UHGV virus genome: UHGV-1520160
Reading direction: 5' to 3' (one strand)
Origin: a virus
DNA: 39,030 nt
Shown here: positions 1 to 39,030 of the stretch, piece by piece
How positions within the stretch are numbered: the stretch's first letter is position 1
How the letters are laid out: the number at the start of each line of letters is the position of its first letter
The notes under the pieces: model-generated
Told to the model about the DNA's origin: nothing
Databases searched by the model: none
The model's input: the letters and a program-made list of their open reading frames with translations, nothing else
Translations under genes and position numbers: made by a program

Positions 1-194
1 TTTATCTTCTTTTTATCCTCCCACTCTTTGATTGACTCAGAGCGCCAGCGGTTAGGGTTGCCGGGCCAGTCAGGGGGTGGGAACGGGCATACGAAGCCCC
101 GAGGCATTGTGTCTGCACTTTGCCATGACCAAAGGGTTTTGCGTGAAATTTTGTAGCGACTGGTCAGGTCTGACGTTACCAAAATATCATCCAT
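1..194 (-). CDS. AlpA/Xis-family DNA-binding protein (phage excisionase/regulator-like); C-terminus runs off window start
   Basis: Manual minus-strand translation from ATG at 194: MDDILVTSDLTSRYKISRKTLWSWQSADTMPRGFVCPFPPPDWPGNPNRWRSESIKEWEDKKKI..., open to position 1. HTH-like segment plus F-P-x-P...RW...E..W pattern typical of AlpA/Xis family. Not in ORF track because it is partial. Confidence 0.4.
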   Translation of the reverse strand, partial: MDDILVTSDLTSRYKISRKTLWSWQSADTMPRGFVCPFPPPDWPGNPNRWRSESIKEWEDKKKI

Positions 195-235
195 AGCTCT
201 CTCCAGTTGCCCGTTCGGGCCATTCAAAATCTTTT

Positions 236-478
236 TCAACCAACCTGCCCGGGCAGGGAGCGGAGACGGCGCATGCCTGTCATCGCCGTGGCCACGTAGC
301 TCGCCTTGCGGTTCACTACCTCCACCCAGACCTTCACACCTTCAACTCTCACCGTGTACGTTTCCTTCATCTTGCTGCGTCCGTAGTCGCCGTAGCGTTC
401 GTGATGAGTGGCCAGCGCGATGTCGCATGCCTGACGCGCTATCGGGGATTGCTGATTGCCGCGGTTAATCAGTTTCAT
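236..478 (-). CDS. hypothetical early-left operon protein (80 aa)
   Basis: ORF track; ATGA stop/start overlap with the upstream gene at 475..478 suggests translational coupling. No family recognised. Confidence 0.35.
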   Translation of the reverse strand: MKLINRGNQQSPIARQACDIALATHHERYGDYGRSKMKETYTVRVEGVKVWVEVVNRKASYVATAMTGMRRLRSLPGQVG

Positions 479-669
479 GCTTCACCGCCATCTGGGTTGG
501 ATGATTGACGGAAAATTGCTCGAGACGGCGACCAATCGCAATATGTATCAGTTTCGGTATGCCCGAAAATTGTCTTACAGCGGCGGATATGGGCGCAGTC
601 GCCGCAAGTCTTACCCTTCGGGAGTTTCATTTTGTCGGGGTCTGCCGGGTTATAATTCAGCTCAGTCAT
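475..669 (-). CDS. small Cys-rich (CxxC...C...C) protein, 64 aa; paralog of 9515..9709
   Basis: ORF 475..714 trimmed to the internal ATG at 669 where similarity to the 9515..9709 product begins (MTELNYNPADPDKMKLPKGKTCGDCAHIRRCKTIFGHTETDTYCDWSPSR vs ...LNYDPADPDKMRLPAGITCGNCHHIHRCKAIFGHTESNTYCDWSPSR). Confidence 0.5.
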   Translation of the reverse strand: MTELNYNPADPDKMKLPKGKTCGDCAHIRRCKTIFGHTETDTYCDWSPSRAIFRQSSNPDGGEA

Positions 670-1006
670 TCCAGGCCTCCAGCTCGTTCTGAATTTCCTC
701 GTCGATCTCGTCATTGGTGGCGTCTTCGTTTAGATAGTCGCGCGCCTCTTTGAGATACTGTTCTCGGCGTTCGTGGTACCAAGCAGAGAACTCCGGTGAC
801 CAGCCGCGACCATTACCTTGAAAATCAACCAGAGCGTTGTCCTCAGCCATACGCTCAACCATGCAGTCGGCAGTTGTCAGGGCGCATTCCCGGATGTAAC
901 CGCGAAGGTGGTGTTTGCGCCACCAAGGACTTACTTTCGAATCGCAACGTCCTTTGAACTCAATTTCCCAGCGGCGGATGCAGCGTGCGTTTAAAGATTT
1001 ACTCAT
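662..1006 (-). CDS. hypothetical protein (114 aa), acidic C-terminus
   Basis: ORF track; tightly packed in the minus-strand operon between the annealase gene and the Cys-rich gene. Confidence 0.4.
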   Translation of the reverse strand: MSKSLNARCIRRWEIEFKGRCDSKVSPWWRKHHLRGYIRECALTTADCMVERMAEDNALVDFQGNGRGWSPEFSAWYHERREQYLKEARDYLNEDATNDEIDEEIQNELEAWND

Positions 1007-1040
1007 CTCGTTACCGGGAGGGTTCGCCCTCCCGCCTCCC

Positions 1041-2132
1041 TTAGGCCACGTATTCCGGTTTCATATCCGCCAAGGTGATGCTGAACTGATCGTGCAGTTC
1101 GTCGCCCAGATGACGTTTTGCCGTTGCAAGAACTCGCTCAACTTCCCCAAACCGTTCAGCTGCATCCGGATCATCCGGAGACGGCAGGGAGTTTATCGCG
1201 GCTTCAACCTTGTTACGTGAATCAACCAGGTAGTAGCGCTTCACTGCCTTATTCTTCAGCTCGGTGAACAGGGCAGATCCGAGCGTGGCCTTCGCGCTTT
1301 CGATATCAGCACGCAGTGCTTTGGCGCTATCAACATCCTGTGCTGCCTCGATGCGCTCGCGGAAATCATCGGCAAGAGCGTCGATATTTACCGACGATTC
1401 GTGTGCGCTTTGCGTAGTTGTGACGGTGTCACCTGCGATTTCAGCAACGCTCATTCGTTGGGCTGAGCCAGGGTTAATAACTTTTTCTTCTCGTTCTTCG
1501 ACTTCATCGGCACTGTAAACACCAAGAATCACATCAGGGCAGTACAAGCGAGCCCAGCGCTTTACCGCGAGATAAGCGAGCTGCTGACGCGGATCACTTG
1601 CCCATAGTGTCGAATTACGAACCTGAGCCTGAGAAAGCATGAGTACCAGTTCGCGTGGCTCATCCTCGCCTTTCATCGTTGCCCACACACGAATTCCTAC
1701 ACCGGCCTCATCCTTTAAATCCCAACCGGGCGCGATGTACTTATTGCCTTTAGAACTGGTTCTCTCTACAAATCGACCAATGATGTTTTCCCATGGGCCA
1801 AACCAATCGTAATGAAGGCGATCTTTTGTAGGCGACATGTTGGTAACAACCGCATTAACCAGTTGAGCTTCGTAACCCAACACTCCGCTATTACCGACGA
1901 TGTGGGTCTTCTGAGCTACGGCAAAGGGGTCCATACCCCATCGTGCGGCCTGCATGACCACAGCCATGCAGGCATCTGGTTTTCCGCGGAAGTGGTCAGG
2001 TACAAAAGCGCCACTATTTGCCATCACTGTCGACAAGGTGCGTAGGCGGTCGAAAAGTTCCCCATTAGTCAAAATTGAGATGTTATCGATCATTTGCGTC
2101 TTGTTTTCGTTGGTAGTAATTGCAGTAGACAT
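1041..2132 (-). CDS. putative single-strand annealing recombinase (Bet/RecT superfamily), partner of RecE
   Basis: 363 aa ORF immediately downstream of the recE-like gene on the same strand. Segment ACMAVVMQAARWGMDPFAVAQKTHIV...GVLGYEAQLVNAVV resembles the lambda Bet core from memory. Family call is inferred, not searched. Confidence 0.5.
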   Translation of the reverse strand: MSTAITTNENKTQMIDNISILTNGELFDRLRTLSTVMANSGAFVPDHFRGKPDACMAVVMQAARWGMDPFAVAQKTHIVGNSGVLGYEAQLVNAVVTNMSPTKDRLHYDWFGPWENIIGRFVERTSSKGNKYIAPGWDLKDEAGVGIRVWATMKGEDEPRELVLMLSQAQVRNSTLWASDPRQQLAYLAVKRWARLYCPDVILGVYSADEVEEREEKVINPGSAQRMSVAEIAGDTVTTTQSAHESSVNIDALADDFRERIEAAQDVDSAKALRADIESAKATLGSALFTELKNKAVKRYYLVDSRNKVEAAINSLPSPDDPDAAERFGEVERVLATAKRHLGDELHDQFSITLADMKPEYVA

Positions 2133-2144
2133 GTTCTTTTCCCC

Positions 2145-5100
2145 TTATGCCTGAGTACGCAGCGCTTCAAGGCGGCGCAGGTCGAAGTCGTTCAGTTCGT
2201 CGGTGTAATCAGCGGTGATCGGCGCTGGCCATTCGCCAGTGTCAAAGCCGGTAGCGATAGCGCGCATCGCCTTGCGGTACTCGAGCATGCCCAGCTCTAG
2301 CAGTTCAGCGGATGCCTCGATGATGGCGATCCAGTGGTAGTTCTCGTCTTTGTTGACGAAAATCCAGAAGAACTGGTCAAGTGCCGCGGTCTCGCAATAC
2401 ATGGCGGCGCTCAGGTGATAGTCACGGTCGATGATTTCCCGGTGCAGTTTGGCGCGCAGACCTTCCTGCTTAATGTTCCACATGCTGATGGTTTTAAGGT
2501 CGGCACCGATGCGTACCCCGTCCAAGTCGATCTCAAGGTCAGGACGCACGCGGACTTCAAGTCCGGTTTCGTCGTCAAAGCCAAAATAGCTCACCTCAAC
2601 AGCGCGGCTCGGGTGCTGGAGTAGCATCCCGGCGGTTGGGTGCTGGAGCAGGGCTTTCTGAATGGCCAGTGCGGTGCACAGTTGCTGGCGGGTGACCAGA
2701 ACTTTTCCTTGCGGATTCTCACGCCAGGCATCCAGCAATTCGTCGGCGAAGACGGCGTCCGGATTAACAGACTTCACGGCCTGTATCAGGTCTGATTTGG
2801 TACCGGACACTTTCAGCGGTTGCGGCTTCTGCGCTTCCTGGGCCACCAGGTCAGGATTGATGATTGCCAGCTGCTCGAGTAACGCATCACGGCTACCGCT
2901 GGTTTTCACCTGTGCTGGCAGAGTGGCGTTGTATTCCTTGATGCAGGCTTTCATCGCCGCTGCGGTCTGCTTCTGGTCCGCTTCGATACGCTGATACTCT
3001 TCAGGAAGCGACATATAGCTCTGACCAGTTTCCTCGACTGAACCACCCAGCGGCACCTGTGCTGGCAGAGTGGCGTTGTATTCTTCGAGCAAGGCTTTGA
3101 TCTCATCTGCACTCAGCAGCGCTTGCAGACCTGCGTTGTAATCATCGATAAACGCGCGGATCGTTGCCGTCGTGGTGAATGCGCCTTCCGGAATTACCGG
3201 TTCAACGCTGAATTCCTCATCGAGCTGCTCTGGCTGCAACGCCAGTGCATGAACCAGGTTACCCATGTCCAGCACCGGAGAACGCTCTTTGGTGATCGTT
3301 TTGGCAACGTGGCGCGCGTTGAAGTACATCAGGCTAACGCGGGCATCTTTTACCTGCGTGCTGCTGATCCCGTTCGCTGCGTGATAAACCTCGTTCGGCA
3401 GACCTTCATAGCGACCTGGCTCGAAGTAAGCGGGGTAAACAACAGCTGGTTCGTCAGATTGGGCATCTGGCTCGGTTTGTGCCAAAACTGGTTCAGTCTG
3501 GTTTACAGAATCGCTATTTTGGGCGACAGAATCCGTATTCTGGTTTACATCGGCTTGCTGGCTGGTATCTGATTCTTCACCAGTTTCCATACTGCTTTTG
3601 CCTGACTGCACTTCAGTACCAGCCTGTTTTTCATCACTGACAGTTTCTTGAACCTGCACATTGCTGGTGGTCTCCGTAGCCTTTTTCGTGCCATGAGTAG
3701 CTGAGTTCTGCAGCAAAGCCGTAACGTCGAATATTCCGTTGCCGACATTTTTAACCAGTTCTTGTTCGACTTTCTGCGGTTGTGCCGCAGCTTCCTCTGC
3801 GCGGCGGCGTGCTCCTTCTTCACGCACGCGTTGCAGGTTCTCTTCGTGAGTGCAGAAGGATTTGCGCGGAGACTCCTTACTTTCAGGTTGGTGAATTTCC
3901 TGAGTTGCTACTTCAGCTTCATGCAACGGCAATAACTCAACCGCAGAGTTGAATTCAGCAGTCATGGTCTGGTTAACAAATTCCAGGTGAGCGACAGGGG
4001 TTAGATGAATATTTTCCGGCGCGATACGTACCAGGTTAAAAATAGCCGTGCGGTTAACGCCAAGAGCGCCAGGCTGATTGCGCAGAATGCTGCTCCATGA
4101 TTTCCACGGTTCTTCTTTTTTGGTCACGATTTCTTTGGCGCGACGAAGAATGCTGCCTGGGATCTCGAAGTGGTTGAAGTCCATAGGCAGAAGGGCACAG
4201 GCAATCTCTAAATCGAGAGTGTCCAGGGTGTGGTGTGCGTCAGGTCCACGGTCAGTGACGTAACCGCCGTTGGCATTGGTTCCGGAATCAGTACGCTGAA
4301 CACTACTGATGTGATTACCGGCAGCCCATTCACGCGCCAGGATGCCACGGTCAATGTAATCAGTAGCCGCCCACATTCTGGTGAAACGGAGTACCAGCGC
4401 GAGTTCGTGACGCTTGTCCTGGCTGAACACTTTGCGAATGGCATCGGTGTAGCGCCACAGGTCTTTGGTGTCGTAACCCTTCACTTCCGGGCAGTTCTCA
4501 GCAGCTAACAGCAAGTTCTGGACGTAACTGTTATCAGTGTCCATCTCCAGCGCGCCGATAGCTTCGTACTCTTCGCGGGTTACGTGGTGGCGCAGTTCGT
4601 CGGCGGTGAACTGGGAAAGCAGTTGCTTACGAAACGGCATCTGCACTACCGGGTAGAGGGTTGAGTCGTCGTCGTGTTCGTCCAGCGTGATGCCAGCGGT
4701 TTCTGGCAGCGTTGACTCAGTAGTTATGTGACTATCAACGGTCTGAGCCGTTTTCTCGTCAGAGTTTTCAGCTGTGACTTTTGGCAGCCAGGTGCGGTCA
4801 TCGTTCTGCAGTTCGTAGCGTTCGCACCAGGTGTAATCCACTGCGCCTTCTTCCGGCAGGTCGTCATATACCGGGAAATCGGTGCGGATTGGTTTGGCAT
4901 AATCTTTACCGCGGCCAGTTTCTTCAATTCCGGCTTCTTCCAGTGCCACATCGAGTTGGAGATTGGCGCGCGCTACACTTTTCGCAGTGAACCAAATCAC
5001 TGCATCTTTCTTGCCAGACTTCTGACTGGCTTTTATCAGATGGAAAAATTCCATGTGAGATCCTCTTTTTTGAGTGTTAGAATCCCCGGGCCAGAGATAG

Positions 5101-5159
5101 CGCCCATTGGATGTTTTTTGGTTTGGTATAAATTCCGGTGTAACTTTGGTCGGTGGCAC
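2145..5159 (-). CDS. recE: exodeoxyribonuclease VIII (RecE-like)
   Basis: 1004 aa. Recalled E. coli RecE similarity at N-terminus (DAVIWF...DFPVYDDLPEEGAVDYTWCERYELQ...DYIDRGILAREWAAGNHISSVQRTDSGTNANGGYVTDRG) and in the C-terminal nuclease region (YFEPGRYEGLPNEVYHAANGISSTQ...KTISMW). Confidence 0.8.
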   Translation of the reverse strand: MPPTKVTPEFIPNQKTSNGRYLWPGDSNTQKRGSHMEFFHLIKASQKSGKKDAVIWFTAKSVARANLQLDVALEEAGIEETGRGKDYAKPIRTDFPVYDDLPEEGAVDYTWCERYELQNDDRTWLPKVTAENSDEKTAQTVDSHITTESTLPETAGITLDEHDDDSTLYPVVQMPFRKQLLSQFTADELRHHVTREEYEAIGALEMDTDNSYVQNLLLAAENCPEVKGYDTKDLWRYTDAIRKVFSQDKRHELALVLRFTRMWAATDYIDRGILAREWAAGNHISSVQRTDSGTNANGGYVTDRGPDAHHTLDTLDLEIACALLPMDFNHFEIPGSILRRAKEIVTKKEEPWKSWSSILRNQPGALGVNRTAIFNLVRIAPENIHLTPVAHLEFVNQTMTAEFNSAVELLPLHEAEVATQEIHQPESKESPRKSFCTHEENLQRVREEGARRRAEEAAAQPQKVEQELVKNVGNGIFDVTALLQNSATHGTKKATETTSNVQVQETVSDEKQAGTEVQSGKSSMETGEESDTSQQADVNQNTDSVAQNSDSVNQTEPVLAQTEPDAQSDEPAVVYPAYFEPGRYEGLPNEVYHAANGISSTQVKDARVSLMYFNARHVAKTITKERSPVLDMGNLVHALALQPEQLDEEFSVEPVIPEGAFTTTATIRAFIDDYNAGLQALLSADEIKALLEEYNATLPAQVPLGGSVEETGQSYMSLPEEYQRIEADQKQTAAAMKACIKEYNATLPAQVKTSGSRDALLEQLAIINPDLVAQEAQKPQPLKVSGTKSDLIQAVKSVNPDAVFADELLDAWRENPQGKVLVTRQQLCTALAIQKALLQHPTAGMLLQHPSRAVEVSYFGFDDETGLEVRVRPDLEIDLDGVRIGADLKTISMWNIKQEGLRAKLHREIIDRDYHLSAAMYCETAALDQFFWIFVNKDENYHWIAIIEASAELLELGMLEYRKAMRAIATGFDTGEWPAPITADYTDELNDFDLRRLEALRTQA

Positions 5160-5192
5160 CGGACGTGAATCCCGCCTTGCGCGGGTTTTACG

Positions 5193-5354
5193 TTAGCCTT
5201 CGTGAGCCATCTGGTCGTGCGAAGCGCAACGTTTGGAGCAATACTCTTTTTCTTTGCGCGCCAGCTGTGAGCCGTTGCGATAGAGAAGGGTGCTCTTGAT
5301 TACTTCCTCCGTTTTAACCGGCTTGCCGCAATATCCGCATTTCTTGTCTAACAT
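5193..5354 (-). CDS. small zinc-ribbon protein (53 aa)
   Basis: Manual translation: MLDKKCGYCGKPVKTEEVIKSTLLYRNGSQLARKEKEYCSKRCASHDQMAHEG. Two Cys pairs (CxxC ... CxxxC), immediately upstream of recE in the same operon. Below the 60 aa cutoff of the ORF track. Confidence 0.4.
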   Translation of the reverse strand: MLDKKCGYCGKPVKTEEVIKSTLLYRNGSQLARKEKEYCSKRCASHDQMAHEG

Positions 5355-5365
5355 GACATCCTCCG

Positions 5366-5572
5366 CTAGTGGCTGAGTCCATGCCCCAGACCGTTCAGAT
5401 AAACTTCAACCAGCAAATCCTTGGTGTAAGTCATTTCTACGCCGCGATGCAGATACAAACGTCCGCGAGCGTTAGCTGATGCCGTCCAGGTTGAGTCTTT
5501 GTGTTTGACGAGCATCCCCGGCTGAACTGCGCCGCGGTTTACTGTCTGTGTACCGTAGTGCTGATGAACCAT
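5366..5572 (-). CDS. hypothetical protein (68 aa), first gene of leftward early operon
   Basis: ORF 5366..5716 trimmed to the ATG at 5572, which has a GGAG Shine-Dalgarno 7 nt upstream. The longer ORF begins with TTG at 5716 and has no SD. Confidence 0.35.
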   Translation of the reverse strand: MVHQHYGTQTVNRGAVQPGMLVKHKDSTWTASANARGRLYLHRGVEMTYTKDLLVEVYLNGLGHGLSH

Positions 5573-5591
5573 GATGTTCTCCAGTTTTTCT

Positions 5592-5676
5592 GAGTGAACT
5601 TCGCTGGTGGTGCCGCGGCGCTGATCTTCACGGTTGAGCGTTTTAACTCTGCAATTCACCACCGCGAAGCTCACTC
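5592..5676 (-). promoter_or_regulatory. long inverted repeat (about 20-bp arms, about 44-nt spacer) in the leader of the leftward early operon
   Basis: Arm 5592..5612 gagtgaacttcgctggtggtg against the reverse complement of 5657..5676 caccaccgcgaagctcactc; one mismatch and one indel. Confidence 0.35.
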
Positions 5677-5927
5677 TGTGCTTTGCCCTTGTCGCCAGGC
5701 TGGCGGAACGTTTCAAACCTACTGCGCGTTAATCTCACCACCTCATTCCGGTCTTCGTATGCCCCGGACGGCTACTTCGTGGGCTCCATGCCTGGGTGGT
5801 TCGTGGTGCGTCTTGGTGAGTTAGATTAAATCACTGGTTTATATATATGTCAACTTAAGGTTGGTGTTAATTGTAAATCTGAGGTTTATGTGGCTGGGTT
5901 TTGTGACACGTCTGCAGAATCGCAGGC

Positions 5928-5954
5928 AAAAAAAATCCCGACGCGTGGTCGGGA
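5928..5954 (-). terminator. rho-independent terminator ending the repressor-cassette transcript (tImm-like position)
   Basis: Plus strand has an A8 run 5928..5935 then stem tcccgac/gtcggga with loop gcgtg (5936..5954); on the minus strand this is a GC hairpin followed by U8. Confidence 0.55.
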
Positions 5955-6027
5955 TGAGAAGGTTCGGGGAAGGCGACAGAGTTAGTAGCTGAGAGCCTTA
6001 TAACTCAGGCGTATTGACCAAATCTGA

Positions 6028-6549
6028 CTAAAAGAAGTGCATAAAAGCTTTGTACAGCCCTGTACCAATGGCGATAATCGCAGGGACACCTAAGAGAATC
6101 GCCAATTTAGCATCAGAGATTTTCTTGTCCACTGTGTCTGATGAGGGCTTTTTGTCTACAGACTCTTTGATACTAGACAGCCTCTCCAAAACTACAGCCA
6201 TATTTTTGTCCAGTGAATTCACTGTCGTATCAACTTTTGAAACTGTGTTTTTTATCTCGGCAACATCTTTCTTGATGTGGGCAACTTCAACCTCAAGAAT
6301 AGCCAATCTCTTTTCCATGTCGTCACCTCCATCTTCAGTTGACGTATGAATGATTTCAGTATCATCCATAGCAACTGATGTGACAATCCGTTTTTGTTTA
6401 TCCGAAGCGGCAAAACTACAAGCACCCATAAGGAAGGTTGCTTGGCTCGAAGCTACTGATGAAAACTCTAAGCCTACTGTAGCTCCGCTATGGTCTGAAT
6501 ATGCAATCAATAACTTCCCTTCACCAAGAGATGATTGAGCCGCATCCAT
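6028..6549 (-). CDS. tail-anchored coiled-coil membrane protein (173 aa); candidate effector of the rex-position cassette
   Basis: ORF track trimmed to the ATG at 6549 (AGGAA about 10 nt upstream). Heptad-like central region (MEKRLAILEVEVAHIKKDVAEIKNTVSKVDTTVNSLDKNMAVVLERLSSIKESV) and one C-terminal hydrophobic helix (LAILLGVPAIIAIGTGLYKAF). Region looks AT-richer than flanks by eye. Confidence 0.5.
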   Translation of the reverse strand: MDAAQSSLGEGKLLIAYSDHSGATVGLEFSSVASSQATFLMGACSFAASDKQKRIVTSVAMDDTEIIHTSTEDGGDDMEKRLAILEVEVAHIKKDVAEIKNTVSKVDTTVNSLDKNMAVVLERLSSIKESVDKKPSSDTVDKKISDAKLAILLGVPAIIAIGTGLYKAFMHFF

Positions 6550-6555
6550 CAATTA

Positions 6556-6837
6556 TTATTCCTCAAACATACTTTTTAAGGATTGATAAAAATCATAAGC
6601 CTTTTGTTTGCTTAAAGTCACAGACACAACTTTGGTTCGCTGCATGCCCTTGACGACTATATCCGCATTATCCGTACCGATGATCGGGCTGCTATTCAGG
6701 AACACAAAATTGTAAACTTCGTAACCGGCATTTTGTGTGCCGATTGTTACGACACCGTCAGCATTGGTCTCGATGAAATTTTTCGCTTCGATTACATCAT
6801 TAAGATGCATAAGTTCGACGGTTGTTTCTTTAGACAC
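6556..6837 (-). CDS. hypothetical soluble protein (93 aa), first gene of the rex-position cassette
   Basis: GTG start at 6837 with a GGAGG Shine-Dalgarno 5 nt upstream; 6-nt gap to the downstream gene; 64-nt AT-rich spacer after the repressor stop. Confidence 0.5.
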   Translation of the reverse strand: MSKETTVELMHLNDVIEAKNFIETNADGVVTIGTQNAGYEVYNFVFLNSSPIIGTDNADIVVKGMQRTKVVSVTLSKQKAYDFYQSLKSMFEE

Positions 6838-6901
6838 CGAATCCTCCAGAAGATATTAAATCTTGAAATATTTTTATTACATGGAATTAGATACTACTGG
6901 T

Positions 6902-7291
6902 TTAGGTTTGCTCACCTTGCGATCGAATCCGACCCTTCATGTACTTCTCGTACAGCTCATCTAACTCTTTCAGGCGAAGCGCAAAAATGCGGAGCATGTT
7001 CTGCTGCTCTTCTTCCGGTAACTGGCGGTAGAGCTCGAGCAAACGCTGTTCGTCCGGTTTGAGACCGTCTTTCTCCCCAACGTCTTCACCGAGTAGCCAG
7101 GCGACAGAAATACCAACAGCGTCGGCTATGGCCAGTGCCGATTTCTTACTAATCACGCCTTTTTTGAACCAGCCGTTTACGGCCTGAGGGGTGACTCCAG
7201 CTATTCTTGCCATGTCTGCTTTGGTAACGCCGCGATCAGTGATCTCAGTAAGGCGCTCCACCAGAACGAGGTTGGGTTCTTCTTTTCTCAT
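6902..7291 (-). CDS. prophage repressor, DicA/RacR-type HTH (XRE family), no S24 peptidase domain
   Basis: ORF 6902..7561 trimmed to the ATG at 7291 (MRKEEPNLVLVERLTEITDRGVTKADMARIAGVTPQAVNGWFKKG...). C-terminal LLELYRQLPEEEQ resembles the DicA C-terminal segment from memory. Divergent from a Cro-like gene. Confidence 0.7.
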   Translation of the reverse strand: MRKEEPNLVLVERLTEITDRGVTKADMARIAGVTPQAVNGWFKKGVISKKSALAIADAVGISVAWLLGEDVGEKDGLKPDEQRLLELYRQLPEEEQQNMLRIFALRLKELDELYEKYMKGRIRSQGEQT

Positions 7292-7393
7292 ATGGTCATT
7301 GTAAATATTTGGTTTATGCACGCAATAAATCCAAAGTTTGCATGAAGTATAAATCTGTGGTTTACTTCTGCTATCAATAAGCAGGAGAAGCAC
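7292..7393. promoter_or_regulatory. immunity-region intergenic: divergent promoters with repeated operator-like motif TAAAT-N5-GGTTTA
   Basis: gtaaatatttggtttatg at 7301..7318 and taaatctgtggtttac at 7350..7365; a third copy gtaaatctgaggtttatg at 5873..5890 lies upstream of the leftward operon. Confidence 0.5.
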
Positions 7394-7612
7394 ATGTCCG
7401 CACTCGATAAAGCAATTAAAGCCGCTGGCTCTGCCAGAAAGCTCAGCATCGCGCTTGGTGTGACGAGTATGTCTGTAAGTCATTGGAAGAATCGTGACCA
7501 AGGGATCGTCCCGCCAAGCTATATCTTCCCGATTTTCAAAATGACAGGCGTAACCCCCCACGAGCTGCGCCCTGATCTCTATCCAAATCCCACTGACGGA
7601 TTACCAAAGTAG
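7394..7612 (+). CDS. Cro-like HTH regulator (YdaS-type)
   Basis: 72 aa, HTH segment ARKLSIALGVTSMSVSHWKNR, conserved ELRPDL near the C-terminus; divergent from the repressor; RBS ggagaag upstream. Confidence 0.65.
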   Translation: MSALDKAIKAAGSARKLSIALGVTSMSVSHWKNRDQGIVPPSYIFPIFKMTGVTPHELRPDLYPNPTDGLPK

Positions 7613-7623
7613 GAGCACTGACA

Positions 7624-8181
7624 ATGCAAACACTTTCTTTTCAACAGAATAACAGAGCGCCATCAGAGCACCTGAAATTCCAGTATCAACACAGTGAGGC
7701 TGAAGGCCAGCCGGTCGATCACCGGGCTATCTGTTCTGCCGTCCGCGCCTGGGCGGCGGCAGAGGGCCGCGTGGCGGTCGCTCTGGCGATTAAAGAGGCT
7801 GCCGAACAGGCCGAGCTTGACAGCATTGACATGACCGGCAGCGCCGATGTGTGGAACGTGAAGCTGTTTCGCTGGCTGGACAACCACGAGAAATCACCGG
7901 CCTACCGGGCGAACGTCGAGCAGCTGGCGCCGGTAATAATTTCGGTTCTGCCGCTGGCGTACCGGGATCGCGTGATTAAGCACGACTGCTTTGCGGTTCG
8001 TGTCGCCAGGTCGGTGAAAGAAGACGCTGAGGCGATACAGGCTGTCGTCCTCAAAGCCCCCAGACACGAACGGATGAAGGAAATCAGCGAGAGCATCGTA
8101 GCCAAGCTCTACCTGGACGGACCTGATTCTGTGGCGCCCATTATGGCGATGGTTACAACGATGCTGGGTGGTGCGCTATGA
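7624..8181 (+). CDS. YdaT-like protein at the cII position
   Basis: 185 aa ORF immediately after the Cro-like gene, the same order as racR-ydaS-ydaT in Rac. Family call from gene order and loose recollection. Confidence 0.4.
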   Translation: MQTLSFQQNNRAPSEHLKFQYQHSEAEGQPVDHRAICSAVRAWAAAEGRVAVALAIKEAAEQAELDSIDMTGSADVWNVKLFRWLDNHEKSPAYRANVEQLAPVIISVLPLAYRDRVIKHDCFAVRVARSVKEDAEAIQAVVLKAPRHERMKEISESIVAKLYLDGPDSVAPIMAMVTTMLGGAL

Positions 8182-8265
8182 CGGGCTCAGAAATGGCGAA
8201 AGCCGCGGTGCTCGAACACCAACGGCTTTCAGGTGCAAAAACTGTGCGTAATTGCGGAGAACAGT

Positions 8266-9177
8266 ATGTCAAATACCGCTGAAATATTCAAATTCCCCAC
8301 ACAGCAGGGGAAACAGGAGAGCAGCATGGCTGAACTGGAGAAAGGCTATTTGCGCCTGGCCAACCAGATTCAGGATGCCCTGTGTATCGTCGAACTATCC
8401 GGGCGCGAGTTCCGGGTGCTGAATGCTATCGTTCGTCTGACCTATGGCTGGTCTAAGAGTTCTGACCGCATCGCCAATAGCCTCATTGCAGATAAAACGA
8501 CGCTGAAGGTGAAACACGTCTCTGAAGCCGTGTTGAGCCTTGCCTATCGGAACATCATCATCCTGCGCCGCATTGGGCAAACCAGATACATAGGGATTAA
8601 TACCAGCCTGGATAAATGGGCGTATACCAAGCCAAATTGCATGAAGTGTCCAGCGGTGTTTCCTGCTGCTGAAGTTGTCACATGGGTTATTACCATCCCT
8701 GAATTCAGGGATAGCAATTTTACCCCTTCAATCATCCCTGAAAACGGGGATAACCATCCCCAAAAACAGGGAGAGGTATCCCTGAAAACAGGGAACACCA
8801 AAGACATTCTTCCAAATACAAATATAAATACAGATCTAACCCCCTCTAATCCCCCAAAGGGGAAGGGTAAGTTTGACCCGCTGACGATTCCCGTTCCTGA
8901 GTGGCTTGATTCTGTGTCCTGGAGTGAGTGGGTGGCCTACCGCCAACAGTCTGGCAAAGCCATCAAGACCGAAATGACGGTCACCAAAGCATTCAAGTTG
9001 CTCAAGGCTTGCCTGGACGCTGGGCATGACCCCGTTGATGTGATCAACACCAGTATCGCCAACGGGTACCAGGGACTGTTTAAACCGAAGTTCGCTCTCA
9101 ACGCTCGCAAAACGGGCAGGGATGTGAACCGCATTTCTGAGCCAGACAAAACAATCCCACCCGGATTCAGGGGGTAA
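8266..9177 (+). CDS. replication initiation protein, lambda O-like N-terminal domain
   Basis: ORF trimmed to the ATG at 8266 (GGAGA RBS). N-terminus MSNTAEIFKFP...ELEKGYLRLANQI...SGREFRVLNAIVRLTYGWSK matches recalled lambda O (MTNTAKILNF...DLDDGYARLSNML...RQFKVLLAILRKTYGWNK). Iterons lie inside the gene. Confidence 0.8.
   Translation: MSNTAEIFKFPTQQGKQESSMAELEKGYLRLANQIQDALCIVELSGREFRVLNAIVRLTYGWSKSSDRIANSLIADKTTLKVKHVSEAVLSLAYRNIIILRRIGQTRYIGINTSLDKWAYTKPNCMKCPAVFPAAEVVTWVITIPEFRDSNFTPSIIPENGDNHPQKQGEVSLKTGNTKDILPNTNINTDLTPSNPPKGKGKFDPLTIPVPEWLDSVSWSEWVAYRQQSGKAIKTEMTVTKAFKLLKACLDAGHDPVDVINTSIANGYQGLFKPKFALNARKTGRDVNRISEPDKTIPPGFRG
8695..8795. repeat. replication origin iterons: four copies of palindromic ATCCCT-N4-6-AGGGA, followed by an AT-rich stretch
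   Basis: atccctgaattcagggat 8695..8712; atccctgaaaacggggat 8734..8751; atccccaaaaacagggag 8756..8773; atccctgaaaacagggaa 8778..8795. AT-rich run caaatacaaatataaatacag at about 8813..8833. Same layout as ori-lambda inside O. Confidence 0.65.
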
Positions 9178-9179
9178 GC

Positions 9180-9518
9180 ATGCCAAGACCAAATACACCA
9201 GAAGAGCAGGCGGCACTTATCCGGGTGATCATCGAAGAGGTGAAAATCCGTGGACGCTTAACCGTTAGCGAGGCATCACAGATGTTGTCGCTGCATCGTC
9301 AGACTGCTGAGAAGTATTTCCGCGTAGCAGCCGAACGCGGCGAACTCATTCGTTACGGTCGTCTAGGTTTGTTCAGGGACCCAAAGGCTGTAATTGATTT
9401 CGATCTCCAACGATTCTCATACGGTTCGAGTAAGCCTCTGATTGAGTTACCAGCAGATTTTCGGGGAAGTGCGGTTATGCGTCGGGTTATAGATATCGTG
9501 GGGAGGATGCCAGCATGA
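9180..9518 (+). CDS. hypothetical protein (112 aa) in the position of a replication partner (lambda P slot)
   Basis: ORF track; aggggg RBS; possible HTH (LTVSEASQMLSLHRQTAEKYF). No resemblance to lambda P recalled. Confidence 0.4.
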   Translation: MPRPNTPEEQAALIRVIIEEVKIRGRLTVSEASQMLSLHRQTAEKYFRVAAERGELIRYGRLGLFRDPKAVIDFDLQRFSYGSSKPLIELPADFRGSAVMRRVIDIVGRMPA

Positions 9519-9709
9519 CAACCGAAAAACTGGCGTTGAATTATGACCCAGCCGATCCCGACAAGATGCGATTACCGGCTGGCATAACATGTGGTAATTG
9601 CCACCATATCCATCGTTGTAAAGCAATTTTTGGACACACGGAGTCGAACACATATTGCGATTGGTCACCGTCGCGATTTACTGCTGGCATTGGCGTGAAG
9701 GGGGATTGA
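9515..9709 (+). CDS. small Cys-rich (CxxC...C...C) protein, 64 aa; paralog of 475..669
   Basis: ORF track; about two-thirds amino-acid identity with the minus-strand product 475..669 by eye. Confidence 0.5.
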   Translation: MTTEKLALNYDPADPDKMRLPAGITCGNCHHIHRCKAIFGHTESNTYCDWSPSRFTAGIGVKGD

Positions 9710-9710
9710 G

Positions 9711-9917
9711 ATGATTGCTGCAAACTACACAGTCAATCTCTACTGCGACTGCGATGAGTGCACCGGTAAGCAATGGGGAAGCCCAGATTTTGCCGAGTAC
9801 ATTGGAAATTCATGGTCTGGCTGCGCTAAAGAGGCGCGGCCACATGGCTGGCGTATCAGCAAGGATAGAACGCGAGCGTTCGCGCCAGGTCACAAGATTT
9901 CGAGGACTAACCCATGA
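9711..9917 (+). CDS. hypothetical Cys-rich protein (68 aa)
   Basis: ORF track; CDCDEC motif plus a further Cys; gggggattgag RBS; coupled to neighbours. Confidence 0.4.
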   Translation: MIAANYTVNLYCDCDECTGKQWGSPDFAEYIGNSWSGCAKEARPHGWRISKDRTRAFAPGHKISRTNP

Positions 9918-10285
9918 CAACTATTACCAAAAAGCAACGCGCAGAGCTACGCATGAAGTTTGGCGGTCGCTGTACTTATTGTGGATGCGAACTACCAGAG
10001 AAAGGCTGGCATGCTTACCATGTAAAACCGGTCATTCGTTTTGATGGAAATATGCTTCACCAGGAACGTGACGATATATCAAACATGGTTCCAGCATGCC
10101 ACCCATGCAATCTGCACAAGCATTGCAGTAGCCTGGAAGATTACCGGCGAATTATCGGTGATGGTCGTCGTGAATTCCTTGTGTCCGGGAAAGGCAAAGC
10201 GCTGGTTCGTATGGGATTGGTTGAAATGAAATCTGACCCAGTGGTGTTCTGGTTCGAAAAATATCAAGAAGGAGCGTCAGCATGA
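9914..10285 (+). CDS. HNH endonuclease
   Basis: CTYCGC...HAYHVKPV...ACHPCNLHKH: Cys pairs with His-Asn-His spacing typical of HNH nucleases. Confidence 0.65.
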   Translation: MTTITKKQRAELRMKFGGRCTYCGCELPEKGWHAYHVKPVIRFDGNMLHQERDDISNMVPACHPCNLHKHCSSLEDYRRIIGDGRREFLVSGKGKALVRMGLVEMKSDPVVFWFEKYQEGASA

Positions 10286-10761
10286 CAACTAACAACCACC
10301 CGGCGCACGGTCCTGTATCACTCGATCGCCTGCACCAGATACGTGAAATACTCAGCAAAGCAGCAGCACAAAGCGACGGCGGTAATGTCGGCTATGCGAT
10401 GGCTGATGCTGTGAAGGTGATTAATGGAGTTCTGGAGTCGATGGCCCGTGAGCAAGTACGCCGTGAGCATGCTACATGGTCACAGGCTACTTTCGGCGAT
10501 GTCGGTCCAGTTGGTCCTCTGAAGCACCTTTCTAAAGAAGCGCTCGAGGCTGCTGCTGAACCTGGCGACCTTAGCGAATGGGCTGACATGCAATTCCTGT
10601 TATGGGATACGCAGCGTCGTGCCGGTATCAGTGATGAACAGATTACCCAAGCGATGGTAGAGAAGTTGGCGATTAACAAACAGCGCAAATGGCCTGAGCC
10701 GAAAGACGGTGAGCCATGTGTACATGACAGAATGAATCATGAGCGTATTGATTTTAGCTGA
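10282..10761 (+). CDS. putative phage nucleotide pyrophosphohydrolase-like protein (DUF550/MazG-like), tentative
   Basis: 159 aa ORF in the nin-like region; family assignment from loose recollection of the N-terminal region only. Confidence 0.35.
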   Translation: MTTNNHPAHGPVSLDRLHQIREILSKAAAQSDGGNVGYAMADAVKVINGVLESMAREQVRREHATWSQATFGDVGPVGPLKHLSKEALEAAAEPGDLSEWADMQFLLWDTQRRAGISDEQITQAMVEKLAINKQRKWPEPKDGEPCVHDRMNHERIDFS

Positions 10762-10889
10762 CTCACCGTAGCAACAATGAATAATGTTTCGAGTGTATTT
10801 GATTATGCATTGTGAGATGGACATTACTGAGAGTGTAAATCTTAGTTTATGATAATGGACAGCAATGAAATTATACCCGGAGAGCGATA

Positions 10890-11357
10890 ATGGATACTAA
10901 GAATGAAGTTGTGCAACATTCATCACCCCAGCAGGCAGTGAGAGTATTTGCCGAGGCCCTTGAACAAGCCGTTAGGGAGAACACTATAGAAGATTCGAAC
11001 TCTCGGTCGCCTGGAAAAACTGTGCTTGATTCAAATTCAGAAATAAAATCTTCAACAATTGTCGGTGCTGGTGGATTGATCGGAACTGCTGGCGTTGCAG
11101 CCACTACAGCTTCGGCCGTTACTGGTGGGTCAGCTGCTACTATAATGTCTGCAACAGCTGGAACAGTTGGAGCCAGTGTTGCATCTTTAGCAGGCGCAGC
11201 AGGAACGGCAGGGGCTGCGTCGATCTCATCCGGAATGGCAGCCGTTGGTTCGGTTGTTGGAGGAGGAATGGCCGCCGGGGCAATAATCACAGCGGTGGCA
11301 CCTGTCGCAGCAGTCGCAAGTGTTGCTTACTTGGCTTTTAAGCTTTTTGAAGATTAA
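10890..11357 (+). CDS. Gly/Ala/Thr/Ser-rich hydrophobic (glycine-zipper-like) membrane protein with about 55-aa polar N-terminal domain
   Basis: 155 aa; C-terminal two-thirds is low-complexity (GAGGLIGTAGVAATTASAVTGGSAATIMSATAGTVGASV...AYLAFKLFED). AT-rich 128-bp upstream spacer; GGAG RBS 9 nt before the ATG. Confidence 0.5.
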   Translation: MDTKNEVVQHSSPQQAVRVFAEALEQAVRENTIEDSNSRSPGKTVLDSNSEIKSSTIVGAGGLIGTAGVAATTASAVTGGSAATIMSATAGTVGASVASLAGAAGTAGAASISSGMAAVGSVVGGGMAAGAIITAVAPVAAVASVAYLAFKLFED

Positions 11358-11561
11358 CTAACCTTTCATAAAGGCTGTTTAAGCAGGCTAATTTTCATAT
11401 CTTAGTAAAGTTTCTGCTGGTTAATAATTAGCAGATACAAAACAGAATCCCGCGATTTCACGGCGGAGCCAGCTATGTTTGCTGAAGCACTGGTGCGTGC
11501 AAATTTGCCAGAGCTTTGTCAGCAGAAACAAATAGCGGCTTAATAAAACATTGCTAATTCA

Positions 11562-11589
11562 ACCCGCTACGGCGGGTTTTCTTTTTTTA
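11562..11589 (+). terminator. rho-independent terminator
   Basis: cccgc-tacg-gcggg hairpin followed by ttttcttttttt. Confidence 0.5.
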
Positions 11590-11650
11590 CTACTGACAGA
11601 AAATTAACAATTTGTGCTCTTAAAACGTTGATCATTTCCGTGCATAGGTA

Positions 11651-11670
11651 TACTGTATAAAAACACAGTA
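11651..11670. promoter_or_regulatory. LexA (SOS) box upstream of the dinI homolog
   Basis: tactgtataaaaacacagta fits the CTGT-N8-ACAG consensus exactly and overlaps a TATAAA -10-like element; a TTGATC -35-like hexamer lies at 11628..11633. Confidence 0.7.
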
Positions 11671-11688
11671 CATGCAATGGAGGCCATT

Positions 11689-11922
11689 ATGAAAGTTGAA
11701 TTAACCATTGATCGCATGAAAGAACTTCCTAAAGGCGCGGTACCAGCACTGGAGAAAGAATTGCTTAAGCGCCTGAATGATCACTATGACAATTGCAGGC
11801 TCACAATCCGCCGTGCCGGGTCCGATGGGTTAAGTGTTTTCGGTGGAGACAAGGACGATAAAAAGAAAATCGAATCCATCCTCCAGGAAACCTGGGAAAG
11901 CGCTGACGACTGGTTTTATTAG
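11689..11922 (+). CDS. dinI: DinI-family DNA damage-inducible protein
   Basis: ORF trimmed to the ATG at 11689 (GGAGG RBS). MKVELTIDRMKELPKGAVPALEKELLKRL...ILQETWESADDWFY matches recalled E. coli DinI (MRIEVTIAK...ISEILQETWESADDWF). Confidence 0.85.
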   Translation: MKVELTIDRMKELPKGAVPALEKELLKRLNDHYDNCRLTIRRAGSDGLSVFGGDKDDKKKIESILQETWESADDWFY

Positions 11923-12039
11923 AATTGCGCTTAAGGCTGGCGCGCATTTATCAGAATACCGCAATTTGCGTAACCCTCTGATGCTGCTGCCGACAATCTT
12001 TAATCGCGTCTGTTAGTCGCTCGAAGGGAGAACATAAAT

Positions 12040-12288
12040 GTGAGTGATTCAGCTTTGCAAACGTCAGATGACAACTGGTATGACATTGTAAGAAGGTCTG
12101 ACGGCTGCGTGGTGTTTAGCTTTCCTTCATCGGGCAGGCATCTAATTTATCGCGTCAATGGCATGGTTTCTATGCGGCCTTTGCTGGATGATGAAGAGGT
12201 CTTTACTCCTAATGGTTTTATGCAGTTTATTCACCGTCTCGGCTACCGGGTAACCCCACCTTCTGATAATATGAAATCAACGGTCTGA
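12040..12288 (+). CDS. hypothetical protein (82 aa)
   Basis: ORF track; GTG start with GGGAG RBS. Confidence 0.35.
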   Translation: MSDSALQTSDDNWYDIVRRSDGCVVFSFPSSGRHLIYRVNGMVSMRPLLDDEEVFTPNGFMQFIHRLGYRVTPPSDNMKSTV

Positions 12289-12322
12289 ACAACCGTAACC
12301 TACTGCGCCACGGAGAGAAACC

Positions 12323-12922
12323 ATGGCGCACGAACTACAACTCATCAAGCAGTCATCAGGAATCCTGATCCCCGCGACGCCGGAGACCAGCGATATTCTG
12401 CAATCAAAAATCAAACTCGGCGCCGTGCTGGTAGCCGAATTTCGCCAGGTGAGGAATCCCGCATTCCATCGCCGTTTTTTTGCGCTCCTGAATCTCGGGT
12501 TTGAATACTGGGAACCTACTGGAGGGGCGATATCCAGCAATGAGCGTAAGCTCGTAAATGGTTATGCTAAATTCCTCGCGGCATTTGGTGGAAACGAAGG
12601 CGCACTGCTGGATGCTGCCGAGCAATATCTGGACCGCATCGCCGATAAGCGCGCCGGTAGCATCAGCATCTGCAAATCCTATGATGCTTATCGCGCCTGG
12701 GTGATCGTCGAGTCTGGTCACTATGACGCTATTCAGCTTCCTGACGGAACACTTCGCAAACATCCCCGCAGTATTGCCTTCGCTAACATGGACGAAACCG
12801 AGTTCCAGCAGCTGTACAAAGCCGCGCTCGATGTTCTGTGGCGATGGATACTCTCCCGATCATTTCGCAGTTGTGAAGAGGCAGAAAACGCCGCCGCCCA
12901 GCTGATGAGCTTTGCGGGGTGA
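12323..12922 (+). CDS. YbcN-like nin-region protein, tentative
   Basis: 199 aa ORF directly upstream of YbcO/RusA/YlcG-like genes, the DLP12 order; the family call rests on gene order. Confidence 0.4.
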   Translation: MAHELQLIKQSSGILIPATPETSDILQSKIKLGAVLVAEFRQVRNPAFHRRFFALLNLGFEYWEPTGGAISSNERKLVNGYAKFLAAFGGNEGALLDAAEQYLDRIADKRAGSISICKSYDAYRAWVIVESGHYDAIQLPDGTLRKHPRSIAFANMDETEFQQLYKAALDVLWRWILSRSFRSCEEAENAAAQLMSFAG

Positions 12923-13128
12923 TGGCGATGAAATTTTCCTGGTTCCACCATCACGAATGCACCACCGAACAGGCCGACGAGCTGGTGGAGAAATACCGGG
13001 CGCGCGGTGTAAAGACAGAGCGCAGCCTGAATCGCGACAACATCACCTGGACCGTCAGCGCGCAATTGCCGGAAGGCGACAACGCGCCTCGCCCGAGCTG
13101 GGTATGGCAAAGCAAGGCGTGGGGGTGA
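12919..13128 (+). CDS. hypothetical small protein (69 aa) in the NinE position
   Basis: ORF track; ATGA overlap with the upstream gene. No similarity to lambda NinE recalled. Confidence 0.35.
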   Translation: MMAMKFSWFHHHECTTEQADELVEKYRARGVKTERSLNRDNITWTVSAQLPEGDNAPRPSWVWQSKAWG

Positions 13129-13130
13129 GC

Positions 13131-13421
13131 ATGGCAAATTTACGCAAAGAGGCTCGTGGTCGTGATTGTCAGGTTCGAATTCCCGGCGTCTGCAACGGTA
13201 ACCCGGAAACGTCTGTACTGGCGCACATTCGCCTGGCCGGGTTATGTGGCACCGGAATCAAACCGCCTGATCTGATTGCCACCATTGCATGCTCTGCCTG
13301 TCACGACGAGATCGACCGCCGTACACATTTTGTCGATGCTGAGTATGCTAAAGAATGCTCGCTGGAAGGTATGGCGAGAACGCAGGTCATCTGGCTTAAA
13401 GAGGGGCTCGTGAAAGCATGA
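13131..13421 (+). CDS. YbcO-like protein (DUF1364-type Cys-rich putative nuclease)
   Basis: ORF 12912..13421 trimmed to the ATG at 13131: [64 protein letters not shown]... closely matches recalled DLP12 YbcO. Confidence 0.7.
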
Positions 13422-13780
13422 ATGAATACCGCATTAGCCTCCCGTGGCCGCCGAGCAACAACCGCTACTACCGGCATAACCGCGGGCGCACGCACATCAG
13501 CACAGAGGGGCAGGCGTACCGCGACAGTGTCGCCAGAATCATCAAAGACTCAATGCTGGATATCGGCCTGGCTACACCCGTGAAAATCCGCATTGAGTGC
13601 CACATGCCGGATCGCCGTCGCCGTGACCTGGATAATCTGCAAAAGGCCGCTTTTGACGCACTCACCAAAGCAGGTTTCTGGCTGGACGATGCTCAGGTCG
13701 TTGATTATCGCGTTGTGAAGATGCCCGTTACCAAAGGTGGAAAGCTGGAACTGACAATCACCGGGCTGGAGGCCGTATGA
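13418..13780 (+). CDS. rusA: Holliday junction resolvase RusA
   Basis: [36 protein letters not shown]...[52 protein letters not shown] is near-identical to recalled E. coli RusA. Confidence 0.9.
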
Positions 13781-13917
13781 CATTTGAATCCTGTTTTTCC
13801 GATCACCTCCGCGTTCGCTGGCAGCGGCTTCGCTTATACCACTTTCCCGGCTCTGTGCTAACGGACTACCGGATACTGAAGAATTACGTGAAAACTTATG
13901 CTGGAGAAGCGCTATGA
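13777..13917 (+). CDS. YlcG-like small protein (46 aa)
   Basis: Manual translation: [46 protein letters not shown]; overlaps the rusA stop and the Q start; conserved core [20 protein letters not shown]. Confidence 0.6.
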
Positions 13918-14729
13918 ACCTTGAAAACACAGTGAAATACCACTTCGCTAAATCCACACTGATTAGCGATTCTCCGCGCGCTACCGTCTCCGATTCACTG
14001 ACCGGTACCGACATAATGGCTGCCATGGGCATGACGCAGGAACGCGCCGCAATGGGTTACAGCGCCTTCCTCGGCAAGATGGGCATAAGCAATAACGACC
14101 GGGATCGGGCGATCGGTCTGCTGGCTGAGTACGCGATGACAAAATGCGACAAGGTTGCCGCACTGCGTAAGCTCGGTGCCGCGGTTAAACCTCAGGTGAT
14201 GCACCAGTTGGCCACCTTCGCTTTTGAGGACTATTCCCGCAGCGCTGCCAGCGTGAAGCAGTGCGATTGTTGTGACGGTCAGGGCTTCATTGAGGCTGAC
14301 GTGTTCACAATGAAATCTCATTATTCAATGAGGATTCCTCAATGGGCGAAAGAGCTTGGTCAGTCACCGAGTGATTTCGAGGTTAAACGACAGGTTCGAG
14401 AGGTGGTTCGAGTGCTGTGCTCGAACTGCAAGGGGAAGAAGGTTGTCAGTTGTGCCTGCAATGATTGCCGGGGACGTGGGAAAGCCGTAGACCAGAAGGA
14501 AACGAAGAAACAGGGGGTGCCGGTTATGACTGACTGCAAGCGCTGCGGCGGGCGTGGATATGAACGCATTCCTTCAACTGAGGCCCACGCAGCTATTTGC
14601 CAGATTACGGATGTAATCAGCCTGGATACGTGGAAGAAGTCCGTTAAACCGTTCTATGATCAGCTGATTACGAAATTCGATATTGAAGAGGCATGGGCAG
14701 AAAACCAACTGAAACAAATAACACGATAA
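13914..14729 (+). CDS. late-gene antitermination protein Q (phage 82 / QuuD-like, Cys-rich zinc-binding)
   Basis: 271 aa; position after rusA/ylcG and before the lysis genes; multiple Cys clusters (CDCCDGQG, CSNCKGKK, CACNDCRGRG, CKRCGGRG). Confidence 0.75.
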   Translation: MNLENTVKYHFAKSTLISDSPRATVSDSLTGTDIMAAMGMTQERAAMGYSAFLGKMGISNNDRDRAIGLLAEYAMTKCDKVAALRKLGAAVKPQVMHQLATFAFEDYSRSAASVKQCDCCDGQGFIEADVFTMKSHYSMRIPQWAKELGQSPSDFEVKRQVREVVRVLCSNCKGKKVVSCACNDCRGRGKAVDQKETKKQGVPVMTDCKRCGGRGYERIPSTEAHAAICQITDVISLDTWKKSVKPFYDQLITKFDIEEAWAENQLKQITR

Positions 14730-14734
14730 CGGCT

Positions 14735-14790
14735 ATGGAAGTTAATTCCAGCTATTTACTTTTCCCGAATCTGTGTTAATTTTATCCCAA
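14735..14790 (+). promoter_or_regulatory. probable late promoter (pR-prime-like) / Q-utilisation region
   Basis: Position immediately after Q; AT-rich with TTACTT and TAATTT hexamers; boundaries approximate. Confidence 0.3.
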
Positions 14791-14813
14791 CGATGGGTTA
14801 ATGCCTTCGTTTC

Positions 14814-14850
14814 AAGCCCCGCGGATAACACCGTGGGGCTTTTGCGTTTC
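14814..14850 (+). terminator. tR-prime-like terminator (hairpin plus T-rich tail) downstream of the late promoter
   Basis: aagccccgcgg-ataaca-ccgtggggctt followed by ttgcgtttc; a second GC hairpin ggcgagg-cgcta-cctcgcc lies at 14861..14880. Confidence 0.45.
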
Positions 14851-14886
14851 TGGAGGTAACGGCGAGGCGCTACCCTCGCCTTAACA

Positions 14887-15303
14887 TTAAGGGAGGGTTT
14901 TCATTACGCTATCAATCTCCCTTCCTTCAAATCTTGAAGTCCAGCCGCAGGAGCCGCAATGGTAAGGAAAGTCATCGAACCCGCTACCGACCTGTTTAAG
15001 ACAGTTGGGGCAATAAACCGCGCTGATATACCCACCCGCGGGATTTTTTCTAAAGGCCGCACCCATGTGCTCGACAAACTCATCCTTTGCCCGATAAGCC
15101 GCTATTTCCTTCTCAAGTTCTACGTTCTTGGCTTTCGCCTCGGCAAGTTCTGCTATGGTGGCAGCATGGGCTTTTTGAAGTACGTCGATCTGCTCTCCAA
15201 TGAAAGCGATGCGCTCGCGCAGGACCTCGTTACTTTGCACAGCAGAAAGCGCGCCGATCCCGTTTTTAAGGGACGCGATAAGTAATCCTACATCCATGGT
15301 CAT
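14887..15303 (-). CDS. coiled-coil protein with C-terminal zinc ribbon (138 aa), convergent to late transcription
   Basis: ORF track; heptad-rich middle (IAELAEAKAKNVELEKEIAAYRAKDEF), C-terminal CPNC...CGSC; ATGA coupling to the upstream 69 aa ORF. Confidence 0.5.
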   Translation of the reverse strand: MTMDVGLLIASLKNGIGALSAVQSNEVLRERIAFIGEQIDVLQKAHAATIAELAEAKAKNVELEKEIAAYRAKDEFVEHMGAAFRKNPAGGYISAVYCPNCLKQVGSGFDDFPYHCGSCGWTSRFEGREIDSVMKTLP

Positions 15304-15509
15304 TCCCTAATTGTCTGTGGAATGACCAATTTAGCAATTTCCTTTGTCTGTGGAAAGCAGGGAAACCACGCGCCGGGCGTGGATAAATATCCCGGTATTG
15401 AATCGACTGTTGGCTGCCGCTTGGCGGCCTTTTTCATTTCAGGCTCACGGGAATCATCCGCTACGTGCTTTGTTGATAAATCCAGCCCGTGAAGCCTGAG
15501 CCTTTTCAT
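15300..15509 (-). CDS. hypothetical small protein (69 aa), possible partner of 14887..15303
   Basis: ORF track; weak Shine-Dalgarno, so the start is uncertain. Confidence 0.3.
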   Translation of the reverse strand: MKRLRLHGLDLSTKHVADDSREPEMKKAAKRQPTVDSIPGYLSTPGAWFPCFPQTKEIAKLVIPQTIRE

Positions 15510-15547
15510 ACACGCACAGCGCCATCCGAAAAATCGGAGGTGAGGCT

Positions 15548-15826
15548 ATGACCAGAATGAGCACCATTTACAGCAGACTTTCATATGGAACAGGAACCAC
15601 GCTGACCGGCTGCGGTGTATCAGCGAAGGCATATGCCGAAACAGCTAAAACAGCAAAAGAGGTGTCCTGGATGTTGGCCGACAGAATTGCAGGGTTAAGC
15701 CTGAGCGACTGGGCAATTATTGTCGGTATCGCATGCACGGTAATCACCTGTGCAGTGAACTGGTATTTCCGCTGGAAAGAACGGGAGGATCGGCGCAATG
15801 GCTATGTCTCTAAAGCTGAAGAATAA
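15548..15826 (+). CDS. holin (class II / pinholin-like)
   Basis: 92 aa; hydrophobic helices (WAIIVGIACTVITCAVNWYF) followed by a charged tail (RWKEREDRRNGY); immediately upstream of the lysozyme. Confidence 0.65.
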   Translation: MTRMSTIYSRLSYGTGTTLTGCGVSAKAYAETAKTAKEVSWMLADRIAGLSLSDWAIIVGIACTVITCAVNWYFRWKEREDRRNGYVSKAEE

Positions 15827-16346
15827 ATTGAGCGCAGCGGTCGTTGGTTTGATTCTTGCCGGGGCTTCCGCACCCGTGATTCTCGATCAGTTTCTGGATG
15901 AGAAAGAGGGTAACAGCTTGACAGCATATCGCGACGGCGGCGGACTCTGGACCATTTGCCGTGGTGCAACAATGGTTGATGGCAAGCCAGTAGTACAGGG
16001 CATGAAGCTGTCAGCTGAGAAATGCGCCCAGGTAAACGCCATTGAACGCGACAAGGCGCTGGCGTGGGTTGACCGAAATATCAAAGTACCACTGACCGAA
16101 CCACAGAAAGCGGGTATCGCTTCTTTCTGCCCATATAACATCGGCCCCGGAAAATGTTTCCCGTCTACGTTCTATAAGCGAATTAATGCTGGCGATACGA
16201 AAGGAGCCTGTGAAGCTATCCGCTGGTGGATTAAAGACGGTGGCCGCGATTGCCGCCTGACCAAAGGCCAGAAGAATGGCTGCTATGGTCAGGTTGAGCG
16301 ACGGGACCAGGAAAGCGCGCTGGCGTGCTGGGGGTTAGACCAATGA
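15798..16346 (+). CDS. phage lysozyme (GH24 family) with N-terminal signal-anchor (SAR endolysin)
   Basis: Catalytic motif EKEGNSLTAYRDGGGLWTICRGAT (E...D...T of T4/P21-type lysozymes); N-terminal hydrophobic LSAAVVGLILAGASAPVIL; GGGAGG RBS. Confidence 0.8.
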   Translation: MAMSLKLKNKLSAAVVGLILAGASAPVILDQFLDEKEGNSLTAYRDGGGLWTICRGATMVDGKPVVQGMKLSAEKCAQVNAIERDKALAWVDRNIKVPLTEPQKAGIASFCPYNIGPGKCFPSTFYKRINAGDTKGACEAIRWWIKDGGRDCRLTKGQKNGCYGQVERRDQESALACWGLDQ

Positions 16347-16858
16347 AAATTAATCCGGGTCTTATAGGCGTTGTTGTTATTGCTGTCCTTTCGGTCGCTC
16401 TCGCTAAGAGTTGCTCCAACGCCAGTCGCCTTCAGAGCGATAACGACGTTCTGCGAAGTGACAACTCTATGCAGGGGCAGGTGATCGCCACCCAGGCATT
16501 CAACTTCAATCGATTCAATCAGGTTGCAGAACATGCCAACAGGCTAAACTCCCTGATCGACACCAGCACCGAAGAAACTGTAATCGAATACCGGGAGATT
16601 CTCCGCCGTGAAAAAACCTGTGATCTGCCTGTTCCTGCTGACATTGCTGGTGGGCTGCTCGAATACGCGTACCGTTTACGTTCCAGCGCAATGCACGCCG
16701 ATACCGACGGACCTGACGCAGCCGATGATAGTACCGCTGCCGCCGGCTCAATAACGTACTGCCAGGCTGTACTCTGGATTAAGCCGCTGCTGGCCGTGAT
16801 TGAAAAGGGCAATAACAATTTCGCTGGAATTCGTCAAATAGAGAGCGAGCGTCAATAG
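16343..16858 (+). CDS. Rz-like inner-membrane spanin
   Basis: ORF 16325..16858 trimmed to the ATG at 16343 (ATGA overlap with the lysozyme stop); N-terminal TM (LIGVVVIAVLSVALA) and coiled-coil body. Confidence 0.65.
   Translation: MKINPGLIGVVVIAVLSVALAKSCSNASRLQSDNDVLRSDNSMQGQVIATQAFNFNRFNQVAEHANRLNSLIDTSTEETVIEYREILRREKTCDLPVPADIAGGLLEYAYRLRSSAMHADTDGPDAADDSTAAAGSITYCQAVLWIKPLLAVIEKGNNNFAGIRQIESERQ
16608..16754 (+). CDS. Rz1-like outer-membrane lipoprotein spanin embedded in Rz (+1 frame)
   Basis: Manual translation from GTG at 16608: (M)KKPVICLFLLTLLVGCSNTRTVYVPAQCTPIPTDLTQPMIVPLPPAQ; lipobox LVGC and Pro-rich mature part; GGGAG 10 nt upstream. Confidence 0.6.
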   Translation: MKKPVICLFLLTLLVGCSNTRTVYVPAQCTPIPTDLTQPMIVPLPPAQ

Positions 16859-16861
16859 TCT

Positions 16862-16908
16862 TTATCCCTAGCAAGGGATAAAGCAACCATTATCCCCGCT
16901 AAGGGATA
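16862..16908. repeat. two tandem palindromes TTATCCCT-AGCA-AGGGATAA and TATCCCC-GCTA-AGGGATA resembling the ori iteron half-sites
   Basis: ttatccctagcaagggataa at 16862..16881 and ttatccccgctaagggata at 16890..16908; compare ori iterons ATCCCT...AGGGA at 8695..8795. Confidence 0.4.
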
Positions 16909-16965
16909 GGCGTTACAGCAGACACTCACCTAATGCCTGTTGCCATTCAGCCAAGGAGCCAGCCT

Positions 16966-17211
16966 ATGAAAAAAGTTAAAGTTACAATTGCTCACCTTGA
17001 AGAGCACTACGAGGGTATTGTTCGAGCCGCAAACGTCACATTCCAGGTTATTCAGAATGAAAGTGTGATAGTGAAGGATTCTTTATCCGGTAAAGCTTCC
17101 CATCCCTTCACTAAAATTTACGCTGTCGATGTTGATGAATCAGCTGTACATGTGATGCATGATCGGCCTGATTTGAGCTGGTTAACAATTACAGCAGAGC
17201 TTGTTGAATAG
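16966..17211 (+). CDS. hypothetical protein (81 aa)
   Basis: ORF trimmed to the ATG at 16966 with AAGGAG RBS. Confidence 0.4.
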   Translation: MKKVKVTIAHLEEHYEGIVRAANVTFQVIQNESVIVKDSLSGKASHPFTKIYAVDVDESAVHVMHDRPDLSWLTITAELVE

Positions 17212-17270
17212 TATTTATTTTGCAGCTTCAATTGCTTAGCATTATCTCCGGGTACCCAAAGGAGATAAAT

Positions 17271-17492
17271 ATGTTTGTTGCAGAAGGCTTGAAGCCTGAC
17301 CTTGATAATATAGGTTGGGTTATGGGGTGGGGGGTTGTAAGGAATGCCCCGTGGCATTTAGTCGGTGTTTACGCCACCAAAGATGTGGCCGAAACTAAGG
17401 CAGCCTCACTAGGTGAGGGCTATGAAGCCAATTATGGCTCACATCGGTTAGGCTCTGACGACTTCATCCACCACAACTTCACGCGCAGTTAA
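17271..17492 (+). CDS. hypothetical protein (73 aa)
   Basis: ORF trimmed to the ATG at 17271 with AAGGAGA RBS; followed by a terminator. Confidence 0.4.
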   Translation: MFVAEGLKPDLDNIGWVMGWGVVRNAPWHLVGVYATKDVAETKAASLGEGYEANYGSHRLGSDDFIHHNFTRS

Positions 17493-17514
17493 CAAAAGAA
17501 GTTGTTCGATATTT

Positions 17515-17540
17515 AGCCTCGCTTATGCGGGGCTTTTTTA
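17515..17540 (+). terminator. rho-independent terminator
   Basis: agcctcgc-ttat-gcggggct hairpin (one mismatch) followed by tttttt. Confidence 0.5.
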
Positions 17541-17652
17541 TGCGCATCGCACGCGCACACCGTAGAAAGTCTTTCAGCTGTGAGCCTGGGCAAACCGTTA
17601 ACTTTCGGCGGCTTTGCCGTGCGACAGGCTCACGCCTAAAAGGAAATATTCC

Positions 17653-17904
17653 ATGAGTAACAAAATCATTACGCTATCTGGCGCTGCTAATGAAGTGCTT
17701 TATGCGCTGTTTTTCCGTGGCGCGTTGCTGTCTGGTGATCTGCCTTCTAAATCTGGCACAGCCGAATTGCGCGAGCTTGGTTTTGCTGAAACCAGACACA
17801 CAGCAACTGAATACCAGAAAGAAAATCACTTTACCTTTCTGACATCAGAAGGGCAGAAATTTGCCGTTGAACACCTGGTCAATACGCGTTTTGGTGAGCA
17901 GTAA
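17653..17904 (+). CDS. hypothetical protein (83 aa)
   Basis: ORF trimmed to the ATG at 17653 (AAGGAAA RBS). Confidence 0.4.
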   Translation: MSNKIITLSGAANEVLYALFFRGALLSGDLPSKSGTAELRELGFAETRHTATEYQKENHFTFLTSEGQKFAVEHLVNTRFGEQ

Positions 17905-17916
17905 TATTGCGCTTCG

Positions 17917-18381
17917 ATGACGCTTGGCGTTGAGATTGATACCTCTGCTGCACAAAAGGCAATCGACGAGCTGGACCAGCGCATTCGTGACACCGTCTCC
18001 TTCGAACTTATTCGCAATGGAGTGTCATTCATCAAGGACGCCGCTATCGCAAATGGTGCTATCCACGCAGCGGCAATCGAAACACCTCAGCCGGTGACCA
18101 ATATCTACAACATCAGCCTTGGTATCCAGCGTGATGAGCCAGCGCAGAACAAGGTAACCGTCAGTGCCGATAAGTTCAAAGTTAAACCTGGTGTTGATAC
18201 CAACATTGAAACGTTGATCGAAAACGCGCTGAAAAACGCTGCTGAATGTGCGGCGCTGGATGTCACAAAGCAAATGGCAGCAGACAAGAAAGCGATGGAT
18301 GAACTGGCTTCCTATGTCCGCACGGCCATCATGATGGAATGTTTCCCCGGTGGTGTTATCTGGCAGCAGTGCCGTCGATAG
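17917..18381 (+). CDS. hypothetical protein (154 aa) immediately upstream of cos
   Basis: ORF track; no clear Shine-Dalgarno; start uncertain. Confidence 0.35.
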   Translation: MTLGVEIDTSAAQKAIDELDQRIRDTVSFELIRNGVSFIKDAAIANGAIHAAAIETPQPVTNIYNISLGIQRDEPAQNKVTVSADKFKVKPGVDTNIETLIENALKNAAECAALDVTKQMAADKKAMDELASYVRTAIMMECFPGGVIWQQCRR

Positions 18382-18439
18382 TGTGCAATTGATAATTATT
18401 ATCGTTTGCGGGTCCTTTCCGGCGATCCGCCTTGTTACG

Positions 18440-18626
18440 GGGCGGCGTCCGCGCAGATTCTCGCTATTTATGAAAATTTTCTGGTTTATGCCATTTCCGT
18501 TCTTCTTCTTGTTTACTCATTGTTTTTGTTAAAAACGTCCTCTCTCCAGAAAGGAAATGCTGAGCAAGGAAAACGGAAGTTTACCGTTGATTGTTTCCTT
18601 TCTCTGTTTTTTGCCAGGAGTAAGCC
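18440..18626 (+). other. cos site: cosN cohesive-end sequence GGGCGGCGTCCG (18440..18451) and cosB-like region up to nu1
   Basis: Aligns by eye with recalled lambda cos (acg|GGGCGGCGACCT|cgcgggttttcgctatttatgaaaattttccggttta...); window has acg|GGGCGGCGTCCG|cgcagattctcgctatttatgaaaattttctggttta. Present as an uncut junction. Confidence 0.7.
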
Positions 18627-19172
18627 ATGGAGGTTAACAAAAAACGCTTATCCGAAATTTTCGGGGTAAGCGTCCGAACGATTCAGAACTGGCAGGAGCA
18701 AGGTATGCCGGTTGTCCGCGGTGGTGGCAAAGGTAATGAGGTTCTCTTTGAATCTGCTGCTGCAATCGAATGGTACAGTGCGCGCGATGCAGCTATAGAA
18801 AATGAAAAGTTGCGGAAGGAAGTTGAAGATCTCCGTATCGCTTCTGAGTCCGATCTTCAACCTGGCACGATTGAATATGAGCGACACCGACTTACGCGAG
18901 CTCAGGCTGACGCTCAGGAATTAAAAAATGCAAAAGAGTCCGCTGAAGTGGTGGAGACCGCATTCTGCACGTTCGTGCTGTCGCGGGTAGCCGGAGAAAT
19001 CGCCAGCATTCTCGATGGAATACCTCTGTCGGTTCAGCGGCGCTTCCCGGAGCTGGAGAACCGACATATTGATTTCCTCAAGAAGGACATCATTAAGGCC
19101 ATGAACAAGGCAGCTGCGCTGGATGAAATGATACCGGGGTTGCTGAGTGAATATATCGAACAGTCAGGTTAA
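18627..19172 (+). CDS. nu1: terminase small subunit (lambda Nu1-like)
   Basis: MEVNKKRLSEIFGVSVRTIQNWQEQGMPVVRGGGKGNEVLFESAAAIEWY...LSEYIEQSG is near-identical to recalled lambda Nu1. Confidence 0.95.
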   Translation: MEVNKKRLSEIFGVSVRTIQNWQEQGMPVVRGGGKGNEVLFESAAAIEWYSARDAAIENEKLRKEVEDLRIASESDLQPGTIEYERHRLTRAQADAQELKNAKESAEVVETAFCTFVLSRVAGEIASILDGIPLSVQRRFPELENRHIDFLKKDIIKAMNKAAALDEMIPGLLSEYIEQSG

Positions 19173-21069
19173 GGGGCTGCAGCACTCTGCGCGGGCGGGG
19201 TTACGTTCGCTGTACCGGCCGCAACCGCAAACAGCAGTTGAATGGGCAGATGAGAATTATTATCTCCCGAAAGAGTCTGCCTACCAGGAAGGGCGCTGGG
19301 AAACACTGCCATTTCAGCGTGCAATTATGAATGCGATGGGTAATGACTATATTCGCGAGGTGAATGTCGTTAAATCGGCTCGTGTCGGCTACTCAAAAAT
19401 GTTGCTCGGCGTTTACGCATATTTCATCCAACATAAACAGCGTAACTCCCTAATATGGTTACCAACCGACGGTGATGCTGAAAACTTCATGAAGTCTCAT
19501 GTAGAACCGACCATTCGTGATATTCCGACGTTGCTGGCGCTTGCTCCCTGGTACGGTAAAAAACACCGGGACAATACGCTGAGCATGAAGCGTTTCTCGA
19601 ATGGTCGTGGTTTCTGGTGCCTGGGCGGTAAGGCTGCAAAAAACTACCGTGAAAAATCAGTTGATGTGGCTGGCTACGACGAGCTCGCCGCTTTCGATGA
19701 TGACATCGAGAAAGAAGGTTCTCCCACCTTTCTGGGTGATAAGCGTATTGAGGGTTCTGTATGGCCGAAATCCATTCGCGGATCTACACCGAAAGTCAAA
19801 GGTACGTGCCAGATAGAAAGAGCTGCTAAGGAGTCTGAACATTTTCTTCGGTTCCATGTTCCATGCCCACACTGTGGGGAAGAGCAGTATCTGAAATTCG
19901 GTGATAAAGAGACACCATTTGGCTTCAAATGGTCTCCGGGAGAACCTGCCAGCGTTTACTACCTCTGTGAACACAATGCCTGTGTGATTAAACAACAGGA
20001 GCTGGAATTTCTGGAGGCCAGGTATATTTGTGATGAAACAGGTATCTGGACACGAGACGGCCTTAACTGGTTTTCTTCATCCGGTACCGAAATTGAACCT
20101 CCTGACAGCGTTACATTCCACATCTGGACCGCATATAGCCCGTTCACAACCTGGGTGCAGATCGTCAAGGACTGGATAAAAACAAAAGGTGATACGGGTA
20201 AGCGAAAAACTTTCGTTAACACGACCCTGGGCGAAACGTGGGAACCGAAAATAGGTGAACGACCCGATGCTGAAGTTTTAGCGGAACGAAAAGAGCACTT
20301 TGAAGCGTCTGTGCCGGAGCGAGTGGCATATCTGACAGCGGGTATTGACTCCCAGCTTGACCGTTACGAAATGCGTGTTTGGGGATGGGGGCCGGGAGAG
20401 GAAAGCTGGCTTATCGACAAAATTATCATTATGGGTCGTCATGATGATGAGTCGACTCTCGCTCGAGTTGATGAAGCGATCAACAGGACGTATAAGCGCC
20501 AGAACGGTCTCGAAATGGTTATATCCCGCACTTGCTGGGATATTGGCGGCATTGATCCCACCATCGTCTACAACCGCTCAAAAAAACACGGTCTGTTTCG
20601 TGTGATCCCTATAAAGGGGGCGTCGGTTTATGGAAAGCCAGTGGCGAACATGCCACGCAAGCGTAACAAGAATGGTGTTTACCTCACAGAGGTAGGAACA
20701 GACACCGCAAAAGAGCAGATTTATAACCGTTTCACGCTGGTGGCGCAAAGAGACGAGCCGCTGGCGGGAGCGGTTCATTTCCCGAATAACCCAGAAATCT
20801 ACGATCTAACAGAGGCCCAACAACTAACAGCTGAAGAGCAGGTGGAAAAATGGGTAGACGGAAAGAAAAAGATCGTCTGGGACAGCAAAAAACGACGAAA
20901 TGAGGCGCTCGATTGCTTTGTTTATGCACTGGCGGCGCTGCGTATAAGCATATCCCGCTGGCAGCTAAATCTTGATTCACTTCTGGCCAGCCTGCTGGAG
21001 GAAGAAGGCAGCCGTAACAATAACAAGACCCTGGCGGATTACGCGCGGGCATTATCTGGAGATGAATAA
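19147..21069 (+). CDS. A: terminase large subunit (lambda gpA-like)
   Basis: 640 aa, collinear with recalled lambda A (…[37 protein letters not shown]…); overlaps the nu1 3-prime end as in lambda. Confidence 0.95.
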
Positions 21070-21275
21070 TGGCAACACAGACTGAACTGGATGCCGCGCG
21101 CGCTGCGTTACATGACCTGATGATGGGAAAGCGCGTGGCGACGGTACAGAAAGACGGTCGAAGAGTGGAATTTACAGCCACTTCAGTCAGCGATCTCAAA
21201 AAATATATTGCTGACCTTGAATCTCAGGTTGGCACCACATCACGACGCCGGGGGCCAGCAGGGTTTTACGTATGA
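21069..21275 (+). CDS. W: head-tail joining protein W
   Basis: 68 aa; [38 protein letters not shown]...[10 protein letters not shown] matches recalled lambda W. Confidence 0.9.
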
Positions 21276-22864
21276 AAATACCATCTTTGGTGGGACCTGA
21301 CGGGAAAACATCCCTTCGGGAATACGCAGGATATCATGGCGGTGGAGGCGGGTTTGGTGGGCAGCTGCGAGGCTGGAATCCGCCGAGTGAAAGTGCAGAT
21401 GCCGCACTCCTACCCAACTATTCTCGCGGAAATGCCCGCGCTGACGATCTGGTGCGAAATAATGGCTACGCGGCAAACGCCGTGCAGCTCCACCAGGACC
21501 ACATCGTCGGGTCATTTTTCAGACTCAGTTATCGACCAAGCTGGCGTTATCTGGGAATAAATGAGGAGGATTCACGGGCATTCTCGCGGGATGTGGAAGC
21601 TGCATGGAATGAGTATGCCGAGGACGACTTTTGCGGGATTGATGCCGAGCGTAAGCGAACGTTTACGATGATGATCCGAGAAGGTGTGGCCATGCACGCG
21701 TTTAACGGTGAATTATGCACGCAGGCGACCTGGGACAGCGATTCAACGCGTCTTTTCCGTACTCAGTTCAAAATGGTCAGTCCGAAGCGCGTCAGCAATC
21801 CGAATAATATCGGTGATACCCGGAACTGTCGCGCCGGTGTGAAAATAAATGATAGCGGTGCTGCGCTGGGATATTACGTCAGCGACGATGGTTATCCCGG
21901 CTGGATGGCGCAGAACTGGACCTACATTCCTCGCGAACTACCCGGCGGTCGACCTTCATTTATCCATGTATTCGAACCGATGGAGGATGGACAGACCCGT
22001 GGGGCCAATGCGTTTTACAGCGTGATGGAGCAGATGAAAATGCTCGATACCCTGCAAAATACCCAGCTCCAGAGCGCGATAGTGAAGGCTATGTATGCCG
22101 CTACCATCGAGAGTGAACTGGATACCCAATCGGCGATGGACTTTATTCTCGGCGCGGATAATAAAGAGCAGCAGAGCAAACTTACGGGCTGGCTCGGTGA
22201 AATGGCGTCCTATTACTCAGCTGCGCCTGTTCGCCTGGGTGGGGCAAGGGTTCCACACCTGTTGCCGGGTGATTCTCTCAACCTTCAGTCGGCGCAGGAT
22301 ACCGATAACGGCTACTCGACTTTTGAACAGTCCCTGCTGCGTTATATTGCCGCTGGGCTTGGTGTGTCGTATGAGCAGCTTTCGCGAAACTATTCGCAGA
22401 TGAGCTACTCGACCGCACGCGCAAGTGCTAACGAGTCCTGGGCGTACTTTATGGGGCGTCGCAAGTTTGTGGCATCCCGACAGGCCTGTCAGATGTTTCT
22501 TTGCTGGCTTGAAGAGGCGATTGTCCGCCGCGTGGTCACGCTTCCTTCGAAAGCCCGGTTCAGTTTCCAGGAGGCGAGAACAGCCTGGGGGAATGCCAAC
22601 TGGATTGGCTCTGGTCGAATGGCAATTGACGGGCTGAAAGAGGTACAGGAGGCCGTCATGCTCATTGAGGCAGGTCTCAGCACGTATGAAAAAGAGTGCG
22701 CCAAACGCGGTGATGATTATCAGGAGATTTTTGCCCAGCAGGTCCGGGAAACCATGGAGCGTCGTGCTGCGGGTCTGAAACCACCGGCATGGGCCGCTGC
22801 AGCTTTTGAGGCCGGAGTGAAAAAATCAAACGAGGAGGAGCAAGATGGCGCACGAGCTGCGTAA
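21272..22864 (+). CDS. B: portal protein (lambda gpB-like)
   Basis: 530 aa, collinear with recalled lambda B (…[33 protein letters not shown]…). Confidence 0.95.
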
Positions 22865-24188
22865 TCTTCCGCATATTGCCAGTATGGCCTTTAATGAGCC
22901 GCTGATGCTTGAACCCGCCTATGCGCGGGTTTTCTTTTGCGCGCTGGCTGGCCAGTTGGGCATCACCCGGCTGACAGATACCGTCTCTGGCATCACGCTT
23001 GATGCCGGACAAATAGCCGAACCGCTGGCGCTGTTTGGTGAGGATGATGACATGGATCCCCGTCCATCACGCAGCTATCAGGTGGCAAATGGTATCGCGG
23101 TCTTGCCGGTTTCCGGCACGCTGGTCAGTAAAACCCGTGCGCTTCAGCCTTATTCCGGCATGACGGGTTACAACGGGATCATTGCTCGCCTGCAGCAGGC
23201 AATCAGTGACCCCGGCGTTGACGGCATTCTTCTGGATATGGATACGCCGGGTGGAATGGTGTCCGGGGCGTTTGACTGCGCCGACATTATAGCCCGTATG
23301 CGCGATATCAAACCCATCTGGGCGCTGGCCAATGACATGAACTGCAGTGCAGGGCAGCTTATAGCCAGTTCGGCATCGCGACGGCTGGTCACACAAACGG
23401 CCAGAACCGGCTCCATTGGGGTCATGATGGCGCACAGCAACTATGGCGCTGCGCTCAAAACTAACGGCGTTGAGGTCACGCTGATTTACAGCGGCGATCG
23501 CAAGGTCGACGGCAACCCTTACGAAAAGCTTCCGAAAGATGTGCGTGCTGATTTCCAGACGCGTATCGATGCCACTCGTCAGATGTTTGCCGAAAAGGTT
23601 TCCGCTTATACCGGCATGTCTGTTCAGGACGTGCTGGACACCGAAGCGGCAGTATTCTCCGGCCAGGAGTCTTTGGATAACGGACTGGCGGATGAACTTG
23701 TTAACAATACCGATGCGCTCGGCGTGATGCGCGAAGCACTCGACAGACGCAAAAAAACAACCCTTGGAGGAACTATGCCATCACTTTCTGCTTCAGCTGT
23801 GACCACTAAGCCAGTTGACCAGGCAGCAACTCAGACAACTGCCTCAGCTGAACAGGTCACTACCGTTGACACGACCATTGCTTCCGTAGCGGCCCCTGTA
23901 GATGTCAGTGCGCAGGTTACTGCAGCAGTAGCTGCAGAGAATAGCCGCATCATGGGCATCCTGAACTGCGATGAGGCTAAAGGGCGTGAGTCACAGGCGC
24001 GAGCACTGGCCGAAACGCCGGGTATGACGGTAGAGAGCGCACAGCGCATTCTGGCTGCTGCACCGCAAAGTGCCCAGGCGCGTACCGATACGGCGCTGGA
24101 TCGTTTGATGGAAACAGCACCCGGTGCACTCCCAGCAGGTAGCGCATCTTCTGATGCCGCTGACGATTTGTTAAACACCCCCGTTTAA
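22845..24188 (+). CDS. C: head maturation protease/scaffold (lambda gpC-like; may include a nested Nu3-like scaffold start)
   Basis: 447 aa; [37 protein letters not shown]... matches recalled lambda C; C-terminal AAVAAENSRIMGILNCDEA conserved. Confidence 0.9.
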   Translation: MAHELRNLPHIASMAFNEPLMLEPAYARVFFCALAGQLGITRLTDTVSGITLDAGQIAEPLALFGEDDDMDPRPSRSYQVANGIAVLPVSGTLVSKTRALQPYSGMTGYNGIIARLQQAISDPGVDGILLDMDTPGGMVSGAFDCADIIARMRDIKPIWALANDMNCSAGQLIASSASRRLVTQTARTGSIGVMMAHSNYGAALKTNGVEVTLIYSGDRKVDGNPYEKLPKDVRADFQTRIDATRQMFAEKVSAYTGMSVQDVLDTEAAVFSGQESLDNGLADELVNNTDALGVMREALDRRKKTTLGGTMPSLSASAVTTKPVDQAATQTTASAEQVTTVDTTIASVAAPVDVSAQVTAAVAAENSRIMGILNCDEAKGRESQARALAETPGMTVESAQRILAAAPQSAQARTDTALDRLMETAPGALPAGSASSDAADDLLNTPV

Positions 24189-24197
24189 GAGGCTATC

Positions 24198-24530
24198 ATG
24201 GCAATTACTGAAGTTTTCACACATAACCAGCCGCTCGGTAACAGCGACCCGGCGCACACTGCGTATGGTCCTGGCGAACTGACGGCTTCCACTCCAGCCA
24301 TGACGCCGCTCATGCTGGATGCCACTTCTGGCAAGCTGACCGTCTGGGATGGTGCTCATGCTGGCGCGGCAATGGGCATCCTGGCTGTAACCGCAGACCA
24401 GAACAGCGCGGAACTGGCATATTACAAATCTGGCTCTTTCCGTATTGAAGATGTCCTCTGGCCATCTGCCGTCACCGACGACAACATTAAACGTAACGCG
24501 TTCGCCGGTACTGCAATCAGCATCGTTTAA
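24198..24530 (+). CDS. D: head decoration protein D
   Basis: 110 aa; NSDPAHTA...PAMTPLMLD...[10 protein letters not shown] matches recalled lambda D. Confidence 0.9.
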
Positions 24531-24597
24531 TCCGCATTTCTACAACCATCATCATTCATAAAAGCCGCTTGCGCGGCTTTTTTTACGGGAAAAATCT

Positions 24598-25623
24598 ATG
24601 TCCGTTTACACCACTGCCCAACTGCTGGCGGTCAATGAGAAGAAATTCAAATTCGATCCGCTTTTCCTGCGTATCTTTTTCCGCGAAACCTATCCCTTCA
24701 GTACAGAGAAGGTTTACCTGTCGCAAATTCCTGGCCTGGTCAATATGGCGCTTTACGTCTCGCCGATTGTCTCCGGCAAAGTGATCCGCTCCCGTGGCGG
24801 CAGCACGTCTGAATTCACGCCGGGTTATGTGAAGCCGAAACACGAAGTTAACCCACTGATGACTCTCCGCCGCCTGCCGGATGAGGATCCGCAGAATCTC
24901 GCTGACCCGGTCTATCGCCGTCGCCGCATTATCCTTCAGAACATGAAGGATGAAGAGCTGGCGATTGCTCAGGTCGAAGAGAAACAGGCTGTTTCGGCGG
25001 TGCTCAGCGGTAAATACACCATGACCGGGGAAGCGTTCGAGCCTGTTGAAGTCGATATGGGCCGCAGCGCTGGTAACAACATTGTCCAGGCCGGTGCGGC
25101 TGCATGGTCAACCCGCGACAAAGAAACGTATGACCCGACCGATGACATTGAAGCCTACGCGCTCAACGCCAGCGGTGTGGTCAACATCATTGTGTTCGAT
25201 CCGAAAGGCTGGGCGCTGTTCCGTTCCTTCAAGGCTGTTGAGAAGAAGCTGGATACGCGTCGTGGTTCTAACTCTGAGCTGGAAACTGCCGTGAAAGACC
25301 TGGGTATGGCTGTTTCATACAAGGGGATGTTTGGCGATGTGGCCATCGTGGTGTACTCCGGCCAGTACGTCGAAAACGACGTCAAAAAGAATTATCTGCC
25401 GGACCTGACAATGGTGCTGGGGAATACCCAGGCTCGTGGCCTGCGTACCTATGGCTGCATTCTTGATGCTGATGCCCAGCGCGAAGGTATCAATGCCTCG
25501 ACACGCTACCCGAAAAACTGGGTGCAGTCGGGGGATCCGGCGCGCGAATTCACCATGATTCAGTCAGCTCCGCTGATGCTGCTGCCAGACCCTGACGCAT
25601 TCGTCTCCGTCAAACTGGCATAA
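24598..25623 (+). CDS. E: major capsid protein E
   Basis: 341 aa, near-identical to recalled lambda E (MS.YTTAQLLA.NE.KFKFDPLFLR.FFRE.YPF.TEKVYLSQIPGLVNMALYVSPIVSG). Confidence 0.95.
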   Translation: MSVYTTAQLLAVNEKKFKFDPLFLRIFFRETYPFSTEKVYLSQIPGLVNMALYVSPIVSGKVIRSRGGSTSEFTPGYVKPKHEVNPLMTLRRLPDEDPQNLADPVYRRRRIILQNMKDEELAIAQVEEKQAVSAVLSGKYTMTGEAFEPVEVDMGRSAGNNIVQAGAAAWSTRDKETYDPTDDIEAYALNASGVVNIIVFDPKGWALFRSFKAVEKKLDTRRGSNSELETAVKDLGMAVSYKGMFGDVAIVVYSGQYVENDVKKNYLPDLTMVLGNTQARGLRTYGCILDADAQREGINASTRYPKNWVQSGDPAREFTMIQSAPLMLLPDPDAFVSVKLA

Positions 25624-25668
25624 CTTCCCCCAGTGGCCCTGTCGGGCCACCTTTCTGGAGTATTTCCC

Positions 25669-26085
25669 ATGACAGAAAAAGAAAAGCTGGTCGCCCGCCT
25701 GAATGAACTTGGGACCCAGCTTAACCGCGAGGTCAGTACCAGCGGCACCATTCAGGAACTGACGATGCGTATTGCTGAGCTTGAAGAGGAACTGGATGGC
25801 AATGCCGGGTCAGTTGACGGTGAAAACGGCGTGCAGAATGCTTCCGACAGCACCGACAGCACCGACAGCACCGACAACAATGTTGCTAACGTGGCAAAAG
25901 TAAAAACGGAATCGGCCACAACGGGTGACCTGGTATCAGTAGAAACGCTGGCCACCCTGCATATTGACGCTCTGCATGCCACGCGTAACGAGCCGGTATC
26001 TATCGTAGAGCCTGGTGTGATTATCCGCGTATCTGAACAGGATGCCGACGACTTGATCGCAAAGGGGCTGGCTTTCGAAGTCTGA
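25669..26085 (+). CDS. FI: DNA packaging protein FI
   Basis: ORF 25633..26085 trimmed to the ATG at 25669 (CTGGAG RBS); coiled-coil N-terminus, Ser/Thr/Asp-rich linker with DSTDSTDSTD repeat, conserved C-terminus LHIDALHATRNEPV as in lambda FI. Confidence 0.8.
   Translation: MTEKEKLVARLNELGTQLNREVSTSGTIQELTMRIAELEEELDGNAGSVDGENGVQNASDSTDSTDSTDNNVANVAKVKTESATTGDLVSVETLATLHIDALHATRNEPVSIVEPGVIIRVSEQDADDLIAKGLAFEV
25845..25877 (+). repeat. 9-bp tandem repeat (cgacagcac, about 3.5 copies) encoding a DST-repeat linker in FI
   Basis: ccgacagcaccgacagcaccgacagcaccgacaac read directly. Confidence 0.55.
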
Positions 26086-26095
26086 AGGGGGCCAC

Positions 26096-26449
26096 ATGGC
26101 TGATTTCGATAATCTCTTTGACGAGGCCATGTCGCGAGCTGATAGCGCTATCCGTGGTGTGATGGGCACAGAGGCAAAGGTGATGTCAGGCGCTTTGTCA
26201 GGTGCCACCCTGGTCGGTGTATTCGATGATCCAGAAAATATCGGATATGCCGGTGCCGGGATTCGTGTTGAAGGAACCAGCCCGACCCTGTTTGTGGAAA
26301 CCGCCACTGTCAGGCAGCTGCAGCGTATGGACACGCTGACGATTAACGGTCGGCAATTCTGGGTTGAACGTATTGGTCCGGATGACTGTGGCTCCTGTCA
26401 TATCTGTCTGGGTAACGGCTCTCCACCTGCATCTTCGCGTCGCCGTTAA
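26096..26449 (+). CDS. FII: head completion protein FII
   Basis: 117 aa; MADFDNLFD...VFDDPENI.YAG.G.RVEG.SP.LFV matches recalled lambda FII. Confidence 0.9.
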   Translation: MADFDNLFDEAMSRADSAIRGVMGTEAKVMSGALSGATLVGVFDDPENIGYAGAGIRVEGTSPTLFVETATVRQLQRMDTLTINGRQFWVERIGPDDCGSCHICLGNGSPPASSRRR

Positions 26450-26458
26450 GGAGCACAT

Positions 26459-27013
26459 ATGTCCATAAAAGGCCTTGAACAGGCCATAGAAAACCTTAAC
26501 AGCATCAGCAAAACGGCTGTTCCGCGGGCATCGGCGCAGGCCGTTAACCGCGTGGCAAACCGGGCCGTCAGCCGCAGCGTGGCAGTCGTATCAAAAGATA
26601 CGCGCGTACCGCGAAAACTGGTAAAGCAACGCGCCAGGGTGAAGCGTGCGACGGTCAATAGACCTCGTGCACTTATCCGGGTAAACCGGGGAAATTTACC
26701 GGCCATTAAACTCGGTACCGCAAGCGTGCGACTTTCCCGCAGAAAACGGGACAAGAAAGGGGCCAACAGCGTTCTGCGCATAGGGCCATTTCGTTTTCCG
26801 GGCGGCTTTATCCAGCAACTTAAAAATGGTCGCTGGCATGTCATGAGGCGGACTTCAAAACCTCGTTACCCCATTGAAGTGGTCAGCATCCCGCTGGCAG
26901 CTCCATTAACTACGGCATTTAAAGAAGAACTGCCGAAGCTCATGGAGTCAGATATGCCCAAAGAGCTCCGGGCATCCCTTACCAACCAACTCAGGTTAAT
27001 TCTGACACGATGA
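26459..27013 (+). CDS. Z: tail completion protein Z
   Basis: 184 aa; M.IKGLEQA.ENL..ISKTAVP...QLKNGRWHVM.R matches recalled lambda Z. Confidence 0.85.
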   Translation: MSIKGLEQAIENLNSISKTAVPRASAQAVNRVANRAVSRSVAVVSKDTRVPRKLVKQRARVKRATVNRPRALIRVNRGNLPAIKLGTASVRLSRRKRDKKGANSVLRIGPFRFPGGFIQQLKNGRWHVMRRTSKPRYPIEVVSIPLAAPLTTAFKEELPKLMESDMPKELRASLTNQLRLILTR

Positions 27014-27408
27014 AACACAGCGATATTCGCAAGGTGATTATTGACGCGCTGGAAAGCGCGATTGGTACTGATGTCATTTATTTTGACGGCAGACCTGCAG
27101 TGCTCGAAGAGGGTGATTTTCCCGCTGTTGCCGTCTACCTGACAGATGCGGAATACACAGGGGAAGAACTGGACGCCGATAGCTGGCAGGCCATTCTGCA
27201 TATCGAAGTCTTTCTTGAGGCTCAGGTACCTGATTCTGATCTGGATGACTGGATGGAGACGAGAGTGTATCCGGTTCTCGCAGAGGTTCCGGGGCTTGAA
27301 TCTCTTATCACCACAATGGTTCAGCAGGGCTATGACTACCAGCGCGATGACGATATGGCGCTGTGGAGTTCTGCCGACCTGAAATATTCCATTACTTACG
27401 ACATGTGA
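27010..27408 (+). CDS. U: tail terminator protein U
   Basis: 132 aa; [50 protein letters not shown] matches recalled lambda U. Confidence 0.9.
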
Positions 27409-27415
27409 GGACCCT

Positions 27416-28153
27416 ATGGCCACACCAAACCCGCTGGCACCAACAAAAGGTGCTGGTACCACCCTCTGGGTTTACACCGGAACTGGTGATCCATACGCCA
27501 ATCCGCTTTCAGACGTTGACTGGCTGCGCCTGGCAAAGATTAAAGACCTGCAGCCCGGAGAACTGACAGCTGAATCGGAAGATGACACCTACATCGATGA
27601 TGAGAATGCCGACTGGACATCAACGATGCAGGGGCAGAAATCAGCCGGTGAAACAAACCTGACGCTCGCATGGATGCCGGAGGATTCCGGTCAGCAGGAC
27701 CTGGTGAACTGGTTCGATGAAGGCACCGTGAAGGGGTATAAAATCAAATATCCGAATGGTGTTGTCGATGTCTTTAAGGGCTGGGTGAGCAGTCTCGGCA
27801 AGACCATCTCGTCTAAAGAGGTCATGACCCGCACGGCAAAAATCACCAACAATGGCAAACCATCGCTGGCCGAAGACAGTGGTACCGCGCCGATTGCCGT
27901 TACGGGGATCAGCCTGGATAAATCCACGGCGGCTGTGGCTGTCGCGGCCACGAAGCAACTGGTTGTTTCTGTCCTGCCAGCAAGTGCTTCAGATAAGTCT
28001 TTCCGCGTAGCCAGTTCTGATCCGTCAAAAGCAACGGTCACCGTCAGCGGCAATACCCTGACTGTTACCGGCGTGGCGGCAGGCACCGTCGAGATCATCG
28101 TAATGAGCAATGACGGTAACTTTGTGGCGATCTGCAAAGTCACTGTTTCCTGA
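27416..28153 (+). CDS. V: major tail protein V
   Basis: 245 aa; [39 protein letters not shown] matches recalled lambda V. Confidence 0.9.
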
Positions 28154-28189
28154 TAACCGGGGCGAAAGCCCCGTTCCCCCGGAGTAATT

Positions 28190-28941
28190 ATGTTTCTAAA
28201 GAGCGAGCTGCTTGAAAGTAACGGCAGCAGCGTCACATTGTTCCAGCTGTCGGCGCTGCAGCGTATTGAATACCTCGAATACCTGAAACAACTTGAGGCG
28301 GTTGAAGCTGGTGATTTTCAGGCTGCCATTACCCTTACCGTGAAGAGTGGAGCATATCTGGTGGCAATGTCACTCTGGCATGGCCACGCGCTTAAAGGAT
28401 CGCAGGGAGAAAACGCGGCGGCGGAAGTGGAGCAGATTCAGGATGAGGTCATGCAGACATGGCCGACCGAACTTGTTGCCGAAGCCGAATATAAGGTGAA
28501 ACTCCTGTCCGGGATGATTGCGCCGGTCACTGATGACCAGGCTGAGCCCGGTGAAGAACGTAATGAACCCGCTGAACCTGTTACTGCGGAAAAGCCCTCG
28601 CCAGTGAGCTGAAGTTTGCCATGAAACTGGCGCGTGAGTTCGGTCGCCCGGACTGGCGTGCCATGCTTGCTGGCATGTCCTCAACGGAATACGGCGACTG
28701 GAAAATCTTCTACCAGGACAATTACTTTCATGATGCGCAGCTGGACGCACATTTCTCCGGCTTGCTCTACACCATCTCAACCCTGTTTTTTGCCGATCCG
28801 GAGTTAACCCCGGACAGTTTCAGCATTCTTTCCTCTGCACCGGAAGCCATCGACATCGATGATCCGGATGACGATACGCTGATGGCGAAGGCTGCAGGTA
28901 TTTCAGGAGGCGTGCGCTATGGCCCAGACGGCAGTCGGTGA
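28190..28941 (+). CDS. G: tail assembly chaperones G (28190..28612) and GT fusion via programmed -1 frameshift (T segment open from about 28576 to 28941)
   Basis: G: MFLK.E...NG..VTL.ELSALQRIE.L...K; -1 frame continues ...KFAMKLAREFGRPDWRAMLAGMSSTEY.DW matching recalled lambda gpGT. Candidate slip site gcG GAA AAG cc at 28588..28594. Confidence 0.85.
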
Positions 28942-31435
28942 TCTGGTCGTTAACCTTGACGTTAACTCGACAAAATTCAACGAGCAGCTCAGCTACGTCA
29001 AAAAAGAATTAAAACAGACCGGCAATACGGCAAACGATGAAGCGTTACGTATCCAGCAGTCCTTCAGCCGCCAGGAGAACGCCGCGCGTAAGGCCGGTAT
29101 TTCAGTGGGTCAGTATAACGCAGCGATGCGTATGCTCCCGGCGCAGTTTACTGACGTGGCCACGCAGCTGGCGGGTGGGCAGAACCCCTGGCTGATTCTG
29201 CTTCAGCAGGGCGGTCAGGTTAAGGACTCCTTTGGCGGGATCATTCCGACATTCCGGGCGTTGCTGGGGACGATTTCCCCGTTGATGGTCGGCATTGGTG
29301 CATTGTCCGTTGCAACGGGCGCGTTGTTCTATGCCTGGTACCAGGGCTCTTCCACTCTGTCTGATTTCAACAAAACGCTGGTACTGTCGGGGAACACAGC
29401 CGGACTGACAGCTGACCGCATGCTGGCACTGGCGCGGAACGGACAGGCAGCGGGGCTAACGTTCAACCAGACCAGTGAAGCCCTGACCGAGCTTATCAAT
29501 GCAGGTGTGCGTACTGGCTCGCGCTTTGATGAAATGAGCCAGGCGGTGGCGCGGTTTACTGATGCCTCCGGCGTGCCGGTGGAGAAAGTCGCTGCAGCCT
29601 ACGGCAAGCTCGCAACTGACCCGACATCGGGCCTGATCGCGATGGCCCAGCAGTTCCATAACGTTACCGCAGAACAGATTGCCCATGTGGCGCAGCTGCA
29701 GCGTGCCGGTGATGAGGCTGGCGCACTGCAGGCGGCTAACGAGGCGGCTACAGCCGGATTCAACGATCAGACCAAAGCCATCCGCGACAATATGGGGACG
29801 ATAGAGTCTTCAGCGGACTCCCTGAAGCGCGCCTTCAAGTCGATGTGGGATGCAGCCCTCGATATTGGCCGACCTGACACCGCGCAGGAGATGGTGGCAA
29901 AAGCCGAAGCCGCGTTCAAAAAAGCTGATGAAATCTGGAACCTGCGTAAAGGTGACCGATATGTCAATGATGAGGCTCGCGCCCGATTCTGGAATGACCG
30001 CGAAACGGCCAGGCTTGCGCTGGATATGGCGCAGCAGCAGGCGGGAATTGCCAGGGCGAACGAAGAGAATGCATCGCGCGAAGCGGCTGCGGAATCGGAT
30101 CGCCAGAAGTATGCTGCGCAGGCACAGGCAAACTATGCCAAAACGCAGACGGCACTGGAGAAATACACGGCCAGGCAGAGCGAGCTCAACAAGGCGCTGA
30201 AAGAGGGGCGGATCCTCCAGGCTGACTACAACATCAACCTGGCTGCCGCGAAAAAAGAGTACGAAGACACCCTTAAAAAGCCGAAGAAGACCCCGGCAAT
30301 CAGAACCCCCGCAGGTGCCCGTGCCACCGATACGGCCAGTGCCCAGACGCTGGAGCTACAGACACAGCTGCGCACCCTGCAGGAGCATAAGAGCATCAAT
30401 GACACCATCAGCCAGCAGCGTCAGGAGCTGTGGCGTCAGCAGTCCCGCTTTACGGTTCTGGAAGAGGCCGCGAAGACCCGAACGCTTTCTGCTGAGGAAA
30501 AATCCCTGCTGGCCAGTAAAAGTGAGGTGCTTTCCCGTGCGGAGCTGAATGCGAAGCTCGGCGATCAGATAGTGGCGCAGGAGCGGCTTAATCGCCTGCA
30601 GGATACGTCCCAAAAATACGTCACGCAGATCGGCGAGAAAACCCGAGCCCTTGCGGAAAGTGCTGGTATGAGCAGTCGTGCAGCACAACGTCGCAATGAA
30701 GAGGCCCAGCTTCTTCAGGGCTGGAAAAATGGTGGTGGTTCGGAGAACGATGCTGGTTATCAGAATGAGCTGCAGGCGCTGCAGGCGTATTACGCCGAGC
30801 AGGATAAGCTGCGGGACGACTGGCAGTCCGGAGCCAAATCCGCATGGGCAGATTATGTTGATTCTGCTTCAGATGCTTATGGCCAGATAAAGTCGGCTGC
30901 CACCAGTGCGTTTGATGGCATCGGGCAAAATATGGCTGACATGCTGACGCGCGGAAAGGCTGACTGGGCTGACTTCACCCGCTCCACGCTCTCCATGCTG
31001 ACACAGATCCTGCTGAAACAGGCGATGGTAGGCCTGGTGGATTCAGCGACAACCGCGCTGGGATTTGCAGGTGGCGGTTATACCGGTTCAGGCGGGAAAT
31101 ATGAACCTGCAGGTGTCGTTCACCGTGGTGAATTTGTTTTCACCAAAGAGGCTACCAGCCGGATCGGCGTCGGCAATCTTTACCGGATGATGAAAGGGTA
31201 TGCCACGGGTGGGTATGTCGGGGGCGGTGGTACAGGCCCGGCTGCAGCACCTTTCGGTGTCAGTGTATATGCCCCGGTGACGGTCGAGAATGCTTCCGGT
31301 AACGCACAGCAGCAAAACGACGGAGACAGGCTGGGTAAGGCGTATCAGCAGGTGATTAACAAATCTGTCAACGATGGTATCGCCAGGGCAATCCAGCCCG
31401 GTGGGCTTATCTGGAATGCGACCAATCGCAGGTAA
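28919..31435 (+). CDS. H: tail tape measure protein H
   Basis: 838 aa; GISVGQYNAAMRMLPAQFTDVATQLAGGQNPWLILLQQGGQVKDSFGG and C-terminal KYEPAGVVHRGEFVFTKEATSRIGVGNLYRMMKGYATGGYVG match recalled lambda H. Confidence 0.9.
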   Translation: MAQTAVGDLVVNLDVNSTKFNEQLSYVKKELKQTGNTANDEALRIQQSFSRQENAARKAGISVGQYNAAMRMLPAQFTDVATQLAGGQNPWLILLQQGGQVKDSFGGIIPTFRALLGTISPLMVGIGALSVATGALFYAWYQGSSTLSDFNKTLVLSGNTAGLTADRMLALARNGQAAGLTFNQTSEALTELINAGVRTGSRFDEMSQAVARFTDASGVPVEKVAAAYGKLATDPTSGLIAMAQQFHNVTAEQIAHVAQLQRAGDEAGALQAANEAATAGFNDQTKAIRDNMGTIESSADSLKRAFKSMWDAALDIGRPDTAQEMVAKAEAAFKKADEIWNLRKGDRYVNDEARARFWNDRETARLALDMAQQQAGIARANEENASREAAAESDRQKYAAQAQANYAKTQTALEKYTARQSELNKALKEGRILQADYNINLAAAKKEYEDTLKKPKKTPAIRTPAGARATDTASAQTLELQTQLRTLQEHKSINDTISQQRQELWRQQSRFTVLEEAAKTRTLSAEEKSLLASKSEVLSRAELNAKLGDQIVAQERLNRLQDTSQKYVTQIGEKTRALAESAGMSSRAAQRRNEEAQLLQGWKNGGGSENDAGYQNELQALQAYYAEQDKLRDDWQSGAKSAWADYVDSASDAYGQIKSAATSAFDGIGQNMADMLTRGKADWADFTRSTLSMLTQILLKQAMVGLVDSATTALGFAGGGYTGSGGKYEPAGVVHRGEFVFTKEATSRIGVGNLYRMMKGYATGGYVGGGGTGPAAAPFGVSVYAPVTVENASGNAQQQNDGDRLGKAYQQVINKSVNDGIARAIQPGGLIWNATNRR

Positions 31436-31440
31436 CAGTT

Positions 31441-31788
31441 ATGACGATAGAAACATTCCCCTGGGGCATTAAGGTTTCCAGCCAGCCCACCGAGGGAAGC
31501 AAAGACACAGTCAGGAAGGTCCAGTTCGGCGACGGGTACGCACAGGTGAGCGGCTCCGGCCTGAATGATGAGATTCGTACCTATGAATATTCCTTTTCAG
31601 GGGATCCGACTACAGCGAATGAAATTCACGCTTTCCTTCGGCGGCATAAAGTGAAGTCGTTTATTTTCACACCGCCTTTCGGCGATACCGCGCTGTGGCG
31701 TGTCGAGGCTGACACGCTCAAAAAGGTGGTTAAAAACGTAAAAGTGATAACCGTAACCGCAACGTTTGAACAGGCATTTGCACCATGA
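31441..31788 (+). CDS. M: minor tail protein M
   Basis: 115 aa; RKV.FGDGY.Q core and position after H, as lambda M. Confidence 0.8.
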   Translation: MTIETFPWGIKVSSQPTEGSKDTVRKVQFGDGYAQVSGSGLNDEIRTYEYSFSGDPTTANEIHAFLRRHKVKSFIFTPPFGDTALWRVEADTLKKVVKNVKVITVTATFEQAFAP

Positions 31789-32540
31789 GTCTTAATGCTG
31801 ATTATCAAAAACTCGAGCCGGGCAATGAAGTCCGGCTTTTTTCTGTCGATGGCACAGCGTTCGGTATGTCAGATGTACTCCGCTTCCACGCACATAATAT
31901 CGCGCATACCCCGGAAGAGATTGAGGCTGCAGGCGGGGATGAGAATAAACTTCCGGCGAAGTCCATCTGGTGGCAGGGGGAGGAGTATAAAGCCTGGCCG
32001 TGTCAGGTTGAGGGTATTGAAGCGACTACGGACGGTACCAGTCCACAGCCAAAACTGAGTGTGGCGAACCTGGACAGCTCGATCTCAGCGCTCTGTCTGG
32101 CGTATGACGATCTGCTGCAGGCGAAAGTGAGTATCCACGACACGCTGGCACAGTATCTGGACGCCAGAAATTTTCCGCAGGGCAATCCCACTGCAGACCC
32201 GTCACAGGAAAAGCTGAAGGTCTTTTATATCGATGCCAGAAGCACCGAGACGGATGAATCTGTTGAATTTACGCTTTCCAGTCCGATGGATTTACAGGGC
32301 CAGATGATACCCACGCGGCAGCTGCATTCGTTATGCAGCTGGTGCATCCGGAACAAGTACCGGACCGGCGACGGCTGCGACTATGCCGGAACGCGCTATT
32401 TCGACAAAAACAATAATCCGGTTGACGATCCATCGCTGGATGTCTGCAACGGCACGCTGACGGCCTGCAAGCTCCGGCACGGAGACAGCAACGAGCTGCC
32501 GTTTGGCGGTTTCCCCGGTACATCTCTTATCAGGAGCTGA
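31785..32540 (+). CDS. L: minor tail protein L
   Basis: 251 aa; position and Cys-rich C-terminus (CSWCIRNKYRTGDGCDYAG...CNGTLTACKLRHG) as in lambda L. Confidence 0.8.
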   Translation: MSLNADYQKLEPGNEVRLFSVDGTAFGMSDVLRFHAHNIAHTPEEIEAAGGDENKLPAKSIWWQGEEYKAWPCQVEGIEATTDGTSPQPKLSVANLDSSISALCLAYDDLLQAKVSIHDTLAQYLDARNFPQGNPTADPSQEKLKVFYIDARSTETDESVEFTLSSPMDLQGQMIPTRQLHSLCSWCIRNKYRTGDGCDYAGTRYFDKNNNPVDDPSLDVCNGTLTACKLRHGDSNELPFGGFPGTSLIRS

Positions 32541-32541
32541 T

Positions 32542-33276
32542 ATGCGCCAGAAAACCATTGATGCCATCATGGCACACGCTGCAGCGGAATATCCGCGAGA
32601 GTGCTGCGGCGTGGTGGCACAGAAAAGCCGGGTTGAGCGCTATTTTCCCTGTCGTAATCTCGCAGCAGAGCCGACTGAACATTTTCACCTGTCCCCCGAA
32701 GATTACGCAGCGGCAGAAGACTGGGGGACGGTGGTGGCCATTGTTCACAGCCATCCTGATGCGACGACGCAGGCCAGCGAGCTGGATAAGGCGCAGTGTG
32801 ATGCAACGCTGCTGCCCTGGCATATTGTGAGCTGGCCAGAGGGGGATTTACGTACCATTCAGCCACGCGGGGAGCTGCCATTGCTGGAGCGTCCGTTCGT
32901 GCTTGGCCACTTCGATTGCTGGGGTCTGGTAATGAGCTATTTCCGGCAGACCCACTGTATCGAGCTCCATGATTACCGCGTCGATTATCCCTGGTGGGAG
33001 AACAGCTATCCGGACAACTTCTATCAGGACTGCTGGTACGAGTGCGGATTCAGGGAGTTTGACGGCCCGCCTCAGGAAGGCGATCTGGTCATCATGCAGG
33101 TGCAGGCCGATAAGTGGAATCATGCCGGGATTTTACTGGAGGGTAACATGCTGCTGCACCATCTTTACGGGCATCTGAGTCAGCGTGTTCCTTATGGCGG
33201 ATACTGGCAGGAGCGCACGATGAAAATCGTTCGCTATAAAGATTTAAGGGGGAATGAATCATGCAGGAAGTCATGA
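32542..33276 (+). CDS. K: tail assembly protein K (JAB/MPN plus NlpC/P60-like)
   Basis: ORF trimmed to the ATG at 32542 (CAGGAG RBS); HSHPD metal-binding motif of JAB/MPN and downstream Cys/His peptidase-like region, as lambda K. Confidence 0.8.
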   Translation: MRQKTIDAIMAHAAAEYPRECCGVVAQKSRVERYFPCRNLAAEPTEHFHLSPEDYAAAEDWGTVVAIVHSHPDATTQASELDKAQCDATLLPWHIVSWPEGDLRTIQPRGELPLLERPFVLGHFDCWGLVMSYFRQTHCIELHDYRVDYPWWENSYPDNFYQDCWYECGFREFDGPPQEGDLVIMQVQADKWNHAGILLEGNMLLHHLYGHLSQRVPYGGYWQERTMKIVRYKDLRGNESCRKS

Positions 33277-33851
33277 GCCGCATTGAGCTTGGCGGCGTGC
33301 TCGGCAAAACGTTCGGTAAAGTTCACCACCGCCTGATTTCCCGCGTTAACGAGGCGAGTGTTGCGCTGGCAAAGACGGTTCCGGGATTTGAGCAGTTTAT
33401 GATCTCCAGCCAGCGCCGTGGGCTCACTTATTCCGTATTCAAAGGGAAAAAGAATATTGGTGTTGATGACCTTGGCTTCCCGGTCACCGGCGATGTTATC
33501 CGCATTGTCCCGGTCATTATCGGGAGTAAAAAAGCGGGTGTACTACAGACTATTTTAGGTGCGGTTCTGGTTGCTGTCGGTGTGGTTCTTAATTTCACGC
33601 CCTGGGCTGCGGCTTCACCATTCTTCTACAAACTTGGTGCCGCAGTCATGCTGGGCGGCGTTGTCCAGATGCTTTCCCCTCAACCAGCAGGTCTGGCCAG
33701 CAAACAAAGCTCTGATAACCGCGCCTCCTACGCGTTTGGCGGGGTCACAAACACCGCTGCGCAGGGCTACCCGGTACCACTTCTTTATGGTCGCCGGCGA
33801 ATCGGCGGTGCGATTATTTCTGCCGGGATATATGTCGAAGATCAGCAGTAA
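33261..33851 (+). CDS. I: tail assembly protein I
   Basis: 196 aa; position between K and J; hydrophobic C-terminal half as in lambda I. Confidence 0.8.
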   Translation: MQEVMSRIELGGVLGKTFGKVHHRLISRVNEASVALAKTVPGFEQFMISSQRRGLTYSVFKGKKNIGVDDLGFPVTGDVIRIVPVIIGSKKAGVLQTILGAVLVAVGVVLNFTPWAAASPFFYKLGAAVMLGGVVQMLSPQPAGLASKQSSDNRASYAFGGVTNTAAQGYPVPLLYGRRRIGGAIISAGIYVEDQQ

Positions 33852-33867
33852 ATAAAACCTTCTTTCA

Positions 33868-33891
33868 GGCCACCTCAGGGTGGCTTTTTTT
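33868..33891 (+). terminator. hairpin plus T-run between I and J (terminator/attenuator-like)
   Basis: gccacc-tcag-ggtggc followed by ttttttt. Confidence 0.45.
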
Positions 33892-33902
33892 ATGGGCGCA
33901 AT

Positions 33903-36900
33903 ATGGCTACTTCCACTCCGATTAGAGGCCGCAAGGGCGGCAGTTCCAGTTCCCGTACCCCTACAGAACAGCCAGACGATCTCCAGTCCGTAGCGAAGGC
34001 CAAGATTCTTGTTGCGCTGGGAGAAGGGGAATTTGCGGGGCAGTTAACGGCTAAAGATATCTATCTTGACGGCACGCCACTGGAGAATGCAGACGGATCG
34101 CAAAACTTCAGCGGCGTGGCATGGGAGTTCCGCCCGGGGACTCAGGCTCAAAAGTATATTCAGGGCATCCCCGGTACCGAGAATGAAATCAGCGTAGGTA
34201 CCGAAGTTTCAAGCGCTACGGCCTGGACGCATACCTTTACCAACACCCAGCTGTCAGCCATTCGTCTGCGCCTCAAATGGCCATCACTGTTTAAACAGGA
34301 GGACGACGGCGATCTGGTCGGCTATTCGATTAATTACGCTATCGATCTGCAGACAGATGGCGGTACCTGGCAGACCGTGCTTAATACCAGCGTCACCGGG
34401 AAAACCACGTCAGGCTACGAACGCAGCCACCGTATCGACTTACCGCAGGCGGGAAGCACCTGGACGGTACGTCTTCGTAAGCTCACCGCAGATGCGAACA
34501 GTGCGAAAATTGGCGACACGATGACGCTGCAGAGCTACACGGAGGTAATCGATGCCAAACTGCGCTATCCAAACACCGCGCTGCTGTACATTGAATTCGA
34601 TTCAAGCCAGTTTAACGGCTCCATCCCGCAAATTTCCTGTGAACCGCGCGGGCGCGTTATCCGCGTGCCGGATACTTACGATCCGGAAACCCGGACCTAT
34701 AGCGGTACCTGGACGGGGGCGTTTAAGTGGGCATGGACGGACAATCCGGCGTGGATTTTTTACGATCTGGTGGTGAGCGACCGTTTTGGACTTGGCGACC
34801 GCCTGACGGCGGCAAATATTGATAAATGGACGCTTTACCAGGTCGCACAATATTGCGATCAGCTGGTTCCTGATGGTAAAGGCGGTAGCGGCACCGAGCC
34901 TCGCTATACCTGTAACGTGTACGTGCAGGAGAGGAATGACGCCTATACCGTGTTACGTGATTTTGCGGCGATATTCCGTGGCATGACGTACTGGGGCGGC
35001 AATCAAATCGTTGCACTGGCAGATATGCCCCGCGATGTTGATTACAGCTACACCCGCGCTAACGTGGTTGACGGCCGCTTTACCTATTCTGGCAGCACCA
35101 CTAAAAACCGCTATACCACCGCGCTGGTTTCCTGGTCAGATCCGGGTAATGCCTACGCAGATGCGATGGAGCCGGTTTTTGAACAGGAGCTCGTCGCTCG
35201 CTTTGGCACAAACCAGCTCGAGATGACAGCCATTGGCTGTACCCGGCAGTCTGAGGCAAACCGTAAGGGGCGCTGGGGGATTCAGACCAATAACAAGGAT
35301 CGCATCGTATCGTTTGATGTTGGTCTGGACGGCAACATTCCACAGCCTGGTTATATTATCGCGGTTGCCGATGAGCTGTTATCCGGAAAGGTGATGGGAG
35401 GGCGTATCAGCGCGGTTAATGGTCGCGTTATCACGCTTGATCGTGATTCCGCTGCCGTTGCCGGAAGCCGTCTTATGGTTAACCTGCCGTCTGGCGCATC
35501 GCAGAGCAGGACGATTCAGAGCGTAAACGGCCGGGCTGTCACCGTGACCACGGCATACAGCGAAACACCGGCAGTCGAATCGGTATGGATTGTCGAATCC
35601 GACGAGCTTTATGCACAGCAATATCGTGTTATCAGCGTCTCTGATAATAACGACGGCACGTTTTCTATTACTGGTGCTTTTCACGATCCGGATAAGTATG
35701 CCCGTATCGATACCGGCGCCATCGTCGACCAGCGGCCAATAAGTGTAATTCCGCCCGGTAATCAGTCCCCGCCAGCTAATATCGCGATCAGTTCGTTTTC
35801 TGTCGTTCAGCAGAATATCAGCGTTGAGACCATGTGCGTCAGCTGGGACCAGGCGAAAAATGCTATCGCGTATGAGGCACAGTGGCGTCGCAATGACGGG
35901 AACTGGGTGAATGTGCCGCGCAGCTCCACCACGTCATTCGATGTTCCGGGGATTTATGCAGGACGCTACCTGGTTCGCGTGCGTGCCATCAATGCCGCCG
36001 AAATTTCATCTGGGTGGGGCTATTCAGAAGAGAAAACGTTGACGGGTAAAGTGGGAAACCCACCGAAGCCGGTTGGCTTCATCGCTTCTGAAAACGTGGT
36101 ATTCGGTATTGAGCTGAACTGGGGATTCCCGGCGAATACCGAAGACACGCTGAAGACGGAAATTCAGTACAGCCTGACCGGTACTGAAGACGATGCCATG
36201 CTGCTGGCCGATGTGCCTTACCCGCAGCGCAAATATCAGCAGATGGGCCTTAAGGCTGGGCAGATTTTCTGGTACCGCGCGCAGCTGGTGGACCGCAGCG
36301 GCAACGAATCAGGGTACACAGAATGGGTGCGAGGACAGGCCAGCATCGATGTTTCCGATATCACAGATGTGATTCTGGAGGAAATTAAAGACTCCGATAC
36401 GTTCAAAGACCTGATCGAGAACGCGGTGGACAGCAATGAAAAAATTGCTGGCATGGCTGACGACATCAAACAGGCCAACGATGAACTTGAGCTCCAGGCG
36501 CAGGAAATCGCAAAAAACGCGCAGGACATTGGGCAGGTTCAGACCAGTGTTAATGAGCTTTCGAGCACGGTCGGTGATGTATCTTCCTCTCTATCAGATC
36601 TTGAGCAGACCGTCGCAACGGCTGATACCGCGCTGGGCCAGCGAATCGACAGCATCAGCGTGTCTATGGACGGCATGACGGGCGGGGTTAAGAACTCAGC
36701 CATTGCCATTATCCAGAACGGGCTGGCGCAGGTGGCCACACGCAAAAGGCTTTCCGCGACGGTCGCCGGTAACAGTGCGCAGCTGGATCGTATTGATGAG
36801 GTAATCGTTAACGAGAAGGAGGCAACGGCGCGCTCTCTGCTGAGCCTGCAGACGGATGTCAACGGCAACAAGGCATCCATAAACAGCCTGAATCAGACGT

Positions 36901-37454
36901 TCTCCGACTATCAGCAGGCAACGGCCACGCAGATAAACGGCATTACGGCTACGGTGAACGGGCATACCTCAGCCATCACCACTAACGCTCAGGCTATAGC
37001 CAACGTTAATGGCGAACTCAGCGCGATGTACAACATCAAGGTTGGTGTCTCCAGCAACGGGCAGTATTACGCCGCGGGGATGGGTATCGGCGTGGAGAAT
37101 ACACCCTCCGGCATGCAGTCACAGGTAATCTTCCTGGCAGACCGTTTCGCCGTGACTACTATGGTCGGCGGGACTGTAACACTGCCGTTCGTTATCCAGA
37201 ATGGCCAGGCCATTATCAGGGATACAGTCATTGGCGACGGGACCATAAGCAATGCAAAAATTGGCAATTACATCCAGTCGAACAATTATGTTGCCGGCTC
37301 TGTTGGCTGGAAACTGGATAAGTCCGGGACGTTTGAGAACTACGGTTCGACAGCTGGGGAGGGAGCCATGAAGCAGACCAACCAGACAATCAGCGTCAAG
37401 GATGGCAACAACGTTCTGAGAGTGCAGGTTGGCCGATTAACGGGGGTGTTCTGA
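33903..37454 (+). CDS. J: tail tip / host specificity protein J; C-terminal region diverged from lambda
   Basis: 1183 aa; collinear with recalled lambda J over the N-terminal and central parts (DNPAWIFYDLVVSDRFGLG...QYCDQLVPDGKGG); distal part has an extended heptad-like region and lacks the recalled lambda C-terminal receptor-binding end. Confidence 0.9.
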   Translation: MATSTPIRGRKGGSSSSRTPTEQPDDLQSVAKAKILVALGEGEFAGQLTAKDIYLDGTPLENADGSQNFSGVAWEFRPGTQAQKYIQGIPGTENEISVGTEVSSATAWTHTFTNTQLSAIRLRLKWPSLFKQEDDGDLVGYSINYAIDLQTDGGTWQTVLNTSVTGKTTSGYERSHRIDLPQAGSTWTVRLRKLTADANSAKIGDTMTLQSYTEVIDAKLRYPNTALLYIEFDSSQFNGSIPQISCEPRGRVIRVPDTYDPETRTYSGTWTGAFKWAWTDNPAWIFYDLVVSDRFGLGDRLTAANIDKWTLYQVAQYCDQLVPDGKGGSGTEPRYTCNVYVQERNDAYTVLRDFAAIFRGMTYWGGNQIVALADMPRDVDYSYTRANVVDGRFTYSGSTTKNRYTTALVSWSDPGNAYADAMEPVFEQELVARFGTNQLEMTAIGCTRQSEANRKGRWGIQTNNKDRIVSFDVGLDGNIPQPGYIIAVADELLSGKVMGGRISAVNGRVITLDRDSAAVAGSRLMVNLPSGASQSRTIQSVNGRAVTVTTAYSETPAVESVWIVESDELYAQQYRVISVSDNNDGTFSITGAFHDPDKYARIDTGAIVDQRPISVIPPGNQSPPANIAISSFSVVQQNISVETMCVSWDQAKNAIAYEAQWRRNDGNWVNVPRSSTTSFDVPGIYAGRYLVRVRAINAAEISSGWGYSEEKTLTGKVGNPPKPVGFIASENVVFGIELNWGFPANTEDTLKTEIQYSLTGTEDDAMLLADVPYPQRKYQQMGLKAGQIFWYRAQLVDRSGNESGYTEWVRGQASIDVSDITDVILEEIKDSDTFKDLIENAVDSNEKIAGMADDIKQANDELELQAQEIAKNAQDIGQVQTSVNELSSTVGDVSSSLSDLEQTVATADTALGQRIDSISVSMDGMTGGVKNSAIAIIQNGLAQVATRKRLSATVAGNSAQLDRIDEVIVNEKEATARSLLSLQTDVNGNKASINSLNQTFSDYQQATATQINGITATVNGHTSAITTNAQAIANVNGELSAMYNIKVGVSSNGQYYAAGMGIGVENTPSGMQSQVIFLADRFAVTTMVGGTVTLPFVIQNGQAIIRDTVIGDGTISNAKIGNYIQSNNYVAGSVGWKLDKSGTFENYGSTAGEGAMKQTNQTISVKDGNNVLRVQVGRLTGVF

Positions 37455-37455
37455 T

Positions 37456-37758
37456 ATGGCTTATGGAATACAGACCTGGGATGCTTCGGGAAACCCCAAC
37501 AACTACGGAATCAAGCCCGTTTCCGTTGTTGGACGTATACAACTTGCCGCCGGACAAAACTCCGGCAGCTGGTCTTTCACTGTACCCTCAGGAATGAAGG
37601 TCGGTTTTGCGCTCTCACTTGATGAAGGAGGTAACAGCGTAGGGAGGAGCATTGTCGCGTCAGGGAACACAATAACCGTAACCGCAGCCTCTTCTGTGGG
37701 CCTGGGTAATTACCCGGCCTCTAAATGTGAGGTGGTCGTTTTCATGGAGAAAGCATAA
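37456..37758 (+). CDS. hypothetical protein (100 aa) sharing a domain with the next gene
   Basis: YGIQTWDASGNPNNYG motif recurs in 37758..38432 (GAMILMDNGNPF and WGLAIWDASGKLVL); tight coupling to the J stop. Confidence 0.45.
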   Translation: MAYGIQTWDASGNPNNYGIKPVSVVGRIQLAAGQNSGSWSFTVPSGMKVGFALSLDEGGNSVGRSIVASGNTITVTAASSVGLGNYPASKCEVVVFMEKA

Positions 37759-38432
37759 TGGCCGAATTTGGCGCGATGATATTAATGGATAACGGGAATC
37801 CCTTTGTAACGCCACAATCAACGCCTTTCTGTCTTTACGGGAAGTATACCTTCAATTCATCCGCGAATGGCAGTTCTCAGCAGGTTGCTCAAAATATCGC
37901 TTTAAACGCTGATTACCCAGTGATGGTTTTTATCAAAACCACCAATACAGCACAGCCCACTCCGGTTATGTCTTACAGGAACGGCGGTAATGTGTATGTT
38001 GCTGGTGTTAATCCCTACAACCAAAGTTTCACTTTAACGGCGTACGTTTTTGCCATATTCCCGCAGATATTACCGAAATGGGGTTTGGCAATATGGGATG
38101 CGAGCGGAAAGCTTGTGTTAACTAATGAGTCCCGTGTGCTATCAGACCTGCAGACGGTTGGCACGCCTGGTGCAAACGGCGGGATAAATATTGACCAGAC
38201 GCTGAGCGGGTCATGGGCCGTTGCACCTGCTCAGTTGGGTCAGACCATCATTGTGAATAATTCAACCCAGCCTCCGACTATCTACACGATAAATGCTTAT
38301 TCTTCATGCAGGTTTGACGGGGCCAATACGAGGATAAACGCAGGGGGGACCTCCACTGGGACAGGTTCACCTGTAGGGGGAACGAATACTGGCATTTCAT
38401 TAACCGCCATAAATACAGCGGCCTATGATTGA
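37758..38432 (+). CDS. hypothetical protein (224 aa) with two copies of the same domain plus Gly/Thr/Asn-rich C-terminus
   Basis: ORF track; internal repeat and paralogy with 37456..37758; C-terminus GGTSTGTGSPVGGTNTGISL. Confidence 0.45.
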   Translation: MAEFGAMILMDNGNPFVTPQSTPFCLYGKYTFNSSANGSSQQVAQNIALNADYPVMVFIKTTNTAQPTPVMSYRNGGNVYVAGVNPYNQSFTLTAYVFAIFPQILPKWGLAIWDASGKLVLTNESRVLSDLQTVGTPGANGGINIDQTLSGSWAVAPAQLGQTIIVNNSTQPPTIYTINAYSSCRFDGANTRINAGGTSTGTGSPVGGTNTGISLTAINTAAYD

Positions 38433-38543
38433 TTGATCGTTTTTAGCGATCAATAACATAATATTGATCTATCCAATCAATTATACCCACCAGAATTGTA
38501 TTGGTATCGTCTAAGATACTGAATTCCTCTGGATACTATCAAA

Positions 38544-38777
38544 ATGAGAAAACTGATTATCTGCATGGCAGGCGCTGTCATGCTTACAGGATGCGCTGGC
38601 GTAATTGAGAAACAGGAACCAGTTTGCAGCGGCACTGCAATCGTTGGCGGTCAGGAAACTACGGTTCAGATTTACGGTGTGCGTAAACAAAACAACCAGA
38701 CGCAGTACCGGGCTGGATATCCTTTCAGCTGGCGCTGGGTAAGTGCGAATACATTTACCGAAACAACCTGCAAATAA
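38544..38777 (+). CDS. small lipoprotein (77 aa); possibly Cor-like superinfection-exclusion protein
   Basis: Signal peptide with lipobox MRKLIICMAGAVMLTGC; AT-rich upstream spacer and terminator downstream; location after tail genes is where cor-type genes sit. Family call is tentative. Confidence 0.45.
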   Translation: MRKLIICMAGAVMLTGCAGVIEKQEPVCSGTAIVGGQETTVQIYGVRKQNNQTQYRAGYPFSWRWVSANTFTETTCK

Positions 38778-38797
38778 CCCACTACGCTTAAACATAA

Positions 38798-38822
38798 ACC
38801 TCGCTCCGGCGGGGTTTTTTTA
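38798..38822 (+). terminator. rho-independent terminator
   Basis: cctcgc-tccg-gcgggg hairpin (one mismatch) followed by ttttttt. Confidence 0.45.
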
Positions 38823-38837
38823 TTGCCTGGAGAAAAT

Positions 38838-39030
38838 ATGCTTTATAACACCGGCACCATCGCCATTAATGGAAATACCGCCACCGGGACGGGTACAAAC
38901 TGGACGGCACCGGCCAGCCAGGTCCGCGCTGGCCAGACGATTATCGTGATGTCTAACCCGGTGCAGCTGTTTCATATTTCATCCGTGAACAGCGCCACGT
39001 CAATGACGGTTACGCCTGCCGCTTCCCCGG
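38838..39030 (+). CDS. hypothetical protein, N-terminal fragment (possible tail fibre); runs off window end
   Basis: ATG at 38838 with GGAG RBS; open to the window end; MLYNTGTIAINGNTATGTGTNWTAPASQ... is Thr/Gly/Asn-rich like fibre N-termini. Confidence 0.3.
   Translation, partial: MLYNTGTIAINGNTATGTGTNWTAPASQVRAGQTIIVMSNPVQLFHISSVNSATSMTVTPAASP

Follow-up and report, generated by a model that had tools for sequence, protein, structure and literature searches.

The heptanucleotide G GAA AAG at positions 28588..28594 of the viral genome UHGV-1520160 (39,030 nt, one strand, hereafter the window) is very probably a functional programmed -1 ribosomal frameshift site. It belongs to the tail-assembly-chaperone gene pair of a lambda-like phage and has the form typical of N15. 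The assignment is based on the identities of the genes, the geometry of their reading frames, identity with the annotated site of N15 and conservation at the nucleotide level. The site is an ordinary, known one of the N15 type, since N15 carries the same annotated site and several lambda-like lineages usually have this form.

The genes of the window follow the order V-G-T-H, with G and T as overlapping open reading frames between the tube and tape measure genes. The remaining morphogenesis genes of lambda type are intact as well (terminase, portal, capsid E, Z, U, M, L, K and J). The features of the junction are the following:

27416..28153, + strand, major tail tube gene of the lambda V / N15 gp13 type with a C-terminal Ig-like domain (Pfam Phage_TTP_12, 3.1e-69; Big_2, 3e-21)
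28190..28612, + strand, gene G, tail assembly chaperone (open reading frame list; Pfam Phage_TAC_2, PF06894, lambda gpG, 6.5e-52 over residues 1-126)
28573..28575, + strand, TGA in the -1 (T) frame, upstream limit for a productive -1 shift (direct reading and three-frame translation)
28576..28612, + strand, G/T overlap of 37 nt in which both frames are open (frame translation)
28588..28594, + strand, probable slip site G GAA AAG, with P-site codon GAA (tRNA-Glu) and A-site codon AAG (tRNA-Lys), read as GGA AAA in the -1 frame
28594..28941, + strand, T-frame segment that would be read after the slip (constructed and translated; Pfam Phage_tail_T, 1.7e-12)
28595..28700, + strand, predicted structured RNA, candidate stimulator (minimum free energy -46.8 kcal/mol over 106 nt, z -3.7 against dinucleotide shuffles)
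28919..31435, + strand, tape measure gene of the lambda H / N15 gp16 type (Pfam TMP_2, 3.2e-72; Tape_meas_lam_C, 1.8e-23)

The tube gene, whose N15 homologue is annotated as major tail protein, precedes G, and on the other side lies the tape measure gene, the start of which overlaps the end of T. In the zero frame, G encodes a product of 140 aa that ends in ...PVTAEKPSPVS before the stop TGA at 28610-12. The -1 frame opens at 28576 because of the TGA at 28573-75 and stays open up to its stop at 28939-41; this T frame (28576..28941) carries the Phage_tail_T match (PF06223, 1.7e-12). The fusion of both frames, join(28190..28594, 28594..28941), amounts to 250 aa, with ...PVTAEK followed at the junction by ALASELKFAMKLAREFGRPDW. 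By tblastn, the G-T region of the window matches the G-T regions of lambda, phi80 and N15.

Within the overlap, the zero-frame codons over the slip site are GCG GAA AAG. The heptamer lies 15 nt ahead of the G stop, at the position homologous to G GGA AAG of lambda, which reads GCG GGA AAG there. A scan of the 37-nt overlap detected no canonical X XXY YYZ heptamer, and G GAA AAG was its single NNN-AAAG site. An earlier note on this DNA had already described the opening of the -1 frame at 28576, the 37-nt overlap, the heptamer as its sole slippery-like sequence and the lambda counterpart, and on all these points our reading agrees. As a mere 7-mer, GGAAAAG is not enriched in the window (8 occurrences against 5.9 expected). 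Its significance lies in its phase, position and conservation.

Two further observations concern the surroundings of the junction. Between the tube gene and G, a GC-rich hairpin (CGGGGC-GAAA-GCCCCG, 28158..28173) has an N15 homologue annotated as 'putative rho-independent transcription terminator'; in the window it is followed by GTTCCCCC and not by a T run. This hairpin might lower the transcription of G, T and H relative to that of the abundant tube protein. Further downstream, a lambda-K-like tail protein with JAB/MPN and NlpC/P60 domains (32503..33276) uses a TTG start that overlaps the end of the L-like gene; such a protein is ordinary for lambda-like tails.

The closest phages, by DNA identity, are mEp237 (98%), N15 (93%) and HK225 (92%), and all three share GCG GAA AAG with the window. 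No difference is seen between the window, N15 and mEp237 through GCCCTCGCCAGTGAGCTGA, while HK225 has TCC for CCC after AAG. Genes 14 and 15 of N15 (AF064539 / NC_001901) show the same gene order as the window, 93% DNA identity over G-T (93% also for gene G against gene 14) and an identical junction, GCGGAAAAGCCCTCGCCAGTGAGCTGA. In the alignment, both sequences are identical from GTTACTGCG through GAGCTGA, with the same heptamer, phase and flanks, and outside the junction they differ by scattered substitutions only. The two elements also differ in that the window is an E. coli chromosomal prophage and N15 a linear-plasmid prophage. The region of the window is 100% identical to prophages of E. 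coli ECCRA-119 and YZMc10-2 and is present in 31 of 5426 complete E. coli genomes.

The N15 record AF064539 marks GGAAAAG (misc_feature 10027..10033) as 'slippery sequence for -1 translational frameshift' and describes gene 15 as 'downstream half of translational frameshift product'. The exact site has therefore been publicly recognised since the annotation of the N15 genome. The discovery value of the site is accordingly small, as it is annotated in N15 and its near-canonical NNA_AAG class is covered in reviews.

The distribution of the heptamer among relatives was surveyed with GenBank phages, one Trabulsiella prophage and three IMG/VR scans, whose seeds were GT proteins of N15-like, Gifsy-2-like and lambda-like type. 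Each IMG/VR scan contributed the best 80 loci nearest its seed, and with all sources taken together 245 loci were usable. A scan of genome contigs with a single GT protein returned one locus, the Trabulsiella prophage, so that the survey rests on IMG/VR and the GenBank phages. Because the scans took the best 80 loci per seed, the following counts describe lineages and not population frequencies:

G GAA AAG, 163 of the 245 loci listed, in N15-like, phi80-like and Gifsy-2/mEp460/cdtI-like lineages
G GGA AAG, 78 of the 245 loci listed, in the lambda-/Stx2-like lineage
A GAA AAG, 1 of the 245 loci listed, L040
G GGA AAA, 1 of the 245 loci listed, L073
A AAA AAG, 1 of the 245 loci listed, VT1-Sakai
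C CCA AAA, 1 of the 245 loci listed, a Vibrio phage

In-phase G GAA AAG is encountered in phi80, Gifsy-2, mEp460 and the Trabulsiella prophage, and thus down to about 36-37% protein identity to the window, the value of the Gifsy-2/mEp460/cdtI-like lineage. The earlier note was right that the heptamer is non-canonical, as it does not follow X XXY YYZ; this is however no peculiarity of the prophage, but the standard, annotated form of whole lineages. Two IMG/VR junctions depart from their own lineage: L073 (1008-1014), which is phi80-like, has the canonical G GGA AAA, and L040 (999-1005), which is N15-like, has A GAA AAG preceded by the codon GCA. These variants show that changes between the two heptamer types are possible inside a lineage. 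Two lambda-like sequences were left out of the heptamer counts, L014/L173 (2695420576_000005) and L029/L174 (3300003862_000001). Their G frames end early (124 and 99 codons) and their -1 open reading frames are short, which suggests indels or sequencing errors.

The heptamer of the window lies one G-to-A change away from the lambda site, and the GAA form is much less slippery in vitro (PMC6924986). It could thus be viewed as a lambda site that decayed from GGA to GAA in a defective prophage, with GT falling below a useful level. We consider such decay very improbable. The same form is found at 163 loci and in the viable, plaque-forming phages N15, phi80, HK225, mEp237 and mEp460, the window has kept its T frame and entire tail module intact, and the heptamer is under purifying selection.

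This selection was evaluated on 73 distinct junctions of the GAA-AAG type, where parsimony changes were counted on a tree obtained by neighbour joining of the 104 columns downstream. For comparison we took the nearest three upstream third positions of the zero frame, which are translated in one frame only. Their entropies reach 1.63, 1.53 and 1.29 bits, against 0.10, 0 and 0.10 bits for the third positions of the heptamer (1, 4 and 7). The minimum numbers of changes on the tree are 15, 11 and 13 for the upstream positions and 1, 0 and 1 for those of the heptamer. The heptamer is under strong nucleotide-level purifying selection, with all seven bases conserved.

The frame boundaries of relatives restrict the place of the shift still further. 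Among loci with G GAA AAG, the latest opening of the -1 frame is situated 3 nt before the heptamer (L092) and the earliest G stop 3 nt after it (86 loci), so that a shift at the homologous place must lie in the heptamer or within 3 nt on either side of it. Phages of the mEp460 lineage have an overlap of only 25 nt, without any further slip candidate. The comparative data, namely the 163 of 245 loci, the frame boundaries and the N15 annotation, support the proposal of the earlier note that the G-T frameshift is retained and uses G GAA AAG.

Automated annotation presents the junction differently. In RefSeq E. coli records, in mEp237 and in HK225, T is drawn as a separate gene of 106 aa starting from the ATG at 28621 and unjoined to G. 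Taken literally, these records would mean that no frameshift takes place and that a 'tail assembly protein T' is made alone from this ATG, a reading that the ATG itself and the separate coding sequences listed there appear to favour. The codon at this position is however CTG in lambda, phi80, VT1-Sakai and many other relatives, and no evident ribosome-binding site precedes ATG 28621 (GAGCTGAAGTTTGCC). Two family-invariant T-frame residues, E140 and F143, are moreover encoded between the heptamer and this ATG, the first of the T frame, and no stop interrupts the -1 frame from T back through the heptamer in any of the 245 loci listed. In lambda, T-frame expression reportedly depends on frameshifting that yields gpGT, according to Levin et al. 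in 1993, which also counts against independent translation. Independent translation of T is thus highly unlikely. With E140 and F143 lying upstream of ATG 28621, the T frame must be reached by frameshifting, and since in addition the ATG is not conserved, the stand-alone 'protein T' is a truncated GT. The finding therefore has some value for annotation: pipelines draw a stand-alone T from 28621, the true product being join(28190..28594, 28594..28941).

The site contains a short homopolymer, AAAA, on which RNA polymerase could in principle slip and so give rise to GT at the level of transcription. Transcriptional slippage needs runs of about 8-9 A's or more (reviewed in PMC5009743), far beyond the four A's present. 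The conserved flanking G G and final G fit codon-anticodon re-pairing and not run length, and of all the explanations considered for GT this one appears the least credible, to the point of being negligible.

With ribosomal frameshifting as the preferred reading, the following course of events can be proposed. Most ribosomes would read G to its stop at 28610-12 and release gpG. A minority would slip back by one base on 28588..28594, with peptidyl-tRNA-Glu on GAA and tRNA-Lys on AAG. The tRNA-Lys, the single one of E. coli, would move from AAG to AAA with perfect re-pairing. The tRNA-Glu (anticodon 5'-UUC-3', with mnm5s2U34) would re-pair on GGA through G:C, G·U and A:U. Reading would then go on with GCC CTC GCC... 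and produce the 250-aa gpGT, which, by analogy with lambda, would link the tape measure protein to the tube protein. Both tRNAs thus probably slip in tandem, the middle G·U pair being tolerated. They may be assisted by structured RNA downstream, and the efficiency would probably be a few per cent at most. Neither this efficiency nor the G:GT ratio, which according to the earlier note may be changed by the GAA codon, is derivable from sequence.

Compared with the X XXY YYZ rule, positions 1-3 of the heptamer are G G A instead of three identical bases, leaving the middle G·U after the shift; positions 4-6 are identical, and in A AAG the tRNA-Lys goes from AAG to AAA. The heptamer also belongs to the NNA_AAG / A_AAG class, as it reads GAA AAG in the G frame and the codon before AAG ends in A. 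NNA_AAG sites are a described class, in which 'G_GA' sites are considered intermediates between hexamer and heptamer (Atkins 2016, PMC5009743). The same G:U pairing of tRNA-Glu on GGA is argued for in the PRFect paper (PMC10885494). The modification mnm5s2U34 is carried by both tRNA-Glu and tRNA-Lys, and its loss raises lambda GT frameshifting (Maynard 2012, PMC3296357).

The main alternative accepts the same site and touches the mechanism only in a detail. Only the tRNA-Lys on A_AAG would re-pair, either on a hexanucleotide or tetramer or by a P-site slip of tRNA-Lys with an empty A site, and the preceding G GA would have no pairing role beyond giving the A of GAA. Several data speak for such single-tRNA slippage. 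Among tetramers, A_AAG is the most prone to shift in E. coli; on its own it supports -1 shifting, which reached 5.6% when a strong pseudoknot was present (Sharma 2014, PMC4066793), and NNA_AAG sites such as CGA_AAG are naturally used (PMC5009743). Peng et al. 2019 treat G GAA AAG as a case where 'one tRNA can slip' (PMC6924986), and one natural variant, L040, has A GAA AAG. Against it stands position 1 of the heptamer, which is G in 72 of the 73 distinct junctions, with 1 parsimony change where the upstream positions have 11-15. This G is kept through four preceding codons, GCG, CCG, CTG and GTG (Ala, Pro, Leu and Val; once GCA), and slippage of the tRNA-Lys alone offers no reason for it. Codon preference could partly explain the conservation of position 1, as GCG, CCG and CTG are common E. 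coli codons. We regard single-tRNA slippage as unlikely, while granting it a genuine minority chance.

A G at position 1 kept despite amino acid changes rather suggests that tRNA-Glu re-pairs on GGA in the P site, in other words a tandem slip. The earlier note had held that only the A-site tRNA-Lys can re-pair cleanly. The P-site mismatch upon moving from GAA to GGA is correct and matches Peng et al. 2019 (PMC6924986), but slippage in the A site alone is probably wrong: the mismatch is a middle G·U and position 1 G is strongly conserved, so that P-site re-pairing probably still contributes.

In a reconstituted E. coli system without stimulators, AUG GAA AAG gave mainly the zero-frame product and AUG GGA AAG shifted readily; the former was described as 'unfavorable for slippage' and 'less slippery' than the latter in vitro (Peng et al. 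2019, PMC6924986). In vivo, A_AAG without stimulator remains near background, at about 0.15% (Sharma 2014, PMC4066793), and for this reason the bare heptamer may be weak. A poorly slippery comparison sequence of ribosome kinetics is the natural, conserved slip site of many phages. These phages offer a ready test of P-site G·U re-pairing and of the role of mRNA context in low-level frameshifting.

Among other known systems, G/G-T of lambda has proteins homologous to those of the window (about 53% identical over GT). As in the window, the pair lies between V and H, AAG is the A-site codon, the G stop follows at a distance of 15 nt and the junction ELxFxxxLAREFGRPDW is conserved. The two differ at heptamer position 3, which is A in the window and G in lambda. 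The P-site codon of the window is for this reason GAA (Glu) and not GGA (Gly), and its re-pairing needs the middle G·U. The T part is also shorter in the window than in lambda, with 121 against 159 codons in the -1 frame. The lambda G-T frameshift at G GGA AAG amounts to about 4%. The dnaX site of E. coli, A AAA AAG, has in common with the window the shifty tRNA-Lys on AAG in the A site. It has a canonical heptamer, with a defined SD ahead of it and a hairpin behind, and reaches ~50% shifting, whereas the window has no upstream SD and its downstream structure is a candidate only.

The resemblance to NNA_AAG / Z_ZZN sites, such as B. subtilis cdd, CGA_AAG of IS1222 and A_AAG in IS elements, lies in the shift of the A-site tRNA-Lys from AAG to AAA and in the codon before it, which ends in A without a full XXX run. 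Positions 1-2 of the window (G G) differ in that they still give the P-site tRNA two of three good pairs. The heptamer is in this sense a hexamer/heptamer intermediate, like the 'G_GA' sites of Atkins 2016 (PMC5009743).

The surroundings of the slip site were inspected for stimulators on both sides. Upstream, no SD-like element was detected in the window within 30 nt by anti-SD complementarity. Downstream, the fold predicted for 28595..28700 consists of a long-range helix, 28600-28609 with 28665-28674, which begins 5 nt after the heptamer and encloses two hairpins (28613-17/28624-28 and 28629-43/28648-62). Over ten representatives, the mean sliding z-scores are -2.0, -2.8 and -2.4 for segments starting from 30 nt before to 30 nt after the end of the heptamer, and near zero elsewhere along G and T. 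Under a null of permuted synonymous codons, which keeps the protein, every one of the ten representatives exceeds the expected stability (z -0.2 to -3.0) and five of them reach p<0.05; the value for the window is modest (z -1.85, p 0.04). Homologous stretches of about 100 nt 3' of the slip site are structured in most lineages (28595..28700 in the window, and L004-L010, L042 and L085).

The predicted folds nevertheless differ between lineages. With RNAalifold, the 91 distinct junctions gave no family-wide consensus fold (4 trivial pairs, -1.6 kcal/mol), and in Rfam no family matches the region, the best E values of 0.37 and 0.94 being far below gathering scores. Placed on the alignment, the fold of the window has 80% paired cells and a few compensatory changes (31:99, for instance, as A:U, G:C or C:G). 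Covariation on this larger fold was judged unconvincing, as the compensatory changes follow the division into three clades and half of the sequences lack one central pair. A local hairpin of 7-8 bp right after the site, CGCCAGT/ACTGGCG, was rejected as a specific stimulator (-12.1 kcal/mol, z -0.84 against shuffles, absent from lambda). In downstream structuredness, phages with G GAA AAG do not differ clearly from those with G GGA AAG.

Given the lack of a consensus fold, the thin covariation that follows clades and the folds that differ between lineages, a downstream RNA stimulator is held to be possible but unproven. A broader proposal would be that lambda-like G-T sites, including those with G GAA AAG, depend on a lineage-varying structured RNA just 3' of the heptamer, which could set the G:GT ratio; based on predicted folds, we regard it as speculative and rather improbable. 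In N15-type phages, such a 3' structured RNA might compensate for the poorer P-site re-pairing. No description of a structured 3' element at lambda-like G-T sites was found in the literature searched, key primary papers lying outside this search.

The Gifsy-2/mEp460 lineage presents a different arrangement. Its G stop occurs one codon after the heptamer, and a GAGG(A) SD-like motif (-5.8 to -7.1 kcal/mol) lies ~9-10 nt upstream of G GAA AAG, at about 560-566 in mEp460 (L009) and about 571-576 in Gifsy-2 (L008). The N15-like lineage is devoid of this motif, whose spacing in Gifsy-2 and mEp460 resembles that of the dnaX stimulator.

What the first reader, a model, noticed from the sequence alone, without database searches (positions are those of the whole stretch)
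36340..38432. Diverged distal end of tail-tip protein J followed by two paralogous repeat-domain proteins
J is collinear with lambda J over most of its length, but the distal third (from about 36340) carries a long heptad-like region and ends without the C-terminal sequence I recall for the lambda LamB-binding domain. Directly coupled downstream are a 100-aa and a 224-aa protein sharing a repeated motif (G-I/L-x-x-W/M-D-A/N-S/G-G-N/K; two copies in the larger protein), with no signal peptides. These may be separate receptor-binding or tip-accessory proteins replacing a fused receptor-binding domain, in which case they would define host range.
Basis: partly seen in the sequence, partly recalled or inferred. 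Interest (0 to 1): 0.55.

Follow-up and report, generated by a model that had tools for sequence, protein, structure and literature searches.

The report
Split receptor-binding tip of HK022/phi80-type tail
The tail-tip protein of this lambda-like prophage lacks lambda's built-in receptor-binding end, and that role is very probably taken by two small proteins encoded just downstream; this arrangement is already described for phages HK022, phi80, N15 and T1 and for Pseudomonas F-type pyocins, so the finding is correct but not new.

Summary
J (33903..37454) is collinear with lambda J to about aa 861. It then carries a ~225-aa segmented coiled coil (aa ~815-1040) and a short beta tip, with no lambda-type receptor-binding domain. 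Two translationally coupled genes follow, encoding 100 aa and 224 aa. Neither product has a signal peptide or a membrane segment.

The last ~72 aa of J, both genes and cor are inherited as one mosaic block. The coiled coil matches the fold-switching shaft of F-pyocin fibres.

My own untested addition: the two proteins supply three homologous units (1+2), each a conserved docking segment plus a beta-sandwich. These may cap the J trimer asymmetrically.

Novelty: already known. Interest: low to moderate.

The parts
33903..37454 (+). J-like central tail fibre / tip attachment protein, 1183 aa
   Evidence: Pfam FNIII-A_GpJ (1.6e-50), Phage-tail_3 and Phage_Tail_Tip PF09327 (2.1e-48). phrog_31 'central tail fiber J'. 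PDB sequence hits to the F2-pyocin fibre 25vf_A (1049 bits, aa 6-1147), T1 gp33 9l9p_S and lambda J 8iyk_J.
36345..37022 (+). Segmented coiled-coil shaft of J (aa ~815-1040), absent from lambda J; candidate fold-switching region
   Evidence: The local heptad score is above the control 99th percentile, with register shifts. The strand pattern SxSxxMxxLxS, forward or reverse, occurs 18 times against 8.9+/-2.8 in shuffles. The region aligns with the F2-pyocin fibre at 908-1101. [quoted passage not shown]
36380..37000 (+). Mosaic segment of HK022 type (approximate limits)
   Evidence: Sliding identity is 87-96% to HK022 and 5-65% to mEp237, HK225 and phi80.
36972..37382 (+). Beta-prism / beta-helix tip domain of J (PF09327, aa 1024-1160)
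   Evidence: Pfam match. Aligns to lambda J 858-930, T1 gp33 948-1171 and F2-pyocin 1001-1189.
37236..37451 (+). Last 72 aa of J (aa 1112-1183), inherited together with the two downstream genes and cor
   Evidence: The 99.1% identity block with HK225 starts at 37236. The 98.5% block with mEp237 starts at 36984. This parallels 'last 60 residues of PyoF10 + PyoF11 + PyoF12'.
37456..37758 (+). 100-aa tip protein (one unit); counterpart of HK022 gp25, phi80/N15 gp22 and PyoF11
   Evidence: phrog_557 at 3.1e-36, with a weak phrog_2427 hit. 100% identical to mEp237. AF2 gives one beta-sandwich at aa 21-99 with aa 1-20 at low confidence. Foldseek finds ~100-aa proteins of Pseudomonas phages.
37456..37515 (+). 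Conserved N-terminal motif segment of the 100-aa protein (MAYGIQTWDASGNPNNYGIK)
   Evidence: Majority-residue fraction is 0.88 over aa 1-26. Block-mean pLDDT is 46-52 for aa 1-20, with only aa 1-4 below 50.
37758..38432 (+). 224-aa tip protein (two units), probable FhuA-binding protein; counterpart of HK022 gp26, phi80/N15 gp23 and PyoF12
37758..37823 (+). First motif segment of the 224-aa protein (aa 1-22)
   Evidence: Conservation is 0.82 over aa 1-27, but pLDDT is below 50.
38070..38147 (+). Second motif segment / inter-domain linker (aa 105-130, PKWGLAIWDASGKLVLTNESRVLSDL)
   Evidence: This lies in the most conserved internal stretch (0.85 over aa 96-130; only the last 9 residues score higher). 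pLDDT is below 50 at aa 107-125. It matches the start of the Burkholderia small protein.
38238..38402 (+). Hypervariable part of the second domain (aa 161-215), candidate receptor-facing surface
   Evidence: Conservation is 0.57. HK022 gp26 has a 12-residue deletion and substitutions here. DNA identity to HK022 drops to 45-50%.
38544..38777 (+). cor, superinfection-exclusion lipoprotein directed against FhuA-dependent phages
   Evidence: phrog_1119 at 7.1e-37. Signal peptide with lipobox LTGC. DNA is 100% identical to phi80 cor. A promoter-like site lies at 38433-38462.
38796..38817 (+). Intrinsic terminator after cor; the side tail fibre gene starts at 38839
   Evidence: A stem of 9 pairs followed by a T run. 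Terminators are annotated at the same place in phi80, HK225 and mEp237.

Best explanation
The region is the distal host-recognition module of an HK022/phi80/N15-type lambdoid prophage.

J forms the trimeric tip and central fibre. It has no lambda-type fused receptor-binding domain. Instead it ends in a long segmented coiled-coil shaft (aa ~815-1040) and a short beta-prism/beta-helix tip.

Two translationally coupled products follow, of 100 aa and 224 aa. They are virion proteins that bind non-covalently to the end of the J trimer and form the receptor-binding cap. The 224-aa protein is the faster-evolving of the two and is the likely contact with the outer-membrane transporter FhuA.

Together the two proteins supply three homologous units (1+2). 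Each unit is a conserved ~20-aa N-terminal segment followed by an ~80-aa beta-sandwich. I infer that each segment docks on one chain of the J trimer, giving an asymmetric, pseudo-threefold cap.

[quoted passage not shown] This would open the tip.

cor, just downstream, blocks FhuA in lysogens.

Shown here: the anatomy, the homologies, the co-inheritance and the fold similarity. Inferred: virion location, FhuA contact, stoichiometry and the fold switch in this phage.
For: - Lambda receptor-binding domain absent and coiled coil inserted.
- Gene coupling. No signal peptide or membrane segment.
- Same gene order in HK022, phi80, HK225 and mEp237: J, 100 aa, 212-224 aa, cor, terminator, side fibre.
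- The 224-aa protein is 93% identical to that of the FhuA-dependent phage phi80 and 59% to that of the FhuA-dependent JLBYU37 (PMC10373560).
- Strict co-occurrence and adjacency of the two genes: 346 and 359 phage records with matching taxon counts.
- The last ~72 aa of J, both genes and cor form one mosaic block.
- The 224-aa family is more variable than the 100-aa family: 33% against 53% identity to Klebsiella phages.
- A PHROG network links the pair to PyoF11 and PyoF12. Those proteins are essential and occur in particles.
- Three-unit idea. Motif segments are the best-conserved parts yet have low pLDDT in isolation. The same 1+2 motif pattern occurs in a Burkholderia phage and in an F2-type pyocin. 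Units are related (z up to 15.6).
[quoted passage not shown] Those are the places where its three motif-like segments lie.
Against: - No experiment exists for this phage or for the FhuA-type pair in any coliphage. The T1 cryo-EM study did not resolve the fibre end.
- The link to PyoF11 and PyoF12 is transitive only. A profile search with the 100-aa family over 1.8 billion proteins found only ~100-aa enterobacterial relatives and not the 224-aa family.
- The three units of the Oekolampad and Rtp proteins are not significantly similar to each other or to the units here in sequence (z mostly below 3).
- Published models disagree on stoichiometry: a trimer of the small protein, a trimer plus a monomer, or unspecified.
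- The fold switch is proven only for the F7 pyocin. The global heptad periodicity test here was not significant.
Confidence: 0.75

Rival explanations
1. The two proteins are assembly chaperones for the J tip or the side fibres. They help the beta-prism tip fold and then leave, and the end of J itself binds FhuA.
For: Saha et al. first left open 'binding to it or acting as chaperones'. Small genes downstream of fibre genes are often chaperones. The 2026 screen finds receptor-associated k-mers in the GpJ C-terminal tip as well. Neither protein has been resolved in any cryo-EM map.
Against: PyoF11 and PyoF12 were detected in pyocin particles by mass spectrometry, and tomography shows density at the fibre end. 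Proteomics also supports PA0642 on the tip. The 224-aa model resembles a protein that itself binds its receptor in a solved complex. The J tip after aa 1112 is short and well conserved with T1, whereas the 224-aa protein is the variable partner.
Confidence: 0.1
2. Only the 224-aa protein sits on the tip, as a monomer like T5 pb5. The 100-aa protein forms a separate homotrimeric collar or adaptor, so there is no 1+2 pseudo-trimer.
For: AlphaFold-Multimer models in Matusiak et al. favour the large 'hand-like' protein on the tip and model the small one as a trimer. Another preprint models a trimeric PA0642. The 100-aa family is much more conserved than the 224-aa family, as expected of an adaptor.
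Against: All three units carry the same N-terminal motif, and in the Burkholderia phage they are demonstrably homologous. The single-chain LptD-type proteins show three motif-like segments at ~100-aa spacing, coinciding with three disordered tail-proximal segments. That is hard to explain if only one or two units face the fibre.
Confidence: 0.12
3. The genes are lysogenic-conversion or membrane genes, as database names suggest ('outer membrane protein', 'membrane associated protein', moron).
For: PHROG and RefSeq names. Position next to the true moron cor.
Against: There is no signal peptide, lipobox or hydrophobic segment. The genes are translationally coupled to the late gene J, and the promoter-like site and AT-rich spacer come only after them. 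They are conserved in strictly lytic T1-like and Dhillonvirus phages. Computed membrane affinity of homologues is low.
Confidence: 0.03

Closest known systems
HK022 gp24-gp25-gp26-cor, phi80 gp21-gp22-gp23-cor, N15 gp21-gp22-gp23-cor; also mEp237 and HK225
   Same: Gene order, sizes and coupling are identical. The tip block from 36984 is 98.5% identical in DNA to mEp237, and from 37236 it is 99.1% identical to HK225. The 224-aa protein is 93% identical to phi80 gp23, and the 100-aa protein is 78% identical to N15 gp22.
   Different: This copy is a new mosaic. Its coiled-coil segment is of HK022 type, while its tip, both downstream genes and cor are of mEp237/HK225 type. HK022 gp26 is 12 aa shorter in the variable part of domain 2.
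F-type pyocin Specificity Module 1: C-terminus of PyoF10 plus PyoF11 and PyoF12 (Saha et al.; He et al. 2026; Gu et al. 2026)
   Same: The J-like fibre matches over its full length (1049 bits), including the coiled-coil shaft. A ~100-aa one-domain protein is followed by a ~245-aa two-domain protein with overlapping stop and start codons, and the motif pattern is again 1+2. The fibre end co-varies with the two genes.
   Different: The small and large proteins are related to their pyocin counterparts only through intermediate PHROG families. The pyocin target is thought to be LPS or another surface structure, not FhuA. Pyocin side fibres attach to the shaft, which is not known for this phage. 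The pyocin locus has no cor.
Receptor-binding loci downstream of gpJ in Drexlerviridae, Dhillonvirus and Queuovirinae (BASEL, Maffei 2021); solved Oekolampad protein bound to LptDE (9RPT)
   Different: The LptD-type locus is a single 311-321-aa gene on the opposite strand, not two co-directional coupled genes. There is no significant sequence similarity. The receptor differs.
Lambda J with its fused C-terminal LamB-binding domain
   Same: The hub, FNIII domains and the start of the straight fibre are collinear (32% identity over aa 13-861). The short beta-prism segment is shared: J 1040-1110 with lambda 860-930.
   Different: There is no counterpart of lambda J 931-1132. About 180 extra coiled-coil residues are present. 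Receptor binding is delegated to separate proteins.
T5 pb5 on the pb4 straight fibre, with the Llp lipoprotein
   Same: It works alike: a separate, non-covalently attached receptor-binding protein for FhuA at the end of a trimeric fibre, paired with an exclusion lipoprotein (PMC9586334, cited).
   Different: There is no sequence or fold relationship in my searches. pb5 is one large protein encoded elsewhere in the genome.

Membership tests
PyoF11/PyoF12-type pair (Specificity Module 1 of F-type pyocins and related siphophages) | Genes lie immediately 3' of the central fibre gene, small first and then large | tested here: met
   37456..37758 and 37758..38432 follow J directly and are coupled. 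The order is the same in L003 and L005.
PyoF11/PyoF12-type pair (Specificity Module 1 of F-type pyocins and related siphophages) | Sequence homology to PyoF11 and PyoF12 | tested here: inconclusive
   Links are transitive only. phrog_557 connects to phrog_2427 and then to PyoF11 (E 2.2e-3, 3.2e-4, 1.7e-4). phrog_425 connects to phrog_4062 and then to PyoF12 (E 2.5e-3, 1e-10). The direct profile search found no Pseudomonas member. Saha et al. list T1 and N15 homologues in their alignments.
PyoF11/PyoF12-type pair (Specificity Module 1 of F-type pyocins and related siphophages) | One beta-sandwich domain in the small protein and two in the large | tested here: met
   AF2 models. Gu et al. describe PyoF11 and PyoF12 in the same way.
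PyoF11/PyoF12-type pair (Specificity Module 1 of F-type pyocins and related siphophages) | Co-variation with the last ~60 residues of the central fibre | tested here: met
   Identity blocks with HK225 and mEp237 start inside J at aa 1112 and aa 1028 and run through both genes.
PyoF11/PyoF12-type pair (Specificity Module 1 of F-type pyocins and related siphophages) | Required for activity and present in the particle | not testable with these tools
   Known for pyocins only.
FhuA-type receptor-binding locus downstream of gpJ (BASEL and the 2026 receptor screen) | More than 30% identity over the full length to the locus protein of phages with proven FhuA dependence | tested here: met
   93% to phi80, 59% to JLBYU37, and 60% to Teewinot gp25 (P0040). 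FhuA dependence of these phages comes from PMC10373560.
FhuA-type receptor-binding locus downstream of gpJ (BASEL and the 2026 receptor screen) | Adjacent cognate exclusion gene (cor) | tested here: met
   38544..38777 matches phrog_1119 at 7.1e-37 and has a lipobox.
FhuA-type receptor-binding locus downstream of gpJ (BASEL and the 2026 receptor screen) | The phage needs FhuA for adsorption | not testable with these tools
   Inferred from homology only.
Lambda-type J with fused receptor-binding domain | C-terminal domain homologous to lambda J ~931-1132 | tested here: not met
   No alignment beyond lambda residue 930.
Fold-switching central fibre proteins (He et al. 2026) | Homology of the last ~400 residues to an F-pyocin central fibre | tested here: met
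   F2-pyocin fibre 25vf_A, E 8.5e-35, J aa ~857-1147.
Fold-switching central fibre proteins (He et al. 2026) | High coiled-coil propensity plus enrichment of the strand pattern SxSxxMxxLxS | tested here: met
   Local heptad score. Eighteen pattern hits against 8.9+/-2.8 in shuffles, p ~0.001. Both are crude in-house measures, not the CoCoNat and structure-based alignment used in the paper.
Fold-switching central fibre proteins (He et al. 2026) | Two conformations (coiled coil and beta-prism) observed or predicted | not tested
It would need trimer prediction with deep and shallow alignments, or cryo-EM.

The most novel reading that the evidence does not exclude
All receptor-binding modules encoded next to gpJ-like genes may be versions of one pseudo-threefold cap made of three 'docking segment + beta-sandwich' units. 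The FhuA type here and the pyocin PyoF11/PyoF12 pair would be 1+2 units on two chains. The LptD type would be three units on one chain. Each conserved N-terminal segment would dock on one chain of the fibre trimer, while the sandwiches have diverged. A threefold fibre would thus present a single asymmetric face to a monomeric beta-barrel receptor. This would unify protein families now described as unrelated and would settle the conflicting stoichiometries in the current models.
Probability: 0.4. Interest if true: 0.55.

Novelty: already known. Interest (0 to 1): 0.28.

Why it matters
These genes very probably decide which outer-membrane protein the phage uses, here most likely FhuA. They are still labelled 'hypothetical', 'outer membrane protein' or 'membrane associated protein' in databases. 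Correct labelling allows receptor prediction from sequence and guides host-range engineering.

The exchange unit defined here runs from J aa ~1112 through cor. It is the natural cassette for such swaps.

The coiled-coil shaft may be a stored-energy fold switch, as in F-pyocins. That would bear on how non-contractile tails open.

None of this is new in principle. The open points are the stoichiometry of the cap and which subunit touches the receptor.

Tried and rejected
- Direct tests of paralogy between the two proteins gave only the 12-13-residue motif. I tried BLASTP, hhalign of family profiles and hhalign of split domains in local and global modes.
- A profile search with the 100-aa family against 1.8 billion representatives found 72 proteins. 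The named ones I looked up are enterobacterial. None belonged to the 224-aa family or to Pseudomonas.
- PDB sequence searches with both family profiles found nothing useful.
- A global Fourier test for 3.5-residue periodicity over the whole shaft was not significant, so I replaced it with a local register-aware score.
- hhalign of the 224-aa family against Rtp44 gave nothing.
- Smith-Waterman z-scores between Oekolampad or Rtp units and the units here were mostly below 3. The extension to LptD-type proteins therefore rests on fold similarity, motif spacing and the disordered segments, not on sequence statistics.
- I tried to fetch a BtuB-type locus by guessing BASEL accession numbers. I reached unrelated phages and gave up.
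- Two database proteins that looked like C-terminal swaps of the 224-aa protein (P0053, P0049) turned out to have unrelated N-termini. They are probably chimeric or miscalled.
- Rfam and tRNA scans of the window found nothing.
- The antisense ORFs inside the coiled-coil region (36236..36529 and 36539..36880, minus strand) were not searched for homologues. I regard them as chance ORFs.

Full report
**What is there**

The window is a lambdoid prophage or phage in prophage order. Early genes (RecE/RecT, O/P, Q) come first, followed by head and tail genes, and the closest overall relative is mEp237.

The finding covers the end of the tail operon:
- J at 33903..37454 (1183 aa).
- A 100-aa ORF at 37456..37758.
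- A 224-aa ORF at 37758..38432.
- An AT-rich spacer of 111 bp with a promoter-like site.
- cor at 38544..38777.
- A strong terminator at 38796..38817.
- The start of the side tail fibre gene at 38839.

The J stop and the next ATG are separated by one base. The second and third ORFs overlap as TAATG.

**Check of the observation**

BLASTP against lambda J (fetched) gives 32% identity over aa 13-861. A second match joins J 1040-1110 to lambda 860-930, and nothing matches lambda 931-1132. PDB sequence searches say the same.

The extra ~180-225 residues (aa ~815-1040) contain no proline and draw spurious Pfam hits to coiled-coil families. They score above the 99th percentile of the rest of J in a local heptad test, with several register shifts. 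A single global periodicity test fails, as expected for a coiled coil with stutters.

Neither protein has a signal peptide or a hydrophobic segment, whereas Cor has a lipobox.

**Are the two proteins paralogous?**

Direct comparison supports only the 12-13-residue motif. A profile of the 100-aa family does not retrieve the 224-aa family from 1.8 billion proteins.

An intermediate sequence settles most of the question. Burkholderia phage vB_SBP9 has the same layout. Its J is followed by an unannotated 102-aa ORF with a TTG start and then by a 238-aa ORF.
- The second half of the 224-aa protein matches that small protein (tblastn E 2e-3 against the whole phage collection; Smith-Waterman z 15.6).
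- The Burkholderia small protein matches both halves of its own large partner (z 6.2 and 7.6).
- It also matches phrog_557, the family of the 100-aa protein here (E 3.2e-4 over the full length).

AF2 models agree. The 100-aa protein is one beta-sandwich (aa 21-99). The 224-aa protein is two (aa 24-100 and 131-219). The two models share several of the same weak fold neighbours. The units are therefore homologous, although the first unit of the large protein has diverged most.

**What the module is**

The same order, J then 100 aa then 212-224 aa then cor then terminator then side fibre, is annotated in HK022, phi80, HK225 and mEp237. The phi80 record cross-references N15 gp21-gp23.

The 224-aa protein is 99.6% identical to that of HK225 and 93% to phi80 gp23. 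The 100-aa protein is identical to that of mEp237.

Both genes occur in about 350 phage records with matching taxon counts, and they were adjacent in the records I could check. Those records include lytic T1-like, Dhillonvirus and Klebsiella phages.

In complete E. coli genomes the block is uncommon, present in 85 of 5426.

The PDB search shows that J matches the F2-pyocin central fibre over its whole length (1049 bits). In an F2-type pyocin locus that I fetched (L003), the fibre gene is followed by a 97-aa ORF and a 245-aa ORF with overlapping stop and start codons. A network of PHROG matches links these to the two proteins here.

**What is known about these proteins**

- Saha et al. showed that in-frame deletions of pyoF11 and pyoF12 abolish killing. 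They found homologues in T1 and N15, noted that HK022 has the phage tail closest to F-pyocins, and defined Specificity Module 1 as the last 60 residues of the fibre plus PyoF11 and PyoF12.
- He et al. report both proteins in particles by mass spectrometry, density at the fibre end in tomograms, and AlphaFold3 models that place them there.
- Gu et al. note one Ig-like domain in PyoF11 and two in PyoF12.
- For coliphages, BASEL matched alleles of the locus downstream of gpJ to receptor type.
- A 2026 screen tied one family at this locus to FhuA.
- Matusiak et al. modelled the same trio in an FhuA-dependent Dhillonvirus and rejected the membrane annotation.

Second, the region is a mosaic.
- The coiled-coil segment (about 36380-37000) is of HK022 type and cannot be aligned to mEp237, HK225 or phi80.
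- From 36984 onward the sequence is 98.5% identical to mEp237.
- From 37236 (J aa 1112) to 38827 it is 99.1% identical to HK225.

The last ~72 residues of J, both genes and cor thus travel together, as expected of parts that must fit each other.

Third, the 224-aa family is much more variable than the 100-aa family (33% against 53% identity to Klebsiella phages). Its variation is concentrated in domain 1 and in aa 161-215. This points to the large protein as the receptor-facing part.

**Likely mechanism**

I propose that the two proteins cap the J trimer and bind FhuA, and that cor then protects lysogens.

One step is my own inference. The cap contains three units, one from the small protein and two from the large. 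Each unit begins with a conserved segment of the form aromatic-G-h-x-h-[WYF]-[DN]-x-x-G followed by a second short strand. The reasons for this inference are:
- These segments are the best-conserved parts of both proteins, yet they are the low-confidence parts of the monomer models.
- The same 1+2 pattern recurs in the Burkholderia phage and in the pyocin.
- The single-chain LptD-type proteins Rtp44 (311 aa) and Oekolampad bas18_0025 (321 aa) show three such starts, near residues 1, 115 and 210.

Three docking segments for three J chains would explain all of these points. It would also give an asymmetric face for a monomeric receptor.

The sequence statistics for the LptD-type units are weak, and published models disagree on stoichiometry. 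I rate this step at about even odds.

**The coiled coil**

Its pyocin homologue is a 163-residue shaft that converts from a trimeric coiled coil to a beta-prism on cell contact. That conversion opens the tip, and mutants that block it still assemble but do not kill.

He et al. predict the same switch for 21 of 24 related phage fibres and give the strand pattern SxSxxMxxLxS. In this J the pattern, forward or reversed, occurs 18 times in aa 815-1040, against 8.9+/-2.8 in shuffles. The segment aligns with the pyocin shaft. A fold switch here is plausible but untested.

**Verdict**

- Observation: confirmed.
- Interpretation: supported.
- Novelty: already known, because this is a near-identical copy of a module present in mEp237, HK225 and phi80, whose role has been proposed and partly tested in homologues.
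- Remaining open questions: cap stoichiometry, which subunit contacts FhuA, and whether the shaft switches fold in a phage.

Noticed in passing
L005 5992..6300 (Burkholderia phage vB_SBP9, PQ789808.1 record 18287..18595): An unannotated 102-aa ORF with a TTG start lies directly after the J-like gene. It is a clear member of phrog_2427 (E 7.6e-31) and is the small partner of the annotated 238-aa 'hypothetical protein'. The record misses it.
   Followed up: yes
window 37456..38432 and database records for HK022, phi80, N15 and mEp phages: RefSeq and PHROG names ('outer membrane protein', 'membrane associated protein', 'moron') for these two families have no support. The proteins lack a signal peptide, lipobox and hydrophobic segment, and the genes are coupled to a late structural gene.
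   Followed up: yes
L010 5655..6620 (Oekolampad bas18_0025) and L009 6753..7688 (Rtp44), minus strand: Both LptD-type receptor-binding proteins show three G-h-x-h motif starts about 100 residues apart. The three segments left unresolved in the published cryo-EM structure (1-25, 113-142, 206-234) coincide with them.
   Followed up: partly
window 36380..37000: The coiled-coil part of J is a separate mosaic piece of HK022 type, set in a gene that is otherwise of mEp237/HK225 type. J length varies among close relatives (1062 to 1192 aa), so the shaft seems to be exchanged and resized independently of the tip.
   Followed up: partly
window 38431..38451: A perfect hairpin, TTGATCG-TTTTTAG-CGATCAA, begins at the last base of the stop codon of the 224-aa ORF. 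It overlaps a promoter-like site upstream of cor. Its function is unknown.
   Followed up: no
phage collection hits, e.g. MG065679.1 'Campylobacter phage A13a': Eight records labelled Campylobacter phage carry both proteins. The one record listed (A13a) shows ~69% identity to the E. coli 100-aa protein. They look like T1-like coliphages that were misattributed or were contaminants.
   Followed up: no
proteins P0097, P0061, P0053 and P0049: Database proteins join part of the 224-aa protein to unrelated sequence (TipJ FNIII-A domain, Phage_min_tail, or unrelated N-termini). They are probably frameshifted, chimeric or miscalled ORFs in prophage remnants.
   Followed up: partly
window 6001..7000: G+C falls to 0.41 in the early region, against ~0.52 elsewhere. 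This may be a recently acquired gene in the early/immunity region.
   Followed up: no
literature: Three recent papers model the fibre-end cap with different stoichiometries: a trimer of the small protein plus a monomer of the large, an unspecified CFP:F11:F12 complex, and a trimeric PA0642. The question is open.
   Followed up: partly

Follow-up and report, generated by a model that had tools for sequence, protein, structure and literature searches.

The small lipoprotein gene at 38544..38777 of a 39,030-nucleotide stretch of viral DNA (UHGV virus genome UHGV-1520160; the whole stretch is referred to here as the window) is, with high probability, best explained as the cor moron of a phi80/mEp213-type lambdoid (pro)phage, preceded by repeats that are most likely an OxyR/Dam site. 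As judged by sequence comparison, the gene is cor, which is already known, and it is ordinary, with nothing new in itself. The added value lies in the regulatory block upstream of it, which is conserved, portable and a close match to proven OxyR/Dam switches.

Identity and genomic setting of the lipoprotein gene

The cor coding sequence (38544..38777, plus strand) comprises 77 codons plus stop. The encoded protein begins MRKLIICMAGAVMLTGC, and its complete 77-aa sequence is MRKLIICMAGAVMLTGCAGVIEKQEPVCSGTAIVGGQETTVQIYGVRKQNNQTQYRAGYPFSWRWVSANTFTETTCK. A first-pass annotation of this DNA had described a 77-aa lipoprotein with the lipobox LTGC, and the open reading frame confirmed this: L-T-G-C is found in MRKLIICMAGAVMLTG followed by the cysteine, and the lipidated residue is Cys17. 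In terms of coordinates, the signal peptide codons lie at 38544-38591 and the Cys17 codon at 38592-38594, both on the plus strand and both taken from the phi80 record, in which signal peptidase II processing is annotated for Cor. Mature Cor is a chain of 61 aa with Cys28 and Cys76 (Cys12 and Cys60 in mature numbering), and these two cysteines are found both in the window protein and in the Cor homologues compared.

The same annotation had likened the protein to Cor, and this assignment turned out to be correct. Cor of the window is 100% identical (77/77 residues) to phi80 Cor (CBH95076; GenBank FN582354, JX871397), mEp213 Cor and HK225 Cor, and the amino acid sequence is likewise identical in mEp043, HK140 and mEp237. 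The profile search against the Cor family that had been proposed as a check gave 140.9 bits, against a cutoff of 31, for NCBIfam NF047972 “lamb_exclu_cor” (“phage exclusion lipoprotein Cor”, an equivalog), with residues 1-76 aligned to profile positions 1-76 of 78. PHROG 1119, “Cor superinfection exclusion protein”, was also matched (E = 7.1e-37), and a Pfam search of Cor returned no family above threshold (best DUF4223, 14.8 bits versus a cutoff of 27). At the DNA level, positions 38300-39030 are 99% identical to mEp213, mEp043, HK140 and mEp237, in all of which Cor and its terminator are already annotated, and 95% identical to phi80, whose record FN582354 annotates a -35 element, an extended -10 element, a transcription start, the signal peptide, the lipidated Cys and a terminator. 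The locus was present in 76 of 5426 complete E. coli genomes.

The gene sits in a collinear arrangement of J (33903-37454), gp22-like, gp23-like, cor and stf, an order identical to that in phi80, HK022 and mEp213. Immediately upstream, the gp23-like gene (37758..38432, plus strand; annotated gp23 in phi80) encodes a 224-aa “membrane associated protein” (PHROG 425, E = 1.6e-80), and its stop codon, TGA at 38430-38432, adjoins the repeat block. Downstream, the 5' end of the side-tail-fibre gene (38838..39030, plus strand) matches PHROG 1591 “tail fiber protein” (E = 2.9e-31), is annotated stf in phi80 and runs off the window. The lipoprotein gene had been placed after the tail genes, which is wrong, as stf starts at 38838 and cor lies inside the tail module. 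Neither the tail-fibre gene 3' of cor nor the likeness of the repeats to known OxyR/Dam sites had been noticed at that first reading. The spacer between the gp23-like gene and cor (38433-38543) is 111 bp long and has a GC content of 30-35%, versus approximately 50% in the flanks, bearing out the AT-rich spacer of that length previously described.

Judged from its composition and its neighbours, cor is a classic moron, an AT-rich gene that carries a conserved promoter and a terminator of its own and whose position is variably occupied among collinear phages. “Moron” is also the name given to it in the phi80 and HK022 records. In phages LLS and Flotzy the position of cor is occupied by a different lipoprotein gene, and in ES18 cor is inverted and lacks the repeat block. 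The terminator, a repeat block with three GATC sites and the extended -10 element are all common to the window and the phi80/mEp213-type cor loci. The spacer is 100% identical to that of the mEp213 group and 82.6% identical to that of phi80, the DNA differences being only neutral. Viewed over its full length, the window is a lambdoid mosaic in which the early region is mEp237-like, the structural genes are phi80/HK225-like and a cos-type junction is placed near 18.44-18.63 kb; outside the cor locus, it is thus a different mosaic from the phi80/mEp213-type phages.

Cor and the exclusion of FhuA-dependent phages

The FhuA-exclusion function is established in the literature for the exact protein sequence found here. 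In PMC3594210, which cites Uc-Mass et al. 2004, the Cor proteins of HK022, N15 and phi80 are described as inactivating FhuA, reducing the uptake of ferrichrome and giving protection against colicin M, and T1 is blocked by phi80 cor (PMC2885432). Functional inactivation of FhuA has been described for Cor proteins including that of mEp167, by a molecular mechanism that was not elucidated (bioRxiv 10.64898/2026.03.26.714494). Cor is made as a 77-aa prolipoprotein and inactivates the TonB-dependent ferrichrome transporter FhuA; phages needing FhuA (T1, phi80, mEp167 and other lambdoids) and colicin M are kept out, and the price is ferrichrome uptake.

The closest point of reference for this activity is Llp of phage T5, which attaches to the FhuA plug on its periplasmic face and, through reverse allostery, makes extracellular loops 7 and 8 fold inwards, and the authors of that work propose that Cor probably acts likewise (bioRxiv 10.1101/2022.06.28.497910). 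Two structural papers consider Cor and Llp one family (bioRxiv 10.64898/2026.03.26.714494; 10.1101/2022.06.28.497910), and their predicted folds have already been compared in published work. Llp (FhuA-Llp crystal structure 8A60) is, like Cor, a small outer-membrane lipoprotein with a 61-aa mature chain. Its disulphide joins Cys11 and Cys58, and mature Cor has Cys12 and Cys60, placing a Cys pair near both chain ends in each protein. The two also share FhuA as a target, a gene position beside receptor-binding/tail genes, and the block of FhuA-dependent phages and ferrichrome transport. They differ in that Llp comes from a lytic phage and is expressed early, whereas Cor is the product of a prophage conversion gene with its own promoter. 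By analogy with Llp, Cor is likely to bind the periplasmic face or plug of FhuA and to lock it in a state to which phages cannot bind.

This analogy is only weakly backed by searches of PDB with the Cor sequence and with a predicted structure. A phmmer search of Cor against PDB sequences gave no match at E values up to 10, Llp included. A single-sequence AlphaFold2 model of Cor (pLDDT 72) has the form of a five-strand small barrel; in a Foldseek search of PDB with this model, only generic Tudor/chromo-like small barrels were returned (E > 0.05), and 8A60 was absent from the top 50. Against BFVD, the same single-sequence model (pLDDT 72) matched T1-type Cor (E = 6e-6) and lipoproteins of T5-like phages, namely, that of DT571/2 (1e-4) and the phiR2-01 “receptor-blocking protein” (5e-3). 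Cor might instead, unlike Llp, exclude phages indirectly, via other outer-membrane proteins or a disturbed assembly of FhuA, which we consider unlikely. Cor is said to need other outer-membrane proteins, a requirement attributed to Arguijo-Hernandez et al. in Arch Virol in 2018, and indirect action would accommodate this as well as the mechanism still not elucidated in the literature and the missing sequence match or significant PDB fold match to Llp. It is opposed by the size, lipoprotein nature, Cys pair, target and phenotype that Cor and Llp share, by the BFVD fold matches that tie the Cor model to T5-like phage lipoproteins, and by the single Cor/Llp family of the two structural papers.

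Promoter, ribosome-binding site and terminator

A candidate extended -10 promoter element, TGgTATCGT, is located at 38502..38510 on the plus strand and matches the -10 element and start annotated in phi80 FN582354. In an alignment of eight phages whose Cor proteins are 77-100% identical, T-G-n-T-A-T-n-n-T at 38502-38510 is invariant (T88, G89, T91, A92, T93 and T96), and the surrounding bases vary. TTGnTAnnGT shows no variation in a wider set of 19 distinct cor loci, which extends to Rahnella prophages with 61% protein identity. The transcription start is predicted near 38518 (a database prediction). A Shine-Dalgarno-like GGAT (38531..38534, plus strand) lies 9 nt 5' of the ATG, and its four bases (G117, G118, A119 and T120) are invariant in the eight-phage alignment.

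Two other candidate promoter elements were considered. A sigma-70 consensus scan picked out TTGATC-18-CATAAT at 38433-38462, which was rejected as the main promoter because its -10 part lies in the variable N8 spacer of the repeat block and is not conserved at that spacing in relatives. The mEp213 record annotates another -10 element, GATACT at 38532-38537, which is unlikely because it leaves no room for a leader and overlaps the invariant GGAT, better read as a Shine-Dalgarno sequence.

Downstream of the gene, folding, conservation and phage annotations all indicate an intrinsic terminator at 38796..38821 (plus strand), with the stem AAACCTCGC / GCGGGGTTT, the loop TCCG and seven T. The hairpin (38796-38817), with a stem of 9 bp, overlaps the seven T (38815-38821) and has an energy of -17 kcal/mol (z = -3.3 versus shuffles), and the stem is maintained in relatives through one-sided, G-U or compensating changes. 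The terminator is annotated in phi80, mEp213 and further phages. The first-pass annotation had credited the gene with its own promoter region and a terminator after the open reading frame; the promoter claim agrees with the FN582354 annotation and with the cross-phage conservation of the extended -10 element, and the terminator claim is borne out by the hairpin and seven T at 38796-38821. In a lysogen, cor would be transcribed from its own extended -10 promoter at 38502-38510 up to the hairpin at 38796-38821, both predicted and conserved.

A repeat block with three GATC sites upstream of cor

The 5' part of the spacer is occupied by a repeat block at 38432..38481 with the layout ATTGATCG-N7-CGATCAAT-N8-ATTGATCT-N6-ATCAAT, a candidate OxyR/Dam site on the grounds of its repeats, an OxyR scan, its layout and its conservation. 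Direct and inverted repeats of GATCAAT/ATTGATC-like sequence had been reported here previously, and they could be resolved into three copies of ATTGATC, at 38432 (plus strand), 38448 (minus strand) and 38463 (plus strand), and one ATCAAT at 38476. Over the whole window, ATTGATC occurs no more often than expected (6 copies versus 6.2); three of the six copies cluster within 38 bp at the cor spacer. The repeats include three GATC sites, at 38435-38438 (GATC-1), 38448-38451 (GATC-2) and 38466-38469 (GATC-3), separated by gaps of N9 and N14. Nowhere else in the 39 kb do three GATC fall inside a stretch of 35 bp, and 0.0025 GATC triads of N9/N14 spacing would be expected in the window. GATC-1 and GATC-3 are 31 bp apart, or approximately three helical turns.

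OxyR-like sequences were scored by counting matches to the Toledano half-site consensus, ATAGnTnnnAnCTAT, at 10 positions per half-site and at spacings of 22, 31 and 32 bp. Half-site A, ATCGtTtttAgCGAT (38436..38450), matches 8 of the 10 consensus positions and is overlapped by GATC-1 and GATC-2. Half-site B, ATCTaTccaAtCAAT (38467..38481), starts 31 bp after half-site A, matches 7 of 10 and is overlapped by GATC-3. The repeat block is the only site in the window that scores at least 15/20 against this consensus; when the window was mononucleotide-shuffled 100 times, 2 of the shuffled versions contained a score of at least 16/20. The block occupies approximately -86 to -37 relative to the predicted start of cor transcripts, and the right arm of half-site B reaches the -35 region. 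A different second half-site, ATAA-N7-CTAT at 22-bp spacing, gave 16/20 in the window and was rejected in favour of the 31-bp partner because it has its left arm within the variable N8, whereas the 31-bp partner has been kept both in cor loci and in unrelated families.

Scans of the spacer with the Fur, FNR, CRP, IHF, DnaA and LexA consensus sequences gave no outstanding match. These scans bear on the possibility, which we regard as unlikely, that the repeats bind another host factor that tunes cor, such as SeqA at hemimethylated GATC, H-NS on the AT-rich tract, Fur, or RNA polymerase through an UP-element-like contact. The tract is indeed AT-rich (30-35% GC), and GATC-1 and GATC-3, at their distance of 31 bp, would suit SeqA too. 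Fur control would be biologically sensible, since fhuA is Fur-regulated and such control would link cor to iron and FhuA levels. However, the top Fur-box match in the spacer reaches just 11/19 and is equalled at 238 other positions in the window, and the FNR, CRP, IHF, DnaA and LexA scans are unremarkable. AT-richness also leaves unexplained why invariant GATC and CAAT stand beside variable AT-rich spacers, and the arms of the block are identical to proven OxyR half-sites.

Conservation of the block across cor loci and other genes

In the eight-phage alignment the repeats are far more conserved than their surroundings. To cover loci chosen independently of the repeats, 12 cor loci were collected by protein similarity alone from species-representative genomes of Enterobacter, Pseudocitrobacter, Buttiauxella and Rahnella. 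GATC-N9-GATC-N14-GATC is kept in all 12 of these loci, even where protein identity is as low as 61%. Among 19 distinct cor loci, GATC-2 is present in all 19 and GATC-1 and GATC-3 in 18 each; all three sites together are present in 18, as far as Rahnella. Exceptions are the HK022/HK75 group, which has lost GATC-1 and GATC-3, and ES18, whose inverted cor has no block. The AAnCAATTAT core of half-site B is invariant in the 19 loci, and the N7 and N8 spacers vary freely among them.

The block is also found upstream of genes other than cor. In blastn searches, it precedes a 120-aa lipoprotein gene that occupies the genomic position of cor in LLS and Flotzy but has the opposite orientation, and it lies 5' of a 75-aa open reading frame in Yersinia myoviruses. 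When IMG/VR was scanned for the exact pattern, more than 120 instances of the block came up, mostly before cor. Among the remaining cargo in IMG/VR, a transmembrane peptide of 40-56 aa accounts for 13 distinct instances and a soluble protein of 47 aa for 9; a Ner-like repressor and several small membrane proteins also occur, and many of the non-cor blocks lie at the tail-fibre/tail-sheath gene junction of P2-like prophages. In these unrelated families the third ATTGATC is again followed by ATCn-nTnnnAn-CnAT, the equivalent of half-site B.

Such a distribution, with one block bordering different cargo genes in lambdoid and P2-like prophages, is what would be expected if the repeats were a conserved moron-boundary junction, a “linker” at which homologous recombination swaps accessory genes, and if cor were simply constitutive; the function of Cor in HK022, where the GATC sites are not intact, would fit this too. 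A linker would, however, be uniformly conserved. Here the GATC and half-site positions are invariant while N7 and N8 vary, and what is conserved falls on the positions of the OxyR consensus and on those that GATC occupies in three proven OxyR/Dam sites. We judge a recombination linker to be quite improbable.

A candidate OxyR/Dam control site

The ATTGATC/GATCAAT repeats would most likely bind an OxyR tetramer, and the three GATC within them would be Dam targets. As is the case at agn43, Mu mom and P22 gtr, OxyR binding would then preclude methylation and vice versa, and expression of cor would become Dam/OxyR-dependent and possibly heritably bistable. On balance, we lean slightly towards the view that the cor repeats are an OxyR/Dam control site. 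Because half-site B touches the -35 region, repression would be favoured, in the manner of agn43 and gtr OxyR(BC); sites from which OxyR activates are similarly placed. A broader reading, which we put forward more tentatively and rate a little short of even, is that a portable module of approximately 80 bp, consisting of a mom/agn43-type OxyR core and three Dam targets, drives cor and unrelated small accessory genes in lambdoid and P2-like prophages of Enterobacterales. If the module behaves as its relatives do, exclusion via FhuA would be under epigenetic switching, ON/OFF or governed by Dam and OxyR.

Several observations count against the OxyR/Dam reading. The half-site scores, 8/10 and 7/10, are moderate, and the half-site spacing is 31 bp, versus 32 bp in gtr and agn43. 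HK022 Cor is reported to be functional despite the loss of two GATC sites, so that a switch would be dispensable for the function of Cor, and the cor gene of ES18 has no block at all. Lysogens of phi80 are classically described as uniformly T1-resistant, which argues against a frequent OFF state. No link of cor to OxyR, Dam or phase variation was found in the literature searched, which is weak evidence of absence as most subscription journals fall outside it.

If the OxyR/Dam reading is true, lysogens could hedge between Cor ON, with phage and colicin resistance and FhuA dead, and Cor OFF, with iron uptake through ferrichrome. Phages of the HK022 type, with two of the three GATC sites gone, would represent naturally locked forms. 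What has been a textbook “lysogenic conversion” trait would become the fourth documented Dam/OxyR-controlled family, after agn43, Mu mom and gtr/opvAB, and the first Dam/OxyR locus that switches a receptor-blocking exclusion protein, linking phage defence, iron uptake and population heterogeneity. The module, when found before small membrane protein or lipoprotein genes near tail-fibre genes, would also serve as a signature for further phase-variable conversion genes.

Comparison with known OxyR/Dam sites

Half-site A has a counterpart in the gtr locus of P22. Half-sites A and C of P22 gtr read ATTGATCG-GTAACAA-CGATCAAT and ATTGATCG-CTTGTAT-CGATCAA, and OxyR binds them only when they are unmethylated (PMC2909390, Broadbent et al. 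2010). The half-site A region of cor, ATTGATCG-TTTTTAG-CGATCAAT, has the same 8-bp arms and the same spacer length as these two sites, ATTGATCG-N7-CGATCAA(T/A), and the form ATCG-N7-CGAT is common to cor half-site A, P22 gtr half-sites A and C and a half-site of agn43. The loci are also alike in setting, as P22 gtr, like cor, consists of prophage-borne, receptor-modifying conversion genes beside a tail/tailspike gene. They differ in complexity: P22 gtr has four GATC and three half-sites 32 bp apart, which give alternative activating and repressing OxyR positions, whereas cor has three GATC, two half-sites and a single candidate binding position.

For the mom and agn43 sites there is proof that OxyR binds, that binding is sensitive to methylation and that expression is phase-variable; in cor these properties would follow by analogy. 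The cor block is inverted relative to its gene, unlike those of Mu mom and agn43, and its placement differs, since it lies at approximately -86 to -37 from the predicted start, compared with -12 to +35 for the agn43 site and a position further upstream for the mom site. In all three loci, two GATC flank one half-site and the third lies in an arm of the other. By the consensus count used here, under which characterised OxyR sites score 7-10/10 per half-site and cor scores 8/10 and 7/10, agn43 (flu) has half-sites of 8/10 and 8/10, set 32 bp apart with GATC gaps of N15 and N9, and Mu mom has half-sites of 7/10 and 7/10, set 31 bp apart with GATC gaps of N14 and N9. Read on the reverse strand, the cor block has gaps of N14 and N9 and a half-site spacing of 31 bp, exactly as in Mu mom.

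Genome order and genes flanking cor

Across window positions 18440-18630, similarity to phage genomes flips from the ends of the phage records to their starts, with the mEp237 record end on one side of the switch and position 1 of phi80 and HK225 on the other. Judged from these alignments, the segment is the cos junction, which makes the window a lambdoid genome in prophage order or a circularly permuted one. The early region of the window resembles mEp237, and the structural region resembles phi80/HK225.

Between J and cor, the exclusion lipoprotein gene, lie two ORFs of 100 and 224 amino acids (window 37456-38432), which are kept wherever the same cor arrangement is found. The shorter belongs to PHROG 557 ("outer membrane protein") and the longer to PHROG 425 ("membrane associated protein"); Pfam and NCBIfam yielded no family for either. 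In the phi80 record (GenBank FN582354), the 5' end of stf, the side-tail-fibre gene, contains a further annotated moron, "gene 25"; it lies on the opposite strand, has its own promoter and shares the cor hairpin, which acts as a terminator in both directions. The matching segment here (window 38811-39030, minus strand) extends past the window end and shows just a 51-aa minus-strand ORF (38820-38975). As to cor itself, the identical gene is labelled simply "hypothetical protein" in some RefSeq E. coli genomes (H130-H134, strains CX04-CX21) and "phage exclusion lipoprotein Cor" in others.

Variation at the cor locus

The repeat block upstream of cor, which carries three GATC sites, has lost two of them in the HK022/HK75 group (comparison loci L148:400-450 for HK022 and L003:590-640 for HK75, in their own coordinates). 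GATC-1 reads GATTG and GATC-3 reads TTATC, leaving the middle GATC as the only one, while the promoter and the remainder of the block are intact. These loci could be naturally "locked" forms of the putative switch. In Salmonella phage ES18, a 60% identical cor (L005:560-950) lies between the same flanking genes but is inverted and is not accompanied by the block; because of this arrangement, cor appears to have been inserted more than once at the gp23-like/tail-fibre junction, or else to have been flipped.

The repeat block upstream of other genes

In phages LLS (block, L009:1500-1560; gene, L009:1606-1968) and Flotzy (L011), the same three-GATC block precedes a 120-aa lipoprotein gene (MKRLFAVALLLASGC..., PHROG 25729) different from Cor, which occupies the cor position in the gp23-like/tail-fibre interval in opposite orientation. 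Yersinia phage vB_YenM_29.18 and four relatives, all myoviruses, carry the block as ATTGATCGTTTTGAGCGATCAAT-N8-ATTGATC (L010:200-300) close to the genome end, 5' of a 75-aa non-lipoprotein ORF adjoining the tail-fibre genes. Unrelated small genes follow the block in IMG/VR prophage contigs, and none has a PHROG function. They encode a 40-56-aa transmembrane peptide (MTILLW...DYEECPYD; L017, L024, L025 and others), a 47-aa protein (MELNQEEAE...HRLAEKLGL; L021, L034, L039 and others) and a Ner-like repressor (L094), along with small membrane proteins; L016, L074 and L122 also carry the block. Several of these block-preceded genes reside in P2-like prophages between the tail-fibre-assembly and tail-sheath genes, the interval that in P2 holds the Z/fun conversion gene.
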